This document shows positions 1 through 64,000 of a stretch of 64,000 nt of DNA, piece by piece. Positions within the stretch are counted from its first letter, which is position 1. Every line of letters begins with the position of its first letter. The stretch spans positions 1,920,001-1,984,000 of the forward strand of contig CAVOFT010000001.1 in NCBI GenBank assembly GCA_963695095.1, read 5' to 3'. This DNA comes from an uncultured bacterium. GTDB lineage: Bacteria > Krumholzibacteriota > Krumholzibacteriia > JACNKJ01. Position numbers and translations under genes: made by a program. The notes under the pieces are model-generated. The model was given only the letters and a program-made list of their open reading frames with translations. It was not told the DNA's origin and ran no database searches.

Positions 1-2692
1 CGAATGGCTGGTCGCGCGCAGCGAGAAGGTGGAGCTCTTCTTCTATCCGGAGGAGGAGCAGCTTGCCGCCTACGCGCTCGCCTTCGCCGATTCGGCGGCG
101 CTGGAGCTGGAGATCGTCTTCGCCCTCACGCTCGAGCGCCCGGTGCCGCTCGTGCTCTACGGCTCGCAGCATGCCTTTCGGGAAACGAACGTCATTCCTA
201 GCCTGATCGGCGAATCGGTGGGGGGCTTCACGGATCTCGTGCGCGGCCGCGTCGTCGTGCCTGCCACGGGGGACCTGCACGCGCTCCGGCACGTGATCCG
301 CCACGAGCTCGTGCATGCGGTCATGCTCGAGAAGCTGGCGCAGGTGATGTCGGCCCGCCGCCAGTTCAGCTACCAGCACCCGCCGCTCTGGTTCGTGGAG
401 GGCCTGGCGGAGTTCTACAGCGTCGGGGCGCCCGACACCGAGGGGGAGATGCTCCTGCGCGAGGGCATCCTCGACGGCTCGCTGCCGCCCCTCGGCGAGC
501 TCTGGCGCATCCAGGGCAGCTACCTGATGTACAAGGTGGGTCAGTCGGTGGTGGCCTACCTGGATCTCAACTACGGCTCGGCGGCCGTGCGCGGCCTGCT
601 CGAGAACTGGTGGCGCAGCGCCAGCTTCGAGCGGCTCCTCGAGCAGGACCTGGGGCTCAGTCTCGCCGAGCTGGACGCGGGCTGGCGCAGTCAGCTCAGG
701 CGGCGCTACTACCCGAGCGTCACCGTCAGGCAGCCCGCCCGCGAGCGCGGGCGCGAGCTGCTGCGCGGCGGCAGCTTCCAGGTGGGCCCCGCCGCGCTGG
801 GGGACTCGAGCTTCGTCTACCTGGAGACGGCCAGCGGCCGGGTGGCCCTCGCGCGCGCGGAGTTCCCCCGCGAGGTCAGGCGCCAGGCCGACTATCGCCT
901 GCTGCTCGAGGGCGGGCGCAGCGGACGCACGGAGTCCATCCCCTTCATGCGCAGCCGGCCGGCGGCAGGGGCCGGACTGATCGCCCTCAGCGTGCAGCGG
1001 GGGCCGGGCGATGAGTTGCGCTTCCTCGACGCTGCCAGCGGCGCCACGCTCGCCGCCTTTGCCGCGGATTCCATCGTGCAGATCGAAGCGCCGAGCCTGG
1101 CGCCGGATGGGCGCGTGCTCTTCTCGGGCATCGGGCCCGGGGGGCGCCGCGACCTCTTCCTGCTCACGGGGAATCCGCGGGCAGCGGCGCCCGCCTGGCA
1201 GCTGCGACGGCTGACCGCCGACGATTGCGATGACCGCGATCCGAGCTGGCACCCGGATGGAGAGCGCTTCCTCTTCAGCAGCGATCGCGGGCAGGCGACC
1301 GCCAGCCCGCATCGCAATCTCTTCGCCTTCGAGCTGGCGAGCGGGCGCGTGGAGCGGGTCACCGAGGGCCCCTGGGTGGATCGGCAGCCGGCCTGGTCGC
1401 CGGATGGGCGCCGCTTCGTCTACGTGTCGGACCGCCTGGGCGCCTGGGATCTCTATAGCGCCGAGGCGGGCGTGCATCGGCGGCAGACGGCCACCTACGG
1501 CGGCGCGCAGGACCCGGCCTGGCTGGGGGAGGGATTCCTGGCGGCGGTCTACGAGCAGCGGCGCTACCGGATCTATCATTTCCCCTTCGCGGCGGGCGCG
1601 GACAGCGTGGCCGCCGGCGCGGCGGAGACGGCGGCGGTGACGCCTGCCGCCCCGGTGCCGGGCATCTCCCTGCCGGCACCGATTCCCTATCGCCCCCGCT
1701 GGGGCCTGGACTTCGCCCAGTCGGGCCTGGCCTACGATCCGGAGTTCGGCAGCGCCGGCGGCGGCCAGCTCGGCTTCACGGATCTGCTCGGCAATCACCA
1801 GGCCTCGGTCGCCCTCTCGAACACGGCCACCACTTCGGCGGACTTCTTCAAGCGCCTGAACGTGGGCCTGGGCTACACGAATCTTTCGAGGCGCTGGAAC
1901 TGGAGTCTGGCGGTCTTCCACCTCAGCAGCGACTTCGACACGAACGGCTGGGAGTATCGCTTCGAGCGGCGCTTCGGCGCGCTGGCGGCCCTGAGCTATC
2001 CCTTCAACCAGTTCCGCCGCGTGGAGTTCAGCGCCAATGTGCGCGGGGTGATCCAGGAGGACGAGATCAGCTACGCCCTCCGCGATCCGGAGGCGGTGCT
2101 GGGCTCTCTCTACGCCGCCTGGGTGCACGACACCGTGCTCTGGAGCTACGGCGGCGCGCTCAGCGGCGAGCGCATCAATCTGACGCTGGGCTGGACGAGC
2201 GCCTTCGGCGAGGCCGGCTACGGCTACAGCGTGATTCGCCTCGACGCGCGCAAGTACTGGCGCCTGCGGCAGGAGACGGTCTACGCCGCCCGCCTGTTCG
2301 CGCACTACTCGCGCGGCGACGACCCGCGCTATGCGCATCTGGGCGGCCCGCTCCAGTTGCGGGGCTGGCCGCATCAGTACTTCCACGCCCGCGGCGTCTG
2401 GCTGCTCAATCAGGAGTTGCGCGTGCCCCTGCTCTACGGCATTCGCCTCTTCACGCCCCTGGGCAACATGGATCTGCCGCCCCTGCGCGGCAGTCTCTTC
2501 TTCGATGGCGCCCGCATGGCGCAGCGCTTCTTCGGCATCCCGCAGCCCCAGTGGGCCGGCGCCTACGGACTGGGCCTGGAACTCGGCCTGGGACCGGTGC
2601 TGGTCCTGCGCTACAACGCGACGCGCACGACGGACTTCAAGGAGATCAGCCCCGCGGTCGACCACGAGTTCTTCCTCGGCTGGAATTTCTAG
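1..2692 (+). CDS. Metallopeptidase (HExxH) + PD40/TolB-like beta-propeller + Omp85/BamA-type beta-barrel protein; 5'-truncated by the window edge
   Basis: Frame is open from the window start. HELVH followed by WFVEGLAE (peptidase MA-like); repeated PSWHPDG/PAWSPDG PD40 motifs; C-terminal barrel with LRG motif ending in aromatic ...FFLGWNF. Confidence 0.75.
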   Translation, partial: EWLVARSEKVELFFYPEEEQLAAYALAFADSAALELEIVFALTLERPVPLVLYGSQHAFRETNVIPSLIGESVGGFTDLVRGRVVVPATGDLHALRHVIRHELVHAVMLEKLAQVMSARRQFSYQHPPLWFVEGLAEFYSVGAPDTEGEMLLREGILDGSLPPLGELWRIQGSYLMYKVGQSVVAYLDLNYGSAAVRGLLENWWRSASFERLLEQDLGLSLAELDAGWRSQLRRRYYPSVTVRQPARERGRELLRGGSFQVGPAALGDSSFVYLETASGRVALARAEFPREVRRQADYRLLLEGGRSGRTESIPFMRSRPAAGAGLIALSVQRGPGDELRFLDAASGATLAAFAADSIVQIEAPSLAPDGRVLFSGIGPGGRRDLFLLTGNPRAAAPAWQLRRLTADDCDDRDPSWHPDGERFLFSSDRGQATASPHRNLFAFELASGRVERVTEGPWVDRQPAWSPDGRRFVYVSDRLGAWDLYSAEAGVHRRQTATYGGAQDPAWLGEGFLAAVYEQRRYRIYHFPFAAGADSVAAGAAETAAVTPAAPVPGISLPAPIPYRPRWGLDFAQSGLAYDPEFGSAGGGQLGFTDLLGNHQASVALSNTATTSADFFKRLNVGLGYTNLSRRWNWSLAVFHLSSDFDTNGWEYRFERRFGALAALSYPFNQFRRVEFSANVRGVIQEDEISYALRDPEAVLGSLYAAWVHDTVLWSYGGALSGERINLTLGWTSAFGEAGYGYSVIRLDARKYWRLRQETVYAARLFAHYSRGDDPRYAHLGGPLQLRGWPHQYFHARGVWLLNQELRVPLLYGIRLFTPLGNMDLPPLRGSLFFDGARMAQRFFGIPQPQWAGAYGLGLELGLGPVLVLRYNATRTTDFKEISPAVDHEFFLGWNF

Positions 2693-2754
2693 CGCGGCGA
2701 CCGGGGGCGGACGCCCGCTCCCCGCGCCCTGCGCGCAACCCCAAGGAGGCCCCG

Positions 2755-3279
2755 ATGCCCGCGCCTCAATCCGACCCCTGGCTGGCCGACCTGCTGGCGC
2801 TCAAGCGCACGCCCCGCAGCGGCTGGTTCCGGATCGGCGTCGCCCAGCCGGAATCGGTGGCCGAGCACAGCTTCGCCGTCGGCTTGCTGGCCTGGCGCGC
2901 CGCCCGGGCGCAGGGCCTGGACGCGGGCAAGGCCCTTCTGATGGGCCTGCTCCACGACTTCCACGAGGCGCAGCTGGGGGATCTGCCGAGCCCGGTCAAG
3001 GCGCTGCTGGCGCCGGCGGGACTGGCCGAGGCGGAGGCGCGCCTCGTGGGCGCGCAGTGGGAGGGCTGGGCGCCGGACGTGCTCGCCCTGCTGCGGGAGC
3101 TGGCGCTCGGCAGCAGTGCGGAGGCGCGGCTGGTCCAGGCCTGCGACCGCGAGGAGCTGCGGCTGCAGGCCCAGCGCTACCTGGCCGAGGGCTATGCCGA
3201 GGCAAAGGCCTTCCTTGCGCCGGATGCGGGGGCTCAGGATGTCCAGGAACCGGCGGGGGGCGGCCAGGCCGGCCGCTAG
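2755..3279 (+). CDS. HD-domain phosphohydrolase (YfbR/HDDC2-like 5'-deoxynucleotidase family)
   Basis: AAGGAGG RBS before ATG 2755; LKRTPRSGW, ESVAEHSF and LLHD motifs. Confidence 0.8.
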   Translation: MPAPQSDPWLADLLALKRTPRSGWFRIGVAQPESVAEHSFAVGLLAWRAARAQGLDAGKALLMGLLHDFHEAQLGDLPSPVKALLAPAGLAEAEARLVGAQWEGWAPDVLALLRELALGSSAEARLVQACDREELRLQAQRYLAEGYAEAKAFLAPDAGAQDVQEPAGGGQAGR

Positions 3280-3291
3280 GGCCGGGCGGGC

Positions 3292-3552
3292 CTAGGCCTG
3301 GGGCAGCGCGTTGGCGCGCAGCTGCAGGCGGGACTTGAGGCGGCTGGCGCGGTTCAGCTTGATGATGCGCTTCTTGGCCAGGCGGTCCAGGAAGCCGCTC
3401 AGCTCGGGCAGCAGCGCCGTGGCCTCGGCAGCGTTCGCGCTGCTGCGGAACTTCTTCAGACGCGTGCGCATCTGGCTCATGTAGGCGCGGTTGGCGAGGC
3501 GGGCCTTCTCGGCCGTCTTCAGGCGCTTCTTGCAGGACTTGTGATGAGGCAT
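3292..3552 (-). CDS. rpsT: 30S ribosomal protein S20
   Basis: MPHHKSCKKRLKT...N...KKRIIKLNRASRLKSRL matches the S20 pattern; AAGGAG RBS. Confidence 0.95.
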   Translation of the reverse strand: MPHHKSCKKRLKTAEKARLANRAYMSQMRTRLKKFRSSANAAEATALLPELSGFLDRLAKKRIIKLNRASRLKSRLQLRANALPQA

Positions 3553-3588
3553 CTGGCTTTTCTCTCCTTATCGCGTCACAAGGGAGCC

Positions 3589-3617
3589 AATCTAGCAAGG
3601 GGCGGCAGGCCTGTCAA
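3589..3617 (-). promoter_or_regulatory. sigma70-type promoter of rpsT
   Basis: Minus strand TTGACA-17 nt-TAGATT with extended -10 TG. Confidence 0.75.
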
Positions 3618-3629
3618 GGGGGAAACCCC

Positions 3630-3658
3630 TTGTCCCGTCACGGCTTCCGGGCTAGATT
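3630..3658 (+). promoter_or_regulatory. sigma70-type promoter of the uvrC-xerD unit (divergent from rpsT)
   Basis: TTGTCC-17 nt-TAGATT. Confidence 0.55.
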
Positions 3659-3709
3659 GGCGGCCCAACCGGCCTGTGCCGGCGCCCCTTCGTCCTCCCG
3701 AGGCTGAGC

Positions 3710-5620
3710 ATGGTCCCTCGCGCCCACCCCGAGGCCCTCCTGCGCAAGCTGGACCGGCTGCCCACCGCGCCGGGCGTCTACCTGTTCAAGGACGCGCGCG
3801 GCAAGGTGATCTATGTCGGCAAGGCGAAGAACCTGTCCACGCGGGTGCATTCCTATTTCCAGGAGCGGCGCCAGCGCGACCCGAAGACGGAAGTCCTGCT
3901 CGGCCATGTCGCCGACCTCGACTACCTCGTCATGGCCAGCGCCATGGAAGCCCTGGTCGCCGAGAACAACTTCATCAAGGAATACAGTCCCCGCTACAAC
4001 ATCCAGCTCCGAGACGACAAGAGCTATCCCTACGTGCGCATCACACTGGAAGAGGAGTTGCCGCGCGTGTTCCTGACCCGGCGCATGGAAGAGGGGGGCA
4101 GCCTCTATCTCGGGCCCTACACGGACGTGGGCGCCATCCGCCAGACCCTGCGCGTCCTGAAGACCCTCTTTCCCATCCGCGACTGCCCAGGAGATCTGCC
4201 GGCCGAGAGCCTGACGCGCGAGTGCCTCTACTATCACATCGGGCGCTGCCTGGCGCCCTGCACGGGCCGCCAGTCGGTGGCGGACTACCGAGCCGGCGTC
4301 GAGAAGCTGCGCCTGTACCTGACGGGCAAGGCCAGCCGCCTGCGCGATTTGCTGGAGGGCGAGATGAAGCGGGCCGCCGCCGAGCAGCGCTACGAGCAGG
4401 CGGCCCGGCTGCGCGACCAGCTGCAGGCCATCGATCGGCTCAGCCACCGGCAGCGCACGCAAGTCTACGGCGAGGGCGACCGCGATGCCATCGCCCTCGC
4501 CCGTGACCGCGAGGACAGCTGCGGCGTCGTGCTGCGGCTGCGCGACGGCCGCCTGCTCGCCTCCGAGACCTTTCACTTCCGCACGCGCGAGGGCGAGGGC
4601 GACGGCGAGGTGCTCAGCGCCTTCTGCCAGCAGTACTACCACCGCGTTCAGCAGCCGCCGCCGGAGCTGCTCTTGCCCGAGGCCTTTCCCGCCGCCGACG
4701 AGACCCTGCTGGCCGACTGGCTCTCGTCGCGCCGGGGGACGCGGGTCAGCCTGCGCCGCCCCCAGCGCGGGCTGGGCCGCGAGATCCTGGCCCTGGCCCT
4801 GGAGAACGCGCGCACCAAGCTCGACGAGTCGCTGGCCACGCAGGGCAGCAAGGCGGGGCGGGTGCCGCCGGCGGTCTTCGAACTGCGGGAGGCGCTGGGC
4901 CTCGCCCAGTTGCCGCGCGTGATCGAAGGCGTGGACATCTCCAACACCGGCGACCGCGAGGTGGTCGCCGCCCTGGTCAGCTTCAAGGACGGCGCCCCGC
5001 GGAAGAGCGGCTACCGGCGCTTCCGGATCAAGGAGGTCCTGGGCCAGGACGACTTCGCCTCGGTGGCCGAGGTGGTGCGCCGTCGTTTTCGCCGCCTGGC
5101 GGAGACGGGCGAGCCGCGCCCCGATCTGCTGCTCATCGACGGCGGGCCGGGACAGCTGGCCGCCGCGGCGAGCGCCCTGGCCGAGCTCGGCGTGAGCGAG
5201 CAGGCCCTGATCGCCCTGGCGAAGCGCGAAGAGGCCGTCTATCGCTCGACCGCGCCCGAGACCCCGCTGCTGCTGCCCCAGAACGCGGGCGCCCTGCGCC
5301 TGCTCCAGCGCGTGCGCGACGAGGCGCACCGCTTCGCGCGGGGCTACCATCGCCAGGCCCGCGGCAAGCGCAGCCTGGGCTCGGCCCTGGACGGCATCCC
5401 CGGCCTCGGCGAGGAGCGCCGTCGCCTCCTGCTCGACCAGTTCGGCAGCGTGCCGGCCATCGCGGCGGCGCCGCTGGACGCTCTCATCGCCTTGCCCGGC
5501 ATCGGTCCCGCGCTCGCGCACCGCATCCTGGCCGGCCTGGCGAGCGCCGCGGAGGCGCCGGCACCTGCCGAGGGAGAGGCCCCGCCCGCGCCCGAGGCGA
5601 CTCCGCGGGAGGACTCCTAG
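3710..5620 (+). CDS. uvrC: Excinuclease ABC subunit C
   Basis: GIY-YIG (PGVYLF...IYVGKAKNL), YNIQLRDDKSYP, DISN, LIDGGPGQ, RDEAHRFA, C-terminal HhH. Confidence 0.97.
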   Translation: MVPRAHPEALLRKLDRLPTAPGVYLFKDARGKVIYVGKAKNLSTRVHSYFQERRQRDPKTEVLLGHVADLDYLVMASAMEALVAENNFIKEYSPRYNIQLRDDKSYPYVRITLEEELPRVFLTRRMEEGGSLYLGPYTDVGAIRQTLRVLKTLFPIRDCPGDLPAESLTRECLYYHIGRCLAPCTGRQSVADYRAGVEKLRLYLTGKASRLRDLLEGEMKRAAAEQRYEQAARLRDQLQAIDRLSHRQRTQVYGEGDRDAIALARDREDSCGVVLRLRDGRLLASETFHFRTREGEGDGEVLSAFCQQYYHRVQQPPPELLLPEAFPAADETLLADWLSSRRGTRVSLRRPQRGLGREILALALENARTKLDESLATQGSKAGRVPPAVFELREALGLAQLPRVIEGVDISNTGDREVVAALVSFKDGAPRKSGYRRFRIKEVLGQDDFASVAEVVRRRFRRLAETGEPRPDLLLIDGGPGQLAAAASALAELGVSEQALIALAKREEAVYRSTAPETPLLLPQNAGALRLLQRVRDEAHRFARGYHRQARGKRSLGSALDGIPGLGEERRRLLLDQFGSVPAIAAAPLDALIALPGIGPALAHRILAGLASAAEAPAPAEGEAPPAPEATPREDS

Positions 5621-6532
5621 GTGAACGCGGCCTGGCAGGGCGAGCTGGACGACTGGCTCGACCAGCTCCTCGTCGAGCGCAGCCTCTCCGCCAACACGCT
5701 GGAGGCCTATCGGCGCGACGTCGCCCGACTCGCCGCCGCGGTCCCGGATCCCCGCCAGGCGCAGGAAGCCGATCTCCGGCGCGCGCTGCACGCGGCGGAG
5801 GCGGCGGGCCTGGCGCCCCGCAGCCGCGCCCGCCTGCTCAGCGCCTGGCGGAGCTTCTTCCGCTACCTCTGCGCCGAAGGGCGCCGCAGCGCATCGCCCG
5901 CGGAGGCGCTGGAAGGGCCCCGTCTGCCGCGGGCACTGCCCGACCTGCTCTCGCTGGCCGAGATCGAGGCCCTGCTCGCCGCCGCGGCGCGGGGCGCGAA
6001 GACTCCCCGCCGCGATTGCGCGCTCGTCGAGCTGGCCTACGGCTCGGGTCTGCGCGCCTCCGAGCTGGTGGGCCTGCCGCAGGTCGAGCTCTTCCTGGCC
6101 GAGGGTCTGGTGCGCGTGCTGGGCAAGGGGCGCAAGGAGCGCTGGGTGCCTCTCGGCAGCCGCGCGGTGGAGTCCCTCGCCCGTTACCTCGTCGAGGAAA
6201 GGCCGCGCCTGGCGACCGTCCTCTCGCCGGGGCGCGTCTTCCTCAACGGGCGCGGCGGCGCGCTCAGCCGCGTGGGCTGGTGGAAGATCCTCCAGCGCCT
6301 GGCCGCAGCAGCGGGCATGGCGGGACGGGTCAAGCCGCACAGCCTGCGCCACAGCTTCGCCACCCACCTGCTCGAAGGCGGCGCCGACCTGCGCGCCGTC
6401 CAGGAAATGCTCGGGCACGCCTCCATCGGGACGACGCAGATCTACACCCGCGTGGATCGGCTCTACCTCAAGCGCGTGCACCGCGATTTCCATCCCCGCG
6501 GCGTCGCGGCTGGCGAGGCATCGCCGGAATAG
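5621..6532 (+). CDS. xerD: Site-specific tyrosine recombinase XerD
   Basis: YGSGLRASEL, GKGRKER, HSLRHSFATHLLEGGADLRAVQEMLGH, TTQIYT, C-terminal HPR. Confidence 0.9.
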   Translation: MNAAWQGELDDWLDQLLVERSLSANTLEAYRRDVARLAAAVPDPRQAQEADLRRALHAAEAAGLAPRSRARLLSAWRSFFRYLCAEGRRSASPAEALEGPRLPRALPDLLSLAEIEALLAAAARGAKTPRRDCALVELAYGSGLRASELVGLPQVELFLAEGLVRVLGKGRKERWVPLGSRAVESLARYLVEERPRLATVLSPGRVFLNGRGGALSRVGWWKILQRLAAAAGMAGRVKPHSLRHSFATHLLEGGADLRAVQEMLGHASIGTTQIYTRVDRLYLKRVHRDFHPRGVAAGEASPE

Positions 6533-6610
6533 GCGTTGACGGATGGCTTTGCCTCTGTTACCTGAGGTGGCCATGAACACTGCGCGCGGCCGCGGCCCGG
6601 GGGACGGGCC

Positions 6611-7357
6611 GTGAGCTATACCGTTCGTCTGGAGCTCTTCGAGGGCCCGCTCGATCTTCTGCTCTATCTCATTCGCAAGGATGAGATCGAGATCGCGGAC
6701 ATCCCCGTCGCGCGCATCACCGACCAGTATCTCGCCCATCTGCAGCAGCTCGAGATCCTCGAGCTGGACGGCGCGGGCGAGTATCTCCTGATGGCGGCCA
6801 CGCTGCTACGGCTCAAGAGCCGCATGCTGCTGCCACGGCCCGCCTTCGGCGAGGATGACGACGCGGACCCGCGGCGCGATCTCGTCGCCCAGCTCGAGGA
6901 GTACCGCAAGTACAAGGCGCTGGCGGAGCGCTTCAGCGACCTGTCCGAGGCCCGCCGCCGGCTCTTCGACTTCGTGCCGGCCCAGCCGCTGGACTCCCTG
7001 CGCAGCCGGGAGGAGGTCTTCAGCCTGGACTTTCCCGAACTGCTCGGCGCCCTGCGCGACGTGATGGGTCTGGTGGCGGAGCGGGAAGCTCGCCATCGCG
7101 TCGGGCTCGAGAACGTCTCCATCGAGGAGAAGATGGCGCTGATCCGCGAGCGCCTGCGCGCCGGGGACCGGCTCGTCTTTCGCGATTTCATGGCCGAAGC
7201 GCCCACGCGCCTGCATGTCATCGTCACCTTCATGGCCCTGCTCGAGATGGTGAAGTACGGCGAGCTGCGCATCGAGCAGGAGGGCCGCCACGCCGAGATC
7301 TGGATCATGCCGGCGGCGACGGTGGCGATGGCGGCCGCGGCGGCAGCGGCCGGATGA
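6611..7357 (+). CDS. scpA: Segregation and condensation protein A
   Basis: FEGPLDLLLYLI, KSRMLLP, TFMALLEM. Confidence 0.95.
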   Translation: MSYTVRLELFEGPLDLLLYLIRKDEIEIADIPVARITDQYLAHLQQLEILELDGAGEYLLMAATLLRLKSRMLLPRPAFGEDDDADPRRDLVAQLEEYRKYKALAERFSDLSEARRRLFDFVPAQPLDSLRSREEVFSLDFPELLGALRDVMGLVAEREARHRVGLENVSIEEKMALIRERLRAGDRLVFRDFMAEAPTRLHVIVTFMALLEMVKYGELRIEQEGRHAEIWIMPAATVAMAAAAAAAG

Positions 7358-7400
7358 GGGGGGCTGCCGCCGGCCCCGAAACGATCGAAAGGGTGAGAGC

Positions 7401-8402
7401 ATGGATTCCGAGTTGAAGCGGACGGTGGAGGCCTTGCTCTTCGCCGCTCCGGAGCCGCTTTCCTTGAGCCGCCTGCAGACGATTCTCCCCGCCGCCGAGC
7501 GGCGCGAGGTGCAGGCGGCCCTGGCCAGCCTGGCCGAGGACTATGACACGGGCGGCCACGCCTTCCAGCTCGCCGAGCTGGGCGGCGGCTGGCGCATCGT
7601 GACCCGCCCGCATCACGCCGAGCGCATCGAGGAGCTGCTGCGCGGACAGCGCCGGGTGCGCCTGAGCCGCGCCTCGCTGGAGACCCTGGCCGTCGTCGCC
7701 TATCGGCAGCCCTGCACCCGGATCGACGTCGAGGCCGTGCGGGGCGTCAACTGCGGCGCTTCGCTGGCCACCCTGGTGGAGCGCGGCCTGATCCGCAACC
7801 ATGGCCGCGCGGAGACCCTGGGTCGGCCTCTCCTGTACGGCAGCACGCCCGAGTTCCTCGCCTTCCTGGGCATCAACAGCCTGGACGAACTGCCCCGCCT
7901 GGCCGAGATCGAGGCCTTGCTCAGGCCGCGCCCGGCCGACGGCGAGGAGGACGAGGAGAGCCCGGTGCCCCTGGGTGAACGGCGAGAGCGCCTGCTCGAG
8001 GGCATGGACGCCCTCACCACCCTGATCGCGGAGAGCGACATGGCGGGCGCGGGAGCGGCGCCCGCGGAGGAAGGCGCCAGCGCCGCCGACTGGGCGCTCG
8101 CGCTTGCCGGCGCGAGCGAGGAAGCGGGCGATGGCGCTGAAGCCGAGGCGCACGCCGCGGCCCTCGCGGCCGCGCTCAGCGAGGAGCGGGAGCTGCTCGC
8201 CGAGGCTGGGGATGCGCTGTTGGAGCTCGAGGCGGCGGAGAGCGCGCCGGCCGCAGACGATGCCGCCGCCGCCCGCGCGCCGGCGCTGGCGCGGATCGCC
8301 CGCGCCTTGAGCGAAGGCCCGGCGGGGGAGGCCGCCGCAGCCCCGGACGAGGAGCCGGGCGAGGCTGCGGCCTGCGCGGCAACAGCGAGCGGGGAGGACT
8401 AG
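7401..8402 (+). CDS. scpB: Segregation and condensation protein B with an acidic C-terminal extension
   Basis: VEALLFA, LSRASLETLAVVAYRQP, RGV, GRPLLYGST...LDELP. Confidence 0.95.
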   Translation: MDSELKRTVEALLFAAPEPLSLSRLQTILPAAERREVQAALASLAEDYDTGGHAFQLAELGGGWRIVTRPHHAERIEELLRGQRRVRLSRASLETLAVVAYRQPCTRIDVEAVRGVNCGASLATLVERGLIRNHGRAETLGRPLLYGSTPEFLAFLGINSLDELPRLAEIEALLRPRPADGEEDEESPVPLGERRERLLEGMDALTTLIAESDMAGAGAAPAEEGASAADWALALAGASEEAGDGAEAEAHAAALAAALSEERELLAEAGDALLELEAAESAPAADDAAAARAPALARIARALSEGPAGEAAAAPDEEPGEAAACAATASGED

Positions 8403-8406
8403 GGCC

Positions 8407-9120
8407 ATTCGACTCAACCGCTTTCTGGCTCTGGCGGGGGTGGCCAGCCGGCGGCGCTGCGACGAGATCATCCGCGCCGGGCGTGTCACGGTGGGCGGCA
8501 AAGCGGTCGCGGATCCCGCCATGGACGTCGAGCCCGAGCGGGCGCGCATTGCCCTCGACGGCCGGCTTCTGGCCCTGGTCAAGCCGCAGACCTGGCTGCT
8601 GAACAAGCCGCGCGGGATCCTCTCGGCCGCCAGCGACGCCAGGGGCGGCACCACGGTGGCGGATCTCGCCCGGGGCGCCGGCATCGAAGGCCGGCTCTAC
8701 CCGATCGGGCGCCTGGACAAGGACAGCCGCGGGCTCATCCTGCTCAGCAACGAGGGCGACCTGGCGCTGCGCCTCAGCCACCCGCGCTATGGCATCGAGA
8801 AGACCTACCGGGTGCGCATCAACCTGCCGATCACGGCCACCCAGATGCGGCGCTTCGCCGGCGGTCTCCAGCTGGACGACGGACCGACGCGCCCCTGCCG
8901 CATCCGCCCGCTGCCCGGCCGCGCCACCTACGAGGTGGTGCTGGGCGAGGGCCGCAAGCGCCAGCTCCGGCGCATGTTCGAGTGCCTGGGGCGCCGGGTC
9001 GTCGACCTCGCCCGCGTACGCCTGGGCCCGCTGAGCCTCGGCGGCCTGCCCGAGGGGGCGCTGCGCCCGCTCAGCGGCGCCGAGCTGGAGCGGTTGAAAC
9101 GCGCGGTCGGCCTGCGCTAG
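8407..9120 (+). CDS. rluB: 23S rRNA pseudouridine synthase (RluB/RsuA family); start uncertain (ATT 8407 or GTG 8440)
   Basis: S4 domain IRLNRFLALAGVASRR begins upstream of GTG 8440; catalytic GRLD; EGRKRQLRRM. Confidence 0.85.
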   Translation: MRLNRFLALAGVASRRRCDEIIRAGRVTVGGKAVADPAMDVEPERARIALDGRLLALVKPQTWLLNKPRGILSAASDARGGTTVADLARGAGIEGRLYPIGRLDKDSRGLILLSNEGDLALRLSHPRYGIEKTYRVRINLPITATQMRRFAGGLQLDDGPTRPCRIRPLPGRATYEVVLGEGRKRQLRRMFECLGRRVVDLARVRLGPLSLGGLPEGALRPLSGAELERLKRAVGLR

Positions 9121-9153
9121 AGTGGCGGCGCCGCCGCGCGGCCGGGAGGGGCA

Positions 9154-10269
9154 ATGGATTTCGAGAAGCTGGCGAGGGAGGAGATCCTCCAGGTGAAGCC
9201 CTATGTGCCGGGCAAGCCAATGGAGGAGCTGCAGCGCGAGCGTGGCCTGCAGAGCATCATCAAGCTCGCCTCGAACGAGAATCCGCATCCGCCCAGCGCG
9301 GCCGTGCTGGCCGTGCTCGCCCAGGCCGCCGGCGAGCTCAATCGCTATCCCGACGACAGCGCCTATCACCTGCATCGGGCCATCGCCGTCCACCTGGATG
9401 TGAGCGAGCGGCGCATCTTCATCGGCAACGGCTCGGTGGAGATCCTCTACCTGCTCGCCCAGCTCTTCGTGCGGCCGGGCGAGAATCTGGTCTACGCCAC
9501 GCCCTCCTTCGTGGTCTACGACATCGTCGCCCGCCTGTCGCCGGGCGAGGGGCGACCGGTGCCCTGCGACGCCGAGTTCTGCCACGACCTCGACGCGATG
9601 CTGGCGCGCGTCGACGGGCGCACGAAGCTGGTCTTCGTCTGCAATCCCAACAATCCGACGGGGACCTACACCGACGCCCAGGCCTTGCGCCGCTTCCTCG
9701 ATGCCCTGCCCGCCGAGGTGCTGGTGGTGGTCGACGAGGCCTACTACGAGTACGTGGAGGCGGCGGACTACCCGCAGACGCTGGCCTGGCTGGACCGCTA
9801 CCCGAACCTGATCGTGCTGCGCACCTTCAGCAAGATCCACTCGCTGGCGGGCCTGCGCGTGGGCTATGCGGTGTCGCATCCGGACTTGTTGCCTCTGCTC
9901 GAGCGGGGCCGGCCGCCCTTCAACGTGAACTCGCTGTCCCAGGCGGCGGCCCTGGCTGCGCTCGGCGAGACGGAGCGCGTGAGCCGCATCAAGGCCGAGA
10001 ACAGCCGCGGGCGGGAACTCCTCAGCCGCGAACTGGCGGCGCTCGGCTGTCGGGTCCTGCCCAGCGAGACCAACTTCGTCATGGCCTTCCTGCCCGTGGA
10101 GGCCGGCCTCGCCTACGAGCGCCTGCTCGAGCAGGGCGTGATCGTCCGCCCGATGGGCAGCTTCGGCACCGCCATGAACGCCGTGCGCATCAGCGTCGGC
10201 CTGGAGGAGGAAAACCATCGCCTCCTGCGAGCGATGACCGACCTGCTCCAGCGCCACGCGCGCTCCTGA
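9154..10269 (+). CDS. hisC: Histidinol-phosphate aminotransferase
   Basis: IKLASNENP, CNPNNPTG, DEAYYEY, RTFSK PLP-lysine motif. Confidence 0.93.
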   Translation: MDFEKLAREEILQVKPYVPGKPMEELQRERGLQSIIKLASNENPHPPSAAVLAVLAQAAGELNRYPDDSAYHLHRAIAVHLDVSERRIFIGNGSVEILYLLAQLFVRPGENLVYATPSFVVYDIVARLSPGEGRPVPCDAEFCHDLDAMLARVDGRTKLVFVCNPNNPTGTYTDAQALRRFLDALPAEVLVVVDEAYYEYVEAADYPQTLAWLDRYPNLIVLRTFSKIHSLAGLRVGYAVSHPDLLPLLERGRPPFNVNSLSQAAALAALGETERVSRIKAENSRGRELLSRELAALGCRVLPSETNFVMAFLPVEAGLAYERLLEQGVIVRPMGSFGTAMNAVRISVGLEEENHRLLRAMTDLLQRHARS

Positions 10270-10282
10270 AGACGGGGGGCGC

Positions 10283-11605
10283 GTGAGCTACCGGATCCGT
10301 CCCGCCAAGAAGTTCCGCGGCCGCTGGCAGGCCGCGGGCGACAAGTCGATCACCCACCGGGCCTTTCTCTTCAATGCGCTCGCGGAGGGCGAGGCGATCA
10401 TCCGCGATGCCAACGGCGGCGCGGATTGCGCCCGCAGCCGCGCCCTGGTGGCCGCCCTCGGCGCCCAGGTGGAGCCCATCGGCGAGGGCAAGCGGGCCTG
10501 GCGCATCGTCGGCAGGGGTGGCCGCTTCCGGGTGCCGACGGGGGTCATCGACGCCGGCAACTCGGGGACCACCTTGCGCCTGGCCTGCGGCCTGCTCGCC
10601 GCCCAGCCCTTCTCGGTCACCCTCGACGGCGATGCCTCCCTGCGCCGCCGTCCGATGGCGCGCATCCAGGCGCCGCTGGCGGCCCTCGGCGCCTCGCTGA
10701 GCTTGAGCGCCGAGGGAACGGCCCCCGTGACCCTCACGGGCGGGCCCCTGCGCGGATGTGCCTATGCGAGCCCGGTGGCCAGCGCTCAGGTCAAGAGCGC
10801 TTTCCTCCTGGCCGCTGTGCAGGCGGAAGGCGAATCGCGTTTCACCGAGCCACTGGCCAGTCGCGACCACACGGAGCGCCTGCTCGCGCGCATGGGGGCC
10901 GCCATCGCGCGCGACGGCGACGGCGCCCTCCGCCTCAGCGGTCCGCAGGCGCTGCGCGCGGTGAGCCTGCAAGTGCCGGGGGACCTCTCGGCGGCCGCCT
11001 TCCTGATCGCCGCCGCGCTGCTCGTCGAAGGCGGCAGCCTGCTGATCAAGAACCTGGGCGTCAATCCCACGCGCACGGGCTTTCTGGACGTCGTCGCCCG
11101 CATGGGCGGCCGGTTCGCGCTCTACCACCCGCGCGAGGAGGGCGGGGAGCCGGTGGCCGATTTGCTCGTCCAGTACTCGCCCCTGCGCGCCGTGGAGATC
11201 CAGGCCGAGGAACTGCCGCGCCTCGTCGACGAGATCCCCATCCTCGCCGTGCTCGCCGCACGGGCGGCAGGAGAGAGCCGCTTCCACGGTCTCGCCGAGC
11301 TGCGCGTCAAGGAGAGCGACCGCCTCGCGGCGACCGCGGCGCTGCTGGCGGCCTTCGGCGCCGGCACCCGGGTGGAGGGCGAGGAACTGCACATCGACGG
11401 CGGCGCCGTGCTGCGCGGCAGCGAGTTCGACTCCGGCGGGGATCACCGGCTGGCCATGGCCGCCAGCGTGCTGGCCCTCGTCAGCCGCGGCGAGAGCCAC
11501 ATCACGGACACGTCCTGCGTGGCGACCAGCTTTCCCGAGTTCCCCGGCCTCCTGCGCCGCTTCGCCGATGGCGCCCTCGCGCAGGACGGCGAACCCGCAT
11601 GTTGA
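10283..11605 (+). CDS. aroA: 3-phosphoshikimate 1-carboxyvinyltransferase
   Basis: DKSITHR, GNSGTT, ASAQVKS, RDHTER, LRVKESDRL, DHRLAM. Confidence 0.97.
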   Translation: MSYRIRPAKKFRGRWQAAGDKSITHRAFLFNALAEGEAIIRDANGGADCARSRALVAALGAQVEPIGEGKRAWRIVGRGGRFRVPTGVIDAGNSGTTLRLACGLLAAQPFSVTLDGDASLRRRPMARIQAPLAALGASLSLSAEGTAPVTLTGGPLRGCAYASPVASAQVKSAFLLAAVQAEGESRFTEPLASRDHTERLLARMGAAIARDGDGALRLSGPQALRAVSLQVPGDLSAAAFLIAAALLVEGGSLLIKNLGVNPTRTGFLDVVARMGGRFALYHPREEGGEPVADLLVQYSPLRAVEIQAEELPRLVDEIPILAVLAARAAGESRFHGLAELRVKESDRLAATAALLAAFGAGTRVEGEELHIDGGAVLRGSEFDSGGDHRLAMAASVLALVSRGESHITDTSCVATSFPEFPGLLRRFADGALAQDGEPAC

Positions 11606-12945
11606 TCACGATCGACGGCCCGGCCGCGAGCGGCAAGAGCACGCTGGCCCGCGCCGTCGCCGCCGCGCTGGGCCTCGACTACCTCGACAGCGGCGCCCTG
11701 TATCGGACCGCCACGCTGGCGGCCCTGCGCGCCGATCTCCCGCCGACGGCCGGACCCGGCCTGACGGCCTTCCTTGCCCAGCTCGCCCTCCGCTATCAGT
11801 ATCGCAAGGGCCGCGTGGCGCTCTTTCTCGGCAGCGAAGAGGTGAGCGAGGAGATCCGCGGCGCGGCCGTCACCGCGGCGGTCAGCGCCTTCAGCGCCCT
11901 GGCCGAGCTGCGCACGCATCTCGTGCAGGTCCAGCGCCGCTTCGCGGAGGGGCGCGACCTGATCGCCGAGGGCCGGGACATGGGCAGCGTGGTCTTCCCG
12001 GACGCCGAGCTGAAGGTCTTCCTGGAGGCCGATGCCCAGGTGCGCGCTCGCCGCCGCGCGGGCGATTTCCGGGAGCAGGGCCGGGCGGTGGGGCAGGCCC
12101 AGGTGGCCGCGGAGCTCGCCCGCCGCGATGAGCTGGACAGCGGTCGCGCCCACTCGCCGCTGGTGAAGCCGGAAGGGGCGGTGGTCCTGGACAACAGCCG
12201 GCTCAGCGTCGAGGCGCTCGTCGCCGAGGTGATGCGCCTGGCCGAGGAGCGCTGGCCGCCGCCGCGCATCGATCCGGAGTCCCTGCTGTTCACGGAGGAC
12301 ACGACGGCGCTGCCGGCGCCCCGGATGCGCCCGCACTATCGCTTCGCCTGGCTCAGCGTGCGCATCATCCTGCGGCTTCTGTTCGGACTGCGCTACGTCC
12401 ATGCCGAGCGGGCGCGCCTGCACGGGCCGCTGCTCGTGGCGAGCAATCACATCGGCTGGCTGGATCCCCCGGCGGTGGGCGGCGCGCTGCCAAGAGAACT
12501 CAGCTACGTTGCCAAGCGGGAGCTCTTCCGGCCGGCCCCCTTCGCCGCCCTGATCCGCTCCTACAACGCGGTGCCGATTCGCCGCGGCAGCTTCGACCGC
12601 GCCTGCTTCGACGTGCTGCGGCGCCGCGTGCAGGCGGGCGGCGCCGTGCTCTTCTTTCCCGAGGGCACGCGCAAGCCGGTCGGCCGCCTGGGCCGCGCCA
12701 AGTTCGGGCTGGGCCTGCTTGCCGAGGAGACCGGGGCGCCGGTGCTGCCGCTGTTCGTCAAGGGCAGCACCCGCCTGGGGGCCGCCTTCCTGCGCCGGAC
12801 CCGCGTGGAGGTCTGGGTGGGGCGACCGCTCTCGATGGCATCCCTGGCGGCCGGCGGCCTCAGCGGCCGGGCCCTGCTGGACGCCTTCGGCGAGGGCGTG
12901 ATGGCCGAAATCGCCCGCCTGCAGCGGGAGGCGGGCGGCGCCTGA
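11599..12945 (+). CDS. cmk: Fused cytidylate kinase / 1-acyl-glycerol-3-phosphate acyltransferase (PlsC-type)
   Basis: N-terminal ITIDGPAASGKST, YLDSGALYR, EGRDMG; C-terminal NHxxxxD, AKREL, FPEGTR, all in one frame. Confidence 0.9.
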   Translation: MLITIDGPAASGKSTLARAVAAALGLDYLDSGALYRTATLAALRADLPPTAGPGLTAFLAQLALRYQYRKGRVALFLGSEEVSEEIRGAAVTAAVSAFSALAELRTHLVQVQRRFAEGRDLIAEGRDMGSVVFPDAELKVFLEADAQVRARRRAGDFREQGRAVGQAQVAAELARRDELDSGRAHSPLVKPEGAVVLDNSRLSVEALVAEVMRLAEERWPPPRIDPESLLFTEDTTALPAPRMRPHYRFAWLSVRIILRLLFGLRYVHAERARLHGPLLVASNHIGWLDPPAVGGALPRELSYVAKRELFRPAPFAALIRSYNAVPIRRGSFDRACFDVLRRRVQAGGAVLFFPEGTRKPVGRLGRAKFGLGLLAEETGAPVLPLFVKGSTRLGAAFLRRTRVEVWVGRPLSMASLAAGGLSGRALLDAFGEGVMAEIARLQREAGGA

Positions 12946-12951
12946 GCCCCC

Positions 12952-12980
12952 TTGCATTCCGGGGCTTTTTGGCCTACTGT
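12952..12980 (+). promoter_or_regulatory. sigma70-type promoter of rpsA
   Basis: TTGCAT-17 nt-TACTGT upstream of the AGGAGG RBS. Confidence 0.6.
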
Positions 12981-13041
12981 CAACGGGTTGCCCGGCTTCT
13001 GCCGGGCAGCGCGAACATCACCCTCAGGAGGAAACGCGTCC

Positions 13042-14975
13042 ATGGACTCAACGCACTCGACCCCGACGGGCCCTGGCGAGCACCAGGCGAGCTCCGAATC
13101 CACCCGGAAGGGGGGTGAGAGCGACATCGCGTCCGCCGGCACGGCGACGCGCAAGGATCGGCAATTGAACCAGCGCCTGGGTCTGGAGGTCGAGGAGCTG
13201 GCCAGCGGCCGCACCGACATCCACCACGAAGTGAGCTTCGAGGATCAGATGCTGCAGTACGAGGCGACCCTCAAGGAGATCAAGGAAGGCGAGATCGTCC
13301 GCGGGAGCATCCTGCAGATCGGCGAGAACGAAGTGCAGATCAACGTGGGCTTCAAGAGCGAGGGCTATATCCCGCGCTCGGAATTCGGAAGCCAGGCGAT
13401 CGCGGTCGGCGACGAGGTGGACGTCTTCCTCGAGAGCCTGGAGGACCAGGACGGCCTGGTCGTCCTCTCCAAGGAGAAGGCCGACTTCCTCAAGGTCTGG
13501 GACACGATCAAGGAGGCCTACGACACCGGCAACATCATGGAGGGCGTCGTCGATCGCCGCATCAAGGGCGGGCTCGTCGTGCGCTTCCTCGGCGTCGACG
13601 CCTTCCTGCCCGGCAGCCAGGTCGCGCTGCGCCAGGTTCCCAACCTGGAGGCGCTCATCGGCCAGACCTTCGCCTTCAAGATCATCAAGCTCAACAAGCG
13701 GCGGCGCAACATCGTGGTCAGCCGGCGCACGGTGCTCGAGGAGGAGCGCAACGGCTCAAGGCCCAGATCATCCAGGAGCTGGCCAAGGGCCAGGTGCGCC
13801 GCGGCACGGTCAAGAACATCACCGACTTCGGCGCCTTCGTGGACCTGGGCGGCATCGACGGCCTGCTGCACCTCACCGACATGAGCTGGGGCCGCATCAG
13901 CCATCCGAGCGAGCTGGTGGCGATCGGCGACGAGATCGAGGTCAAGGTGCTCGACATCGACCTCGAGCGCGAGCGCATCAGCCTCGGCCTCAAGCAGCTC
14001 ACGCCCTACCCCTGGGACAACGTCGAGGCGAAGTTCGCCGTCGAGTCGGTGGTCAAGGGCAAGGTGGTCTCCATCACCGACTACGGCGCCTTCGTCGAGC
14101 TGGAGAAGGGCGTCGAGGGCCTGATCCACATCAGCGAGATGTCCTGGACCCGCCACGTCAAGCACCCGAGCAAGGTCGTCAGCATCGGGCAGGAACTGGA
14201 AGCCAAGGTGCTCACCGTGGATCGGGAGAATGAGAAGATCAGCCTCGGCCTCAAGCAGACCGAGCCGGATCCCTGGGACACCCTGGACGACAAGTACCCG
14301 ATCGGCTCGATCGTGGCGGGCAAGGTGCGCAACCTCACCAACTTCGGCGCCTTCGTCGAGCTGGAGGAGGGCATCGACGGCCTGGTGCACATCAGCGACA
14401 TGAGCTGGACGCGGCGCATCCGTCACCCGCGCGAGTTGCTGGCCAAGGGTGACGACGTCGAAGTCGTGATCCTGGCCATCGACAAGGACATCCGGCGCAT
14501 CAGCCTGGGCGTCAAGCAGCTCACCCCGGATCCCTGGCTCGAGTTGAGCACGAAGTACGGGGAGGGCACCTTTGTCGAGGCCAAGGTCGTCAGGCCTCTG
14601 GAGCGCGGCGTGGTGGTCGAGGTCGAAGATGGCGTCGAGGGCTTCATTCCCGTCAGCCATCTCGGCGATCGCAACATCAAGCAGCCGGAACTCCATTTCG
14701 CGGAGGAGGACATGATTCCGGCCAAGGTGATCAAGGTGGATCACGAAGGCCGGCGCATCGTCCTCTCGGTGGGCGACCGCCTGCGCGAAGAGGGCGCCGA
14801 GGCGCACCAGGAGTACATGGACAAGTACGGCAAGCCACGCTTCACGCCCCGGGAGAAGAAGCCGGACGAGGAGGGGCTGGATCTGGACGACGGCGACCTC
14901 GGTGCCGGCGCGGAGGACGTGCCGGAGATCGCGGAGCTGCCAGATCAGCCGGAGCCGCCGGAGGCCGAGGTCTAG
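13042..14975 (+). CDS. rpsA: 30S ribosomal protein S1 (six S1 domains); apparent 1-nt deletion near 13750
   Basis: Two ORFs join at EEERN/RLKAQIIQEL; FLPGSQV, VSRR and repeated GAFV..GLxHxxxMSW motifs. Confidence 0.95.
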
Positions 14976-15015
14976 AGCGGCGGCGCTCGCCCGCTGCGGG
15001 CGCCAGTGGAGACCC

Positions 15016-15060
15016 ATGGGCGAGGGGAGGTCGGGACTGCCAGGCCTCCCCTTCGCCTAT
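15016..15060 (+). terminator. Stem-loop downstream of rpsA (terminator or stabiliser)
   Basis: ATGGGCGAGGGGAGG...CCTCCCCTTCGCCTAT inverted repeat; no strong U-tract. Confidence 0.5.
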
Positions 15061-15083
15061 CCACCCCAGCGCAGGAGTCGTCC

Positions 15084-16400
15084 TTGCCCAAGGTGCTCGC
15101 TCGTGCCGGCCGCGTGGCCCTCTTCACCCAGGGCTGCAAGGTGAATCAGTACGATACCCAGGTGCTGCTGGAGGGCTTCCTCGCCCGCGGCTGGGAACTC
15201 GTGGCCTTCGGCGAAGCGGCCGAGCTCACGGTGATCAATTCCTGCACCGTCACGGCGGGGGCCGACAGCGACCTGCGCCGGCTCGTCGCGCGCGCGCGGC
15301 GGGCCAGCGGCGGGGGGCGGGTGCTCGTCACGGGTTGCCGGGCCGAAGTGGACCCCGCGGGCAGTGCGGAGCTCGCCGGCGTCGATCTCGTCGTCGGCAA
15401 TCGGAGCAAGGGCGCGCTCTTCGGGGTGTTGGCCGGCGAGGCGGGGCCGAGCGCCTTTCCCGACCGCGTGTCGGAAGACCCGATCACGCGCTTCGACGGC
15501 CGCGGCCGCGCCATCTTGAAGATCCAGGACGGCTGCAATCTGCGCTGCAGCTTCTGCATCGTGCCCATGGCCCGCGGCGCCAGCCGCAGCCGGAGCACGG
15601 CCGAGACGATCGCCCGCGCCCGTCTGCTCGCCGAGCACGGCTATCGCGAAATCGTGCTCTCGGGCATCCAGCTCGGCTTCTATCGCGATCCCGATGGCGA
15701 GGCCGCCGACCTGGCAACGCTCCTCGAACGCCTGCTGGCAGCCACGGCCGGCGTGCGCTATCGGCTCGGTTCCCTCCTGCCGCGGCACCTGAGTCCCGCA
15801 TTGCGCGCCTTGCTGCGCGCGGAGCCCGAGCGGCTCTGTCCGCATCTGCACATTTCCCTGCAGAGCGGCGACGACGGGGTGCTGCGCGCCATGAAGCGCC
15901 CTTACCGGGCCGCCGACTACCGCGAGCTGCTGCACGGACTCACGGCAGAGCTGCCGGATCCCTGCCTGGGCACGGACCTCATCGTCGGCCACCCCGGCGA
16001 GGACGGCTCCGCCTTCGCGCGCTGCCTGGACTTCGTGGCCGAGCTGCCGCTCAGCTACGGCCACGTGTTTCCCTACTCGCCGCGGCCGGGCACGCGGTCG
16101 GCGAGCCTGGGCGGCGGCGCCGCGCCGGCGGAGAAGGCGGCGCGCAGTCGCGCGCTGCGCGCCGTGCTGGCGGCAAAGGGCGAGGCCTACCGCGCCCGTC
16201 AGCTGGGCCGGCGCCTGGCGGTGATCGCCGAGCAGGCCGCGGCGCCCGATCTCTGGCAAGGAACCAGCGAGAACTACCAGCGGGTGCTGGTCAGCGGAGC
16301 CGGCGCCGCGGCGGGAGCCCTGCTCACGGTGCGGGTGACGGGGCAGCAGGGTTCGGCGCTTGCCGCGCAGCGGCTGGCCGGCGCGGGGGCCGGGCGATGA
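15084..16400 (+). CDS. mtaB: tRNA methylthiotransferase, MtaB type
   Basis: GCKVNQYD, INSCTVT, VTGC, KIQDGCNLRCSFC; AGGAG before TTG 15084. Confidence 0.85.
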   Translation: MPKVLARAGRVALFTQGCKVNQYDTQVLLEGFLARGWELVAFGEAAELTVINSCTVTAGADSDLRRLVARARRASGGGRVLVTGCRAEVDPAGSAELAGVDLVVGNRSKGALFGVLAGEAGPSAFPDRVSEDPITRFDGRGRAILKIQDGCNLRCSFCIVPMARGASRSRSTAETIARARLLAEHGYREIVLSGIQLGFYRDPDGEAADLATLLERLLAATAGVRYRLGSLLPRHLSPALRALLRAEPERLCPHLHISLQSGDDGVLRAMKRPYRAADYRELLHGLTAELPDPCLGTDLIVGHPGEDGSAFARCLDFVAELPLSYGHVFPYSPRPGTRSASLGGGAAPAEKAARSRALRAVLAAKGEAYRARQLGRRLAVIAEQAAAPDLWQGTSENYQRVLVSGAGAAAGALLTVRVTGQQGSALAAQRLAGAGAGR

Positions 16401-17764
16401 GCGGCAAGGCCGGCGGCAAGCACCGCTTCTACATCGAAACCTACGGTTGCCAGATGAACGCCTACGACTCGCAGGTGATCGAGGGCGTGCTCGAGGCCGC
16501 CGGCCACGCCAAGGTCGAGCGGCCTGAGGACTCGGACCTGATCCTGCTCAACACCTGCTCGGTGCGGGAACAGGCGGAGCAGCGGGTGCTCGGGCGCATC
16601 GGTCAACTCGCCGGCCTCAGGCGGGGGCGCGCGGAGCGGCTCTACCTCGGCGTCGTCGGCTGCATGGCCCAGCGCCTGGGCCCGGCCCTCTTCGGCGCCG
16701 ATGCCCGCCGCAGTCGCGTGGACTTCGTGGTCGGTCCCCAGCAGTACAAGCAGCTGCCGCGCATCCTGGCCCAGGTGGCGGCGACGGCGGCGCCGAGCGC
16801 GGACAACTACTTCACGGACTTCGACCAGCTCGTCACCTACCAGGCCAAGCCCAAGAGCGCGCCGCCCGGCGGCACCCACTTCGTGGCGGTCATGCACGGC
16901 TGCGACAAGTTCTGCTCCTACTGTATCGTGCCGTTCACGCGCGGCCGCGAGCGGAGCAAGGCCTGGCCGGAAATCGTCGAGGAAGTCGAACTGCTGGCGG
17001 CCCAGGGCGCCTTCGAGGTCACCCTGCTCGGGCAGACGATCTCGAGCTACAGCGATGGGGGGCTGGACTTCGCGGGCCTGCTCGCCAAGGTGCATGCAGT
17101 GCCCGGCCTCGAGAGCATCCGCTTCCTGACCAGCTACCCCACCGATATGACCCCCGCGCTCTTCGCGCGCATCGGCGAGCTGCCCAAGGTGGGGACCGGA
17201 ATCCATCTGCCCTTCCAGTCGGGGAGCAATCGCCTGCTGACGGCGATGAATCGCCGCTACCGCATCGAGGAGTACGAGGCCATCCTGGCCGCCGGGCGCC
17301 GGGCGGTGCCGGATCTCCTCTTCTCGACCGACGTCATCGTCGGCTATCCGGGCGAAACGGAGGCCGACTTCGCCGCTACCCTGGCCGTCGTGGAGCGCCA
17401 GCGCTTCAGCGCCGCCTTCATGTTCAAGTATTCCCCGCGCGAGGGCACGCTGGCCTGGCGGCGCGAGAGCGAGGAACTGCCCGCCGCGGTGAAGGAGGAA
17501 CGGCTCGCCCGTCTGATGGCCCTGCAGGACGCGCAGACGCAGGCGGTGCTCGCCGAGCAGCTCGGGCGGGAGCTGGAGATACTGCTTGATGAACCCAGCA
17601 AAAAGGACGAAACTCGGCTTCGCGGACGCACGCGCAACAATTTGCGCGTGATCGTCGACGGCCACCCCGACCTGCGCATCGGGATGAAGCTGAAGGTGCG
17701 ACCGCACGCCATTGCGGGCACCAGCCTGCTGGCGGTGCCCGTGGATGCTGCTCCGGGAGGCTGA
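16397..17764 (+). CDS. miaB: tRNA-2-methylthio-N6-dimethylallyladenosine synthase
   Basis: TYGCQMN, NTCSVRE, GCMAQR, GCDKFCSYC, YSPREGT, TRAM domain. Confidence 0.95.
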   Translation: MSGKAGGKHRFYIETYGCQMNAYDSQVIEGVLEAAGHAKVERPEDSDLILLNTCSVREQAEQRVLGRIGQLAGLRRGRAERLYLGVVGCMAQRLGPALFGADARRSRVDFVVGPQQYKQLPRILAQVAATAAPSADNYFTDFDQLVTYQAKPKSAPPGGTHFVAVMHGCDKFCSYCIVPFTRGRERSKAWPEIVEEVELLAAQGAFEVTLLGQTISSYSDGGLDFAGLLAKVHAVPGLESIRFLTSYPTDMTPALFARIGELPKVGTGIHLPFQSGSNRLLTAMNRRYRIEEYEAILAAGRRAVPDLLFSTDVIVGYPGETEADFAATLAVVERQRFSAAFMFKYSPREGTLAWRRESEELPAAVKEERLARLMALQDAQTQAVLAEQLGRELEILLDEPSKKDETRLRGRTRNNLRVIVDGHPDLRIGMKLKVRPHAIAGTSLLAVPVDAAPGG

Positions 17765-17766
17765 GC

Positions 17767-18111
17767 ATGTGGATCTTGCAGCGCTTCTTCGTCGTCGTGG
17801 CCATCGCCCTGATCCTGCTCATGGGCATGCTCAATGCGGATGAGCAGGTGACGGTGCGCTACTGGTTCGGCACCGCCTACGCCTACCACGACAGCCCCCT
17901 GCCGCTGGTCATGGTGACCTTCTTCTTGATGGGCGTGCTCTTCTACTACCTGTTCTCGGTGGCCCGGGAATGGCGCCTGCGCGCGGAGATTCGCCGTCTG
18001 CGCAAGTTGAGCGATAACAAGGATCGCGAGCTGCGCGATCTGCGCAACCTGCCCCTGGACGACCTGGCGGAGTCCGAGGGCGGCTATGAAACGGGGCTGC
18101 GAGCGCCGTGA
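17767..18111 (+). CDS. lapA: LapA-family (LPS assembly protein A) membrane protein
   Basis: Two hydrophobic segments, N...V, PL motif and coiled tail; directly upstream of a LapB-like gene. Confidence 0.7.
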   Translation: MWILQRFFVVVAIALILLMGMLNADEQVTVRYWFGTAYAYHDSPLPLVMVTFFLMGVLFYYLFSVAREWRLRAEIRRLRKLSDNKDRELRDLRNLPLDDLAESEGGYETGLRAP

Positions 18112-19274
18112 CGGACCTCTCCTGGCTCCTGCCGATCACGCTCGTCGTCCTCGTGGTGGTGCTCGTCGTCTACCGGCGGCAGCGGGGCACGAAGGCGAAG
18201 GCGCCCATCGTCGATCATCATCTGGCGGCGCTGGAGGCCCTGGCGGACGGGGACGGCGCCCGCGCCCTCGGCGAGCTGCAGATGGCCGTGCAGCAGGGGC
18301 AGGGCGGCGTCGACGCCTACCTGCGCCTGGCCGAGCTCTCGCGCGCCGAGGGCCAGCTCAAGAAGGCCATCCACCTGCATCGTTCCCTGGCGGTCAACAC
18401 GAGCTGGAGTCCGGCCGTGCGCCAGCGCATCTTGCGCGGCCTGGCCGAGGACTACCTCGCCGCCGGCCGCTGGGACGATGCGCTCACCCAGCTCGACGAG
18501 TTGCGCAAGCTCGACGCTCGCGACCCGGCCATCTACCGCCGCCTCTGCCAGGTCTACCTGCGCAAGCAGGACGGCGAGCGCGCTGAACAGGCGCTCAAGC
18601 GCGCGCATCGCCTGGAGGGCAAGGCGCGCGGTGACGAGCTGGCCATCCTGCACAGCGAACTCGCGCGGCGCTTCCTCGCCGACCAGCGGCAGCGGGAGGC
18701 CGCCAAGGCCGTCGAGGAAGCCCTCAAGCTGGATCCGGCCTGCCTGCCGGCATTGCGTCTCTCGGTGGACCTGGCGCTGCACGAGGGCAAGGAGCAGGAG
18801 GCGGCCGATGCCCTGCAGCGCCTCGCTCTCACCGCGCAGCCGGGTTCAGAAGATGATTATGCCCGCATGGAAAAGCACTTCTTCGACCTCGGCCGCTACC
18901 ACGAGATCCAGTTCGTCTACCAGGAGGTGCTCAGCAAGGAGCCCGGCTTCTGGCCGGCCCGTTTCGCCCTGGCCCGCATCCTCCAGAAGCGCGGCCGACG
19001 CGATGAGGCGGTGCACCTCCTCGATCCGGGGCTGGAGGGCGACTCCGCGACGGCGGGGCGCGCCGCTGCGCTCCTGCTCGATTGGGAGCAGCCGGAGCGC
19101 GCTCGGCGCTGGCTGGAGCGCTGGGCGGGCGAGGTCCAGCCTCGTGTGACCACCTACCGCTGTCGCACCTGCGGTGTCGAGCACGCACGACCGCGCTGGT
19201 ATTGCCCCGCCTGCCATGCCTTCAAGAGCTACGAGCCCGTCCGCGAGGACTACCGTGTTCAGCGCGCGACTTGA
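18108..19274 (+). CDS. lapB: LapB-like TPR protein with C-terminal rubredoxin domain
   Basis: N-terminal TM helix, AIHLH TPR region, YRCRTCG...WYCPAC. Confidence 0.8.
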   Translation: MTDLSWLLPITLVVLVVVLVVYRRQRGTKAKAPIVDHHLAALEALADGDGARALGELQMAVQQGQGGVDAYLRLAELSRAEGQLKKAIHLHRSLAVNTSWSPAVRQRILRGLAEDYLAAGRWDDALTQLDELRKLDARDPAIYRRLCQVYLRKQDGERAEQALKRAHRLEGKARGDELAILHSELARRFLADQRQREAAKAVEEALKLDPACLPALRLSVDLALHEGKEQEAADALQRLALTAQPGSEDDYARMEKHFFDLGRYHEIQFVYQEVLSKEPGFWPARFALARILQKRGRRDEAVHLLDPGLEGDSATAGRAAALLLDWEQPERARRWLERWAGEVQPRVTTYRCRTCGVEHARPRWYCPACHAFKSYEPVREDYRVQRAT

Positions 19275-20130
19275 GCGGGAGTGGCGCCGCGCGGGGAGGC
19301 TCTGCGCCCTCGCCCTGCTGCTCGCCCTGCTGCCTGCCACGGCCACGGCCTCGGCCTGGCCCACGCCGCCCCGCGCCGCGGCGGTCAGCCTGGGCAACCT
19401 CCGGCCGGCGGAGGCGCAGGACTATCGCTTCGCGGCCGGCTTCTACCAGGCCCTGAGCCGCGAGCTGGGCGCGGGCGACACCGGACGCCTCGACGCCGTC
19501 AGGGCGAATTTCCTTGGACGCGCCCTGCTCAGCCTCGGCGAAGGGGCCGCGGCCAACCGCCTGCTCGGCCGCCGCCGGGATCTGCCGCCCAATCTGGGTC
19601 TGCTCCTCGCGCTCACCGTCAAGCCGTCCGCCTGGAGTGCCCTCGAGCGAGAGCGCTGGCGGGCCGCCTTCCCCGCCGAGGATGCGGAATCGCTCTTCTG
19701 GCGGGCGCGCCTGGCGCAGGCGATGGGGGATACAGGCGGGGCGCGGCAGGGTCTCGCCGAGCTGCTGCGCCGGGAGCCGGGCTCCGTCTTCGCGCCGGCA
19801 GCGCTCGAACTGCTGCAGTCCCTGCCGGCGCCGGCGCCCCTGGCGAGCGGACCGGGCGCCGTCGGCGAGCTGCGCGTGCAGTGGGGCGTCTTCCGGGAGA
19901 CGCAGGGCGCCCGCCGGCTGCTCGACGCCCTGCTGGCCTACGGTCAGCCGGCGGAACTCCTGCGCACCCTCGCCGGGGGCCAGGAGCTCTTCCGCGTCTG
20001 CTCGCCGCCCGTGGCCACGGAAGCGGAGGCGCAGGCCCTGGGCGAGCAGTTGCGCCTGCGCTACGCACTGGATTTCGTGATCTACCGGCCGGCGCGCGAC
20101 GACCATGAGGAGTCCGGAGCGCGGCGATGA
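19271..20130 (+). CDS. Secreted protein with C-terminal SPOR-like domain; start uncertain (probable indel near 19295)
   Basis: Hydrophobic signal peptide; TPR-like SLFWRARLA; VQWGVF...FRV SPOR-like pattern. TTG at 19271 overlaps the lapB stop but needs one extra G to be in frame. Confidence 0.55.
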
Positions 20131-22763
20131 GCCGTGCCAGCGGCCGCCTGACGCCCATGATGGCGCAGTATCAGCAGATCAAGCGCGAGCATCCCGACCG
20201 CATCCTGCTCTATCGCATGGGCGATTTCTACGAGACCTTCTACGAGGATGCGGTGACGGCCAGCCGCGTGCTGGGCATTGCGCTGACCACGCGCGGCAAG
20301 AGCGAAGGGGAGCCCGTGCCCCTGGCCGGCGTACCGCATCACTCGGTGAACACCTACATCCATCGCCTGTTGCGCGCGGGCCACAGCGTCGCCATCTGCG
20401 AGCAGGTCGAGGATCCCGCCCTGGCCAAGGGCGTGGTCAAGCGCGCGGTCACCGAGGTGATCACGCCGGGGACCATCGCGATCGAGGAATTCCTGCCCGC
20501 GGATGAAGGCAGCTACTGTCTGGCGCTGCAGCCGGCGATCGACGGCCGCATCGGCTACGCGCTGGGGGATATCGCCAGCGGTGAATTGCTGGCGGGCCTG
20601 GAGCCGGCCGCCCTCGTGCTCGGCCTGCCCGGCCGCTATCGGGTGCGCGAGCTGGTCCATGCCGAAGGCCTGGAGGAGGCCGGCTGGCTCGCGGAATTGC
20701 GCGGCCTCTATCCGGACCTGCATCTGACGCCGCGGCGAGCCTGGGACTTCCTCGCCGGCGAGGCCGAAGGCGCCCTGTGCCGGCACTTCGGTGTCGCGCG
20801 CAGCGAGCTGCTGGGTTTTCGCAGCGGCGAGGAGGCGATGCAGCGCGCGACGGGGGCCCTGCTCGGCTACTTCCATGAGCTGAAGAGCGCCGATCTCTCC
20901 TATGTCGACCGCATCCAGTTCCTGCGTGCGGACGCGACGATGGTCCTGGACCGCGTGACGGTGGAGAACCTGGAGCTGCTGCGGCCTCTGCGCGGGGAGG
21001 ATGCCGCCGCCACGCTCTTCGCGCAGCTCAACCGCTGTCGCACGCGCATGGGCGCTCGCCTGCTGTCGCGCTGGCTGCTGGCGCCCCTGCTCGATGTCGC
21101 GGCCATCCAGGCGCGGCTGGACGCCGTGGGCGAACTGCTGGCAGACCCGGCCCGGCGGCGCGATCTGGGCGAGCAGCTGGCGCGCGCGGCCGACCTGGAG
21201 CGACTCATCGGCCGCCTGGGCAGCGGGCAGGGCCGCCCGCGCGATCTGAGAGCCCTGGCCGACACGCTGGCCCTGTTGCCGGCCCTGCAGGCCCTGCTCG
21301 CGGACTCCAGCAGCGCCCTGCTCCAGGAGCTGGGCACGACCCTGCTGCCTCTGGCTCCCCTGCGGGACCTGCTGGCCGCCGGCCTGGTGGACGAGCCGCC
21401 CGCCAGGCTCGGCGAGGGCGGGCTGATCGCCGAGGGCTTCGACGCGGAGCTCGACCGCCTGCGCAGGCTCAGCAGCGAGGGGCGGGCCTGGATTCTCGGT
21501 CTCCAGGAGGAGGAGCGCGCGCGCAGCGGCATCGCGAAGCTGAAGGTGGGCTACAACCGCGTCTTCGGCTACTACCTGGAAGTGGGGCGCAGCCAGGAGG
21601 GCAAGGTGCCCGCCGACTACACGCTGAAGCAGACGCTCACCGATAGCCTGCGCTACAGCACGCCCGGGCTCAAGAGTCGCGAGGAGGAGATCCTCGGCGC
21701 GGAGGAGCGCCGCCAGCGCCGGGAGCTGGAGCTCTTCGAGGACCTGCGCCGGCAGGCCTTCGCCGAGCATCTGGCCATCCAGACGAACGCGCGCGCACTG
21801 GCCAGCCTGGACTGCCTCGGCGCCCTGGCCGAGCTGGCCGAGCGGGGCCACTATTGCCGGCCGGAGATCCTCGCAGAGCCCCTGCTCGAGATTCGCGGCG
21901 GGCGGCATCCGGTGGTGGAGGCCCTCCTGCCCGCGGGGGGCGATTTCATCCCCAACGATCTCCTGCTCGATCCCGACCGGGAGCAGATCCATCTGCTCAC
22001 GGGCCCGAACATGGGCGGCAAGTCCACCTTCCTGCGCCAGACGGCCCTCATCGTGATCCTGGCGCAGATGGGCAGCTTCGTACCGGCGGCCGCCGCGCGC
22101 GTGGGCCTCGCCGACGCCATCTTCACGCGCGTCGGCGCGAGCGACAACCTGGCGCGCGGTCAGAGCACCTTCTTGATCGAGATGGAGGAGACGGCCGCGA
22201 TCCTGAGAAGCCTCGGCCCACGCAGCCTGGTGCTGATGGACGAGGTGGGGCGCGGCACCAGCACCTACGACGGACTGAGCCTCGCCTGGGCGGTGCTCGA
22301 GCACCTGCACGGCCCCGTGGCCGAGCCGGCCCCGCGCCCGCGCTGCCTCTTCGCCACGCACTATCACGAGCTGACGCGTCTGGAAGCCGAGCTGCCCCGC
22401 CTGCGCAATTACCATGTCACGGTGAAGGAGTGGCAGGAGACGATCGTCTTCCTGCGCCGCATCGAGCCCGGTCCGGCCGAGCGCAGCTATGGCATCCACG
22501 TCGCGCGCCTCGCGGGCCTGCCGCCCGCCGTGATCGCCCGCGCCTTTCAGCTCTTGCAATGGATCGAACAAAACCGGACCATGGCGGATGAGCTCGCCGG
22601 CGCCCCGGCGCCCCGGCAACAACTGGAGCTGTTTCCGGCCGGCCCGCGAGCGCTGCTGCGCGCGCTGGGGGCGCTGGATCTCGAAACGATGACGCCCCTG
22701 GACGCGCTGAACGCATTGCACCAGCTGCAGGCACAGCTAGAGGCCGAAGGCGGCGCGCCATGA
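20127..22763 (+). CDS. mutS: DNA mismatch repair protein MutS
   Basis: TPMMAQY, GDFYE, TGPNMGGKST, DEVGRGT, FATHYHEL, SYGIHVA. Confidence 0.98.
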   Translation: MSRASGRLTPMMAQYQQIKREHPDRILLYRMGDFYETFYEDAVTASRVLGIALTTRGKSEGEPVPLAGVPHHSVNTYIHRLLRAGHSVAICEQVEDPALAKGVVKRAVTEVITPGTIAIEEFLPADEGSYCLALQPAIDGRIGYALGDIASGELLAGLEPAALVLGLPGRYRVRELVHAEGLEEAGWLAELRGLYPDLHLTPRRAWDFLAGEAEGALCRHFGVARSELLGFRSGEEAMQRATGALLGYFHELKSADLSYVDRIQFLRADATMVLDRVTVENLELLRPLRGEDAAATLFAQLNRCRTRMGARLLSRWLLAPLLDVAAIQARLDAVGELLADPARRRDLGEQLARAADLERLIGRLGSGQGRPRDLRALADTLALLPALQALLADSSSALLQELGTTLLPLAPLRDLLAAGLVDEPPARLGEGGLIAEGFDAELDRLRRLSSEGRAWILGLQEEERARSGIAKLKVGYNRVFGYYLEVGRSQEGKVPADYTLKQTLTDSLRYSTPGLKSREEEILGAEERRQRRELELFEDLRRQAFAEHLAIQTNARALASLDCLGALAELAERGHYCRPEILAEPLLEIRGGRHPVVEALLPAGGDFIPNDLLLDPDREQIHLLTGPNMGGKSTFLRQTALIVILAQMGSFVPAAAARVGLADAIFTRVGASDNLARGQSTFLIEMEETAAILRSLGPRSLVLMDEVGRGTSTYDGLSLAWAVLEHLHGPVAEPAPRPRCLFATHYHELTRLEAELPRLRNYHVTVKEWQETIVFLRRIEPGPAERSYGIHVARLAGLPPAVIARAFQLLQWIEQNRTMADELAGAPAPRQQLELFPAGPRALLRALGALDLETMTPLDALNALHQLQAQLEAEGGAP

Positions 22764-23560
22764 CGCAGACCCGCGAGAGAGTGATCCTGGCCGGCGACGA
22801 CGCCGAACTCGTGCCCCTGCTCGAGCGGCTGCGGGCGCGGGGCCTGGCCGAGATCGTGGCCCTGGGCAGCGCCGCGCCCGACAGCCTCACCGCCATCCTG
22901 GCAGCGGTCGGGGGCCTGCCCCTGCTCACGCTTGCCGGCGCCGAGCCGGTGCCGGCGGCGGACCTCTGGATCTGCTCGGCGGACTGGCGCTCGCGGGCGG
23001 GGGCCACGCCCTGCCTGGCCTTCCCGGCCGCGCTCGAGCGCTGGCCGGAGAGCGCCGCCGCCCCGGCCCCGGCCGCGCCGGCAGCGGATCCGGCGCTGCG
23101 CGAGCAGGCGGCCGTCGCGCTGGCCGGCGCCCCCTTCGCCGCCTTCGCGCGGGAACTGCAGCGGGAGATCCAGCGCAGCCAGCGCTACCATCTCGGTTTC
23201 ACGCTCTCCATCCTGCGGGTCCTGGACGCTGCCGGCCAGGCCCTGCCCGAACGGGCCTTCCTCGCCGAGCCCCTGCGCGGCCTGCCGGCGCGGGCGGGCC
23301 GCGCCTGCGACAGCTGGGGGCTCAGCCAGGAAGGCTACCTGCTCCATCTGGCCCCGGAAACGCTGGAGCAGGCCAGCGCACTGCGCCGCCGCCTGGAAGC
23401 GGCCCTCCAAGAGGCTCTGGCCGGCCAGCCCGGTGGCCCCTGGCGCGTGGAGACGGGCCAGGCGCTCTATCCGCGCGATGGCGAGCTCGGCAAGGCCCTG
23501 GTCGACATCGCGCTGCAGCGACTGCTGCGGCGCCTCGCCCGGGGCGAGGCCGATTCATGA
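22760..23560 (+). CDS. Hypothetical protein with a degenerate GGDEF-like C-terminal domain
   Basis: REIQRSQRYHLGFTLSIL and GQALYPRDG resemble GGDEF-domain borders; no GG(D/E)EF motif; ATGA overlaps on both sides. Confidence 0.55.
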   Translation: MTQTRERVILAGDDAELVPLLERLRARGLAEIVALGSAAPDSLTAILAAVGGLPLLTLAGAEPVPAADLWICSADWRSRAGATPCLAFPAALERWPESAAAPAPAAPAADPALREQAAVALAGAPFAAFARELQREIQRSQRYHLGFTLSILRVLDAAGQALPERAFLAEPLRGLPARAGRACDSWGLSQEGYLLHLAPETLEQASALRRRLEAALQEALAGQPGGPWRVETGQALYPRDGELGKALVDIALQRLLRRLARGEADS

Positions 23561-25362
23561 GGGAAGCCATCCGCGCCCTCTCGCCGGAGACGGTGAACCG
23601 CATCGCCGCCGGCGAGGTGGTCGAGCGCCCCGCCTCGGTGCTCAAGGAACTGCTCGAGAACGCCCTCGACGCGGGCGCCGCGCGCATCGAGCTGGAGTTC
23701 GCCGGCGGCGGCGTGACCTTGCTGCGCCTGAGCGACGACGGCCAGGGCATCCCCCGCGAAGAGCTCGCCCTGGCCCTGGAGCGCCACGCGACGAGCAAGA
23801 TCCGCACGCTGGCGGACCTGGAGCGCGGCGCCACGCTCGGCTTCCGGGGCGAGGCCCTGGCGGCCATCGCTTCGGTGTCCCTGCTCGAACTCGTCAGTCG
23901 CGTCGAGGGCGCCGACAGCGCCTGGCTGATCGCTGCGCGGGGGGGCCGGGTGGACGCGCCGCGCCCGGCGGCGCGCGCGCGCGGCACCACCGTGACCGTG
24001 CGGGAGCTCTTCGGCGATCTGCCCGCGCGGCGCAAGTTCCTGCGCAGCGAGAGCGGCGAGAAGCGCCGGCTGCTGGAGATCTGGCACACCTATGCGCTGG
24101 CCTATCCCGAGCTGCACTTCGTCCTGCGCGAGGAGGGCCGCGACCTGCTGCAACTGCCTCCGGTCGCCGATGCCCGGGAGCGCGCGGGCGCGCTGCTCGG
24201 CGAGGCCACGGCGCGCCACATGGTGGCGCTGGCCGGGACGGAGGGGGACTTCACCGTGCGGGGCCTGATCACGCTGCCCCTGGTCAGCCGGGGCAACCGC
24301 AGCCATCAGTTCCTCTATCTGGGGCGGCGGCCCATCGAGGATAGGCAGGTCAGCCACGCCATCACCCAGGCCGGCGCCGAGTCCTTGCCGCCGGGCCGCT
24401 TCCCGGCGGCGATCCTGTTCATCGAAGCGCCGCCGGGGCAGGTGGACGTCAACGTGCATCCCGCCAAGCGCGAGGTGCGCTTCCGCGACGGCCGCCTCGT
24501 GCACCACCTGGTCAGCCAGGCGATCCGGGGCGCGCTCAGCGAACGCGGCGGCCTCAGGCGATTGCTCGCGACCAGCGATGACCCGCAACTCGGTCCCCAG
24601 CGCGGGGCCGGTCCGGCGGCCGCTCCGGGGGGCCGGGCAGCGGGCCCGGGCCAGAGCGACCTCGCCCTGCCCCCGGGCCCGGCGGCGTTCCCAGGTGGGC
24701 GCCGCGCGGGTGGAGGAGAGAGCTGGCTGCGCCTGGGCGCCGCCGCCCTGGCCGAAGGCGCAGGGGCGCCGGAGGCGGAGCGCGAGGAGCGGCGCTTCTG
24801 GCAGCTGCACGACAGCTTCATCCTCACCCAGATCCGGGGCGGGCTGGTCATCATCGATCAGCACAACGCCCACGAGCGCGTGATCTACGATCGGGCGCGC
24901 GCGGCCATGGCCGGCGAGACGCCGGGCGTGCAGCGCCTGCTCTTTCCGCACACGCTCGAGCTCGGCCCGGCCGCGATGGCCGCCTGGCAGGAGCACGCGA
25001 GCTTCTTCCGCGAGCTGGGCTTCCTCATCGAGAGCTTCGGCGAGCGGACCCTCTCGGTGACGGGCATCCCCGACACCCTGCGCCGCTGGGATGGCGGCCA
25101 GGTGATCCTGGACATCCTCGACGAGGTGATCGCCGAGAGCGGCGGCACCGCCGCGCGCCGCGATCGGGCGCTCATCAGCTTCAGCTGCAAGAGCGCCATC
25201 AAGGCGGGCGAGCCGCTGCGCGAGGAGGAGATGGCCGAGCTCGTCGATCGGCTCTTCGGCACCGAGAACCCCTACACCTGCCCGCATGGGCGGCCCATCG
25301 TGATCCGCATCAGCATGGACGAGCTCGAGAAGCGCTTCCATCGGCGGGTACCGAACTCCTGA
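23557..25362 (+). CDS. mutL: DNA mismatch repair endonuclease MutL
   Basis: [41 protein letters not shown]. Confidence 0.98.
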
Positions 25363-26281
25363 TGCCCAGGGTCCTGGTGATCATGGGGGCCACCGCGACC
25401 GGCAAGAGCGGCCTGGCGCTGGAGCTGGCGGCGGCCACGGGACGGGAGCTGATCAGCGCCGACAGCCGGCAGGTCTATCGCGGCCTGCGCGTGGGCACGG
25501 CTCAACCGACGGCGGCCGAGCGCGCGCGGGTCCCGCACCATGGCATCGATTTCCTGCCGATCGGGCGAGCGCTGGTCGGCGCGCTCCTTCGCGGCGGCGG
25601 CCCTCGCGCTGCTGGCGCGCGAGGACCGCCCAGCCGGCCATCGTGGTGGGCGGCACGGGCTTCTACCTGGAAGCGCTCTGCGAGGGGCTCTTCCCGGCGG
25701 ACATTCCCGCGGCGCAGCTCGCAACGCTGCGCCGGGAGCTCGCACCCCTGGATGGCCCCGCGCTCCACGCGCGCCTGCTGGCCCTCGATCCCGAGACGGC
25801 CGCGCGCCTGCATCCCCACGATCGCCAGCGCCTGGCGCGCGCGCTCGAGGTCTGCCTGGCCACCGGGCAGCCGCTCTCCGTCCACCACGCGGCGGGGCGC
25901 GAACGGCCGGCGGGTTTCCAGTGGCAGCGCGTCCTGCTTGCTCTGGAGCGCAGGGCCTTGCAGGAGCGCATCGCCGCGCGCCTCGACGCCATGCTGGCCG
26001 GCGGCTGGATCGAGGAGGTCGCCGCCCTGCTCGCCGCGGGCGCGGATCCGGGCGCGCCCGGCCTGCAGGCCCTGGGCTATCCCGAGGTCGTCGCCCACCT
26101 GCGCGGCGATCTCGATCGCGGCGCGCTGCGCGAGCGCATCCTCCTGCGCACGCGCCAGTACGCGAAGCGCCAGGAGACCTGGTGGCGGCATCGCGGGCGG
26201 GCAGACTGCGTGCTCGATCCGAGCGCCGCGGACACGCCCGCCCGGCTGCGGGCCCTCCTGGCGGCCTCCGGGTCGCCTTGA
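25362..26281 (+). CDS. miaA: tRNA dimethylallyltransferase; two apparent 1-nt insertions (~25564, ~25630)
   Basis: GATATGKS and DSRQVY in one frame; VGGTGFY and [11 protein letters not shown] in another; mutL-miaA synteny. Confidence 0.9.
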
Positions 26282-26306
26282 CAGGGCACAGGCCCGCTGC
26301 TAGCCT
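26278..26306 (+). promoter_or_regulatory. sigma70-type promoter of tRNA-Gly
   Basis: TTGACA-17 nt-TAGCCT. Confidence 0.7.
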
Positions 26307-26316
26307 TGGCCCCAGC

Positions 26317-26389
26317 GCGGGAATAGCTCAGTTGGTAGAGCAGTTGCTTCCCAAGCAACAGGCCGCGGGTTCGAGTCCCGTTTCCCGCT
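26317..26389 (+). tRNA. tRNA-Gly(CCC)
   Basis: Acceptor GCGGGAA/TTCCCGC; anticodon arm GTTGC-TTCCCAA-GCAAC; GGTTCGAGTCC T-loop. Confidence 0.97.
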
Positions 26390-26408
26390 CCGCCCGTGCT
26401 CGGCGATC

Positions 26409-26439
26409 GCCCGGCTCCAGCCCAGGGGCCGGGTTTCTC
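26409..26439 (+). terminator. Probable intrinsic terminator after tRNA-Gly
   Basis: CCCGGCTCC-loop-GGGGCCGGG followed by TTTCTC. Confidence 0.5.
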
Positions 26440-26495
26440 GTCGCTGTCGCCCTCAGTGCGCCGCTCTGCAGCGGCCGGCGATTCCGGAGGATGCG

Positions 26496-27851
26496 ATGCG
26501 CCTCATCCGCTCCCCGCGACATCCGGGCCTGCGCATCGCGCCGGCCGCAGCCGGCGCGGGACTGCGCATCACGGCCCTGGGGCCCGCGCTTGCCGGCCGG
26601 CTGGCCGTGGGGGAGCGCCTGCTCGCCGTCGATGGCGAGGCGATCACGGACGTTCTCGATTTCCACTACTACAGCGCCTTCAGTCTCGAGCCGGAATTGA
26701 CCCTGCTGGCTGCCGACGGTCAGGAACGGCACCTGCGCCTGCCCGGCGAGCTGCTCGAGGGCGAGGCCATCGAGTTCGAGCCGCTCGAGTTCAAGACCTG
26801 CGGCAACGACTGCGTCTTCTGCTTCATCCACCAGATGCCCGCCGGCCTGCGCGATGACCTCTACTTCATGGACGAGGACTACCGGCTGGGTTTCCTCTAC
26901 GGCAACTACGTGACGCTGGCCCTCGCGCGCGAGCACGAGCTCGAGCGCATCGTCCGCCAGCGCCTGAGCCCGGTGTATCTCTCGGTGCACGCCACGGACA
27001 TGGCCCTGCGCAATCGGCTGCTGGGCCTCAAGCGCAGCCGCGACCTGGGCGAGCTCATCGGGCGCCTGCTGGCAGGGGGCATCGCCATCCACACGCAGGT
27101 GGTGCTGGTGCCCGACTGGAACGACGGCGCCGCCCTCGACAAGACGATCGCGGACCTGGCCGCCTACCATCCGGGCATCGAGAGTCTGGGCATCGTGCCG
27201 GTGGGGCTCACCGCGCACCGCGAGCGGCTCACGGCCCTGAAGACCTTCGGCGCGGCGGGCTGCGCCGCGGTGATCGAGCAGGTGGAGGGCTGGCAGCGGC
27301 GCCTCAAGGGCGAGCTCGGCACGCGCTTCGCGCATCTGGCCGACGAGTTCTACCTGCAGGCCGGCCGGCCGCTGCCCGCGATGGCCGACTACGAGGAGTT
27401 CTACCTCTACGACAACGGCATCGGCATGAGCCGCGACTTCCTGGACACCGTGCTCGCCGAGGCGGCGCGCTGGACGCCGCCCGCGCGGCCCCTGCGCGCC
27501 GGCCTGCTCACCGGCAAGCTGGGGGAGCAGCTCTTCCGCGAGACGCTGCTGCCGGCGCTGCCCGCCCTGCCGGGGCTGAGCCTGGAAGTGCGCGGCCTCG
27601 AGAATCGGCTCTTCGGCGCCGGGATCACGGTGAGCGGCCTGCTGCCGGGGGCCGAACTGCTCGCGGGGCGCGCGCTGCTGCCCGCGGACATCGATGTCCT
27701 CGTCCTGCCGCCGAACACGCTCAATGCCAAGGGGCGCTTCCTGGACGATCTCAGCCTCGAGGAGTTCCGCGAGCGCGCCGGCCTGCCCGTGCTCGTACCC
27801 GAAAGCGGACTGCTGGGGGCCCTGTCCGAGTTCGCGCGCGGCCTGAGCTAG
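26496..27851 (+). CDS. PDZ + radical-SAM-like DUF512 family protein
   Basis: CGNDCVFCFIHQMP.GLR..LY..DEDYRLGFLYGNY; ADEFYL; lies upstream of der, as is common for this family. Confidence 0.85.
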   Translation: MRLIRSPRHPGLRIAPAAAGAGLRITALGPALAGRLAVGERLLAVDGEAITDVLDFHYYSAFSLEPELTLLAADGQERHLRLPGELLEGEAIEFEPLEFKTCGNDCVFCFIHQMPAGLRDDLYFMDEDYRLGFLYGNYVTLALAREHELERIVRQRLSPVYLSVHATDMALRNRLLGLKRSRDLGELIGRLLAGGIAIHTQVVLVPDWNDGAALDKTIADLAAYHPGIESLGIVPVGLTAHRERLTALKTFGAAGCAAVIEQVEGWQRRLKGELGTRFAHLADEFYLQAGRPLPAMADYEEFYLYDNGIGMSRDFLDTVLAEAARWTPPARPLRAGLLTGKLGEQLFRETLLPALPALPGLSLEVRGLENRLFGAGITVSGLLPGAELLAGRALLPADIDVLVLPPNTLNAKGRFLDDLSLEEFRERAGLPVLVPESGLLGALSEFARGLS

Positions 27852-27933
27852 AATCCACTTGAACCTTGCCCGTCGGCCCTGCTAAGGTGCGCCTATCGCC
27901 TTAGATTTCATTGCTTTTCGCGGGATCGCTCAA

Positions 27934-29269
27934 GTGCCGGCACTCTCTACCATCGCCATCGTCGGGCGCCCCAACGTGGGCAAATCGACGCTGTTCAACC
28001 GCCTGGCGGGCCGCCGCATCGCGGTGGTGCACCCGCGCGCGGGCGTCACGCGTGACCGCCTGGTGACCCAGGTCGAGCGGGACGGCCGTCGGCTCTGGCT
28101 CGTGGACACGGGCGGCATCAGCCTCGACAAGGATGAGCTGTCCCAGCTCACCACCGAGAGCGCCAAGGCGGCCCTCGACGAGGCGGATCTGCTCTTCTTC
28201 CTCACCGACGCCCGCACGGGCGTGACTGACGAGGATCTGGCCGTGAGCAAGCTGCTCAGGCGGCGCGCGGAGAAGGTCTGGCTCCTGGTGAACAAGGTCG
28301 AGCGGGCCGAGGACGAGTACGCCGTCCACGACTTCCACCGCCTGGGCCTGGGCGAGCCCCTGGGGCTCAGCGCTCTGCACGGCGGCGCCGGGATCACGGA
28401 GCTGTGGGAGCGCCTGCTGCCCCTGGTGCCGCCCCTGCCGACGGGGGCGGCCATGGATCGGCAGCTGCGCCTGGCCGTGGTGGGGCGCCCCAACGTGGGC
28501 AAGAGCAGCCTCGTCAACGCCTTGCTGGGCGAGGAGCGGATGATCGTCAGCGAGGTGCCCGGGCACCACCCGCGACGCCGTGGACAGCCCCCTGAAGTGG
28601 CATGGGCGGGAAGCCGTGCTCATCGACACGGCGGGCCTGCGCCGCAAGGCCCGCACGAAGACGCGCCTGGACGTCTACAGCAGCCTGCGCAGCCTCTCGG
28701 CCATCGACAATGCGAACGTCGTGCTGATGGTGCTGGACGCGAGCCGGCCCTTCGCCGAGCAGGATCTGCGCATCGCGCGCCATGCCCACGAGGAGGGCAA
28801 GGGCGTGCTGATCGCCGTCAACAAGTGGGACCTGCTGGAAAAGGACGACAGCACGCTCGGCGAGGTGCTGGGGCGCGTGCGCGAGGCGATGCCCTTCCTC
28901 AGCTACGCGCCGGTGCTCTTCATCTCGGCGGAGACGCGCCAGCGCATCCACAGCGTGCTGGAGACGGCCTTCCGCGTCTTCGACAAGCGCGGGCAGCGCC
29001 TGGCCACCGGGCCCCTCAATGCCTGGCTCAAGTCGGCCGTGGAACGGCGACCGCCCCGCTACAACGAGGGCGGCACCGGCCGCTTCTACTACATGACCCA
29101 GACGGGAACCGCCCCGCCCAGCTTCACGCTCTTCGTGAACAAGCCCGAGTGGGTGCATTCCACCTACAGGCGTTACCTGATCAACCAGCTGCGCGTGCAC
29201 TTCGACTTCGAGGGCAGCCCGGTGCGCCTCAACCTCAAGGCGCGCAGCCGCCGGGAACAGCCCACATGA
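27934..29269 (+). CDS. der: Ribosome biogenesis GTPase Der/EngA; apparent 1-nt insertion near 28561
   Basis: Two GRPNVGKS P-loops, DTGG/DTAG, NKWD; frame break inside PGTTRD. Confidence 0.95.
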
Positions 29270-29874
29270 GCGCGCTGCTGCTCGTCGGCGCCTACTTGCT
29301 CGGCGGCATTCCCTTCGGCTACCTGGCCGGCCGCCTGGTGGCGGGCGTCGACCTCAGGCAGGTGGGCAGCGGCAATCTCGGCGCGACGAATGCCATCCGC
29401 CAGCTCGGCTGGGGCTGGGGCGCCACGGTGTTCGGCCTCGATCTCCTCAAGGGCTGGGTGGCCGTGGCCCTCGCCCAGCGCTACGGCGCGAGCGCCGGCG
29501 CCTGGCTGCCCGTGGCAGCCGGCCTGGCGGCCATCCTCGGCCACAGCTTCACGCCCTACCTGGGCGGCAGGGGCGGCAAGGGCGTGGCGACCAGCGCCGG
29601 CGTCTTCCTGCGCCTGGCGCCCGTCCCCACCGGGCTCGCGCTGCTCTGCTTCCTGGCCGTGATGCTCCTCTTCCGCATCGTCTCCCTGTCCAGCCTCGCG
29701 GCGACGACGGCCCTGCCGCTCCTGCTCGTCTGGCGCCAGCCGGACCAGCCCCTGCTCCTGGGCTTCGCCCTGCTGATTGCCCTGTTCATCTGGATTCGCC
29801 ACCGCGGCAATCTCCGCCGGCTCCTGCGCGGCGAGGAGCCCCGCCTGGGCGGCCCAACCCGGGGAGGCACCTGA
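29266..29874 (+). CDS. plsY: Glycerol-3-phosphate acyltransferase PlsY
   Basis: GSGNLGATN, DLLKG, GGKGVAT, HRGNLRRL. Confidence 0.95.
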   Translation: MSALLLVGAYLLGGIPFGYLAGRLVAGVDLRQVGSGNLGATNAIRQLGWGWGATVFGLDLLKGWVAVALAQRYGASAGAWLPVAAGLAAILGHSFTPYLGGRGGKGVATSAGVFLRLAPVPTGLALLCFLAVMLLFRIVSLSSLAATTALPLLLVWRQPDQPLLLGFALLIALFIWIRHRGNLRRLLRGEEPRLGGPTRGGT

Positions 29875-30917
29875 TGGCGCGCGTCGCCGTGCTCGGCTGC
29901 GGCAGCTGGGGCAGTGCCCTGGCCAAGGCCCTCCATGAGGGGGGCAACGCCGTGCGGCTCTGGGGGCACCTGGACGCGGAGATCGATGCGATCCGAAGCG
30001 AGGGCACGAACGCGAAGTACCTGCCGGGCGTGGCGCTGCCCGCTGCGGTCTGCGCGGGGGCGACCACGGATCTTGCCGCGGCGCTGAGCGATTGCGAAGC
30101 GCTGGCGCTCGTGGTGCCGAGCGTGGTCCTGCGCGAGGTGGCCGCGCGGACGGCGGCCTCGCCCGCCCTGCCGGCCGCGGCGACCTGGATCCTGGCCGCC
30201 AAGGGCCTGGATCCTGCGAGCGGCCGCAACCTCTGCTGGGCCATCGAGGACGAGGTGGGGCCGCTCGGCGAGCGCCTGCTCGTTCTCGTCGGGCCCAGCC
30301 ATGCGGAGGAGGTGGGCCGCGGCCTGCCCACGGCGCTCGTGCTGGCAGGGCCGGAGAGCCCGCGCCGCGCCGCGCTGCAGCGGGACTTCTCCACCGAGAA
30401 TCTGCGCGTGTACGTCAACGAGGATCGGACCGGCGTGGAGCTGGGCGTGGCGCTCAAGAACGTCGTCGCGCTGGCGGCGGGCATCATCGACGGCGTCGGC
30501 CTGGGCGACAACACGAAGGGCGCCCTCGTCAGCCGCGGCCTGGCCGAGATCGGCCGCTACATCGAATCCCACGGCGGCGACCGGCGCACCCTGCTCGGGC
30601 TGGCTGGCGTGGGGGATCTGGTCACCACCTGCTTCAGCCGGCACAGCCGCAATCGCCACGTGGGCGAGCAGCTCGGGCGGGGCCGCAAGCTGCCGGAGAT
30701 TCTCGCTGAAATGGTGCAGGTGGCCGAGGGCGTGCACACCACGCGCACGCTGCACGAGAAGGCCAGCCGCGAAGGCGTGGAGATGCCCATCACGGAGCAG
30801 GTGTACGCCGTGCTCTTCGCCGGGAAGGATCCGCAGCTCGCCATCCGCGAGCTGATGACCCGCGATCCCGCCCCGGAGATCAGGAAAGGAGGTCGGCATG
30901 CCGGCAGCGAAGCCTGA
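29874..30917 (+). CDS. gpsA: NAD(P)H-dependent glycerol-3-phosphate dehydrogenase
   Basis: GCGSWGSALA, GPSHAEEV, ALKNV, GLAGVGDL..TC.S.HSRN. Confidence 0.96.
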   Translation: MARVAVLGCGSWGSALAKALHEGGNAVRLWGHLDAEIDAIRSEGTNAKYLPGVALPAAVCAGATTDLAAALSDCEALALVVPSVVLREVAARTAASPALPAAATWILAAKGLDPASGRNLCWAIEDEVGPLGERLLVLVGPSHAEEVGRGLPTALVLAGPESPRRAALQRDFSTENLRVYVNEDRTGVELGVALKNVVALAAGIIDGVGLGDNTKGALVSRGLAEIGRYIESHGGDRRTLLGLAGVGDLVTTCFSRHSRNRHVGEQLGRGRKLPEILAEMVQVAEGVHTTRTLHEKASREGVEMPITEQVYAVLFAGKDPQLAIRELMTRDPAPEIRKGGRHAGSEA

Positions 30918-31305
30918 GCGGGCGCGCGCCACCCAGACCCGCCCGAAGAAGGTCGTCGGGCGGCTCTACTGGAGCATCAGCGAGGTGGCGGAGCTGACAG
31001 GGGTCAAGCCGCATGTCCTGCGCTACTGGGAGACGGAGTTTCCCAGCTTCAAGCCGAGCAAGAACAACTCGGGCAATCGCGTCTACCGCGAGCGGGACGT
31101 GGAGCTGGCCGTCGCCATCCGCCACCTGCTGCACCGGGAGCGCTACACGATCGCCGGCGCCCGCCAGCGCCTGGCCGAGACGCGCAAGGTGCGCGATCTG
31201 CTGGATCAGCTCGAGATCCCCTTTGCCCGGGCCGACCAGCGGCAGCTGCTGAAGGAGATCCGCCAGGACCTCGTCGCCCTGCGCCGGGCCCTCGACGGAA
31301 AATAG
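30898..31305 (+). CDS. MerR-family HTH transcriptional regulator
   Basis: SISEVAELTGVKPHVLRYWETEF...YTIAGAR; AGGAGG RBS. Confidence 0.9.
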   Translation: MPAAKPERARATQTRPKKVVGRLYWSISEVAELTGVKPHVLRYWETEFPSFKPSKNNSGNRVYRERDVELAVAIRHLLHRERYTIAGARQRLAETRKVRDLLDQLEIPFARADQRQLLKEIRQDLVALRRALDGK

Positions 31306-31318
31306 GGGCCGCGCCCCC

Positions 31319-31347
31319 TTGTCAGGGTGGGGGCATCTTGGTATATA
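31319..31347 (+). promoter_or_regulatory. sigma70-type promoter of tRNA-Pro(GGG)
   Basis: TTGTCA-17 nt-TATATA. Confidence 0.65.
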
Positions 31348-31357
31348 TCGCCCTGAT

Positions 31358-31431
31358 CGGGGCGTAGCGCAGTCCGGTAGCGCACTTGCATGGGGGGCAA
31401 GTGGTCGTGTGTTCGAATCACATCGCCCCGA
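31358..31431 (+). tRNA. tRNA-Pro(GGG)
   Basis: Acceptor CGGGGCG/CGCCCCG; anticodon arm CTTGC-ATGGGGG-GCAAG; GTTCGAATC. Confidence 0.95.
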
Positions 31432-31436
31432 CCCCA

Positions 31437-31465
31437 GAAGTCCTCCCGCTGTGCGGGGGGACTTC
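31437..31465 (+). terminator. Stem-loop after tRNA-Pro(GGG)
   Basis: 13-bp stem GAAGTCCTCCCGC/GCGGGGGGACTTC. Confidence 0.6.
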
Positions 31466-31592
31466 GTCATTTGCACCCGGCGCCTCCCCTTTCTCATCCC
31501 GGCTCGCTTGAGACATCGCTTCAATCCGCAGCGCGAAGGGACTAGACTCTAGGGGCTAGGCTACGCCCGGCCATCCGCCCCCGGAGGTTCCC

Positions 31593-33800
31593 ATGCGCAT
31601 GCGCCTCATCGCCCTGCTACTGATCGCCCTACCCACCTTCGCCCAGGCGGCCATCAATGCCGATCTGCAGGCGGCCACCGAGCGCCTGCTGCCTGCCGAT
31701 ATCCCTGCGGGCCTGCTCCTGGATCGCGTGCTGGACATGGCGGCTGCGCCCGCCCTGGACGGCAGCGCCGAGGCGCCCGCCATCGGCCCCGCGCGCCTGC
31801 GGCAGCTCGTGCACGAGCTGCGGGGCGCGGCGAGCGTGCCACTCGCCTGGCCGGACGGCGAGGCCCTGCGTGCGAGCGCCCGTCCGGGAGCCGACCCCGC
31901 GCTGATCGCGCTCGCGCTCGTCGATGTCGAGATCGCCCGCCTGCGCCCGGATGCCCTCGAGGCGGGGCTCCTGCGCTGGGAGGGCCGGCAGCTCGTGGAG
32001 ACGGGCCTGGGCGATCCCTACCTGAGCCAGCCGCTCGTCGCCGCCGCGGCCCTGCGCGCGCAGACGAGGCACGCCGGGGACCTCCGGCTCCTGCTGGCGA
32101 GCGAGTTTCTCCTGCGCACGGTGCCCGGCGACGCGCCCGCGCTGACCCTCGACGCCGACGACGGCCTCGGCTTCCGCCCCCTCGCCCTCGACAGGGCCTT
32201 CCCCGTCGACTACGGGAGTCCCGGCCTGAAGAGCCTGACCCTCCGTCTCGAGCGCGCCGACGGCGAATCCGCCTACGCGCGCTTCACCCTCGACGTCCGC
32301 GATCAGCAGGCGCCGCCCTACGACGAGCTCTGGCCCCTCACCGCCGAGACGCCCTACGCCGGCGGCCTGGCCAGCGGCCAGGCCTTCGTCTACCGGGCGC
32401 CGGGGCATGCGGCGGTCGAGAATCCCGTGATCGTTGTGGAGGGCTTCGACCTCGACAACGTGATGGGCTGGGACGAGCTCTACGATCTGCTCAACCAGCA
32501 GAACCTGCTCGAGGATCTGCGCGCGGAGGGCTACGACGCCATCGTGCTCAACTTCACCGAGTCCACCGATTACATCCAGCGCAATGCCTATCTGCTGGTC
32601 ACGCTGCTCGCGACCGTGCAGGCCGCGCTCGCCGATCCCGAGCAGGACATCGCCCTCATCGGCGCCAGCATGGGGGGGCTGGTCTCGCGCTACGCCCTCG
32701 CGGCGATGGAGCAGGCCGGCCAGCCGCACCGCGTGCGCAGCTTCATCAGCTTCGACTCGCCGCAGATGGGCGCCAACATCCCGCTCGGCATGCAGTACTG
32801 GCTGGATTTCTTCCGCATCGAGTCCGAGGAGGCCGGCCACCTGCTCAGCCGCCTCGACACGCCGGCCGCCCGGCAGATGCTCGTCTACCACCACACGAAC
32901 CCGCCCGGCGGCACGGGCGAGGCCGACGCCCTGCGCGGCGTGCTCGCCGCCGAGCTCGTGGCGCTGGGCGACTACCCCGCCGACCTGCGCAAGGTGGCCA
33001 TCGCCAACGGCAGCGGCGCCGGCGCCACCCAGGGCTTCGCCGCCGGCGAGCAGATCGTCAGCTACGAGTACGCGAGCTGGCTGGTCGACATCATCGGCAA
33101 CGTCTGGGCGGTGCCGGACGGGGCGAGCCACATCATCTTCGACGGCGAGATCGACCGCATCTGGCCCCTGAACGACGACGCGCTCAGCGTCACCGTCAGC
33201 GGCACCCTGCCCTTCGACAATGCCCCCGGCGGCGCGCGGGCCTCGATGGCCGAGATGGACGCCACCCAGGCCCCCTACGGCGACATCGTCGCGCTCCACG
33301 ACGCGCACTGCTTCATCCCCACCGTGAGCGCGCTCGCGCTGGCCACCGACGATCCCTTCTTCGACATCGCGGGCGCGGGGGACCTCTCCGCGCTGACGCC
33401 CTTCGATGCCGTCTACTTCCCCGCGGCCAACCAGGACCACGTGCTGGTGACGGCCGAGAACAAGGCCTGGTTCATGGTCGAGATCGCGGCGACGGCCAGC
33501 GGCCTGCCGATCGCGCCCGCGCCGGCGGCCCTGGCCCTGGCGGCCTGGCCCAATCCCTTCCGGCCCAGCGTCACCCTGAGCTTCACGCTGGCGGCGCCGG
33601 CGGCCGTCGAGCTCAGCATTCACGATGTGGCGGGCCGGCGCCTGCGCAGGCTCGAAGCGGGCAGCTTCGCCGGCGGCGAGCAGCGCCTCGCCTGGGACGG
33701 CCGCGACGATGCCGGCCGCAGCCTGCCCAGCGGCGTCTACCTCGCCCGCCTGAGGGCGGGGGACGCTGCCGAGAATCTGCGGCTGCTCAGGCTCCGCTAG
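31593..33800 (+). CDS. Secreted alpha/beta-hydrolase with FlgD-Ig / T9SS-CTD-like C-terminal domain
   Basis: Signal peptide; VEGFD and GASMGG nucleophile elbow; C-terminal WPNPF...HDVAGR...WDGRD..G..LPSGVYLARL. Confidence 0.8.
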   Translation: MRMRLIALLLIALPTFAQAAINADLQAATERLLPADIPAGLLLDRVLDMAAAPALDGSAEAPAIGPARLRQLVHELRGAASVPLAWPDGEALRASARPGADPALIALALVDVEIARLRPDALEAGLLRWEGRQLVETGLGDPYLSQPLVAAAALRAQTRHAGDLRLLLASEFLLRTVPGDAPALTLDADDGLGFRPLALDRAFPVDYGSPGLKSLTLRLERADGESAYARFTLDVRDQQAPPYDELWPLTAETPYAGGLASGQAFVYRAPGHAAVENPVIVVEGFDLDNVMGWDELYDLLNQQNLLEDLRAEGYDAIVLNFTESTDYIQRNAYLLVTLLATVQAALADPEQDIALIGASMGGLVSRYALAAMEQAGQPHRVRSFISFDSPQMGANIPLGMQYWLDFFRIESEEAGHLLSRLDTPAARQMLVYHHTNPPGGTGEADALRGVLAAELVALGDYPADLRKVAIANGSGAGATQGFAAGEQIVSYEYASWLVDIIGNVWAVPDGASHIIFDGEIDRIWPLNDDALSVTVSGTLPFDNAPGGARASMAEMDATQAPYGDIVALHDAHCFIPTVSALALATDDPFFDIAGAGDLSALTPFDAVYFPAANQDHVLVTAENKAWFMVEIAATASGLPIAPAPAALALAAWPNPFRPSVTLSFTLAAPAAVELSIHDVAGRRLRRLEAGSFAGGEQRLAWDGRDDAGRSLPSGVYLARLRAGDAAENLRLLRLR

Positions 33801-33878
33801 GCCGGCCAAAAGATGCTGCTCAGCCGGGCGCCGTTGCGCTAGAGTGGCCCCGGTCTTCTCCCCAGAGGTGGCGTCCGC

Positions 33879-34634
33879 ATGCGCATCCTGCTCAGCAACG
33901 ACGACGGCATCCATGCGCGCGGGCTGGCCGCCCTGCGCGAGGCGCTGGCCCCGCTCTGCGAACTCTGGGTGGTGGCGCCCGCCTCCCAGCAGAGCGCGAG
34001 CAGCCACAGCCTCACCCTGCACACCATCCTGCGCCGGCACCGCATCGAGGAGCGCGTCTTCGCCGTGGACGGCACGCCGGCCGACAGCGTGCTGATGGCG
34101 ATCAACGGCCTCATGGCGGCGACGCCGCCGGATCTCGTGATCTCGGGCGTCAACCACGGGCCGAACATGGGGGAGGACGTGCACTACTCGGGCACGGTGG
34201 CGGCAGCCATCGAGGCGGCGATCCTCGGCGTGCCGGCCCTGGCCGTCTCGGTGGCGGCCTTCCGGGAGCAGATCTTCAGCGGCGCCACGCAGTTCATCGC
34301 CGACCTGGTGACCCGGCACCCCGAGGAGCTGACGCGGCCCGGCACCCTGCTCAACGTCAACGTGCCCAATCTGCCGGCGGCGGCGATCCGCGGCGTGAGC
34401 ATCACGCGGCTGGGCAGCCGCTACTACGGCGATGTCATTCTGCGCAAGGAGGACCCGCGCGGGCGCGAGTACTTCTGGATCGGCGGTGAGGAGCCCACCT
34501 GGCGCGAAGGGGACGACTCGGACTTCCACGCCGTGCACAGCCGGCAGGAGATCTCGGTCACGCCGCTGGCGCTGGATCTCACGGACCACGGCGGCCGGGC
34601 TGCGCTGGCCCACTGGGCCGAGCGCCGGCCATGA
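33879..34634 (+). CDS. surE: 5'/3'-nucleotidase SurE
   Basis: ILLSNDDG, GTPAD, SGVNHGPN, YSGTV. Confidence 0.97.
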   Translation: MRILLSNDDGIHARGLAALREALAPLCELWVVAPASQQSASSHSLTLHTILRRHRIEERVFAVDGTPADSVLMAINGLMAATPPDLVISGVNHGPNMGEDVHYSGTVAAAIEAAILGVPALAVSVAAFREQIFSGATQFIADLVTRHPEELTRPGTLLNVNVPNLPAAAIRGVSITRLGSRYYGDVILRKEDPRGREYFWIGGEEPTWREGDDSDFHAVHSRQEISVTPLALDLTDHGGRAALAHWAERRP

Positions 34635-35302
34635 GCGGGAGCGCAGGAATGGGTCGGGGCGAGCTCTTCGCCGTAGCCCGGGAGCGGATGGTCGCCCGCT
34701 TGCGGGTGCAGGGCCTGGCGGGGGAGGAGGTGCTCGGCGCCATGGCCGAGCTGCCCCGGCATCTCTTCGTGGATGCCGCGCTGGGGAGTCGAGCCTACGG
34801 CCGCGACGCCCTGCCGATCGGTTACGGGCAGACGCTCTCCCATCCCGAGATCGTGGCCCGCATGACCGAAGCCCTGCTGGTCGAGCCCGGGCAGAAGGTC
34901 CTCGAAGTCGGCACCGGCTCCGGGTACCAGGCCGCGCTCCTCGCCAGCCTGGGCCTGCGGGTGTGGACGCTCGAGCGCATCGCGGGCCTTCTGGAGCGCG
35001 CGCGCCCCCTCTGGGCCCGCCTGGGCCTGGAGACGCTGATCGTGGCTCGCCACGGCGACGGCTACCGCGGCTGGCCGGAAGCCGGCCCCTTCGGGCGCAT
35101 CATCGTGACGGCGGCGCCCCGCGCGGTGCCGACGGCCCTGCTGGGGCAGCTGGCCGAAGGGGGCCTGCTCGTCACCCCCATGGGCGGCGAATCCGATCAG
35201 CGCCTGCTGCGCTTCCGCCTGCAGGGTGAGCGGGCCTTCCGGGAGGATCTCGGCGCCTGTTCCTTCGTGCCGATGCTGAGCCGGACCCTGGGGGCCGGCT
35301 AG
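34631..35302 (+). CDS. pcm: Protein-L-isoaspartate O-methyltransferase
   Basis: PRHLFV, LPIGYGQT, VLEVGTGSGYQAA, FVPM. Confidence 0.95.
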   Translation: MSGSAGMGRGELFAVARERMVARLRVQGLAGEEVLGAMAELPRHLFVDAALGSRAYGRDALPIGYGQTLSHPEIVARMTEALLVEPGQKVLEVGTGSGYQAALLASLGLRVWTLERIAGLLERARPLWARLGLETLIVARHGDGYRGWPEAGPFGRIIVTAAPRAVPTALLGQLAEGGLLVTPMGGESDQRLLRFRLQGERAFREDLGACSFVPMLSRTLGAG

Positions 35303-35318
35303 GGGCGGGGAAAGGCCC

Positions 35319-35347
35319 TTTACACCCGTGGGGCCATGACTTATGTT
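35319..35347 (+). promoter_or_regulatory. sigma70-type promoter of tRNA-Pro(CGG), possibly also serving the sigma gene
   Basis: TTTACA-17 nt-TATGTT. Confidence 0.6.
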
Positions 35348-35358
35348 TGCAGCCGTGT

Positions 35359-35433
35359 CGGGGTGTAGCGCAGCCCGGTTAGCGCGCCTCGTTCGGGACG
35401 AGGAGGTCGGAGGTTCAAATCCTCTCACCCCGA
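35359..35433 (+). tRNA. tRNA-Pro(CGG)
   Basis: Acceptor CGGGGTG/CACCCCG; anticodon arm CCTCG-TTCGGGA-CGAGG; GGTTCAAATCC. Confidence 0.96.
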
Positions 35434-35467
35434 CCCTTTTTTTTCGCTCAGTCCCCCGGAGTACGCC

Positions 35468-36322
35468 GTGGCGGGCGATTTCGAATCCGTCTATGTCCGG
35501 GAGATTTCGAGAATCCCCGTCTTGGGCCCCGAGAAGGAGCGCGCGCTGGCCCGCCGGCTGCGCGACGGGGATGCTGATGCCCGACGGGAGCTGATCGTCA
35601 GCAACCTCCGGCTGGTGCTCAGCATCGCGCGGTCTTACGCGGGGCGCGGCGTCGGCCTGATGGATATCGTCGAAGAGGGCAACCTGGGCCTCATCCGCGC
35701 CGTGGAGAAGTTCAATCCCGATCGCGGCTTTCGCTTCTCCACCTATGCCTCCTACTGGATCAAGCAGGCCATGGCCCGCGCAGTGGCCAACCAGGGACGG
35801 ACCATCCGCATCCCTTTCCATGTCTACCAGCTCGTGAATCGCTACACGCGCTTGATGGTCCGCGAGAGCCAGGCAGCGAGCAGTTCCGATGCGGAGCTCG
35901 CGCGGCGCCTGCACTGCACCGAGCGCAAGGCCCACCTGCTGCGCAATCTCGTGATGGGGATCCTCTCGCTCGACCTGCTGATGAGCCAGGGCGCGATGAA
36001 GGAGCTCTATGCGGCGGAAGAGAACCGTGTGGGCCAGACGCCGGAAGATGTCGTTGCCCTGCAACTCGAGCACGAGCAGGTGCACCGTCTCATGGACAAG
36101 CTGTCGGAGCGCGAGCGCGCCGTCCTGCGCATTCGCTACGGCTTCGAGTCCGCTGGGGAGTTTCAAACGCTGGAGGAAACGGGGCGCGCCTTCGGGGTCA
36201 CGCGCGAGCGCGCCCGCCAGATCGAGATGAAGGCCTTGCGGAAGCTGCGCTTGCTCCTGCTGAGCGAGGAGGCAGGCAACGGCGAGGTTGGTGAACAGAG
36301 CCCCCGTAGCTCAGGCGGATAG
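35468..36322 (+). CDS. RpoS/RpoD-family sigma factor lacking region 1.1
   Basis: [56 protein letters not shown]. Confidence 0.9.
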
Positions 36323-36372
36323 AGCAGCGGTTTCCTAAACCGCGTGGGCAGGTTCGAGTCCTGCCGGGGGTA
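36300..36372 (+). tRNA. tRNA-Arg(CCT)
   Basis: Acceptor GCCCCCG/CGGGGGT; anticodon arm GCGGT-TTCCTAA-ACCGC; GGTTCGAGTCC; short 4-nt variable loop. Confidence 0.9.
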
Positions 36373-36410
36373 CCTGATCGGGATGGGTAGGGGCATGGGC
36401 GGTGGGCATG

Positions 36411-36533
36411 AAAAAACGAGGGGCTCACCGCTGAGTACGTATGACTACCCACCCTTCAGAGGCTCGTGCGGCAATCGCTTCGCTGAGATGCATGAGGATA
36501 CGGGGTCACGTACTCCCAGTAGAGCCCACTCGC
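36411..36533 (-). ncRNA. Candidate ~123-nt rod-shaped ncRNA of unknown family
   Basis: Own TTGACA-17-TAACCT promoter; end-to-end nested pairing (GCGAG/CUCGU, GGGCUC/GAGCCC, GAGUACGU/ACGUACUC and others); G-U wobbles favour the minus strand; ends in U6. Confidence 0.75.
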
Positions 36534-36539
36534 GAACGA

Positions 36540-36568
36540 AGGTTAGCAGCGAGGTCAAGGGCTGTCAA
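36540..36568 (-). promoter_or_regulatory. sigma70-type promoter of the candidate ncRNA
   Basis: TTGACA-17 nt-TAACCT with extended -10 TG; the first paired G lies 7 nt downstream. Confidence 0.8.
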
Positions 36569-36669
36569 CGCGGTCCGGCAATATTTTGCGCTATGATGCG
36601 CGTATCCGTAATCCCTGCGTAATGAACGCGTTATCCTGGCTGAAATATCGCCATTCCGTCACCAGGCCG

Positions 36670-36702
36670 AAATAAATAGGCGCCCCTCCAGGAAGGGCGC
36701 CT
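36670..36702 (-). terminator. Intrinsic terminator after the small-peptide ORF
   Basis: AGGCGCCCTTC-CTG-GAGGGGCGCCT then ATTTATTT. Confidence 0.7.
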
Positions 36703-36734
36703 TAGGTATGGAAAGCCATTGGGTCCTCTTGAAC

Positions 36735-36788
36735 TTAGTCTCGCAACCACCAGAAGAGATCCAGCAGTCCGCAGAAGAACACCAACAT
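36735..36788 (-). CDS. Candidate 17-aa hydrophobic small protein MLVFFCGLLDLFWWLRD
   Basis: AAGGAGG RBS 7 nt before ATG; upstream sigma54-type promoter; downstream terminator; too short for the ORF track. Confidence 0.6.
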   Translation of the reverse strand: MLVFFCGLLDLFWWLRD

Positions 36789-36840
36789 GGGTTCTCCTCC
36801 TTTCCTTCAGGACCTCGGCCGAGATGTCCGCATCGTGCCT

Positions 36841-36856
36841 TGCAAGGCCCGTGCCG
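36841..36856 (-). promoter_or_regulatory. sigma54 (-24/-12)-type promoter
   Basis: CGGCACG-GGCC-TTGCA versus consensus TGGCACG-N4-TTGCW, with exact GG-N10-GC spacing. Confidence 0.7.
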
Positions 36857-36875
36857 TTGCCAAGCAATCCTCGGT

Positions 36876-39372
36876 CTAGCTAGCGATCCGCATGAATACA
36901 AAGGAGATATCGTCGCTCTGGGCACCCTCGCCGAAGCGGGTGAGCTCGTCCAGAAGCTGGTCGGAAAGGCCTTCTAGACCTTCATCCGTGCGCGATTGCA
37001 GCCAGCCCGCCAGGCGCTCCTCGCCATAGGACTCCTGCTGGCGGTCCAGCTGATCCTCCAGCCCGTCCGAGCGCAGGAAGAGCAGGTCCCCCGGACGCAG
37101 TTGCAGCACCCCCTGCAGGTAGGACTGCCCCTGCTCCACCCCCAGCAGCTGACCGCCGCGCCGCAGGCGCTCGAGGCGCCCTTCCCGGCGGAGGAGCCAG
37201 GGCGCGGGCATGCCGGCATTGCAGTAGCGCAGAAGCCCGCTGTCGCGCTCCACCTGCCCATAGAAGAAGCCCGCGAAGGTGCCATGCCGGCGCGCCCGAT
37301 CAGCAACCAGCCGGCCGAGCGACTGGTTCATGCCGGCCAGGACCTGGGCGGGGGCGAGACCGTCGGCGGCCTGGGCGTGGAAGGCCACGGCCACGGAGGA
37401 GATCAGCATCGCCGCCGGGACGCCATGCCCCGTCGCATCGCCGAGGGCGAGACCCAGCCGGCGTTCGTCGAACTCGAGGAAGTCGTAGTAGTCCCCGCCC
37501 ACTTCGCTGCTGGTCCGCATGCGGCCCGCCAGCTCGATCCAGGGCAGGCGAGGCGTGCGGCGGGGGAGGAGGTCGAGCTGGATGCTGCGGGCCAGCTCCA
37601 TCTCGCTGCGCAAGCGCTCCTCCCGGGAGGCCAGGGCGACAAGACTCAGGTTGCGCAGGTGCAGTTCGAGCGGGGCAACCAGCCGCTGCAGGCCTTCGAT
37701 GATCTCCGCGTCGTAGAGCGCCCGGCGCCGGGAAGGACCGAGCACCAGCAGCGCCGGGCGATCGCTGTCGCCGCTGAGGCGAAGCAGCAGGGCCCAATCG
37801 TGGGCCTTGCAGTAGGGGAGGGCCTCCGGGCCCAGCAGGCTCCGCGCCCAGTAGGGGTCCCACTGCTCCGCAGCGAGGAAGCAGCGCTTGCCCAGCAGGG
37901 CCTCCTCGAGAGTGCCAGGCAGGCTGTAGCCGGCGCCAGCGTCGGGGACCGTGATGGAGGCCGGGGAACCGCCCTCGCTTACCCAGCGATCCTGGACGCG
38001 CCAGCTGCCATCGTCCTCGCCTTCCAGCCAGAGCAGCCAGGTGGATTCCGCCTCCCAGCCCAGCCGCGGCAGGAGCGCTCGGCTCAGCTCGCGCCGGCAG
38101 GTGAAGTAGCGCGGGGGCGCGAGCCAGCGCAAGCAATCCTGAAAAGGCGCTTCGCTGCCCTCGCGACTGCGGCGCAACAGGCGGCGGCGCAGGGGCACGA
38201 CCATCGGCAGCGCGATGAGCAGAGCGAGGGTGTCGAAGACGAGGTCTTCGGGAGCGCTTGCTGTCCCGGGGCGCAGCGCGTGCAGCCCGAGTCGAACGAG
38301 GAGGAAGAGGCCGATCAACAGGGCGCTCGCGATGAGGAGCCGGCGCAAACGCGCGGCGCGGTGATAGAGGGCCGGCAGGTCCGGTCCCAGGATGCCCAGG
38401 GCGAAGCTGAGCGGCAGGAGCGTGAGCGACAGGGGAATCCAATCCGCTAGCCCCAGGCGCCGTCCCGGCAGGACCTGGTGCAGTAGCTGGAAGACGACGA
38501 GGGGAAGCAGTCCGAAGAGCGCGGCGATGAGCACGAGGCGGATGCGCCGTCGCTCACGGCGATGCTTGCGCCGGAAGGCCTTGAACACGAGGACGCCGAG
38601 GCCGAGCAACAGCAGGAGGCCGCTCTGGATGGCGGCGACCTGCTGCAGTGTCCGCGCCGGGGCGGCCGTGCCCGCGATCGGAAGATCGGCGAGGATCGCC
38701 GAGGCCGACCACGAGGGCGAGCAAGAGGGGGGGCAGGTAGATCAGCAGGCGCAGGACCAGAGGCCGCGCTCGCCGCTCCGGAAAGAGGATGATGAAGTGG
38801 AGCCAGACCGCGGGCAGCAGCAGGGCGAACACGTCGGCCTTCCACTCCAGGAAGGTCGCCGCCGCACCGGGCCCCGGCCGGGGATCGAGCGCGAAGAGCG
38901 AGCCGATGAGCAGGGTGAGCAGGAAGAAGAGCCTGGCCAGGGGGTCGCGGCGACGGCCCTGCACCCAGTACCCGATGAGGAAGACGGCGATGGCCGCAAG
39001 TGTGCGCAGGCTCAGGCCGAAGCGGCGGCCGAGATCGGGCGGGCGCAGGGATAGCGTCTGCTCGAGGCGTTCGCTTCCGCGCTGCACCTCGAGGCGGATG
39101 GGGCCGGCTCGTGCGCCCGCCACCAGGGCGGCGCTGGCCTCGGCGTCCCGGCGGGGACTGTGGCCGTTGATGCGCAGGAGGCGATCGCCGGCTTGAAGCG
39201 ATGCCTGCCCTTCCCCGGCGGGCGCGTTGGGTATCACCCGCAGCTGCCTGAGGCGGAAGGGGAGCTCCGGCCCCTGCCAGCGCTCGCTGAGGCCGGCGGC
39301 GGCCAAGAGGATCAAGGCGACGAGGGCGAGGGCGGGCAGGGCGCGCCGAAGCCCCAGAAAGAACCTGGCCAT
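36876..39372 (-). CDS. Membrane PDZ-like / multi-TM / SpoIIE (PP2C) phosphatase; apparent 1-nt insertion near 38700-38730
   Basis: LQAGDRLLRING PDZ-like motif, several TM helices, VGGDYYD, GDATGHG, NAG, SDG, DDIS. Confidence 0.8.
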
Positions 39373-39426
39373 GCCTGCATTTCAACTGCGGCCGCGGGTT
39401 TTGTCAACGGCAGTGACCACGCTAGC

Positions 39427-39455
39427 TTGCAGCCTGCGCCCGGGCGTGCTAAATT
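39427..39455 (+). promoter_or_regulatory. sigma70-type promoter of the TPR gene
   Basis: TTGCAG-17 nt-TAAATT with extended -10 TG. Confidence 0.55.
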
Positions 39456-39505
39456 CTCGCTCTTCATTCCTCGCGCCCGCGCGGGCGCCAGCCCGGGAGA
39501 TCCGC

Positions 39506-40207
39506 GTGTCTGCTGCTAAACGACTGACCAAGAGGCAGTTGAAGGATGACAAGTTCGTCGACGTGGTCCTGCTCTATGGGGAGAAGCTGCGTGAGCACCA
39601 GCGCCTGATCCTGGGCGGCCTGCTGATCGTCCTGGTCGTGATCATGGGCGTGAGCTGGGGGCGGCGCGCGCTCGAGTCGGGCTCCTCGGAGGCGCAGCAG
39701 GCCTATTCAGCGGCGCTGAAGAAGCTGGAAGCCGCCATGCGCGTCGACGATGCGAAGGGCTATCTCGTGGCGCAACAGGCCTTCGAGGGCGTGCGCGCCA
39801 AGTATGCGCGCAAGGACGTCGGGCACTGGGCCCTCTACGGCATCGCCTATTGCAAGGAGCAGGCGGCGGACTACCAGGGCGCTGAAGCGGCCTTCCGCGA
39901 GTACCTCGAGGCCCAGCCCCGCGGGGAGTTCGCGCTGGCGGCTCGCCTGGGCGTCGCCAGCTGCAGCGGCAGCGTCGGTCGCGTGAAGCCGCAGGCCGAT
40001 ATGCTCCTGGAGGCGGCCGCCGACAAGTCGGTGGACGAGGCCCAGGCCGATGCCTGGCGCTTCCAGGCCGGCCAGATCTACATGGACGCGGGCTATTTCG
40101 ATCTTGCCCGTGATCTCTTCCAAGAGCTCAAGACGCGCGCGGACGAGCCGACTCGTCTCGAGATCGAGCAAGCGCTGAAGGCGCTGGCAGCCCTGCCGAC
40201 GGCTTGA
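39506..40207 (+). CDS. YfgM-like single-TM TPR protein
   Basis: KRLTKRQLKDDKFV N-terminus, one TM helix, TPR helices; GGGAG before GTG. Confidence 0.7.
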   Translation: MSAAKRLTKRQLKDDKFVDVVLLYGEKLREHQRLILGGLLIVLVVIMGVSWGRRALESGSSEAQQAYSAALKKLEAAMRVDDAKGYLVAQQAFEGVRAKYARKDVGHWALYGIAYCKEQAADYQGAEAAFREYLEAQPRGEFALAARLGVASCSGSVGRVKPQADMLLEAAADKSVDEAQADAWRFQAGQIYMDAGYFDLARDLFQELKTRADEPTRLEIEQALKALAALPTA

Positions 40208-40374
40208 GTCGGCTCCCGCCCGCGCGCCAGGTCCGCGCTTTGCATTGACGCGCCTTGGAAAAGCTGGAATCCTCCCTCAGCGTCGCCGCTGTCGAGCATC
40301 GACAGTCGTGCGGCCATGGGATTCCGCTGGCAGGGCCCGAGCTTTGCTCGCAGGCGTATCGTCGAGGGCGAGCC

Positions 40375-40785
40375 GTGACGCAGCGCACTCCTGAATTGGA
40401 CTTCGAGAGCGATCCTCCGGTCGCACCCGACAGCGTCGACCGCTGGATGGGGGCCATCGCCTACGTCACCGTCTTCTGCTTCGTGCCCTATCTCCTGCGA
40501 CCCGATCGCCCGCATCCGCGCTTCCACGCCAAGCAGGGGATCTTGCTGCTCTTCCTCGAGGTGGTCGCGGGCCTCGCGCTCTGGGTCATGGAGATGACCG
40601 TCGGCCGCATTCCCTTCCTCGGACTGCTGATCCTGGTCCTCGCGCGCCTGGCCGTCTGGCTGCCCATCCTGGGTCTGGCTCTGCTCGGCTTCACGCGGGC
40701 CCTGGCGGGGGAGATGCTGCCCTTGCCCTGGATCGGAAAGTTCGATGACGTGGTACCCGATGCCCCGGATCTGGCGCAGCACTAG
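40375..40785 (+). CDS. DUF4870-like membrane protein
   Basis: GAIAY, RFHAKQG and LPWIG motifs with three hydrophobic segments. Confidence 0.7.
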   Translation: MTQRTPELDFESDPPVAPDSVDRWMGAIAYVTVFCFVPYLLRPDRPHPRFHAKQGILLLFLEVVAGLALWVMEMTVGRIPFLGLLILVLARLAVWLPILGLALLGFTRALAGEMLPLPWIGKFDDVVPDAPDLAQH

Positions 40786-40797
40786 GCTCTCGGTAGA

Positions 40798-40825
40798 ATG
40801 GCGCATAATGTATATTATGTTAACC
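40798..40825 (+). other. dif: dif site (XerC/XerD chromosome dimer resolution)
   Basis: ATGGCGCATAA-TGTATA-TTATGTTAACC has 23 contiguous identities to E. coli dif GGTGCGCATAATGTATATTATGTTAAAT; intergenic, AT-rich, at the gene-strand switch. Confidence 0.9.
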
Positions 40826-40866
40826 ACTCCTCTTCGACTTGATACCGGCTGAACCGCTGCCTCCCA

Positions 40867-42699
40867 ATGAGCGTTCAGACCCTTCCCGCCCTGCTCTTCC
40901 ATGCCACGCGCAAGCATTCCAATCCCAAAGCGTTCCAGCGGGTAGTGAATGGAATCTCGGAGGTCGTCTCGGCCGCCGAATTCGAGGGCAATTGCCTGCG
41001 CGTCGCCCTCGGGCTCGCAGGCAGAGGCCTGCGGCCCGGGGATCGCATCGCCATCCTCGCCCGCAGCAGCGTGGACTGGGCGCTCTGCGATTTCGCCATC
41101 CAGCTCCTGGGTGCCGTGTCGGTGCCGATCTACCCGACCTTGCCGGCCCCGGCCGTGGCCCGGATCCTCGCGCATGCCGGCTGTCGGGCCGCCTTCGTCG
41201 AAGACGCCGAGCAAGCGGCGAAGGTCCTGCCCCTTGCGACCGGCCGGGCCGAGGGCGGTCAGCCCGCAATCGCCGTGCTGATTCAATTCGGAGGCGAGCC
41301 TGCGGCCGGCGTCGATGGCCTCGCTGTACTCGCCGCCGAGGGCGCGGCCCGCGGCGAGGCTGCTGCGGAGCGGCTGCGCGAGGATGCTCTGGAGATACCC
41401 GAGGAGGCGGACTGCACGCTGGTCTACACCTCGGGCACCAGCGGCGAGCCAAAGGGTGTCCTGCTCACTCACCGCAACATCCTCAGCAACGTCCAGGCGG
41501 CTCTGCAGGTGATCCCGTTGAACGAGGAGGACACGGCCCTCAGTTGTCTGCCCCTGAGCCATCTGCTCGAGCGCACGGCGGGCCTGCACGCCATGATGCA
41601 CGCCGGCGCGTCCATCGCCTATGCGCAATCCCTGGAGAGCCTTGGGCAGGATCTCCTGGCTGTGCGGCCGACCGTGATGATCGCGGTGCCGCGGATCTAC
41701 GAGAAGATGTACGGACGCCTGCACGCCCGCGCCATGGCCGGCGGCTACCTGCAGCGGCGGCTCTTCGCCTGGTCGCGGCGCGTGGGCGCCGCCTGGACGA
41801 GCCGCCGCCTGGGCGGGACTCCCCCGCAGCTGCCGCTGCGCATCGCCCATCGCCTTGCCGATCGTCTCGTGTTCGCCCGTCTGCGCGCGCGCACAGGCGG
41901 GCGCCTGCGCTTTTTCGTCTCGGGCGGCGCACCGCTCGCACCCGAGATCGGCAGCTTCTTCTACGCGGCCGGCTTGCCGATCCTGGAGGGCTACGGCCTG
42001 ACCGAGACGAGCCCGATCATCAGCGTCAACAGCAGCGCCGGACTGCGCTTGGGCAGCGTGGGCAAGGCCCTGCCCGGCGTCGAAGTGCGCATCGCTGCGG
42101 ATGGTGAGATCCTCACTCGCGGACCGCATGTGATGCGCGCTTACTACCGCGATGAGGAGGCGACGCGCGCCGCGCTCGACGACGCGGGCTGGTTCGCCAC
42201 GGGCGACATCGGCGAGCTCGACGCCGAGGGCTACCTGCGCATCACCGATCGCAAGAAGGATCTCCTCGTGACTGCCGGCGGCAAGAACGTCGCCCCGCAG
42301 CCGATCGAGGTCCGCTTCAAGCAGGATCGCTTCATCAGCGAGTGCGTCCTGATCGGCGATCGCCGCCCCTTCATCGCCGCGCTGATCGTGCCCGACTTCG
42401 CAGCCTTGCGCAGCGCCGCGGCGCAGAAAGGGATAGCCGTCTCATCGGCCACCGCTCTGGCGACAGACCCGCAGGTGCTCAGGCTCTTCGCGCGCCGATT
42501 GGCGCGACTGAATGCGGACCTTGCCCCCCATGAGAAGGTCAGGGCCTGGCGGCTTCTCGATCACGAGCTGACGCTGGATGCCGGCGAGTTGACCCCATCG
42601 CTGAAGGTGCGTCGACGGCAGGTCCTGGAGCGCTATGCGGCCGTGGTCGAGGGGATCTACGCCGGAACGGTCCCTCCCACCGGAAGCAGCCCGCGCTAG
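40867..42699 (+). CDS. Long-chain acyl-CoA synthetase (AMP-binding, FAA1-like)
   Basis: YTSGTSGEPKG, EGYGLTET, GWFATGDIG, DRKKDL, LTPSLK. Confidence 0.9.
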   Translation: MSVQTLPALLFHATRKHSNPKAFQRVVNGISEVVSAAEFEGNCLRVALGLAGRGLRPGDRIAILARSSVDWALCDFAIQLLGAVSVPIYPTLPAPAVARILAHAGCRAAFVEDAEQAAKVLPLATGRAEGGQPAIAVLIQFGGEPAAGVDGLAVLAAEGAARGEAAAERLREDALEIPEEADCTLVYTSGTSGEPKGVLLTHRNILSNVQAALQVIPLNEEDTALSCLPLSHLLERTAGLHAMMHAGASIAYAQSLESLGQDLLAVRPTVMIAVPRIYEKMYGRLHARAMAGGYLQRRLFAWSRRVGAAWTSRRLGGTPPQLPLRIAHRLADRLVFARLRARTGGRLRFFVSGGAPLAPEIGSFFYAAGLPILEGYGLTETSPIISVNSSAGLRLGSVGKALPGVEVRIAADGEILTRGPHVMRAYYRDEEATRAALDDAGWFATGDIGELDAEGYLRITDRKKDLLVTAGGKNVAPQPIEVRFKQDRFISECVLIGDRRPFIAALIVPDFAALRSAAAQKGIAVSSATALATDPQVLRLFARRLARLNADLAPHEKVRAWRLLDHELTLDAGELTPSLKVRRRQVLERYAAVVEGIYAGTVPPTGSSPR

Positions 42700-43349
42700 T
42701 AGCCGCCCTGGCTGGGTGCGAAGCTCTGGCTGGGCTCGGCGAACTTCGCTGCATCGTCGAGCTTGTCGCAGTAGGCCTTCATCTCGGCGTAGCTCTGCAG
42801 CAGCTTCTTCTCATCCGGATTGTCGACAACGCGCAGACGGCGCATGCCGGGCAGGAAGAACTGGACGGTAAGCTGCGAAGCCATGAGGCCATGCTCCGTG
42901 GCCTCACGTTGCTGCCGTGGCAACTCGACGTAGCAGTTGACGAAGTCCTGGCTGGCGGCGACCACCGCCGGCCGCCGGTAGAGCTGAGGCAGGAGGAAGA
43001 GGCAGTCGGCGCAGGTGTGATCGAAGACGTAGAAGGCAAGCGGCCGCCCGGTGTCCTTGGCCTTGCGCACGGCCGTGCTGAGCTCGTTGTAGAAGTAGAC
43101 CCGGGTCGGATGCCGCCGCAAGTGCCCCTTCGCTGCGAAGCTGATCTCGCGATCCAGGTTGGGATTGTCGTCGTTGAGGGCGTTCTGATCGAAGATCCAC
43201 TGGCGATAGACATGCCCCTCGTCCCAGAGCGAATCCCGCGCCGCCCCGAGTTCCTTGCCGAGCAGGACATCCTTGGCTTGCGGCGCCGGAGCGGCGAGCA
43301 AGAGGCCCCCGAGGAGGGCGAGAGCGGTAAGCTGGCGAAGGTCGCGCAT
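42696..43349 (-). CDS. Exported thioredoxin-fold-like protein
   Basis: Signal peptide; KAKDTGRPLAFYVFDHTCADC (CxxC); GGAG RBS. Confidence 0.55.
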   Translation of the reverse strand: MRDLRQLTALALLGGLLLAAPAPQAKDVLLGKELGAARDSLWDEGHVYRQWIFDQNALNDDNPNLDREISFAAKGHLRRHPTRVYFYNELSTAVRKAKDTGRPLAFYVFDHTCADCLFLLPQLYRRPAVVAASQDFVNCYVELPRQQREATEHGLMASQLTVQFFLPGMRRLRVVDNPDEKKLLQSYAEMKAYCDKLDDAAKFAEPSQSFAPSQGGY

Positions 43350-43421
43350 GGCGTGTCTCTCCAGGGTAGCGTGGAAATGATCGTGAAGCTTACTCCGCCG
43401 GACCGCTCTCGAGCAAGGCCC

Positions 43422-44466
43422 TCAGGCGCGCAGGGTTTGCCCGCGCAGGGACGCGATCAGCGTTGCCTCGAGCAGCTCCCGCGCCTGGCCGGCGCCGCCG
43501 CGCTTCAGGCGGACATCGAGCTTCTGCAAATTCAGCAACCAGGCCAGAAGTTCCCGCTTGCTGAGCTTGCTGGCCCGGGCGACGAGTTCCTGCGCCCGCT
43601 CCGGCCAGAGGCCCAGCGCGGCCGCGGCAGCCGCCTGCGACCCGCGCGCCTCCAGGAGCAGCCGCGCTCGCAGCAGCTGCGTGAACGTGAAACTGAGGGC
43701 GCCGATCAGGGGGATCGGCTCTCCCCCCTCGGCGAGGATGCGCGCCAGGGAAGCCATCGCTTCGCCCTGGCTCTCCGGGCGCAGGAGTCCCGCCAATCGC
43801 CAGACGTCTTCCGCGCGCTGATGCCCGACGAGCTGCTCGAGCTCCCGCCGGCCGAGCTTCTGGCCCGGCGCCGTCCCGAGTCGCAGCTTCTCGATCTCGC
43901 TGGCGAGCTCGCCCGGATCCGGAGGCAGGGCCGCGACGAGACGGGCCGGAAGATCGGCGTCGAAGTCGAGTCCCGCCGCGCGCAGGCGGTTGGCTGCCCA
44001 GGCCGTGAGCGCGGCCTCGCCCGCCAGCTCGATCTTCAGCGCGAGCCCACCCTGCTTGACGATGCGGTTCTTCGCCGCCATGGAGCTGCGCCAGATTGGA
44101 CGCGCTCAGGCAGATCACGTTCTGCCCAGGCGGCTCGGCGAGGTAGCGGGCCAGGGCTGCGCGGATCTCCTCCCCGAGCTTCTTCCCCACCTCCAGGACC
44201 ACGAGCTTGCGGGGATCGAAGAAGGAGTAGCTGCGCAGGAGCACCTCGACGGCCGACCAGTCCGAGCGGCTGTCCAGACTGCGTTCTTCGTAGGAGAAAT
44301 CGCGGCTGGCGGCGGGCACGCAGGCGTCCCGCAGCAGGGCGACCGCCTCGCGCCGCAGCAGGTCGCTCTCCGCGGTGATGAGGTAGCTGGGGCGCAGGCC
44401 CCGCGCCAGATCCGCGCGCAGCGCGGCCAGCGGATCCCCGAACGCGCTCGGCCGCCGACCGGGCAT
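43422..44466 (-). CDS. holA: DNA polymerase III delta subunit; apparent 1-nt insertion near 44083
   Basis: YLITAE, SFFDPRKLVV, ELASEIEKL, EPIPLIG, DVRLKRG; downstream of an lptE-like gene. Confidence 0.8.
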
Positions 44467-44467
44467 G

Positions 44468-44989
44468 CTACCACTCCCCGAAGACGGCATTGAGAGCGGC
44501 ATCGACAATCTGCTCGATGGCCTTCTCCTCCGCGCGGTCGCGGGTGAGCTCGGCGCCGGCCGCACTGCCTTCGACGAAGAAGCTCTCGCTGCCGGTGAAG
44601 CGGCGATTGCTCCAGAGGGCCTCCCCCGTCGCGCTGCGCTGGAAGCTCAGCTCGAGCACGATCGTCAACTTGTACTCGTCGGCGCTGCCGGCCTCGCTGA
44701 TGGAGAAGGGCGCCTCGCTATAGCGAACGACGCTGCCGCTGAGGAGGATAGTCCTCCTGGCCGCGGGGCACCAGGCGCATGCCGCCGTCGGCTTCCAGCG
44801 CTTCGCTGAGCGCAGTCGTGGCCAGCAGTTCCAGATCCGGCTGCGCCGTGCGATTCTCGAGGAACGGCACGGCGACGCTGCCCGTCAGGGCCCGCCCGCG
44901 GCTGCTGCCGTGGTAGTAGCCGCAAGCGGTGGAGAGGAGAAGGATGAGGCCGCTCGCGCAGGCGACGCGCAGGCGCCAGGGCAGCCGTT

Positions 44990-44993
<4 letters not shown>
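44468..44993 (-). CDS. lptE: LptE-like lipoprotein; apparent 1-nt insertion near 44745
   Basis: Lipobox STA-CGYY; VAVPFLENRT; terminal W; lptE-holA synteny. Confidence 0.7.
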
Positions 44994-46415
<1,422 letters not shown>

Positions 46416-46422
46416 CTGGACC

Positions 46423-47370
46423 TCAATCGCCCTGCGCCGCCATTGCCTGGTACCAGGCGACGGTGCGCCGCAGGCCTTCCTCGAAGGTGACCACCGGCTC
46501 GTAGCCGATCAACGCGTGGGCGCGACTGATGTCCGCCTGGGAGTGGTCGACATCGCCCGCGCGCCGCGGCCCGAACTCCGGTTCGCAGCTCACGCCGAGC
46601 AGTTCGCGAATCTGATCGAAGAGATAGCGAACCGAGAAGGAGCCGCCGCAGGCGACGTTCACCGTCTCCCCCGCCGTGCGCGCCGCGGTCATCGCGGCCA
46701 GATTGCCGGCGACGACGTTGTCGATGTAGGTGAAATCCCGCGTCTGGCTGCCGTCGCCGTCGATGCGAGGCGAGCGGCCGGCCAGCAGCTCGCGCGCAAA
46801 GAGCGGCAGCACCGCCGCGTAGGGCGAGTCCGGATCCTGGCGGGGACCGAACACGTTGAAGTAGCGGATGCTGAGGGTTTCCAGTCCGTACACGGCGCTG
46901 AAGGCGCGGCAGTAGTGCTCGCCCGCCAGCTTGCTCACGGCGTAGGGCGACATCGGCTGTGGCGTCAGATCCTCGTGCTTGGGACTGACCTCGACGTTGC
47001 CGTAGGCGGAGCTGCTGCCCGCGTAGATCACGCGGCGCACGCCCGCATCGCGGGCGGCCTCGAGGACGTTCAAGGTGCCCGTCACGTTCACCTCGTTCGA
47101 GGCCAGCGGCTCCTTTACCGAGCGGGGCACGGAGGCCAGCGCTGCTTCGTGGAAGACGTAGTCGCAGCCCTGCATGGCGCGCCCGACGGCCTCCGCGTCG
47201 CGCAGGTCGGCCACTTCGAGGCGGATGCGGTTGCGGTGCTCCGCGAGATTGCCCTCATGTCCGGTCGAGAGGTTGTCAAGGACGACCACCGCGTTGCCGT
47301 CCGCGACCAGGGCGGCGACGATGTGGCTGCCGATGAAGCCGGCGCCGCCCGTAACGAGAATCCTGGCCAT
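46423..47370 (-). CDS. NAD-dependent epimerase (WbpP-like UDP-GlcNAc/UDP-GlcNAcA 4-epimerase)
   Basis: VTGGAGFIGSH, SVPRS, YAVSK, RYFNVFGPRQDP. Confidence 0.88.
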   Translation of the reverse strand: MARILVTGGAGFIGSHIVAALVADGNAVVVLDNLSTGHEGNLAEHRNRIRLEVADLRDAEAVGRAMQGCDYVFHEAALASVPRSVKEPLASNEVNVTGTLNVLEAARDAGVRRVIYAGSSSAYGNVEVSPKHEDLTPQPMSPYAVSKLAGEHYCRAFSAVYGLETLSIRYFNVFGPRQDPDSPYAAVLPLFARELLAGRSPRIDGDGSQTRDFTYIDNVVAGNLAAMTAARTAGETVNVACGGSFSVRYLFDQIRELLGVSCEPEFGPRRAGDVDHSQADISRAHALIGYEPVVTFEEGLRRTVAWYQAMAAQGD

Positions 47371-47379
47371 CCGCGCCTC

Positions 47380-48693
47380 CTAGAGTCGAAAGATCTTGGG
47401 CGACTCGACGCCCTTGAGCACATTGCGCGTATCGACCACCAGCGGCACGGCGGCAAGCAGCGACCGGTAGTCGACCTGAGCGTGGTTCGTGATCACCACC
47501 GCCACATCGACGCCCTTCAGGTCGGCGGGCGCCAGTGCTCGGCGGGGCACATCGGCCAGCTCCGGAATCACGGCCGTGATCCAGTCATCGTGGAAGCTCA
47601 CCTGTCCGCCCTTGGCCTGCAGCAGCTTGATCACGTCCAGGGCCGGGCTTTCCCGGTAGTCGTCGATGTTCGCCTTGTAGGCCACGCCGAGCACCAGGAT
47701 GTTGGCGCCGTTGACGGCCTTCTTCTGCGAGTTGAGCGCGTCGGTGACGACTTCGACCACATGATCCGGCATGTGGCTGTTCACCTCGCCGGCCAGCTCG
47801 ATGAAGCGGGCCTCGAAGCCGTGCAAACGCGCCTTCCAGCTCAGGTAGAAGGGGTCGATGGGAATGCAGTGGCCGCCCAGGCCCGGGCCCGGATAGAAGG
47901 GCATGAAGCCGAAGGGCTTGGTGGCGGCGGCGTCGATGACGTCCCAGACGTTGATGCTCATGCGGCTGCAGATCAGGGCGATCTCGTTGACGAGACCGAT
48001 GTTCACCGAGCGGAAGGTGTTCTCCAGCAGCTTGACCGTCTCCGCCACGCGACTCGAGGAGACGGGGATCACGGTGTCGATGGCGCGGGCGTAGAGGGCG
48101 ACGGCCACTTCCGTGCAGGCCGGCGTGATGCCGCCCACCACCTTGGGGATGTTCCGCGTCTGGTACTTCTCGTTGCCGGGATCGACGCGCTCCGGGCTGA
48201 AGGCGAGGAAGAAGCTCTCCCCTACCCGCCGGCCCGTGGCCTCGAGCTTGGGCAAGATGACCTCGTCGGTGGTGCCGGGATAGGTCGTGCTCTCGAGGAT
48301 GACGAGGGTGCCGTCGCTCATGTGGCGAGCGATCTCGTCCGTCGCGGCGACGATGTAGGAGATGTCCGGGTCGCGCGTCTTGCCCAGCGGCGTCGGCACG
48401 GCGATGTTGATGGTGTCGATGTCCTTCAGCAGCGCGAAGTCCGTGGTCGCTGCCAGCAGCCCCGCCTTGACGAGCGGCGCCAGGGTCTCCGACGGCACGT
48501 CCTGGATGTAGCTCTCGCCCCGCCCGATCGCATCCACCTTGCGCGCATCGAGATCCACGCCCAGCACCCGCATGCCGCTCTTGGCGAACTCGACGGCCAG
48601 CGGGAGCCCGACGTAGCCCAGGCCGATCACAGCGCAGTGCGCCTGGCCGGCGGCAATCTTTGCCTTCAACGCTTCGAAATGGGACATGCTCAC
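47380..48693 (-). CDS. UDP-N-acetylhexosamine 6-dehydrogenase (WbpA/WbpO family)
   Basis: IGLGYVGLPLA, ESTTYPG, SPERVDPG, GGHCIPIDP. Confidence 0.9.
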   Translation of the reverse strand: MSMSHFEALKAKIAAGQAHCAVIGLGYVGLPLAVEFAKSGMRVLGVDLDARKVDAIGRGESYIQDVPSETLAPLVKAGLLAATTDFALLKDIDTINIAVPTPLGKTRDPDISYIVAATDEIARHMSDGTLVILESTTYPGTTDEVILPKLEATGRRVGESFFLAFSPERVDPGNEKYQTRNIPKVVGGITPACTEVAVALYARAIDTVIPVSSSRVAETVKLLENTFRSVNIGLVNEIALICSRMSINVWDVIDAAATKPFGFMPFYPGPGLGGHCIPIDPFYLSWKARLHGFEARFIELAGEVNSHMPDHVVEVVTDALNSQKKAVNGANILVLGVAYKANIDDYRESPALDVIKLLQAKGGQVSFHDDWITAVIPELADVPRRALAPADLKGVDVAVVITNHAQVDYRSLLAAVPLVVDTRNVLKGVESPKIFRL

Positions 48694-48759
48694 TTCCTGC
48701 TCGGGAGCCGGGGCGCAGCCGGCCGCTGGGCGGCGGGCGGCGCTTGGCCGGATCTCAGT

Positions 48760-49110
48760 TTATTCGATAGAGTTACGACTACTCCTCAGCGTGCGGCCCA
48801 ACTCCCGCAGCTCCACGCTGAGGCGGATCAGCCGGTAGAGGAGGACGAGGAGAAGCAGCCCGATACCCAGCGGCAAGAGCCATGCCCGGGATCCGTAGTC
48901 GGCCAGGAAATGGGCGCGCAGCAGGCGCAGCGCGCTGGCGAGCAGCCACAGGAGCCCGCCGCAGAGCAGCGCGAGCGTGACCGCTTGCACCATCTTGGCC
49001 GCGAATTCCTCGCCGAGACGCCGGCTCCGCCGGAAGCGCCCCAGATCGGCCGCGCCGCGACGTGAGGATCGCCGGCGCGACGAGCCGCCGAAGCGGCTCG
49101 CGGCCGTCAT
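48760..49110 (-). CDS. Hypothetical two-TM membrane protein
   Basis: Overlaps the upstream ORF (ATGA); two hydrophobic helices. Confidence 0.5.
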   Translation of the reverse strand: MTAASRFGGSSRRRSSRRGAADLGRFRRSRRLGEEFAAKMVQAVTLALLCGGLLWLLASALRLLRAHFLADYGSRAWLLPLGIGLLLLVLLYRLIRLSVELRELGRTLRSSRNSIE

Positions 49111-49322
49111 GGGCCGCCCTCGCCGGCGCTGCGCCGGCTTTCGATTTCTTCGTAGTCAGCATCCTGGATGTCAGCCTCTTTGAAGGGAACAGCCGGGGGC
49201 CGGCTGGCGTCGGGGGACTGGGCTCCAGGGGCCTGCCGCTGCTTGCCCCCCCCGAATGGGCGCAGGAGCCTGCGCAGCAGCAAGAAGCCCAGGAGGACGA
49301 GGATGAGGCGTAATATCCACAT
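49107..49322 (-). CDS. Hypothetical small single-TM protein
   Basis: MWILRLILVLLGFLLLRRL...DIQDADYEEIE; starts 8 nt after tRNA-Arg(CCG). Confidence 0.6.
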   Translation of the reverse strand: MWILRLILVLLGFLLLRRLLRPFGGGKQRQAPGAQSPDASRPPAVPFKEADIQDADYEEIESRRSAGEGGP

Positions 49323-49330
49323 GGTGTAGG

Positions 49331-49404
49331 TACGCCCGGCAGGATTCGAACCTGCGACCCCTTGCTCCGGAGGCAAGTGCTCTATCCAACTGAGCCACGG
49401 GCGC
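49331..49404 (-). tRNA. tRNA-Arg(CCG)
   Basis: Acceptor GCGCCCG/CGGGCGT; anticodon arm CTTGC-CTCCGGA-GCAAG; GGTTCGAATCC. Confidence 0.97.
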
Positions 49405-49454
49405 AGCGGGTCGAAGTTAGGGGATCTCCCGCGGCTTTGCCAGGTAAATCTGGC

Positions 49455-51164
49455 TCAGGCGCCGGCCGCACGGGCGAGCAGGCGCCCGGCGAGGGCGAGG
49501 GTGTCCGCTTCGGGCTCGGACTCCCCCAGCATGCGCGCGATCTCGCGCAGGCGCTCCTCGCCGCTCAAGGCCAGCACCTGCGTGCGCGTGCGCTCGCCGG
49601 CGAAGTCCTTGCGCACGCAGAACTGGCGGTCGGCCGCCGCGGCGAGGCGGGCCTGGTGCGTCACGAGCAGGACCTGACGCCGGCGCGCGAGGGCGGCCAG
49701 TTCCTGGCCCAAGGTAGCGGCGAGGTCGGCGCCGATGCCCGCGTCCACCTCGTCGAGGACGAGGACCGGCACTGCCGCCTCGCGCGCCTGGGCCGGCCCC
49801 CTCTCGATGAGATGCCGGGCGAAGGCAATCCGCGACAGCTCGCCCCCGCTGGGCAGCTCGCCCAGTCCACCCTCGGGCAGATCCGGATTCGGGCGGACGA
49901 GCACCTCCACCCGGTCCATCCCCCACTCGCCGGCCCGAAAACCGGCGTCCGGCAGGCGCACCCAGCCCTCGGGGTCGGGAATCGGCGTGACGGCGATGCG
50001 CAGGGTGGCGCGGGCGAGGCCCAGAGCCGCCAGGCGCGCCTGCCAGCGCGCACCCAGGTCGGCAGCGGCGCCCTGACGCCGCTGGCTGAGCGCCAGGGCG
50101 GCAGCGGCCAGGCGGGTCTCGGCGGCCTCGCGCTCGCGCGCCCGCTCGCCGAGGAGGCGGTCCTGGTCGCCGAGCTGATCGAGCAGCTCCTGCTGCTCGG
50201 CGGCCCAGGCCAGGATGGCCTCCAGCTCCCGTCCGTGCTTGCGCTCCAGGGCCGTCAGGCGGCCCAGGCGTTCCGCCAGGCGCTCGCCCTCCCTGGCCTC
50301 CAGGATCGAGCTCTCCGCTCGCGCGCGGAGGCCGCGCACGAGCTCCTGCAGGGCCTCGTCAAGGAAGGGGCCGGGAAAGTCCAGCGGCGCCTCGCCGAGG
50401 CGCTCCAGGCGCTCCAGGAGGCCCTCCACGGCGCTGAGGCCTTCCTTGAGCCCCCCCTTGCCGTCGATGGCCTGCACCAGCGCGCGGTAGGTCTCCTGCA
50501 GGCGAGTGGCGTTGCGCAATCGCCGCTCCTGTTGCTCGAGCTGCTCCCGCTCGCCCGGCCGAGGCGCCAGGGCCGCGATCTCCTCGAGCTGATAGCGCAG
50601 GTAGTCCTCGTCGCCCCGCAGGGCCGTCAGGCGCGTCGCCAGTTGCTCCTCGTGCTGGCGCAGCCCGCGCAGGGTGGCCAGCTCCGCCTGGTAGCTCGCG
50701 ATCAGGGCAGCGCTGTCGGCGTACTCGTCCAGGAGCCGCCGCTGCGCCTCCGCCTCGACGAGGTCGAGTTGCGCATGCTGGTCCTGGCGCTCCAGGAGCA
50801 GCCCCCCCAGCTCCTTCAGCCGGCGCAGGGGCAGCGGGAAACCGTCGCAGCTGGCCGAGCTGCGGCCATCAGCGCGCAGTTCTCGGCGAAGGAGGAGGCC
50901 CTCCTCCCCCAGCTCGAAGCCCAGCGCCCTCAGCTGCGTGAGCTGGTCGGCCTCCGGCGCGAAATACGCCTCGACGACGGCTCGCTCCGCGCCCGGGCGA
51001 ATCCAGTCGGCGCGGCCGCGCGCCCCCGTCACCAGGGCGAGCGCAGCCAGCAGGACGGACTTGCCCGCGCCCGTCTCGCCGCTGAGCACGTTCAGGCCCG
51101 CCGCGAACTCGAGAGTGGCCGCCTCCACCACGAGGAGATTGCCGATGCGCAGGTGCGTGAGCAC
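49455..51164 (-). CDS. recN: DNA repair protein RecN
   Basis: SGETGAGKS, SGGELSR, LDEVDAG, VTHQ, EIARMLG. Confidence 0.95.
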   Translation of the reverse strand: MLTHLRIGNLLVVEAATLEFAAGLNVLSGETGAGKSVLLAALALVTGARGRADWIRPGAERAVVEAYFAPEADQLTQLRALGFELGEEGLLLRRELRADGRSSASCDGFPLPLRRLKELGGLLLERQDQHAQLDLVEAEAQRRLLDEYADSAALIASYQAELATLRGLRQHEEQLATRLTALRGDEDYLRYQLEEIAALAPRPGEREQLEQQERRLRNATRLQETYRALVQAIDGKGGLKEGLSAVEGLLERLERLGEAPLDFPGPFLDEALQELVRGLRARAESSILEAREGERLAERLGRLTALERKHGRELEAILAWAAEQQELLDQLGDQDRLLGERAREREAAETRLAAAALALSQRRQGAAADLGARWQARLAALGLARATLRIAVTPIPDPEGWVRLPDAGFRAGEWGMDRVEVLVRPNPDLPEGGLGELPSGGELSRIAFARHLIERGPAQAREAAVPVLVLDEVDAGIGADLAATLGQELAALARRRQVLLVTHQARLAAAADRQFCVRKDFAGERTRTQVLALSGEERLREIARMLGESEPEADTLALAGRLLARAAGA

Positions 51165-51166
51165 GC

Positions 51167-52045
51167 CTACCTCCCGTCCGGCGTCCCCCAGCCCAGCTTC
51201 TCACTGACGAGGCCGTAGTAGCTGAAGTCCAGCGGCAGCGCGATGCGCAGAGGCTTTGCCGGCGCCCGGCGGATGCGGATCTCGTCGCCGCTGCCGAGCC
51301 CGAGCGCGATGAGGCCGTCCAGGGTGAGCGTCGCCTCGCCGCTGCGCTGGCCGATGGCGACGACCAGCTCCTCCTCGCCGCCAACCAGGATGGGGCGGAT
51401 CGACAGCGCATGGGGGCAGATCGGCGTGGCGACCAGGGCATCCATCGTCGGGTGCACGATGGGGCCGCCCGCGGAGAGCGAGTAGGCGGTGGAACCGGTC
51501 GGCGTCGCCACGATGAGCCCGTCGGCGCGATAGCCGCCCAGGTGCTGTCCGCCCACGGCGATCCGGAATTCGACGAGGCGGTTGCCCTGGCTCATGTGGA
51601 CGACGGCATCGTTGAGGGCGAGCAGTTCCCGCTGAGCGGCGCCGGCATGGCGCAGCGTCGCGCCCAGGCGCATGCGCTCCTCGACGCGATACTGGCCGGC
51701 CAGGATCGCGCCAAGCGCCCCTTCGAGGTCCTCCAGCTTCAGCAGGGTGAGGAAGCCCAGGCTGCCCAGGTTGATGCCCAGGAGCGGCGCGCTGGCCGCC
51801 TCGAGGTCGCGCGCCGCGCGCAGGAAGCTGCCGTCGCCGCCGAACACGAGAAAGAGCTCGCAAGCCGCCGCGAAGTCCTGCACGCGCGCGCCATGGGCGG
51901 GGCGGCCGAGCCAGGGCCCTGTCGCGCTGTCCAGCAGGACCTCGCTGCCCGCCGCCGCCGCCACGGCAAGGGCGCGTTCGACGACGCCCCGCGCCCCCGG
52001 CGCTTCACGGTTCACGATAATGCCGAGGCGGCGAATCGGCTCCAT
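51167..52045 (-). CDS. nadK: NAD kinase
   Basis: GGDG, GSLGFL, ALND, DGLIVATPTGSTAYSLSAGGP. Confidence 0.96.
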   Translation of the reverse strand: MEPIRRLGIIVNREAPGARGVVERALAVAAAAGSEVLLDSATGPWLGRPAHGARVQDFAAACELFLVFGGDGSFLRAARDLEAASAPLLGINLGSLGFLTLLKLEDLEGALGAILAGQYRVEERMRLGATLRHAGAAQRELLALNDAVVHMSQGNRLVEFRIAVGGQHLGGYRADGLIVATPTGSTAYSLSAGGPIVHPTMDALVATPICPHALSIRPILVGGEEELVVAIGQRSGEATLTLDGLIALGLGSGDEIRIRRAPAKPLRIALPLDFSYYGLVSEKLGWGTPDGR

Positions 52046-52800
52046 CAGCGGCCTCCCCGGCCGGCGGCTGCCGCCCGCCGCCGCGCCAGCATGAAGTACT
52101 CCCGCTGGCGCTGGTCCGGCCCCGGTTCCACGGGCTCGCTGAGGAGCGGCTCCCAGCCCTCGGTCTGTGCGCAGTCGAGCACTTCCGCGAGCAGGCGCTC
52201 GGCGAGTTGCGGGTCGCGCAGGCGGCCCCCCGCCGTGAGCGCGGCCGGCGGCGCCTCGAACTGCGGCTTGACCAGGGCGATGAGCAGGGCCTCCGGCGCC
52301 AGCGGCAAGCGCAGTTTCGGCAGCACGCTGCGCAGCGAGATGAAGGACAGGTCCAGCAGCAGGATGTCGCAGGGAGCGGGCAGCTCGGTCACGGCACGGA
52401 TGTCCTGCGCCTCGAGCGCCGCCAGCCGTGGCTCTCCGCGCAGATCGACGGCCAGCTGGCCGCGCCCCAGTTCGACGGCGAGCACGGAGGCCGCACCCCG
52501 CTCGAGGGCGAGCTGGCTGAAGCCGCCGCTGGCCGCCCCGCCGTCCACGACGTGGCGCCCGCTGAAGTCGACGCCCTTGCCCTCGAGGAAACGGCGCAGC
52601 TTGTCATAGCCGCGGCCCACGCGCTGCCGGCTGGCCGCCGGCGCCACGCGGATCTCCTGCTGCGGGCCGACCAGTTCCGCCGGACGGGTGATGACTGCTC
52701 CGGCTACGCTGACCAGGCCTTCGAGGATGAACTCGCGCCCCTGATTGCGGCTGCGCACGAGCCCTCGCTCGACGAGGGCCCGATCCAGGCGGGTGCTCAC
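52045..52800 (-). CDS. tlyA: TlyA-family rRNA 2'-O-methyltransferase
   Basis: RLD..LVERGL..SR, DGGAASGGF, DLSFISL, LVKPQFE. Confidence 0.93.
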   Translation of the reverse strand: MSTRLDRALVERGLVRSRNQGREFILEGLVSVAGAVITRPAELVGPQQEIRVAPAASRQRVGRGYDKLRRFLEGKGVDFSGRHVVDGGAASGGFSQLALERGAASVLAVELGRGQLAVDLRGEPRLAALEAQDIRAVTELPAPCDILLLDLSFISLRSVLPKLRLPLAPEALLIALVKPQFEAPPAALTAGGRLRDPQLAERLLAEVLDCAQTEGWEPLLSEPVEPGPDQRQREYFMLARRRAAAAGRGGR

Positions 52801-54713
52801 TGCGGCCGGCCGCCGGCACGCCGGTCCGCGAGCAGCCGGTCCCCCTGCAGGGCAGCCTCGACCCGGGCGGCGATGCTCGGGCCGTCCAATCCCGCCTGCG
52901 CGAGCAGTGCCCCCCGCGGGCCCTGTGGGCTGAAAGCCGCCGGCAGACTCAACGACAGCACGCGCGGGCCCCAGCCGCGTTCGCGATAGAAGCGCAGCAC
53001 GGCCTCCCCGAAGCCCCCCACCGGGCTGGCCTCCTCGACCGTGACGATCAGATCGCTTGCCTCCGTGAAACGCCCCAGCGCGTCCGTGTCCAGGGGGGCC
53101 AGGAAGCGCGCATCGACGAGACCCGGGTCCAGGCCGCGCTCGGCGAGCAGCGTCGCCGCCTGCGCGCAGGCGGCCACCATGCTCCCCAGCGCCCAGAGCT
53201 GAGGCCCCTTGCCCTCGCGCAGGACGCGGCTTCGCCCCAGCGGCAGCGCCAGCAAGGGCGCTCGCTCGGCCAGGCCCCAGGCGGCGCTGCGCGGATAGCG
53301 CAGCGCGATCGGCCCTGCCTCGTGCGCGACGGCCGTGGCCAGCATGCGGCGCAGTTCATTCTCATCGCCGGGCGCCATCACCGTCATCCCGGGCACGAGG
53401 CTCAGGTAGCCGAGGTCGAGCACGCCATGGTGCGTGGGCCCGTCCTCGCCCACCAGACCCGCGCGGTCGAGGGCGAAGATCACGGGCAGCTTCTGCAGGG
53501 CGACATCGTGGATGATCTGATCGAAGGCGCGCTGCAGGAATGTGGAGTAGATCGCCACGACGGGCCTGAGCCCGTCGGCAGCCAGGCCGGCGGCGAAGGT
53601 GACGGCGTGCGGCTCGGCGATGCCGACGTCGAAGAAGCGCTCCGGGAAGCGGGCGGCGAAGGCCGCGAGGCCCGTGCCCTCGGCCATGGCGGCGCTGATC
53701 GCCACGACGCGGGGATCGGCGGTTGCCAGCTCCACCATCGCCTCGCCGAAAGCCTGCGTGTAGCTGATCGGCGCCGGCGAGTTGTCGCCGAGCTTGGCGC
53801 CGGTCTCGCGCACGAAAGGCGCGAAGCCATGGTACTTCGCCGGATTCGATTCGGCGAAGGAGCAGCCCTTGCCTTTGCGCGAGAGCACGTGCAGGAAGAC
53901 GGGTTCCTCGATATGCGAGAGCTGGCGCAGGGTGCGCACGAGCAGGGGGATGTCATGGCCATCGAGGGGGCCGAAGTACTTGAAGCCGAAGTCCTCGAAG
54001 AAGTTGCTGGGCAGTACCATGTGCTTGAGGCCGTACTTGGTGCGGCTGGCCAGGGCCCGCAGCCGCTTGCCGACACGCGGCACGCCGCCCAGCGCCCGCC
54101 AGGCGCGGCCCTCCAGGCGCAGGAAGGTGCGCGTCGCCGTGAGTCGGGTCAAGATCCGGCTGATGGAGCCGACGTTGGGCGAGATCGACATCTCGTTGTC
54201 GTTGAGAATGACGAGGAGCCGCCCGGCGTGCGCACGCGTGTTGTTGATGGCCTCGTAGACCATGCCGCCCGTCGCGGCGCCGTCGCCCAGGATCGCGACC
54301 GTCTGCCGCTCCTCGCCGCGCAGGCGCGCGCCCTGCGAGAAGCCGAGCGCGGCGCTGAGCGCCGTGCAGGCGTGGCCGGCGCCAAAGTGATCGTAGGGGC
54401 TCTCGCTGCGCTTGAGAAAGCCGCTGAGGCCGCCCTCCTGCCTCAGGGTGCCGAAGCGTTCTCGCCGCCCGGTCAGCAGCTTGTGGGCATAGGCCTGATG
54501 GCCCGTGTCCCAGACGAGGCGCGTGCTTTCCTCCGGGAAGACATGCTGGACGGCGATCGCCAGATCCACCGCCCCCAGGCTGGCGGCGAGGTGGCCGCCG
54601 TTCTGGGCGCAGACGCGGATGATCTCTTCGCGGATCTCTTCGGCGAGCCGAGGCAGTGCCTCCACGGGGAGCGCGGCCACGTCGCGGGGGCTGTGGATAC
54701 CATCCAGGAGCAT
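52797..54713 (-). CDS. dxs: 1-deoxy-D-xylulose-5-phosphate synthase
   Basis: GGHLAASLG, GHQAYAHK, GDGA...NDN, DRAGLVGEDGPTHHG. Confidence 0.97.
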   Translation of the reverse strand: MLLDGIHSPRDVAALPVEALPRLAEEIREEIIRVCAQNGGHLAASLGAVDLAIAVQHVFPEESTRLVWDTGHQAYAHKLLTGRRERFGTLRQEGGLSGFLKRSESPYDHFGAGHACTALSAALGFSQGARLRGEERQTVAILGDGAATGGMVYEAINNTRAHAGRLLVILNDNEMSISPNVGSISRILTRLTATRTFLRLEGRAWRALGGVPRVGKRLRALASRTKYGLKHMVLPSNFFEDFGFKYFGPLDGHDIPLLVRTLRQLSHIEEPVFLHVLSRKGKGCSFAESNPAKYHGFAPFVRETGAKLGDNSPAPISYTQAFGEAMVELATADPRVVAISAAMAEGTGLAAFAARFPERFFDVGIAEPHAVTFAAGLAADGLRPVVAIYSTFLQRAFDQIIHDVALQKLPVIFALDRAGLVGEDGPTHHGVLDLGYLSLVPGMTVMAPGDENELRRMLATAVAHEAGPIALRYPRSAAWGLAERAPLLALPLGRSRVLREGKGPQLWALGSMVAACAQAATLLAERGLDPGLVDARFLAPLDTDALGRFTEASDLIVTVEEASPVGGFGEAVLRFYRERGWGPRVLSLSLPAAFSPQGPRGALLAQAGLDGPSIAARVEAALQGDRLLADRRAGGRPQ

Positions 54714-54743
54714 CGTCTCGGCTTTCGCGGGCGTTGGGTCACA

Positions 54744-55175
54744 CTACCAAGGCCAGGCATCGAGCGCAAGCAGGGCGCGTTCCACCAGGCGGCCAAGCAT
54801 GGCCCCCGCCAGCAGGGCCACCCAGGCCCGCACCGGACTTTGCCCGAGGAGGGCGCTGAGCCGGTGTTCAAGGGAGAAACTCGAGCCCAGTTCCATCAGG
54901 ATGCCGGCCTGCTGCCCGGCGGCGCGCTTGACGCCCGAGGTGTCGTAGAGGATCACCGCCGTGTAGCCCAGGCTGACCGCCGTGTACACGCTGCTCCAGC
55001 CCGTGGCCCGTGCCAACTGCAGGCTCAGGCAGCCGGCGAGCAGGGGATGCAGGCTCGGAAAGCTCTCGAAATCGGCGAGGCGTCCCGGGCGCCAGCGGCG
55101 CGCGCGCAGCGAATGGAAGGCGAGCTTGAGCAGCTGCCCCAGGGCGCCCGTGAAGGCAAGCGGCGCGAGGATCAT
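54744..55175 (-). CDS. Divergent PAP2 (DUF212) family membrane protein
   Basis: QLLK, FPSLH, YDTSGVKRAAGQQA; located between ispA and dxs. Confidence 0.75.
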   Translation of the reverse strand: MILAPLAFTGALGQLLKLAFHSLRARRWRPGRLADFESFPSLHPLLAGCLSLQLARATGWSSVYTAVSLGYTAVILYDTSGVKRAAGQQAGILMELGSSFSLEHRLSALLGQSPVRAWVALLAGAMLGRLVERALLALDAWPW

Positions 55176-56065
55176 CAGGAGCGCCTCTCCACCAGGCGCC
55201 TGGCGAGGTCGCGCAGCGGCTCGGCCGCCTCGCCTGGCGGCAGGAGCGCCAGGGCCCGCGCCAGTCGCGCGGCGCACTCCTGCCGCGTCGCCGCCGCGCC
55301 TTGCACCGCGGTCAGGGTGAGCTTGCCCTGCGCCCGATCCTTGCCCGGGGTCTTTCCCAGTTCCTCGCGGCTGGCCTCGTCGTCGAGCAGGTCGTCGATG
55401 GCCTGGAAGGCCAGGCCGAGTTCGCGCCCCACCTCCCCCAGGGGCCTCAGGGCCGCCGGCGACAGACGACCCAGGCGTCCGCCAAGCAGGAGGCTGACGC
55501 GGATCAGCGCCGCCGTCTTGCGCGCGTGGATCCACTGCACCTGGTCGAGGGCGCTCATGCCGGGCGGGGGTTCGAGATCCCCCGCCTGCCCGCCCACGAG
55601 CTGGAGCGGACCGGCGGCGGCGGCGAACTCGGCGAGCGCTGCCAGCGCGCTCGCCCGCGGGAGCTTGGCCGTGGCGACTGCGGACAGGAGTTGGGCGAAG
55701 GCCGCGGCCTGCAGGGCGTCGCCGGCCAGGATGGCCATCGCCTCGCCATAGACGCGGTGGCAGGTCGGCCGGCCGCGGCGCAGATCGTCGTCGTCCATGG
55801 CGGGCAGATCATCGTGGATGAGCGAATAGGCATGGAGCATCTCGAGGGCGGCACCGCCGGCGAGGGCCACGCCTTCGTCGTAGCGGCCCAGCAACATGCC
55901 GCCGGCCAGCAGCTGCGCGCGCAGGCGCTTGCCTCCACCCAGGAGCCCGTGGGCCATCGCCGCGCGCAGTCGGGGATGGCAGTCCGCCGCCGGCGGCAGC
56001 GCGGCCGCCAGGGCCGGCTCAAGGGCCTCCAGGTAGGCGGCCAGGGTGGCGGCGGCCTTCGTCAC
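55175..56065 (-). CDS. ispA: Farnesyl/geranyl diphosphate synthase
   Basis: GGKRLR, LIHDDLPAMDDDDLRRG, KT, FQAIDDLLD, GKD. Confidence 0.95.
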   Translation of the reverse strand: MTKAAATLAAYLEALEPALAAALPPAADCHPRLRAAMAHGLLGGGKRLRAQLLAGGMLLGRYDEGVALAGGAALEMLHAYSLIHDDLPAMDDDDLRRGRPTCHRVYGEAMAILAGDALQAAAFAQLLSAVATAKLPRASALAALAEFAAAAGPLQLVGGQAGDLEPPPGMSALDQVQWIHARKTAALIRVSLLLGGRLGRLSPAALRPLGEVGRELGLAFQAIDDLLDDEASREELGKTPGKDRAQGKLTLTAVQGAAATRQECAARLARALALLPPGEAAEPLRDLARRLVERRS

Positions 56066-56943
56066 GCCAGCCGCTCCGCCAGGCCCTGCCGGCGCTGGCA
56101 GGCGATGAGTGTGTTGCGCAGGAGCATGGCCACGGTGAGCGGCCCCACGCCGCCCGGCACGGGCGTGATCGCCGCCGCCTTGGCGGCGATGCCTGCGAAA
56201 TCGCAGTCGCCGACGAGGCGGTAGCCGCGCGGCGCGCTGGGGTCCTCGACGCGGTTCATGCCCACGTCCACCACCACCACGCCCGGCTTCACCCAGTCCG
56301 CACGCACCAGCTCCGGGCTCCCCACCGCGGCAATGAGAATGTCCGCCTCGCGGCAGCGCAGAGGCAGGTCGCGGCTCGCGCTGTGGCAAACAGTGACCGT
56401 CGCATCGCCGAGAGCGTGCTTCTCGAGGAAGAGCAGCGCCGCCGGCTTGCCCACGATGAGGCTGCGGCCGAGGATCACGACGTGCTGACCGCGCGTCGGC
56501 ACGTCGCTGCGTCGCAACAGCTCCCGGATTCCTGCCGGCGTGCAGGGCGCGAAGCCGGGCAGCCCGGCGACCAGGCGGCCGAGATTGAGCGGGTGGAAGC
56601 CGTCCACATCCTTGTCGGGATCGAGCCGGAGCATGGCCTCGCCCGCGCTCAGACCGGCGGGCAAGGGCAGCTGGAGGATGATGCCGTCGGCGGGGCCCGC
56701 GCTCAGCGCGGCCAGCTCCCGGCCCAGCTCCGCCTGGCCGATGGCTGCCGGCAGCTGGCGGTGCTCGCCGCTGATACCCGTCAGCGCGCAGGCCCGCATC
56801 TTGTTGCGGATGTAGACATCGCTCGCCGCGTCGGCGCCCACCTGGACCACGGTCAGGCGCGGCGGCGCCGGGAGCGCCGCCACGCCCTCCCCGATCTCGG
56901 CCAGCAGCGCGTCCCGGATACGATTGCCGTCCAGCAGTCTCAT
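56062..56943 (-). CDS. folD: Methylene-THF dehydrogenase/cyclohydrolase
   Basis: QLPLP, KDVDGFHP, PCTP, GRSLIVGKP, TPVPGGVGP. Confidence 0.97.
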   Translation of the reverse strand: MRLLDGNRIRDALLAEIGEGVAALPAPPRLTVVQVGADAASDVYIRNKMRACALTGISGEHRQLPAAIGQAELGRELAALSAGPADGIILQLPLPAGLSAGEAMLRLDPDKDVDGFHPLNLGRLVAGLPGFAPCTPAGIRELLRRSDVPTRGQHVVILGRSLIVGKPAALLFLEKHALGDATVTVCHSASRDLPLRCREADILIAAVGSPELVRADWVKPGVVVVDVGMNRVEDPSAPRGYRLVGDCDFAGIAAKAAAITPVPGGVGPLTVAMLLRNTLIACQRRQGLAERLA

Positions 56944-57746
56944 GGCCCCTCTCCCGCGCCCGGGGTCCCGTCCGCCAGGGGGAGATCGATGCGCTGGATC
57001 GCCAGGGCCCGCCCGCTCGCTTCGAAGTCGACAAGCACTCCCTGCAGGCGCGGCTCGCCGGTGGCTACTTCGAAGCGGCGCAGGTTCTGGTGCAGGAAGC
57101 GATGGAGCACCGCCGCGCTGTCCATGCCGATGATGCCCCCGTGGGGACCGGTCATGCCGGCATCGCTGAGGAAGGCCGTCCCCTTGGCGAGGATGCGCTC
57201 GTCGGCTGTCTGCACGTGCGTGTGCGTGCCGATCACCGCCGTCACCCGGCCATCGAGGTAGTGCGCCAGCGCCGCCTTCTCGCTGCTCGCCTCCGCATGC
57301 ATGTCGACGAAGACGGGACCGCCCCGCCACTCCGCGAGCACGGCATCCGCGCAGCGGAAGGGGCAATCCACGGGCTGCATGAAGACGCGACCGATCAGGT
57401 TGAGCACGAGCAGTTCGCCCCCGCCCGGTAGGGGCAGCACGGCGCACCCGCTGCCCGGATTGCCCGGCGGATAGTTGTGCGGGCGCAGCGCCTCCCGGCC
57501 GCCGCCGGCCAGGTAGGCCGCGCCGTCGCGATTGTCGAAGCTGTGGTTGCCGCCCGTGCACAGGTCGACGCCGGCGCCCCGCAGATCGCGCAAGATCGCC
57601 GGTGTGAAGCCGGACCCGGCCGCCGCGTTCTCGATGTTGGCGATCACGAGCGCCGGGGCCAACTCGGCGCGCAAGCCCGGGAGCAAGCTCGTCAGCGCCC
57701 GCCGGCCGGGGCGGCCCATGATGTCGGCGATGAAGAGCAAGCGCAT
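56940..57746 (-). CDS. YmdB/TIGR00282-family metallophosphoesterase
   Basis: NIENAA, GNH, DMHAEASSEK, GTHTHVQTAD, DAGMTG. Confidence 0.92.
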   Translation of the reverse strand: MRLLFIADIMGRPGRRALTSLLPGLRAELAPALVIANIENAAAGSGFTPAILRDLRGAGVDLCTGGNHSFDNRDGAAYLAGGGREALRPHNYPPGNPGSGCAVLPLPGGGELLVLNLIGRVFMQPVDCPFRCADAVLAEWRGGPVFVDMHAEASSEKAALAHYLDGRVTAVIGTHTHVQTADERILAKGTAFLSDAGMTGPHGGIIGMDSAAVLHRFLHQNLRRFEVATGEPRLQGVLVDFEASGRALAIQRIDLPLADGTPGAGEGP

Positions 57747-57802
57747 GGGGGCTACCTCGCGCCCGTCTCCCGCCGCAGCGCCGGCGGCCGGTCAGGGCAA
57801 GA

Positions 57803-57979
57803 AAATTCCCCACGCATTGCCGTGCGAGAATCTACCGCATGGGCCAAAGTTCCCATGGGGGAAGACCACACGACCGGTTCAGGTCGCCCGCGGGCACCAT
57901 CGGTCGGTCGGATTCGGCCTTCCAAAGTGAAGGTGTTGGCTCAGACGCTGTCTTCCCGCTCGAACACGGTAGGGAATCT
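57803..57979 (-). ncRNA. ssrS: 6S RNA
   Basis: ~180-nt intergenic region downstream of zapA with its own promoter; terminal pairing CUACCGUG/UGCGGUAG and GGGAAGAC/GUCUUCCC; UGAGCCAACAC, GGUGCCC and CCUGAACC segments. Ends approximate. Confidence 0.8.
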
Positions 57980-57985
57980 ACAGGG

Positions 57986-58015
57986 AGTATACCAGGGCCT
58001 TCCGGTCCAGGGCAA
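57986..58015 (-). promoter_or_regulatory. sigma70-type promoter of 6S RNA
   Basis: TTGCCC-18 nt-TATACT with extended -10 TG. Confidence 0.65.
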
Positions 58016-58022
58016 GCTGCCC

Positions 58023-58340
58023 TCACTCATGGCCGCCAGCCGCCTCGCCCCGCGGCTCGTCGTCGAAGAGGCGCAGCAAGCGCGCCGCCTTTTCCTCCAC
58101 GGCGGGCCCATTCGACTCACGCTGCCCACGTTCGCGATGGAGTTCGTCCGCGATAGTGAAGGCCGCGAGGATGGCGATGCGCAAGGGCGAAACCTGCCGC
58201 CCGCTGGCCGCGATCTCCTTCATCGTCCGATCGACGTAGTCGGCGAGCTGCCGGATATGCTCGGCATCGGCATCCCCGCGCACGCGGTAGTCGTTGCCGA
58301 AGATGCTCACCTGGACGCGCGCTTCACTGGACATCGCCAC
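58023..58340 (-). CDS. zapA: Cell division protein ZapA
   Basis: VQVSIFGNDY, LADYVDRTM, AILAAFTIADEL. Confidence 0.92.
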   Translation of the reverse strand: MAMSSEARVQVSIFGNDYRVRGDADAEHIRQLADYVDRTMKEIAASGRQVSPLRIAILAAFTIADELHRERGQRESNGPAVEEKAARLLRLFDDEPRGEAAGGHE

Positions 58341-58364
58341 CTCCCGGTGCCGCGCTGCGGCTGC

Positions 58365-58634
58365 TTAGAGTTCGAGCAGCTCGAACTTCGCCAGGATGCC
58401 GTCCACGCGCCCGCGCAGGGAGTGCAGGTCGGCGCCATGGTGCTCAGCCTCCCCGAGACGGCCCTGCAGGCGCTGCAATTCCTCATGCATGCCGGACTTC
58501 TCCGCCTCGAGCGCCTGCAGCCGGGCTTGAAGGTCCTGATTTTCCCGGCTCACCTGCTGAAGGCGCTCCAGGGCCTGGCCGATCTTCTGCTCGAGGATGT
58601 CGAGATTCGAAAGCTCGCTCACGCTACACCTCAT
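58365..58634 (-). CDS. ZapB-like coiled-coil protein; start uncertain
   Basis: LDILEQKIGQAL...heptad repeats...RVDGILAKF; lies between pheT and zapA. Confidence 0.65.
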   Translation of the reverse strand: MRCSVSELSNLDILEQKIGQALERLQQVSRENQDLQARLQALEAEKSGMHEELQRLQGRLGEAEHHGADLHSLRGRVDGILAKFELLEL

Positions 58635-58662
58635 GCTGTCGTGCAAGTCCGAGGCGATCTTG

Positions 58663-61062
58663 TCACGATCGCAAGCTGACCCGCAAGGTTTTGTTGAGCG
58701 CCGCCAGGATGCGCTCCAGCAGCTTCTCGACCGGCTTGTCCGTCAGGGTCCCCTCCGCGGAGCGGAAGCTGAGCCGAACCGCCAGACTCGCCTGTCCCGC
58801 GGGCAGCTCGCTGCCGCGGTAGATGTCGAAGAGCTCGCAGGACTCGAGGAGCTTGCCGCCCGCGCTCTCGATGCAGGCCGCGACGGCCTCCCAGCGCATC
58901 GTGTCCGGCACCAGCAGCGCCAGATCTCGCCGCAGGGCCGGATACGCGGGCAGCGGCGCATAGCGCACGGCCGGCGTGTCGGCGCGCAGCGGCGAGAAGA
59001 ACTCGCCGACGAAGACCTCGCGCTTCTGCTTCATCTCGGTCAGCAGCGAAGGACGCAGCAGTCCCCCTTGCCCCACCAGGGCCTCGCCTTCATGCACGCG
59101 GAAGCAGGCGCCGCGCACGAAGTAGGGATCGGCCTCTTCGTAGCTGAAGCGCAGGTCGCGGCGCTGGGCCGCGCCCCAGGCGAGCACGATGCCGCGCAGG
59201 TCGGCCAGGGAGAGCGCCGCGCTGGCCCGGCTCCAGTGCGGCGGGGCCGTGTGCCCCGTCAGCAGCACGAGCAGCTGTCGCGTCTCCAGAGGCAAGCGCT
59301 CCCCCGCCCGGGCCTGGTAGACGCGGCCGTACTCGTACAGGCGCAGCTCGTCCTGCCCGCGATGGCAATTCGTGAGCAGGACCTCGAGCATGCCCGGCAG
59401 CAGGCTGGTGCGCAGCACCGCATTGAAGCTGACCAGCGGATTGCGCAGGAGCACCGCCGCCCGCCGCGCGTCCTCGGCGGCCAATCCCAGCGCGTCCAGA
59501 TGGCGGCGATCCATGAAGCTGCTGGTGAGCACCTCCTGGCAGCCGCAGCCGACGAGGAGGGCATGCAGCGCGGTCTCGGCGCGCTCGTGGGCGCTCAGGG
59601 AGCCATAGAGGCTGTTCCGCACCCGGTTTTCCCGGGGCAGCGCGCCGAAGCCGTGCAGACGCGCGACCTCTTCGATCAGATCCACCTCGGCTTCGAGGTC
59701 GCCGCGGAAGTCGGGCACGCTGACCTGCAGGCCATCGCCGGCGGACGCAGCCGGCAGTTCCAGCCGGGCGAGCAGGCCGGCGATCTCCGTCGCGCTGAGG
59801 GCGGTACCCATCAGGGCATTCACACGCGCAGGGCGCAGCACGATGCGCCGCACCGGCCGCGGCGTCGCCTCCTGGTCATCCGCCACGGCGGCGGCCTCGG
59901 CCCCGGCCAGGTCCACGAGCAGGGCCGTTGCGCGCGCGCTCGCCAAGGCCGCCGTCGAGCCCGCCGTGCCCCGCTCGAAGCGGTAGGACGAATCCGTGCT
60001 CAGATCGTGCCGGCGCCGGCTGCCGCGGATCGCGCGTGGCGCGAAGACTGCACTCTCCAGGACCAGCTCGCGCGTTGCGTCGGTCACCTTCGAGGCATCG
60101 CCGCCCATCACGCCGGCCAGGGCGACGGGCGATTGGCCGTCGGCGATCACGAGATCCGCCGCCGTCAGCTGCAGTTCCTCCTCGTCCAGGGTGAGCAGCC
60201 GTTCGCCCACCGCGGCGCGCCTGACGACGATGCGGCCGTCGCGCAGACAGGCCGCATCGAAGGCATGGAGGGGGTGACCGGTCTCGAAGAGGACGTAGTT
60301 CGTGATGTCCACCACGTTGTTGATCGCGCGCTTGCCCAGAAGGGCCAGCCGGCGCTGCAGCCAGGCGGGGCTGGGGCCGACCGCGATGCCCCGCAGCCGC
60401 CGCGCGATGTAGCGCGGGCAGCCCGCCGGATCCCGGATCTCCACGGGCACCGGCGGGAGCGCCGTCAGCGCTGCGGGAGGGACGTCGGTCACGGGCGGGC
60501 GCAAAGGGCTCGCGTAGAGCGCGGCCACTTCGCGGGCGACGCCGAGGACGCCGAGCTGATCGGGCCGATTCGGCGTCACCTCGATCGTCAGCAGCCAGTC
60601 CTCCTCGCCGAAGTGCGCGGCCAGCGGAGTCCCGGGCGCGGCGTCGAAGGCGAGTTCCATGATCCCGCCGGCATCCTCGCCGAGGCCGAGTTCGCGGGCC
60701 GAGCAGATCATGCCCTGGGACAGCTCGCCGCGCAGCTTGCCCTGCTTGATCAGCGTGCCATCGGGCAGGCTCGCCCCCGCCGGAATGACCGCCACTTCCA
60801 GGCCGGCGCGCACGTTGGGGGCGCCGCAGACGATCTGCAGGGGCCGCTCGGCGCCGATGTCCACGCTGCAAACAGAAAGCTTGTCCGCGTTCGGGTGCCG
60901 CTCGCTCGCGAGCACACGGCCGATGCGCAGAGCCGCGAAGGGATTGGGCCGGTGCTCGAGGCTCTCCACGTTGAGACCGAGCATGGTGAGATCCTCGGCC
61001 AGCCGGGGCGCCGCCACCGGGACGTCGACGTACTCGCGCAGCCAGTTCAGGCTGATCAGCAT
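58663..61062 (-). CDS. pheT: Phenylalanine-tRNA ligase beta subunit
   Basis: ISLNWLREYV, HPNADKL, TPNRPD, RFERG, DLIEEVAR, FDIYRG. Confidence 0.98.
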   Translation of the reverse strand: MLISLNWLREYVDVPVAAPRLAEDLTMLGLNVESLEHRPNPFAALRIGRVLASERHPNADKLSVCSVDIGAERPLQIVCGAPNVRAGLEVAVIPAGASLPDGTLIKQGKLRGELSQGMICSARELGLGEDAGGIMELAFDAAPGTPLAAHFGEEDWLLTIEVTPNRPDQLGVLGVAREVAALYASPLRPPVTDVPPAALTALPPVPVEIRDPAGCPRYIARRLRGIAVGPSPAWLQRRLALLGKRAINNVVDITNYVLFETGHPLHAFDAACLRDGRIVVRRAAVGERLLTLDEEELQLTAADLVIADGQSPVALAGVMGGDASKVTDATRELVLESAVFAPRAIRGSRRRHDLSTDSSYRFERGTAGSTAALASARATALLVDLAGAEAAAVADDQEATPRPVRRIVLRPARVNALMGTALSATEIAGLLARLELPAASAGDGLQVSVPDFRGDLEAEVDLIEEVARLHGFGALPRENRVRNSLYGSLSAHERAETALHALLVGCGCQEVLTSSFMDRRHLDALGLAAEDARRAAVLLRNPLVSFNAVLRTSLLPGMLEVLLTNCHRGQDELRLYEYGRVYQARAGERLPLETRQLLVLLTGHTAPPHWSRASAALSLADLRGIVLAWGAAQRRDLRFSYEEADPYFVRGACFRVHEGEALVGQGGLLRPSLLTEMKQKREVFVGEFFSPLRADTPAVRYAPLPAYPALRRDLALLVPDTMRWEAVAACIESAGGKLLESCELFDIYRGSELPAGQASLAVRLSFRSAEGTLTDKPVEKLLERILAALNKTLRVSLRS

Positions 61063-61071
61063 CGCTCGCTC

Positions 61072-62085
61072 CTAGAACTGGGAGAGGAAGCGCAGGTCGT
61101 TCTCGAGGAACAGGCGGATGTCCTCGATGCCGTGCCGGAGCATCGCGATGCGCTCCACCCCCATCCCGAACGCAAAGCCCGTCACCTGCTCGGGGTCGTA
61201 GCCCGCGGCGGCGAAGACGTGCGGGTGCACCATGCCGGCGCCCAGCACCTCGATCCAGCCCGTATTGCCGCAGATGCGGCAGCCCTCGCCGCCGCAGCCG
61301 AAGCAGACCATGTCGGCCTCGGCGCTCGGCTCCGTGAAGGGAAAGAAGTGCGGCCGAAAGCGCAAGCGCGCCTGGCGGCCGAAGTACTCGAAGGCGAACT
61401 GCTGCAGCGAGGTGACCAGGTCGCCCATCGTCACGCCAGCATCGACATAGAGACCTTCCACCTGATGGAATTCCGCGGCGTGCGAGGCATCGATCGCCTC
61501 GTTGCGGTAGACGCGGCCGGGCACCACGATGCGCAGGGGAGGCGGATGCGTCTCCATGTAGCGGAGCTGGACGGGGCTGGTGTGCGTGCGCAGTAGCACC
61601 TCGTCGTCGACGTAGAAGGTGTCCTGCGCGTCGCGGGAGGGGTGATCCGCGGGGAAGTTCAGCTTCTCGAAGTTGTAGGCGTCCAGTTCGACCTCGGGGC
61701 CGTCCGCCACCGAGAAGCCCATGCCGCGGAAGATGTCGACGATCTCCGCGAGGGCGACCGCGAGCACATGCCGCCGCCCCCGCCAGGGGGCCCGCCCCGG
61801 CAAGCTGGGATCGAAGCCCGGCGGCAAGGCGCTCTCGGCGCGCAGCAGCAGCGCCGCTTTCGCCTCCGCGATGCGCGTCTCCACCTCGGACTGGAAGCCG
61901 TGAATGGCCTTGCCGAGCTCCGGTCGCTCCGCCGGCGCCGCGGCGCTCAGGCGCTGGAAGAGCCCGGCCAGGATTCCCTTCCGGCCCAGGTAACGCACGC
62001 GAAAGGCCTCCAGCGCCCCTTCGTCGCCCAGCCGCGCAGCATCCGCGGCGAACGCAGCCCGCAACTCAGCCAGCTCGGCCAGCAC
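61072..62085 (-). CDS. pheS: Phenylalanine-tRNA ligase alpha subunit
   Basis: LLRTHTSPVQ, FHQVEG, FPFTEPS, GFAFGMGVER. Confidence 0.98.
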   Translation of the reverse strand: MLAELAELRAAFAADAARLGDEGALEAFRVRYLGRKGILAGLFQRLSAAAPAERPELGKAIHGFQSEVETRIAEAKAALLLRAESALPPGFDPSLPGRAPWRGRRHVLAVALAEIVDIFRGMGFSVADGPEVELDAYNFEKLNFPADHPSRDAQDTFYVDDEVLLRTHTSPVQLRYMETHPPPLRIVVPGRVYRNEAIDASHAAEFHQVEGLYVDAGVTMGDLVTSLQQFAFEYFGRQARLRFRPHFFPFTEPSAEADMVCFGCGGEGCRICGNTGWIEVLGAGMVHPHVFAAAGYDPEQVTGFAFGMGVERIAMLRHGIEDIRLFLENDLRFLSQF

Positions 62086-62094
62086 GGCTTCTCC

Positions 62095-62460
62095 CTAGCT
62101 GGCTTGCGCCAGCTCGGCCTGCACTTTCTGCGCGAGCAGGCGGAAGGCCGGCGGATCGTTCACGGCCAGCTCCGCCAGCTGCTTGCGATCGAGCTCGACG
62201 GCCAAGCGCTTCAGGCCCGAGATGAACTTGCTGTAGCTGAGACCGTGCTCATGGACCGCCGCGTTGATGCGCACGATCCAGAGCCGCCGGAACTGGCCCT
62301 TGCGGTCGCGCCGATCGCGGTAGGCATAGACACCAGCCCTGTGGACGGCTTCCGTACCCTGGCGGATGCTGTTCTTGCGCTTGCCCAAGTAGCCCTTGGC
62401 GCGGGTGAGCATGCGCTTGCGGCGGGCGCGCGAGGCGACGTTGTTGGTAGCGCGGGACAT
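62095..62460 (-). CDS. rplT: 50S ribosomal protein L20
   Basis: AKGY, AYRDR..RK.QFRRLWIVRINAA, LDRK.LAELA. Confidence 0.98.
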   Translation of the reverse strand: MSRATNNVASRARRKRMLTRAKGYLGKRKNSIRQGTEAVHRAGVYAYRDRRDRKGQFRRLWIVRINAAVHEHGLSYSKFISGLKRLAVELDRKQLAELAVNDPPAFRLLAQKVQAELAQAS

Positions 62461-62518
62461 ACTGGTTCCTCCTCGTGGATGCTGCTTGGTCTGGGGAAAA
62501 CGCGCCGGAGCCGGCCAG

Positions 62519-62716
62519 CTACTCGGCCAGGATCATGCGCTTGATGCGGGCGCTATCGGCCGGGCTGGCCAGCGTGGCATCGCGCAGGTTGCGCTTCCGC
62601 TTCGCGCTCTTTTTGGTCAAGATGTGGTTTGCGAAGGCCTTGTTGCGGCGAATCTTGCCCTTCCCCGTCGTGCGGAACCGCTTCCGGGCGGCCCGATTGC
62701 TCTTCATCTTGGGCAT
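62519..62716 (-). CDS. rpmI: 50S ribosomal protein L35
   Basis: [14 protein letters not shown]...HILTKKS.KRKR. Confidence 0.97.
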
Positions 62717-62766
62717 GTGTCCTCCTCACCGGCCTCTGGCCGGCGCGTTGCGGTTCTCCCGAGCGA

Positions 62767-63345
62767 TCACTCGGCGGCGTCGGCGCCCGGGCTCTCCTCG
62801 CGGGCCTTGGCCGGCCGCTTCTCGCGCTCGCTCGCCGGGGCCACGATCATCACGACCGTCCGACCCTCCTGCTTGGGCTCCTGCTCGATCTTGCCGTGCT
62901 CTGCCAGATCGGCGATCAGGCGGTCGAAGGTCTGCATGGCGAAGTCCATGTGGCTCATCTCGCGACCCCGGAAGCGCAGGGTCACCTTGACCTTGTCCCG
63001 GTGCTCCAGGAAGCGGATGATGTTGCGCACCTTGAACTCGTAGTCGTGATCGTCGGTCTTGGGCCGGAACTGCACTTCCTTGATCACGACCGTGTGCTGC
63101 TTCTTGCGCGCTTCCTTGGCCTTCTTGCTCTGCTCGTACTTGTACTTGCCGAAGTCCATGATCCGACACACCGGCGGCCGGGAGGCCGGGGAGACTTCGA
63201 CCAGGTCCAGGCCCCGCTCCTGGGCCATTTCCATCGCCGCAGAGGTGGCGATGATGCCCACCTGCGCGCCGTTCTCGTCGATCAGACGGATCTCGGGAAT
63301 GCGGATCCTTTGGTTCACGCGGGGTTCGTCGGAATCGCGGCGGAT
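62767..63345 (-). CDS. infC: Translation initiation factor IF-3, probable ATC start
   Basis: AGGAGG-7 nt-ATC at 63345; N..IR..EIRLID, LDLVEV, PPVCRIMDFGKYKYE, FRGRE. Confidence 0.95.
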   Translation of the reverse strand: MRRDSDEPRVNQRIRIPEIRLIDENGAQVGIIATSAAMEMAQERGLDLVEVSPASRPPVCRIMDFGKYKYEQSKKAKEARKKQHTVVIKEVQFRPKTDDHDYEFKVRNIIRFLEHRDKVKVTLRFRGREMSHMDFAMQTFDRLIADLAEHGKIEQEPKQEGRTVVMIVAPASEREKRPAKAREESPGADAAE

Positions 63346-63366
63346 AGAGTTACCTCCTGCAAATGG

Positions 63367-63471
63367 AAAAAGGGGAGCGGATGCAAAGGCACCCACTCCC
63401 CCTGACGGAGTCCCTGGGACGCTGATCGACGCACGCCAGGGTGGCCGTCAGGTGAGAGTCGCCTCTGCTTT
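63367..63471 (-). promoter_or_regulatory. Ribosomal protein L20 leader-like attenuator upstream of infC
   Basis: AAGCAGAGGCGACTCTCACCTGA...GGGGAGTGGGTG-loop-CATCCGCTCCCC-TTTTT terminator ahead of infC-rpmI-rplT. Confidence 0.7.
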
Positions 63472-63498
63472 CGCCGTATGCGGTTGTAAGGCAGCAGA

Positions 63499-64000
63499 TT
63501 AACGCTTGGCGGCGATTTCGTCAAGGGCCCGTTGCACGAATTCCTCGGGCCGCAGGCTCCCCTCGTCCCCCTGCCGGCGGCTGCGCACCGAGACGCTGCC
63601 GTCCTCCAGCTCCCGGGAGCCGACCACCAGCATGTAGGGGATCTTCTGGAGCTCCGCCTGGCGGATCTTGTAGCCCACCTTTTCGTCGCGGCCGTCGAGC
63701 TCCGCCCGCAGGCCGGCGGCGCGCAGGTCCGCCTGCACCCGGGCTCCGTACTCGCGGAAGGGCGCGCTGACCGGCAGCACGATGACCTGGATCGGCGCCA
63801 GCCAGAGCGGGAACTCGCCGACGTAGTGCTCCGTGAGCAGGGCGATGAAGCGCTCCAGCGAGCCGAAAAGGGCGCGGTGGATGATGTAGGGGTGCTTGTG
63901 CTGCCCATCCTCGTCGACGTACTGCACGTTGAAGCGCCGCGGCAGATTGAAGTCGAACTGGATCGTCGTCGTCTGCCAGTCGCGGCCCAGGGCGTCCTTC
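63499..64000 (-). CDS. thrS: Threonine-tRNA ligase, C-terminal part (truncated by the window edge)
   Basis: IHRALFGSLERFIALL.EHY.G.FPLWLAP, KVGYKIR, KIPYMLVVG. Confidence 0.97.
   Translation of the reverse strand, partial: KDALGRDWQTTTIQFDFNLPRRFNVQYVDEDGQHKHPYIIHRALFGSLERFIALLTEHYVGEFPLWLAPIQVIVLPVSAPFREYGARVQADLRAAGLRAELDGRDEKVGYKIRQAELQKIPYMLVVGSRELEDGSVSVRSRRQGDEGSLRPEEFVQRALDEIAAKR

Follow-up and report, generated by a model that had tools for sequence, protein, structure and literature searches.

A conserved rod-shaped small RNA gene linked to a SpoIIE-family phosphatase in Krumholzibacteriota, with a candidate antisense target in a STAS-domain gene

What is encoded in the space between a sigma factor gene and a phosphatase gene of an uncultured member of the Krumholzibacteriota, where a short sequence folds into a rod between a promoter and a run of U residues? 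The sequence lies in a stretch of 64,000 nucleotides that we call the window. Along its plus strand, surE, pcm, a tRNA-Pro gene, a sigma-70-family factor gene (35468..36322; Pfam regions 1.2, 2 and 4) and a tRNA-Arg(CCU) gene (36300..36374; ARAGORN; Rfam tRNA, 59.8 bits) are followed, on the minus strand, by the candidate noncoding RNA (36411..36533), a terminator, a micro-ORF and the gene of a 577-aa SpoIIE-family (PP2C) phosphatase (36876..38609; Pfam PF07228, E 5.5e-43). The RNA is thus convergent with both the sigma factor gene and the tRNA-Arg gene, the latter being 36 nt from its terminator. It would comprise a rod of ~117 nt and a U6 tail.

The signals for its transcription are found on the minus strand. 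A -35 hexamer, TTGACA (36563..36568), is followed after 17 nt by an extended -10 element, TG-n-TAACCT (36540..36548), in which TAACCT occupies 36545-36540 and the TG before it 36548-36547; the rod sequence starts seven bases later, which would place the transcript start near 36533. At the other end, the 3' strand of the closing stem, CUCG, and the U6 run (36416-36411) make up an intrinsic terminator (36411..36420). These signals are conserved. TTGACA-N17-TAnnnT is present in 12/12 sequences of the window's family, f1 (the window and 11 relatives), which also share the U-tract and the spacing between promoter and core. Among 27 further homologues, read by eye, the -35 is TTGACA in 26 and TTGACG in one, the -10 resembles TATACT and a U-tract is present; every homologue in the alignments has such a tract after its closing stem. 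In families other than f1 the -10 reads TATACT or TATAAT. Judged from these sequences, the promoter is of the sigma70 type, with a -10 near consensus in three of the four families that carry the RNA and a weak but TG-extended one in f1. A consensus promoter scan of the window made no call for it because the -10 hexamer is weak.

In the predicted fold, a closing stem joins the two ends of the RNA, 5' to 3', and the rest is a rod with small internal loops only and no single-stranded seed. RNAfold gives the minus strand -53.2 kcal/mol, compared with -39.0 ± 3.6 for 200 dinucleotide shuffles (z -3.94; 0/200 as good). However, the plus strand reaches -50.0 kcal/mol (z -3.88), nearly equal to the minus strand, so folding energy does not set the strand; we chose the minus strand because the promoter is conserved there, a terminator follows and homologues contain many G-U pairs. 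That both strands fold well, and that the element sits between convergent transcription units in f1, could also mean that it does not act in trans, being either a decaying remnant or a cis element that works between convergent genes as a bidirectional terminator or insulator. We regard this as very unlikely: the element comes with a conserved promoter and a U-tract of its own, both confined to one strand, its G-U pairs are specific to the minus strand, its downstream neighbours vary by family, and invariance over ~50 nt goes far beyond the needs of a terminator.

Relatives provide an independent view of the fold. In an alignment of the window and 11 f1 relatives (A1; 12 sequences, MAFFT), RNAalifold predicts 35 pairs, and compensatory changes occur in 14 of these; 0/500 shuffles reach this level of covariation. 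The predicted pairs are formed in 91.6% of the cells of this alignment, a share that drops to 36-41% on shifting the 3' partners by 1-3 columns. Covariation is confined to helices 1 and 2, which form the outer rod; at the tip, in helices 3 and 4 and their loops, positions either do not change or do so on one side only.

Does this RNA belong to a known class? With Rfam 15, cmscan found nothing over it at the gathering score or at E<=10, and the only matches in the window at gathering scores were four tRNAs; six homologous or related loci from f8, f5, f4, f7 and f2 likewise gave tRNAs only. The SRP RNA model (RF00169) has no match at E<=10 over 36250-36750, and the true SRP RNA of this genome is at G000:C1:2316337-2316436 (70.9 bits; G000 is the window's genome). 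The 6S RNA model (RF00013) also fails to match the locus at E<=10, and the rod has small internal loops and no central bubble; a full-length 6S candidate lies at 57803-57978, below the threshold (35.8 bits, gathering score 46.4). A replacement of a housekeeping RNA was discarded as well, as SRP RNA, RNase P RNA and tmRNA are all elsewhere in the genome, in addition to the 6S candidate at 57.8 kb. A REP or MITE repeat does not agree with one copy in the own genome and one match in each of the 50 positive genomes. A cis-regulatory leader or riboswitch does not agree with an element that has its own terminator, is followed by a convergent tRNA and has different downstream genes at different loci. 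Neither is it a protein-coding gene: on both strands the short frames lack conservation, the AUG-initiated frame of 22 codons in the window is lost in relatives (CAAGC for CAUGC), length changes are not multiples of three, and the changes are paired or compensatory and not codon-like; on the opposite strand, f4 has stop codons. An antitoxin of a type I toxin-antitoxin system was rejected since duplex energies with the micro-ORF region are no better than those of shuffled RNA (mean z -0.31, 17 of 29 loci), and a Csr/Rsm sponge since there is one GGA motif and one small apical loop.

Most of these results agree with the first-pass annotation, which had described a self-contained noncoding RNA gene of no recognisable family. 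The sequence of the TTGACA-17-TAACCT promoter, the nested fold and the U6 run is as it described, RNAfold reproduces the helices it listed, and the absence of any Rfam match at E<=10 over the RNA leaves the claimed novelty in place. It had set the RNA apart from SRP RNA, from tRNAs and from the 6S candidate, and the bona fide SRP RNA, the tRNA matches and the sub-threshold 6S match all lie at other places. It had noted G-U pairs that work only on the minus strand, and such minus-strand-specific pairs are seen among the homologues. Of the comparisons that it proposed, conservation and covariation turned out strong, and no dispersed copies were found. Folding of both strands gave a mixed answer, a strong minus-strand fold with a nearly equal one on the plus strand.

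Moreover, the RNA is a single-copy gene, found once in the 64-kb window, where it is the sole match of covariance model R1 (135.9 bits), and as one full-length copy in the genome of 3.64 Mb. We consider it very probable that the element is a real, independently transcribed RNA gene that founds a new family. That it is transcribed we infer from the presence of promoter and terminator. Contigs from four metatranscriptome runs (Logan) were also compared with positions 36200-37000. Two runs of one study contain a multi-gene contig of a relative (8.2 kb and 2.0 kb) that covers the sigma factor gene, the tRNA, the RNA (36200-36534) and the micro-ORF region (36736-856), and one run contains a contig of 202 nt, at a depth of 2.8, that covers 36317-36524. 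The contigs of the four runs display no discrete transcript, strand or ends, as contigs cannot show ends, strand or abundance.

How widespread is this RNA? BLAST found it in 11/11 genomes of f1. A scan of 185,579 species genomes with the core pattern returned 36 loci, which model R1 divided into 27 full-length homologues, 3 weak partial ones and 6 without a match. The record titles of the 27 homologues name Krumholzibacteriia, Latescibacteria, one Chitinivibrionia or unclassified MAGs. A second covariance model, R2, built from 20 of these 27 sequences, detected exactly one copy in 50 of the 151 sampled genomes of the phylum, distributed over four of its nine families: f1 (9/9), f4 (18/33), f5 (14/17) and f8 (8/9). 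The f4 form is diverged and retains the core and a TTGACA-17-TATAAT promoter. In this search, whose stricter filters can lose weak matches, nothing was found in f2 (0/61), f3 (0/5), f6 (0/9), f7 (0/6) or f9 (0/1). With the filters off, there was also no homologue of the RNA within ~2 kb of the micro-ORF at 26 loci of f2, f6 and f7, where the best score was 11 bits.

What travels with the RNA is informative about its possible role. The upstream gene on the same strand encodes a SpoIIE (often GAF-SpoIIE) phosphatase in 28/30 RNA loci, the other two being cut by contig ends. Between phosphatase and RNA lies the micro-ORF, which in the window encodes 17 aa, MLVFFCGLLDLFWWLRD, behind a GGAGGA ribosome-binding site (36735..36788, minus strand) and is conserved. 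A micro-ORF of 14-18 aa that ends in (I/V)D(L/I)(L/F)WWL(R/K)x (for example ...DLFWWLR) is present at 29/29 RNA loci examined, and 265-456 nt upstream of the RNA core at 26/27 further loci. The corresponding DNA pattern occurs, nearly always once, in 127/151 genomes of the phylum, including the families that lack the RNA (f2 57/61, f6 7/9, f7 5/6); the reversed control pattern matches about a quarter of genomes, mostly in the larger, RNA-lacking families. There the micro-ORF has 21-22 aa (f2, f6) or 15-17 aa (f7), giving 14-22 aa overall, and it follows a GAF-SpoIIE gene at 29/29 tested loci. Neither Pfam nor NCBIfam has a family that matches its product. What is conserved is thus a linkage of phosphatase, micro-ORF and RNA, and, as the first two also occur together in families without the RNA, the comparison of loci marks the RNA as a lineage-specific addition.

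The micro-ORF appears to have its own transcript. A sigma54-type promoter-like site, GG-N10-GC, with one mismatch to the consensus (36841..36856, minus strand), lies between the phosphatase stop and the micro-ORF, with a similar motif at the same place in other loci, and an intrinsic terminator predicted by a terminator scan (36678..36702, minus strand) closes the micro-ORF transcript. The position of the motif suggests that the micro-ORF is a separate unit, probably sigma54-dependent. By contrast, what lies downstream of the RNA is not conserved across families. The convergent sigma factor gene is found at 8/10 f1 loci and is a neighbour in f1 only; elsewhere, unrelated genes take its place, encoding a permease, a TIM-barrel enzyme, a Band 7 protein, a peptidase M19, a peroxidase, an aminotransferase, an amine oxidase and an ABC-3 protein.

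These neighbourhoods bear on the proposal in the first-pass annotation that a dsDNA-like rod set among a sigma factor gene and a sigma54 promoter might be a decoy for RNA polymerase. The sigma54 promoter has proved real and conserved, but it would drive the upstream micro-ORF and not the RNA. The sigma factor gene is indeed adjacent in f1, but the neighbour conserved across families is the PP2C phosphatase. A rod-shaped, stable RNA beside a sigma factor gene could still recall a 6S-like decoy. However, without the 6S-type central bubble, without an RF00013 match at the locus and with a separate 6S candidate in the window, such a function is extremely improbable, and nothing in our analysis points to RNA polymerase.

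The part of the RNA under the strongest constraint is its apical core of ~50 nt (36451..36499, minus strand), nearly invariant across the columns of alignments A1 and A3. It comprises helices 3 and 4, their internal loops, an AA bulge and an NNUU loop, and it is kept in f4 as well. Its invariant bases include unpaired ones, such as the AA bulge and a 5x4 internal loop, and its stretch GCCUCUGA is the most conserved across f1, f4, f5 and f8. The apical structures that alifold derives from the f5/f8 alignment and from the f1 alignment conflict, and the bases that would decide between them are invariant; in our reading, the few changes seen in f1 and f4 suit a continuous hairpin, GCG-AA-GC-loop-GC-YGC, better. 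A K-turn at GCGAAGC was considered and dropped since f1 does not have the helix that such a motif needs.

The complement of this core pointed to a candidate target. When the RNA is compared with its own genome by BLAST, the top match after the RNA gene itself is 25 nt at 88% (E 0.088), and it lies antisense to the last codons of a gene for a 142-aa STAS protein (PF01740, E 1.8e-9), an anti-anti-sigma factor gene located between mraZ and rsmH. The matching segment of the RNA is GCCGCAC-GA-GCCUCUGAAGGG (36452..36472, minus strand), antisense to the STAS mRNA site at G000:C1:2231262-2231282, which a pattern search located. Within it, RNA positions 62-81, GCCGCAC-GA-GCCUCUGAAGG (36472-36453), match CCUUCAGAGGC-GA-GUGCGGC of the message, which encodes P-S-E-A-S-A-A. 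The match is one of 7+12 nt in f1 and of 20 contiguous pairs in one genus (g3), and the matching segment is the 3' side of the invariant core. With 111 nt at the STAS 3' end, the 38-nt core gives -54.3 kcal/mol against a background of -34.5 ± 4.0; of the seven STAS domains in the genome, the other six are ordinary in duplex energy. For the 20-nt segments by themselves, the duplex energy is -37.5 kcal/mol in G000 and -41.6 kcal/mol in G004 (genus g3), where all 20 pair, and the net energies after opening both partners are -13.5 and -20.7 kcal/mol, respectively.

The target site, too, is conserved. The STAS orthologue and the site are present in 11/11 f1 genomes examined, while an incomplete one of the 12 yielded no STAS site; the exact 19-nt pattern occurs in 8/12, and three carry a TCA-to-TCG change with one or two further changes. 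Synonymous positions at the site are frozen or wobble-compatible in these 11 genomes (CCT in 11, TCA in eight and TCG in three, GAG in 11, AGT or TGT in 11, GCG in 11); elsewhere in the gene, invariant Pro, Ser, Gly and Leu residues are written with 2-4 codons. Furthermore, a long-range helix, GGCGGCGGGAG...CUUCCGCCGCC, kept by compensatory changes, encloses the site in its loop; this structured element at the STAS 3' end has no Rfam match. SpoIIE/RsbU-type phosphatases act on phosphorylated STAS proteins, their textbook substrates. Since the RNA is linked to such a phosphatase, and since the seven STAS genes occupy very little of the genome, it is unlikely that the match fell in a STAS gene by chance.

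From this we derive the reading that we rank first, tentatively and with somewhat less than an even chance of being right: in f1, the RNA would be a trans-acting antisense sRNA on the STAS message that feeds into partner-switching sigma factor control. In this scenario, the sigma70-type promoter would yield an RNA of ~120 nt with its ends paired into the rod, and the 3' strand of the closing stem with the U-tract would end transcription and probably protect the RNA ends. The 3' side of the core, GCCGCAC..GCCUCUGAAGG, would then pair with the loop of the stem-loop at the 3' coding end of the STAS gene, and the pairing would alter the stability or translation of the message and possibly affect rsmH and the division genes behind it. 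An RNA input would thereby be added to the partner-switching pathway of the neighbouring phosphatase.

Several observations limit this reading to the window's own family. The complementarity is absent from f4, f5 and f8. Duplex scoring of 22 STAS domains in one f8 and one f5 genome gave no outlier; in f5 and f8, mraZ is directly followed by rsmH with no gene between them, and the STAS gene between mraZ and rsmH of f4 has a different C-terminus and no complementarity. BLAST of an f8 RNA against five f8 genomes gave no secondary match better than E 0.02, and the short matches were scattered (14-21 nt), with all 12 of those inspected lying in unrelated ORFs. Two pattern hits in RNA-lacking families (G026 and G054), in a sigma factor gene and a Sir2-like gene, were set aside as chance. 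Yet the core is at least as conserved in f4, f5 and f8 as in f1, so that STAS pairing cannot be the function of the whole family. In f1 itself, no compensatory pattern is seen at the two nucleotides in the middle of the duplex, and most of the complementary segment is engaged in pairs within the RNA, which cost ~12 kcal/mol to open. The frozen STAS codons could also serve the structure of the mRNA itself or a protein.

There is also a possible trace of common origin. In f1, f5 and f8, the opposite strand of the core reads PSEA(R/H)AA(I/T)ASL, a motif like that at a STAS C-terminus, with stop codons surrounding this frame and, in f4, also inside it. This motif suggests that the RNA may have arisen antisense to the end of a STAS gene, and the f1 complementarity could be a working interaction, a relic or both.

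Taken as a relic, the complementarity fits our second-ranked explanation, possible but less probable, that the RNA binds protein, either as an RNP component or as a decoy, much as 4.5S, 6S or Y RNA do. Here, the invariant apical hairpin and loops would be the recognition site, the covarying rod would serve stability only, and the core may descend from the STAS 3' antisense strand, of which the PSEA-type motif on its opposite strand would be the remnant. Several features speak for it: the ends are closed in a stem, with no single-stranded seed; ~50 nt are invariant, unpaired bases included, while the stems covary; families in which no complementary target was detected conserve the core equally well; and nearly all homologues have a consensus -35, as housekeeping RNAs do. 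In addition, the strict linkage to one protein operon resembles smpB-ssrA and rsr-Y RNA, whose genes adjoin. However, we recognised no known protein-binding RNA motif and identified no partner, and a mere relic leaves the freezing of the STAS site in 11/11 f1 genomes unexplained.

Pairing could instead use a short seed in all four families. The conserved C/U-rich stretches beside the apical hairpin (CUCUCA.. and GCCUCUGA), taken here as unpaired, might pair with G-rich ribosome-binding sites of several mRNAs; such sites are G-rich here (for example AAGGGGG or GGAGGA), GCCUCUGA is the best conserved stretch of the RNA, and seeds of 7-9 nt would escape the BLAST searches used. We hold this to be unlikely: no target was identified, the predicted fold places most of the C/U-rich bases in pairs or small loops, the message of the adjacent micro-ORF shows no excess complementarity (mean z -0.31, 17 loci), and the invariance of the GCG-AA-GC-NNUU-GC-YGC hairpin is left unexplained.

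It is tempting to carry the antisense reading one step further, although we find the step rather doubtful. Three parts might form a fixed module: a GAF-PP2C phosphatase, a micro-protein of 14-22 aa driven by sigma54, and an RNA that arose antisense to the 3' end of a STAS gene. With equal reserve, one can imagine that the RNA, besides phosphorylation, sets the level of the anti-anti-sigma factor at the mraZ-rsmH head of the division operon. If true, the module would couple stress signalling to cell division in an uncultured phylum. Leaving this speculation aside, structured, covarying and independently transcribed RNAs without an Rfam match are still rare finds, and the antisense reading offers a testable link between an sRNA and partner-switching sigma factor control. 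We know of no case of an sRNA that targets the mRNA of an anti-anti-sigma factor, and a full-text literature search returned, among the matches listed, no paper on noncoding RNAs of Krumholzibacteriota or Latescibacteria. The analysis also brought out a phylum-wide, unannotated micro-protein gene with a sigma54-type promoter.

How does the RNA compare with known systems? RsmZ-type sponge RNAs adjoin rpoS in Pseudomonas, and our RNA is similarly an sRNA gene of ~120 nt beside an rpoS-like sigma factor gene downstream of surE-pcm; unlike RsmZ, it has a single GGA motif, almost no hairpin loops and no Rfam match. With 6S RNA it shares a stable, rod-like form and, at one side, a sigma factor gene as neighbour, but it is shorter and lacks the central bubble. 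Trans-encoded antisense sRNAs with long complementarity exist, namely the type I antitoxin sRNAs encoded apart from their target, and the likeness here is a complementarity of ~19-20 nt to a structured region of one distant mRNA. In contrast to these antitoxins, the target of our RNA would be a STAS regulator and not a toxin, the match is found in one of four families, and the adjacent hydrophobic micro-ORF has no complementarity to it. Finally, while its loop sequences differ from those of SRP 4.5S RNA and its distribution is confined to four families, it resembles that RNA in length (~115-120 nt), in its end-paired rod, in a conserved apical hairpin with internal loops, in its single copy and in having its own promoter. 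Set beside these systems, it is a new family of bacterial sRNA, and not a new category of system.

The micro-ORF between the SpoIIE phosphatase gene and the rod-like RNA belongs to a micro-protein gene that is phylum-wide and unannotated. With its promoter motif, this gene covers window positions 36735-36856 on the minus strand, and it is also seen at loci L105-L154. It encodes a hydrophobic peptide of 14-22 residues with the C-terminal end ...(I/V)D(L/I)(L/F)WWL(R/K), carries its own ribosome-binding site and terminator, and is preceded by a sigma54-type GG-N10-GC promoter motif, with a GAF-SpoIIE phosphatase gene always directly upstream. The micro-ORF pattern is present in 127 of the 151 sampled genomes of the phylum, and no Pfam or NCBIfam family was matched by the micro-protein. 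A short form of 14-18 residues is found in the RNA-bearing families and in f7, while a form of 21-22 residues is found in f2 and f6, two families without the RNA.

At the f5/f8 loci, AGA and AGG are frequent codons for the basic residues at which the micro-ORF ends. We also observed a conserved stem-loop just 3' of the stop codon in L042, L045, L065, L073 and other f5/f8 loci, with sequence-conserved arms (CGGUGUUCCCG ... CGGGAACACCG) and a loop that varies; it lacks a U-tract, and an ordinary terminator occupies this position in f1. Three f7 loci (L148, L151 and L152) carry a different unit of ~190 nt after the micro-ORF terminator, which has its own TTGACA/TATAAT promoter and its own terminator. 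Compared with the RNA, this unit has only short strings in common (AGCGAAGCGGU and ACGUACUCAG), and it was not scored at any of the three loci by R2, the covariance model of the RNA homologues. This unit could be a highly diverged homologue of the RNA.

A structured RNA element and an RNA candidate were found outside this locus. The STAS gene of the mraZ-STAS-rsmH cluster, the candidate antisense target of the RNA in f1, ends in a conserved structured element (G000:C1:2231180-2231330, equivalent to ~1420-1570 on the minus strand of locus L002). Here, the PSEA codons are enclosed by a long-range helix that shows compensatory changes, and downstream, immediately before rsmH, comes an invariant CAAGAGGGUGAGAG; Rfam gave no match for this element. 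The second is a 6S RNA candidate at window 57803-57978 (minus strand), which matches RF00013 over the full length but scores 35.8 bits, below the gathering score of 46.4 (E 3.9e-5 when 2 kb were searched); the RF00013 search of the whole genome reported nothing.

Beyond the RNA terminator, several f1 members have a C-rich GCCCCTACC-like string, and a G-rich tract with at least four GGG runs (window 36380-36410, plus strand) separates this terminator from tRNA-Arg. A tRNA gene lies ~100-400 nt from the locus in f1 (tRNA-Arg(CCU), window 36300-36374, the only one whose anticodon was checked) and in some f4 and f7 loci (L103 1367-1440; L148 2458-2531). In the convergent plus-strand neighbourhood (window 33879-36374), surE and pcm are followed by tRNA-Pro, then by a sigma-70-family gene with regions 1.2, 2 and 4, and finally by tRNA-Arg(CCU), which the sigma ORF as listed overlaps by 23 nt. 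This arrangement is reminiscent of the enterobacterial order, surE-pcm-nlpD-rpoS.

Follow-up and report, generated by a model that had tools for sequence, protein, structure and literature searches.

A short double-tryptophan peptide gene beside a membrane PP2C phosphatase in Krumholzibacteriota, with copies in phages and Patescibacteria-type cells: a candidate exported peptide signal

Most known peptide pheromones come from Firmicutes, where TPR proteins or histidine kinases sense them, and in the Rap-Phr systems of Bacillus the peptide gene has an alternative-sigma promoter of its own. Other very small hydrophobic proteins, such as MgrB, SafA and AcrZ, exert feedback on membrane signalling or transport proteins; MgrB and SafA act on PhoQ as regulators of the cell that makes them. 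In streptococci, as the accessible part of one source describes, comS is a short reading frame immediately behind the gene of its receptor, and the mature pheromone consists of the C-terminal 7-8 residues with a WW motif (PMC5131902). For RRNPP systems, the available part of a second paper gives as criteria a propeptide of 10-100 aa, genes that are -60 to 400 bp apart and a receptor of 250-500 aa with TPR; it also describes secretion by Sec, or by PptAB for SHP-type propeptides, which are without a Sec signal (PMC10075063). Phages, according to the accessible part of a third source, carry Rap-Phr or another RRNPP receptor with its peptide and so manipulate host decisions (10.1101/2021.07.15.452460).

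The locus described here lies in a 64,000-nt stretch of DNA (the window, meaning the whole stretch that was analysed) from G000, a 3.64-Mb genome of a family of Krumholzibacteriota that we call f1. Here a signalling gene is followed by a tiny unannotated ORF, whose product has a hydrophobic front and a C-terminal WW core, as in ComS/XIP-ComR (type II, double-Trp) in the accessible part of PMC5131902. Most of its host peptides lack a Sec-type basic n-region, which recalls the SHP propeptides of the SHP/Rgg pairs, described as having no Sec signal in the available part of PMC10075063. Unlike ComS and SHP, the peptide belongs to a non-Firmicutes host and its core ends basic or acidic; the likeness is one of layout, and no sequence homology is claimed. 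Of the RRNPP criteria, propeptide size (15-24 aa in 160 cassettes) and gene adjacency apply to the unit. The neighbour, in contrast to the 250-500-aa cytoplasmic TPR regulators of the ComR/Rgg type that the same source describes, is a multipass membrane PP2C protein of ~830 aa with PDZ, GAF and SpoIIE domains and no TPR. Because it departs from the RRNPP criteria in receptor size and TPR, the unit is not an RRNPP system. The order of a phosphatase gene followed by a short peptide gene, and carriage by phages, recall Bacillus Rap-Phr and arbitrium-type systems. However, the enzyme here is a membrane Ser/Thr PP2C, unlike the soluble TPR protein Rap, an aspartate phosphatase, and whereas phage-borne Rap-Phr comprises receptor and peptide (10.1101/2021.07.15.452460, accessible part), the parasites considered below carry the peptide without the receptor. 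The neighbour shares a C-terminal PP2C domain with RsbU, SiaA and SpoIIE and differs from them in an N-terminal TM-PDZ-multi-TM sensor that belongs to no Pfam family. Compared with MgrB, SafA and AcrZ, finally, the WW peptide is shorter (down to 15 aa), varies at its front while its C-terminal motif is fixed, and is also borne by external parasites.

The unit lies on the minus strand, between the 3' end of the gene for the PDZ-membrane-PP2C protein and a convergent tRNA-Arg/rpoS-like region. It begins with a -24/-12 promoter motif of the sigma54 type (36841..36856), followed by a 5' hairpin with a GGCC loop at the predicted transcript start (36810..36829), the palindromic core of which is retained with paired changes in 7/11 f1 loci. 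The Shine-Dalgarno sequence (SD; 36796..36807) ends 7 nt 5' of the ATG of ORF1 (36735..36788), which encodes the 17-aa peptide MLVFFCGLLDLFWWLRD of a family with the motif D-[LI]-[FL]-W-W-L-[RK]; in predicted folds this SD is partly sequestered (mean unpaired 0.30). A second SD (36729-36724) and a 5-codon ORF2 (36719-36702) occupy 36702..36729, and the stop of ORF2 overlaps the first base of the stem of an intrinsic terminator (36670..36702) with an 11-pair stem (36702-36678) and a U-rich tail. The promoter motif, the SD, the 17-codon ORF and the terminator had been recognised in a sequence-only reading of this DNA, and each was recovered at its place on the minus strand. That reading had also proposed a complete transcription unit with nothing longer to encode; its elements stand, from promoter motif to terminator, and the unit is not one of a single ORF, as ORF2 with its own SD precedes the terminator. 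Besides ORF2, the reading had overlooked the structured RNA downstream, the close tie to the phosphatase gene and the copies in phages and episymbionts. A surE-pcm-tRNA-Pro-rpoS-like sigma-tRNA-Arg cluster (window 33879-36374) converges on the unit, and therefore the system adjoins general-stress genes in f1. As for transcripts, a small share of the window stretch was present in 16 metatranscriptome runs; four runs held only contigs of a relative, which span several genes, may be DNA and are uninformative on transcription.

The expected conservation in relatives was found: in f1 loci located by DNA synteny (41 relatives searched) and not via the peptide, the ORF, its SD, the motif spacing and the terminator are conserved in 10/11 other genomes, and these ten, together with one genome each of f2 and f8, retain the SD, the start and a C-terminus D-[LI]-[FL]-W-W-L-[RK]-x-stop. 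Overall, the peptide is 15-24 residues long: a hydrophobic front that varies is followed by the conserved core x-D-[LI]-[FL]-W-W-L-[RK], and 0-2 further residues complete the C-terminus, the end being basic or acidic. A degenerate DNA pattern for this C-terminal end matched 114/208 genomes of the phylum, once in each, and the reversed pattern 1/208, and a profile built from 53 peptides gave matches in 182/208 phylum genomes and in 117/125 of the near-complete ones. The peptide is thus a single-copy gene with near-universal vertical inheritance in Krumholzibacteriota, and the family also occurs in Eisenbacteria. Among 160 cassettes (149 peptides), the core residues stay constant while all 6 Leu codons, all 6 Arg codons, both Asp codons and all three stop codons are used. 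By this pattern of variation ORF1 is a real gene under coding selection, with its DNA free beyond the protein.

The family appears to be new, in that it is undescribed in the searchable literature. Pfam gave only two weak single-member matches (E 0.034 and 0.37), and no match to a toxin, for the 20/53 members of at least 20 aa; NCBIfam gave 0 matches for the 2 peptides tested, and the PDB 0 matches at E 10. In a collection of 15 billion proteins, 9/10 members looked up were absent and the tenth was annotated as 'hypothetical protein'. No description of the peptide or of the system was found in the literature covered, which excluded subscription journals and supplements; small-protein catalogues in supplements could contain the family unnamed.

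A ribosome-arrest or leader peptide, or an RNA with an incidental ORF, is a very unlikely reading of this unit, although a short ORF with a conserved C-terminus would suit the former, and the stop of ORF2 coincides with the terminator in 68/89 loci across f1, f2 and f6, a layout of the ribosome-controlled kind. On the one hand, this layout is pronounced where it occurs. In f1, a second SD with an ORF2 that ends on the first bases of the terminator stem is present in 11/11 loci (0.6 expected from shuffling), always with 5 codons of non-conserved sequence; f2 has it in 48/69 loci (6.0 expected), mostly with a stop-start overlap as the start, and f6 in 9/9 (0.5 expected), with 4-14 codons. It is absent from f5 (0/7), f8 (0/11), Eisenbacteria and others (0/18 with a stem) and Patescibacteria-type loci (0/6); in f5 and f8 it is the stop of ORF1 itself that lies 5-9 nt from the terminator stem. 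The layout is specific, because in G000 a gene stop is found at 12 nt or less from only 3/158 predicted terminators, and only 2/131 distant terminators have a comparable mini-ORF. As its sequence varies, ORF2 can be taken not to be a conserved product itself; in the reading that we favour below, it would park a ribosome on the terminator stem and so probably tunes termination or mRNA lifetime. On the other hand, WW does not stand at a fixed distance from the stop, with a variation of 0-2 codons, and no co-oriented gene follows the unit in f2 or f6, which argues against arrest or a leader function; a leader-attenuator of a downstream gene was rejected since such a co-oriented gene is absent in most families. 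An RNA role finds a weak Rfam match to the CC2171 sRNA (E 0.012; 22.8 bits against a cut-off of 75), and is contradicted by the synonymous freedom described above and by phage copies that retain the peptide in unrelated RNA contexts. The CC2171 identity itself was discarded, as the below-cut-off match is driven by the SD and 13 further loci gave no Rfam match. A CsrA-sponge sRNA, considered on account of several GGA motifs in the transcript, was discarded too, as synonymous changes in relatives remove the motifs and the peptide stays.

The proposal that a translated peptide is expressed from a sigma54-type promoter held up in three respects: coding-type variation, the promoter motif and rpoN. 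Motifs of the class.GGCACG-N4-TTGC[AT] occur 5 times in the 3.64-Mb genome, which speaks against a chance match here; in the window copy the first -24 base is C, versus T in the consensus. With patterns written after viewing the loci, and loci without a family label grouped by peptide ending, GG-N10-GC stands at a family-constant distance in 53/53 loci of f1, f4/7/9, f5, f6 and f8 (1.4 expected), and in 17/68 f2 loci, 5/26 Eisenbacteria and other loci and 0/10 Patescibacteria-type loci. The gene rpoN, whose presence in the genome had been put forward as a check, scores above the curated cut-off in G000 and in 118/121 genomes in all. Sigma54 activator genes are present in G000 at window 44718-46415 and in L023; the former, a receiver-sigma54 activator gene on the minus strand, lies 8 kb upstream on the same strand as the unit and is a candidate activator of the ORF1 promoter. 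However, sigma54 is not a fixed feature: in f2, a TCAA/TAAA...GCCGA motif, which we take to resemble FliA promoters, is found in 57/68 loci (0.7 expected), with FliA/WhiG above the cut-off in 49/49 sampled f2 genomes, and the Patescibacteria-type copies have neither a sigma54-type nor a FliA-type motif (0/10 loci). Since f2 is mostly FliA-type and the others are sigma54-type, the constant feature, as far as motifs tell, is a dedicated alternative-sigma promoter rather than sigma54 as such. A flagellar role of the peptide was considered and rejected: flagellin is present in f1 (11/11) and f2 (4/4) and was not found in the sampled f4, f7 and f8 genomes, which retain the peptide.

A second unit with a sigma54 motif was observed in G000 (L023 6216-6500; G000:C1:1028216-1028510, plus strand), where it is flanked by the gene of a GAF-sigma54 activator and by the ATP synthase operon. 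It holds 1-2 short hydrophobic ORFs with a K-T-W-W ending, and the motif is single or repeated at the ORF ends (L023, L272, L273, L277). A pattern for such units was positive in 5/121 genomes, with genuine units in G000, G002 and G008 (twice there) and the other 2 due to chance; it is possibly a second WW-peptide signal.

The candidate receptor is the phosphatase encoded directly upstream. In the window its gene is in two pieces on the minus strand, a 5' piece (38554..39372) with TM1, the PDZ domain (Pfam PDZ_6) and the first TM helices, and a 3' piece (36876..38609) with the remaining TM helices, GAF and PP2C/SpoIIE (E 5.5e-43). It is frameshifted between 38758 and 38444 and intact in close relatives; tblastn with the intact G002 protein aligned in two frames, 39288-38758 and 38444-36879. 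The frameshift is likely a sequencing or assembly error, because a Der-like GTPase gene in the window (27934-29874) has an apparent frameshift too; the phosphatase ortholog of G008 is also split. Intact orthologs of ~820-850 aa consist of one TM helix, PDZ, ~9 TM helices, GAF, a coil and PP2C, and an AF2 model of an f1 ortholog (pLDDT 85) has ~10 TM helices, with the PP2C domains of RssB, RsbU and SiaA as best Foldseek matches. Pfam SpoIIE scores above its cut-off in the orthologs, NCBIfam SiaA and RssB below theirs, and no TPR was detected at E 0.1 in 5/5 proteins scanned. Among 33 orthologs, the PP2C metal-site residues D625, D643 and D766 are invariant and D817/D818 are retained in at least 90%. 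The TM-PDZ-multi-TM sensor module matches no Pfam family and ESM Atlas names none; the Atlas clusters closest to it consist of hypothetical proteins with PDZ from Acidobacteriota, Bacillota and Chloroflexota. Given a cytoplasmic N-terminal end, the PDZ domain would face outwards. Our literature search found no peptide ligand for PP2C phosphatases of this class. Possible substrates are present in G000, which has 7 STAS-domain matches.

The DNA pattern test is conditioned on the motif, and we therefore ran an independent test via phosphatase orthologs. In this non-circular test, a variant peptide was present at 24/24 ortholog loci of genomes that the pattern had missed (22 follow the ortholog in the same orientation and 2 are inverted), and PDZ-less paralogs had none (0/4). 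The inverted cassettes, in two f4 genomes (L252, L254), converge on the phosphatase gene, from which a tRNA-like gene separates them. The peptide was present in 175/181 genomes with a receptor match of E 1e-140 or better versus 7/27 without one, a contrast inflated by physical linkage in incomplete assemblies. The two genes are also missing together: the ortholog is absent from a single family, f3 (best E there 1e-72 to 1e-125), and the peptide count of f3 is 0/7. The distance is ~60-200 nt in most Krumholzibacteriota loci and at most 434 nt in f7; in Eisenbacteria, linkage was found in 5/5 genomes tested, with the core motif 181-346 nt after the ortholog stop. Downstream neighbours vary while the linkage to the phosphatase stays. 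It is conceivable that the phosphatase merely controls expression of the peptide or is just its neighbour, and that the peptide acts on another conserved host target, such as a membrane machine, a protease or a phage receptor, and serves parasites for takeover or superinfection exclusion. The tie to the phosphatase is one of gene order alone, phage copies sit among early and replication genes without the receptor, and the near-invariance of the core over two phyla would fit a slowly evolving target. We nevertheless consider such a target improbable, as the linkage survives cassette inversion (2 loci), a change of promoter and inserts that reach ~430 nt, and the phosphatase ortholog and the peptide are jointly absent from f3.

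A neighbouring RNA gene was examined for a relation to the unit. Downstream, also on the minus strand, a promoter of the sigma70 type (36540..36568; TTGACA and TGC-TA at constant spacing in aligned f1 loci), which a generic promoter scan had missed, heads a separate unit for a structured non-coding RNA of ~125 (125-140) nt (36411..36534; fold z -3.6). A long stem closes this RNA, a U-tail ends it, and its central core is invariant among 25 loci aligned from f1, f5 and f8; it matched no Rfam family. SRP RNA was rejected, as SRP is located elsewhere in the genome, and no RF00013 (6S RNA) match was obtained in the genome or for this RNA; as a guess, it is a short 6S-like RNA. A role as antitoxin was rejected for want of complementarity to the peptide mRNA, and the RNA is best taken as a neighbour unrelated to the peptide, whose membership in the candidate system is not supported.

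This bears on the possibility of a type I toxin checked by antisense RNA. Type I toxin-antitoxin systems are characterised, in the accessible parts of two sources, by an antisense or base-pairing RNA antitoxin (PMC3919570, PMC6563280). The WW peptide shares its small size, its hydrophobicity and a partly occluded SD with Ibs, TisB and Ldr/Fst, f1, f5 and f8 have a conserved RNA at 170-320 nt downstream, and 4/7 Patescibacteria-type copies have 5'/3' complementarity of 8-12 nt. However, pairing between the neighbouring RNA and the mRNA is no better than in shuffles (27 loci, z -2.6 to +1.3, with perfect matches of at most 6-8 nt), only 12/159 loci show a sigma70-like promoter in antisense, no Pfam toxin matched, and conservation is concentrated in the motif and not in overall hydrophobicity. 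In addition, unlike these toxins, the peptide is a single-copy, near-core gene, inherited vertically almost throughout the phylum, and no antisense RNA was found. Because neither the neighbouring RNA nor antisense promoter sites at the loci provided an antitoxin, the type I reading is unsupported, and we regard it as highly improbable. The sequence-only reading had offered two branches, a tightly switched signalling peptide or regulator of membrane proteins and an Ibs-like toxin; the former fits the evidence and the latter falls, given the lack of an antisense partner, the single copy and the near-universal presence.

Copies outside the host phyla are numerous. Two scans of viral contigs yielded 29 + 22 = 51 loci (1 in the reversed control versus 29), and 37 distinct ORFs with an SD and a start were found on 33/51 of these, of which a stricter filter left 26. 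Genes for terminase, endolysin, Gam, RusA, SSB and thymidylate synthase neighbour the phage copies, and 17/23 proteins scanned match PHROGs. The viral peptide endings span those of f1, f2/f6, f4, f5, f8 and Eisenbacteria; one phage locus (L302) has four different versions in tandem, and L325 and L326 have two each. In none of the parasite loci examined is the phosphatase adjacent, and tblastn against cultured-phage records gave no match. A peptide match is also present in 10/39 genomes of a Patescibacteria-type family, which argues against mis-binning. Four small low-GC genomes of this family (G208, G209, G210, G212; 1.0-1.1 Mb), labelled Patescibacteria-group in three cases and Gammaproteobacteria in one, carry f2-like peptides directly after a receiver-only gene, in two of them as tandem copies. 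Five small genomes with the peptide lack a receptor, the best match being a 7TM-GAF histidine kinase (E 8e-35). Since Patescibacteria-type genomes thus have their own 7TM-GAF kinase and a receiver-only gene next to the peptide, these cells might use the peptide themselves. The hosts of the phages and of the Patescibacteria-type cells are those that we infer.

At L228-L230 and L232 the peptide lies in a variable, partly higher-GC island beside a shared low-GC backbone, the genes of which were named Fur/ZIP, SpoU-like and PfkB-like from reading the sequence. The island also holds receiver-only genes and genes for predicted exported proteins, and it may be a host-derived manipulation kit. The complementarity of 8-12 nt mentioned above is perfect and joins an upstream G-run to a C-run in the terminator loop (L146, L136, L212, L224; 4/7 Patescibacteria-type loci), compared with 5-8 nt in most other cassettes. 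An archaeal (Woesearchaeota) record (L231; G211:C12, ~19620-19684) has a 28-codon ORF between lysS and a convergent gene, with a basic-hydrophobic front and an f1-type core and no clear SD; it is a single and weaker case. Among the matches listed in a metagenome scan, 109 were distinct and 20 of these had no qualifying ORF, leaving at least 89 distinct ORFs, of which at least 36 lie beside a receptor, at least 19 have none within 600 nt or more and at least 34 are on short flanks. Two or three tandem versions, with no receptor in view, occur on the metagenome contigs L355, L409 and L414. The GTDB-wide and metagenome scans required Phe in the core, so that the taxonomic range is a lower bound; in the GTDB-wide scan, matches without a start or SD, or antisense to long genes, were set aside as chance, including some in Bacteroidetes, Bryobacterales and Gammaproteobacteria.

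On which side of the membrane the peptide would act is the point at which two readings of the linkage part. A peptide that stays in the membrane of its producer could bind the TM bundle of the phosphatase as feedback, with phages expressing it inside the infected cell. This cell-autonomous regulation, which we consider rather unlikely though it deserves attention, accounts for the same linkage and co-loss. In length, acidic N-end and basic C-end, the versions of 21-22 residues resemble a single TM helix in N-out orientation. A basic n-region of the Sec type is missing from most host peptides, many of which combine an acidic N-terminus with a basic C-terminus. By the positive-inside rule, an acidic N-end and a basic C-end place the core on the cytoplasmic side. 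Outside PP2C, receptor conservation is highest in TM2-TM8 (mean 0.45-0.61, versus 0.43 in PDZ), and no linked exporter or protease gene was apparent. Conserved columns of the receptor include R142, D144, F150, E177 and F194 (numbered in the L216 ortholog). However, the length and sequence of the front are free, and in the 15-aa versions of f5 and f8 it is charged and only 6-7 residues long, too short for a TM helix; a full TM helix is therefore not required, and an obligate single TM helix was rejected. Furthermore, Patescibacteria-type cells, which live outside their hosts according to the available part of PMC11623550, have the peptide without the receptor, and leaders like those of some phage versions would release the core outside.

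The evidence from leaders is as follows. Fronts of at least 18 residues occur in 12/66 non-host peptides versus 2/140 receptor-adjacent ones, counts in which kin are not independent and starts were chosen by SD score. A rough signal-peptide heuristic of our own, which is not SignalP and depends on the choice of start, was positive for 3/37 viral ORFs and 1/140 host peptides, the latter probably with a mis-chosen start. The phage ORFs L307 and L299 have a basic n-region, a hydrophobic stretch and Ala-x-Ala 1 and 9 residues before the conserved Asp; in L307 (1916-2029, plus strand), where it is one residue before, cleavage, if it takes place, would release a nine-residue core outside the cytoplasm. 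An AF2 model of a 37-aa phage member, one helix, is uninformative.

These signal-like phage leaders, together with carriage by cells living outside their hosts, lead us to favour an exported, ComS/SHP-like peptide signal for the neighbouring membrane phosphatase that is imitated by parasites, to which we give an even chance of being correct. The C-terminal core would be the active part; it would leave the cytoplasm, after or without trimming, and bind the outward-facing PDZ/TM module of the phosphatase. Binding would switch the enzyme on or off towards a STAS anti-anti-sigma factor, as in partner switching of the RsbU/SiaA type. The alternative-sigma promoter (sigma54, or FliA-type in f2) would restrict production to certain conditions, and an autoinduction loop could arise through it. 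To push the switch of their host, phages and Patescibacteria-type cells would make the same peptide, in many cases the variant of a single host family and in some cases more than one variant. As the core is nearly identical across two phyla, the signal would be broad rather than kin-specific. Several points weigh against an exported signal. We infer binding, export, processing and expression from sequence; most host peptides look N-out and C-in and have no apparent linked exporter; and a C-terminus that is basic or acidic, with 0-2 additional residues, is unlike that of typical PDZ ligands.

The wider picture, in which cell-to-cell peptide signalling exists outside Firmicutes with a membrane PDZ-multipass-GAF-PP2C receptor, and in which dozens of unrelated phages, a Patescibacteria-type family and perhaps a DPANN archaeon mimic the pheromone while carrying no receptor, has in our estimate somewhat less than an even chance. 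If it is true, the peptide version of a parasite marks which uncultured host family is exploited, and the motif would be a sequence tag for linking parasites to hosts. The pairing of a near-core peptide with a membrane PP2C, seen in two uncultured phyla, would mean an additional class of receptor, and the PDZ-multipass sensor module, so far a widespread orphan, would have its first ligand. The core can be synthesised and the receptor expressed in a laboratory strain, which makes the proposal testable without culturing the host. The repeated capture of the motif by phages and ultrasmall episymbionts would mean that the switch matters to parasites. Even if the peptide is a regulator of its own cell, it would represent a new small-protein family missed by gene callers.
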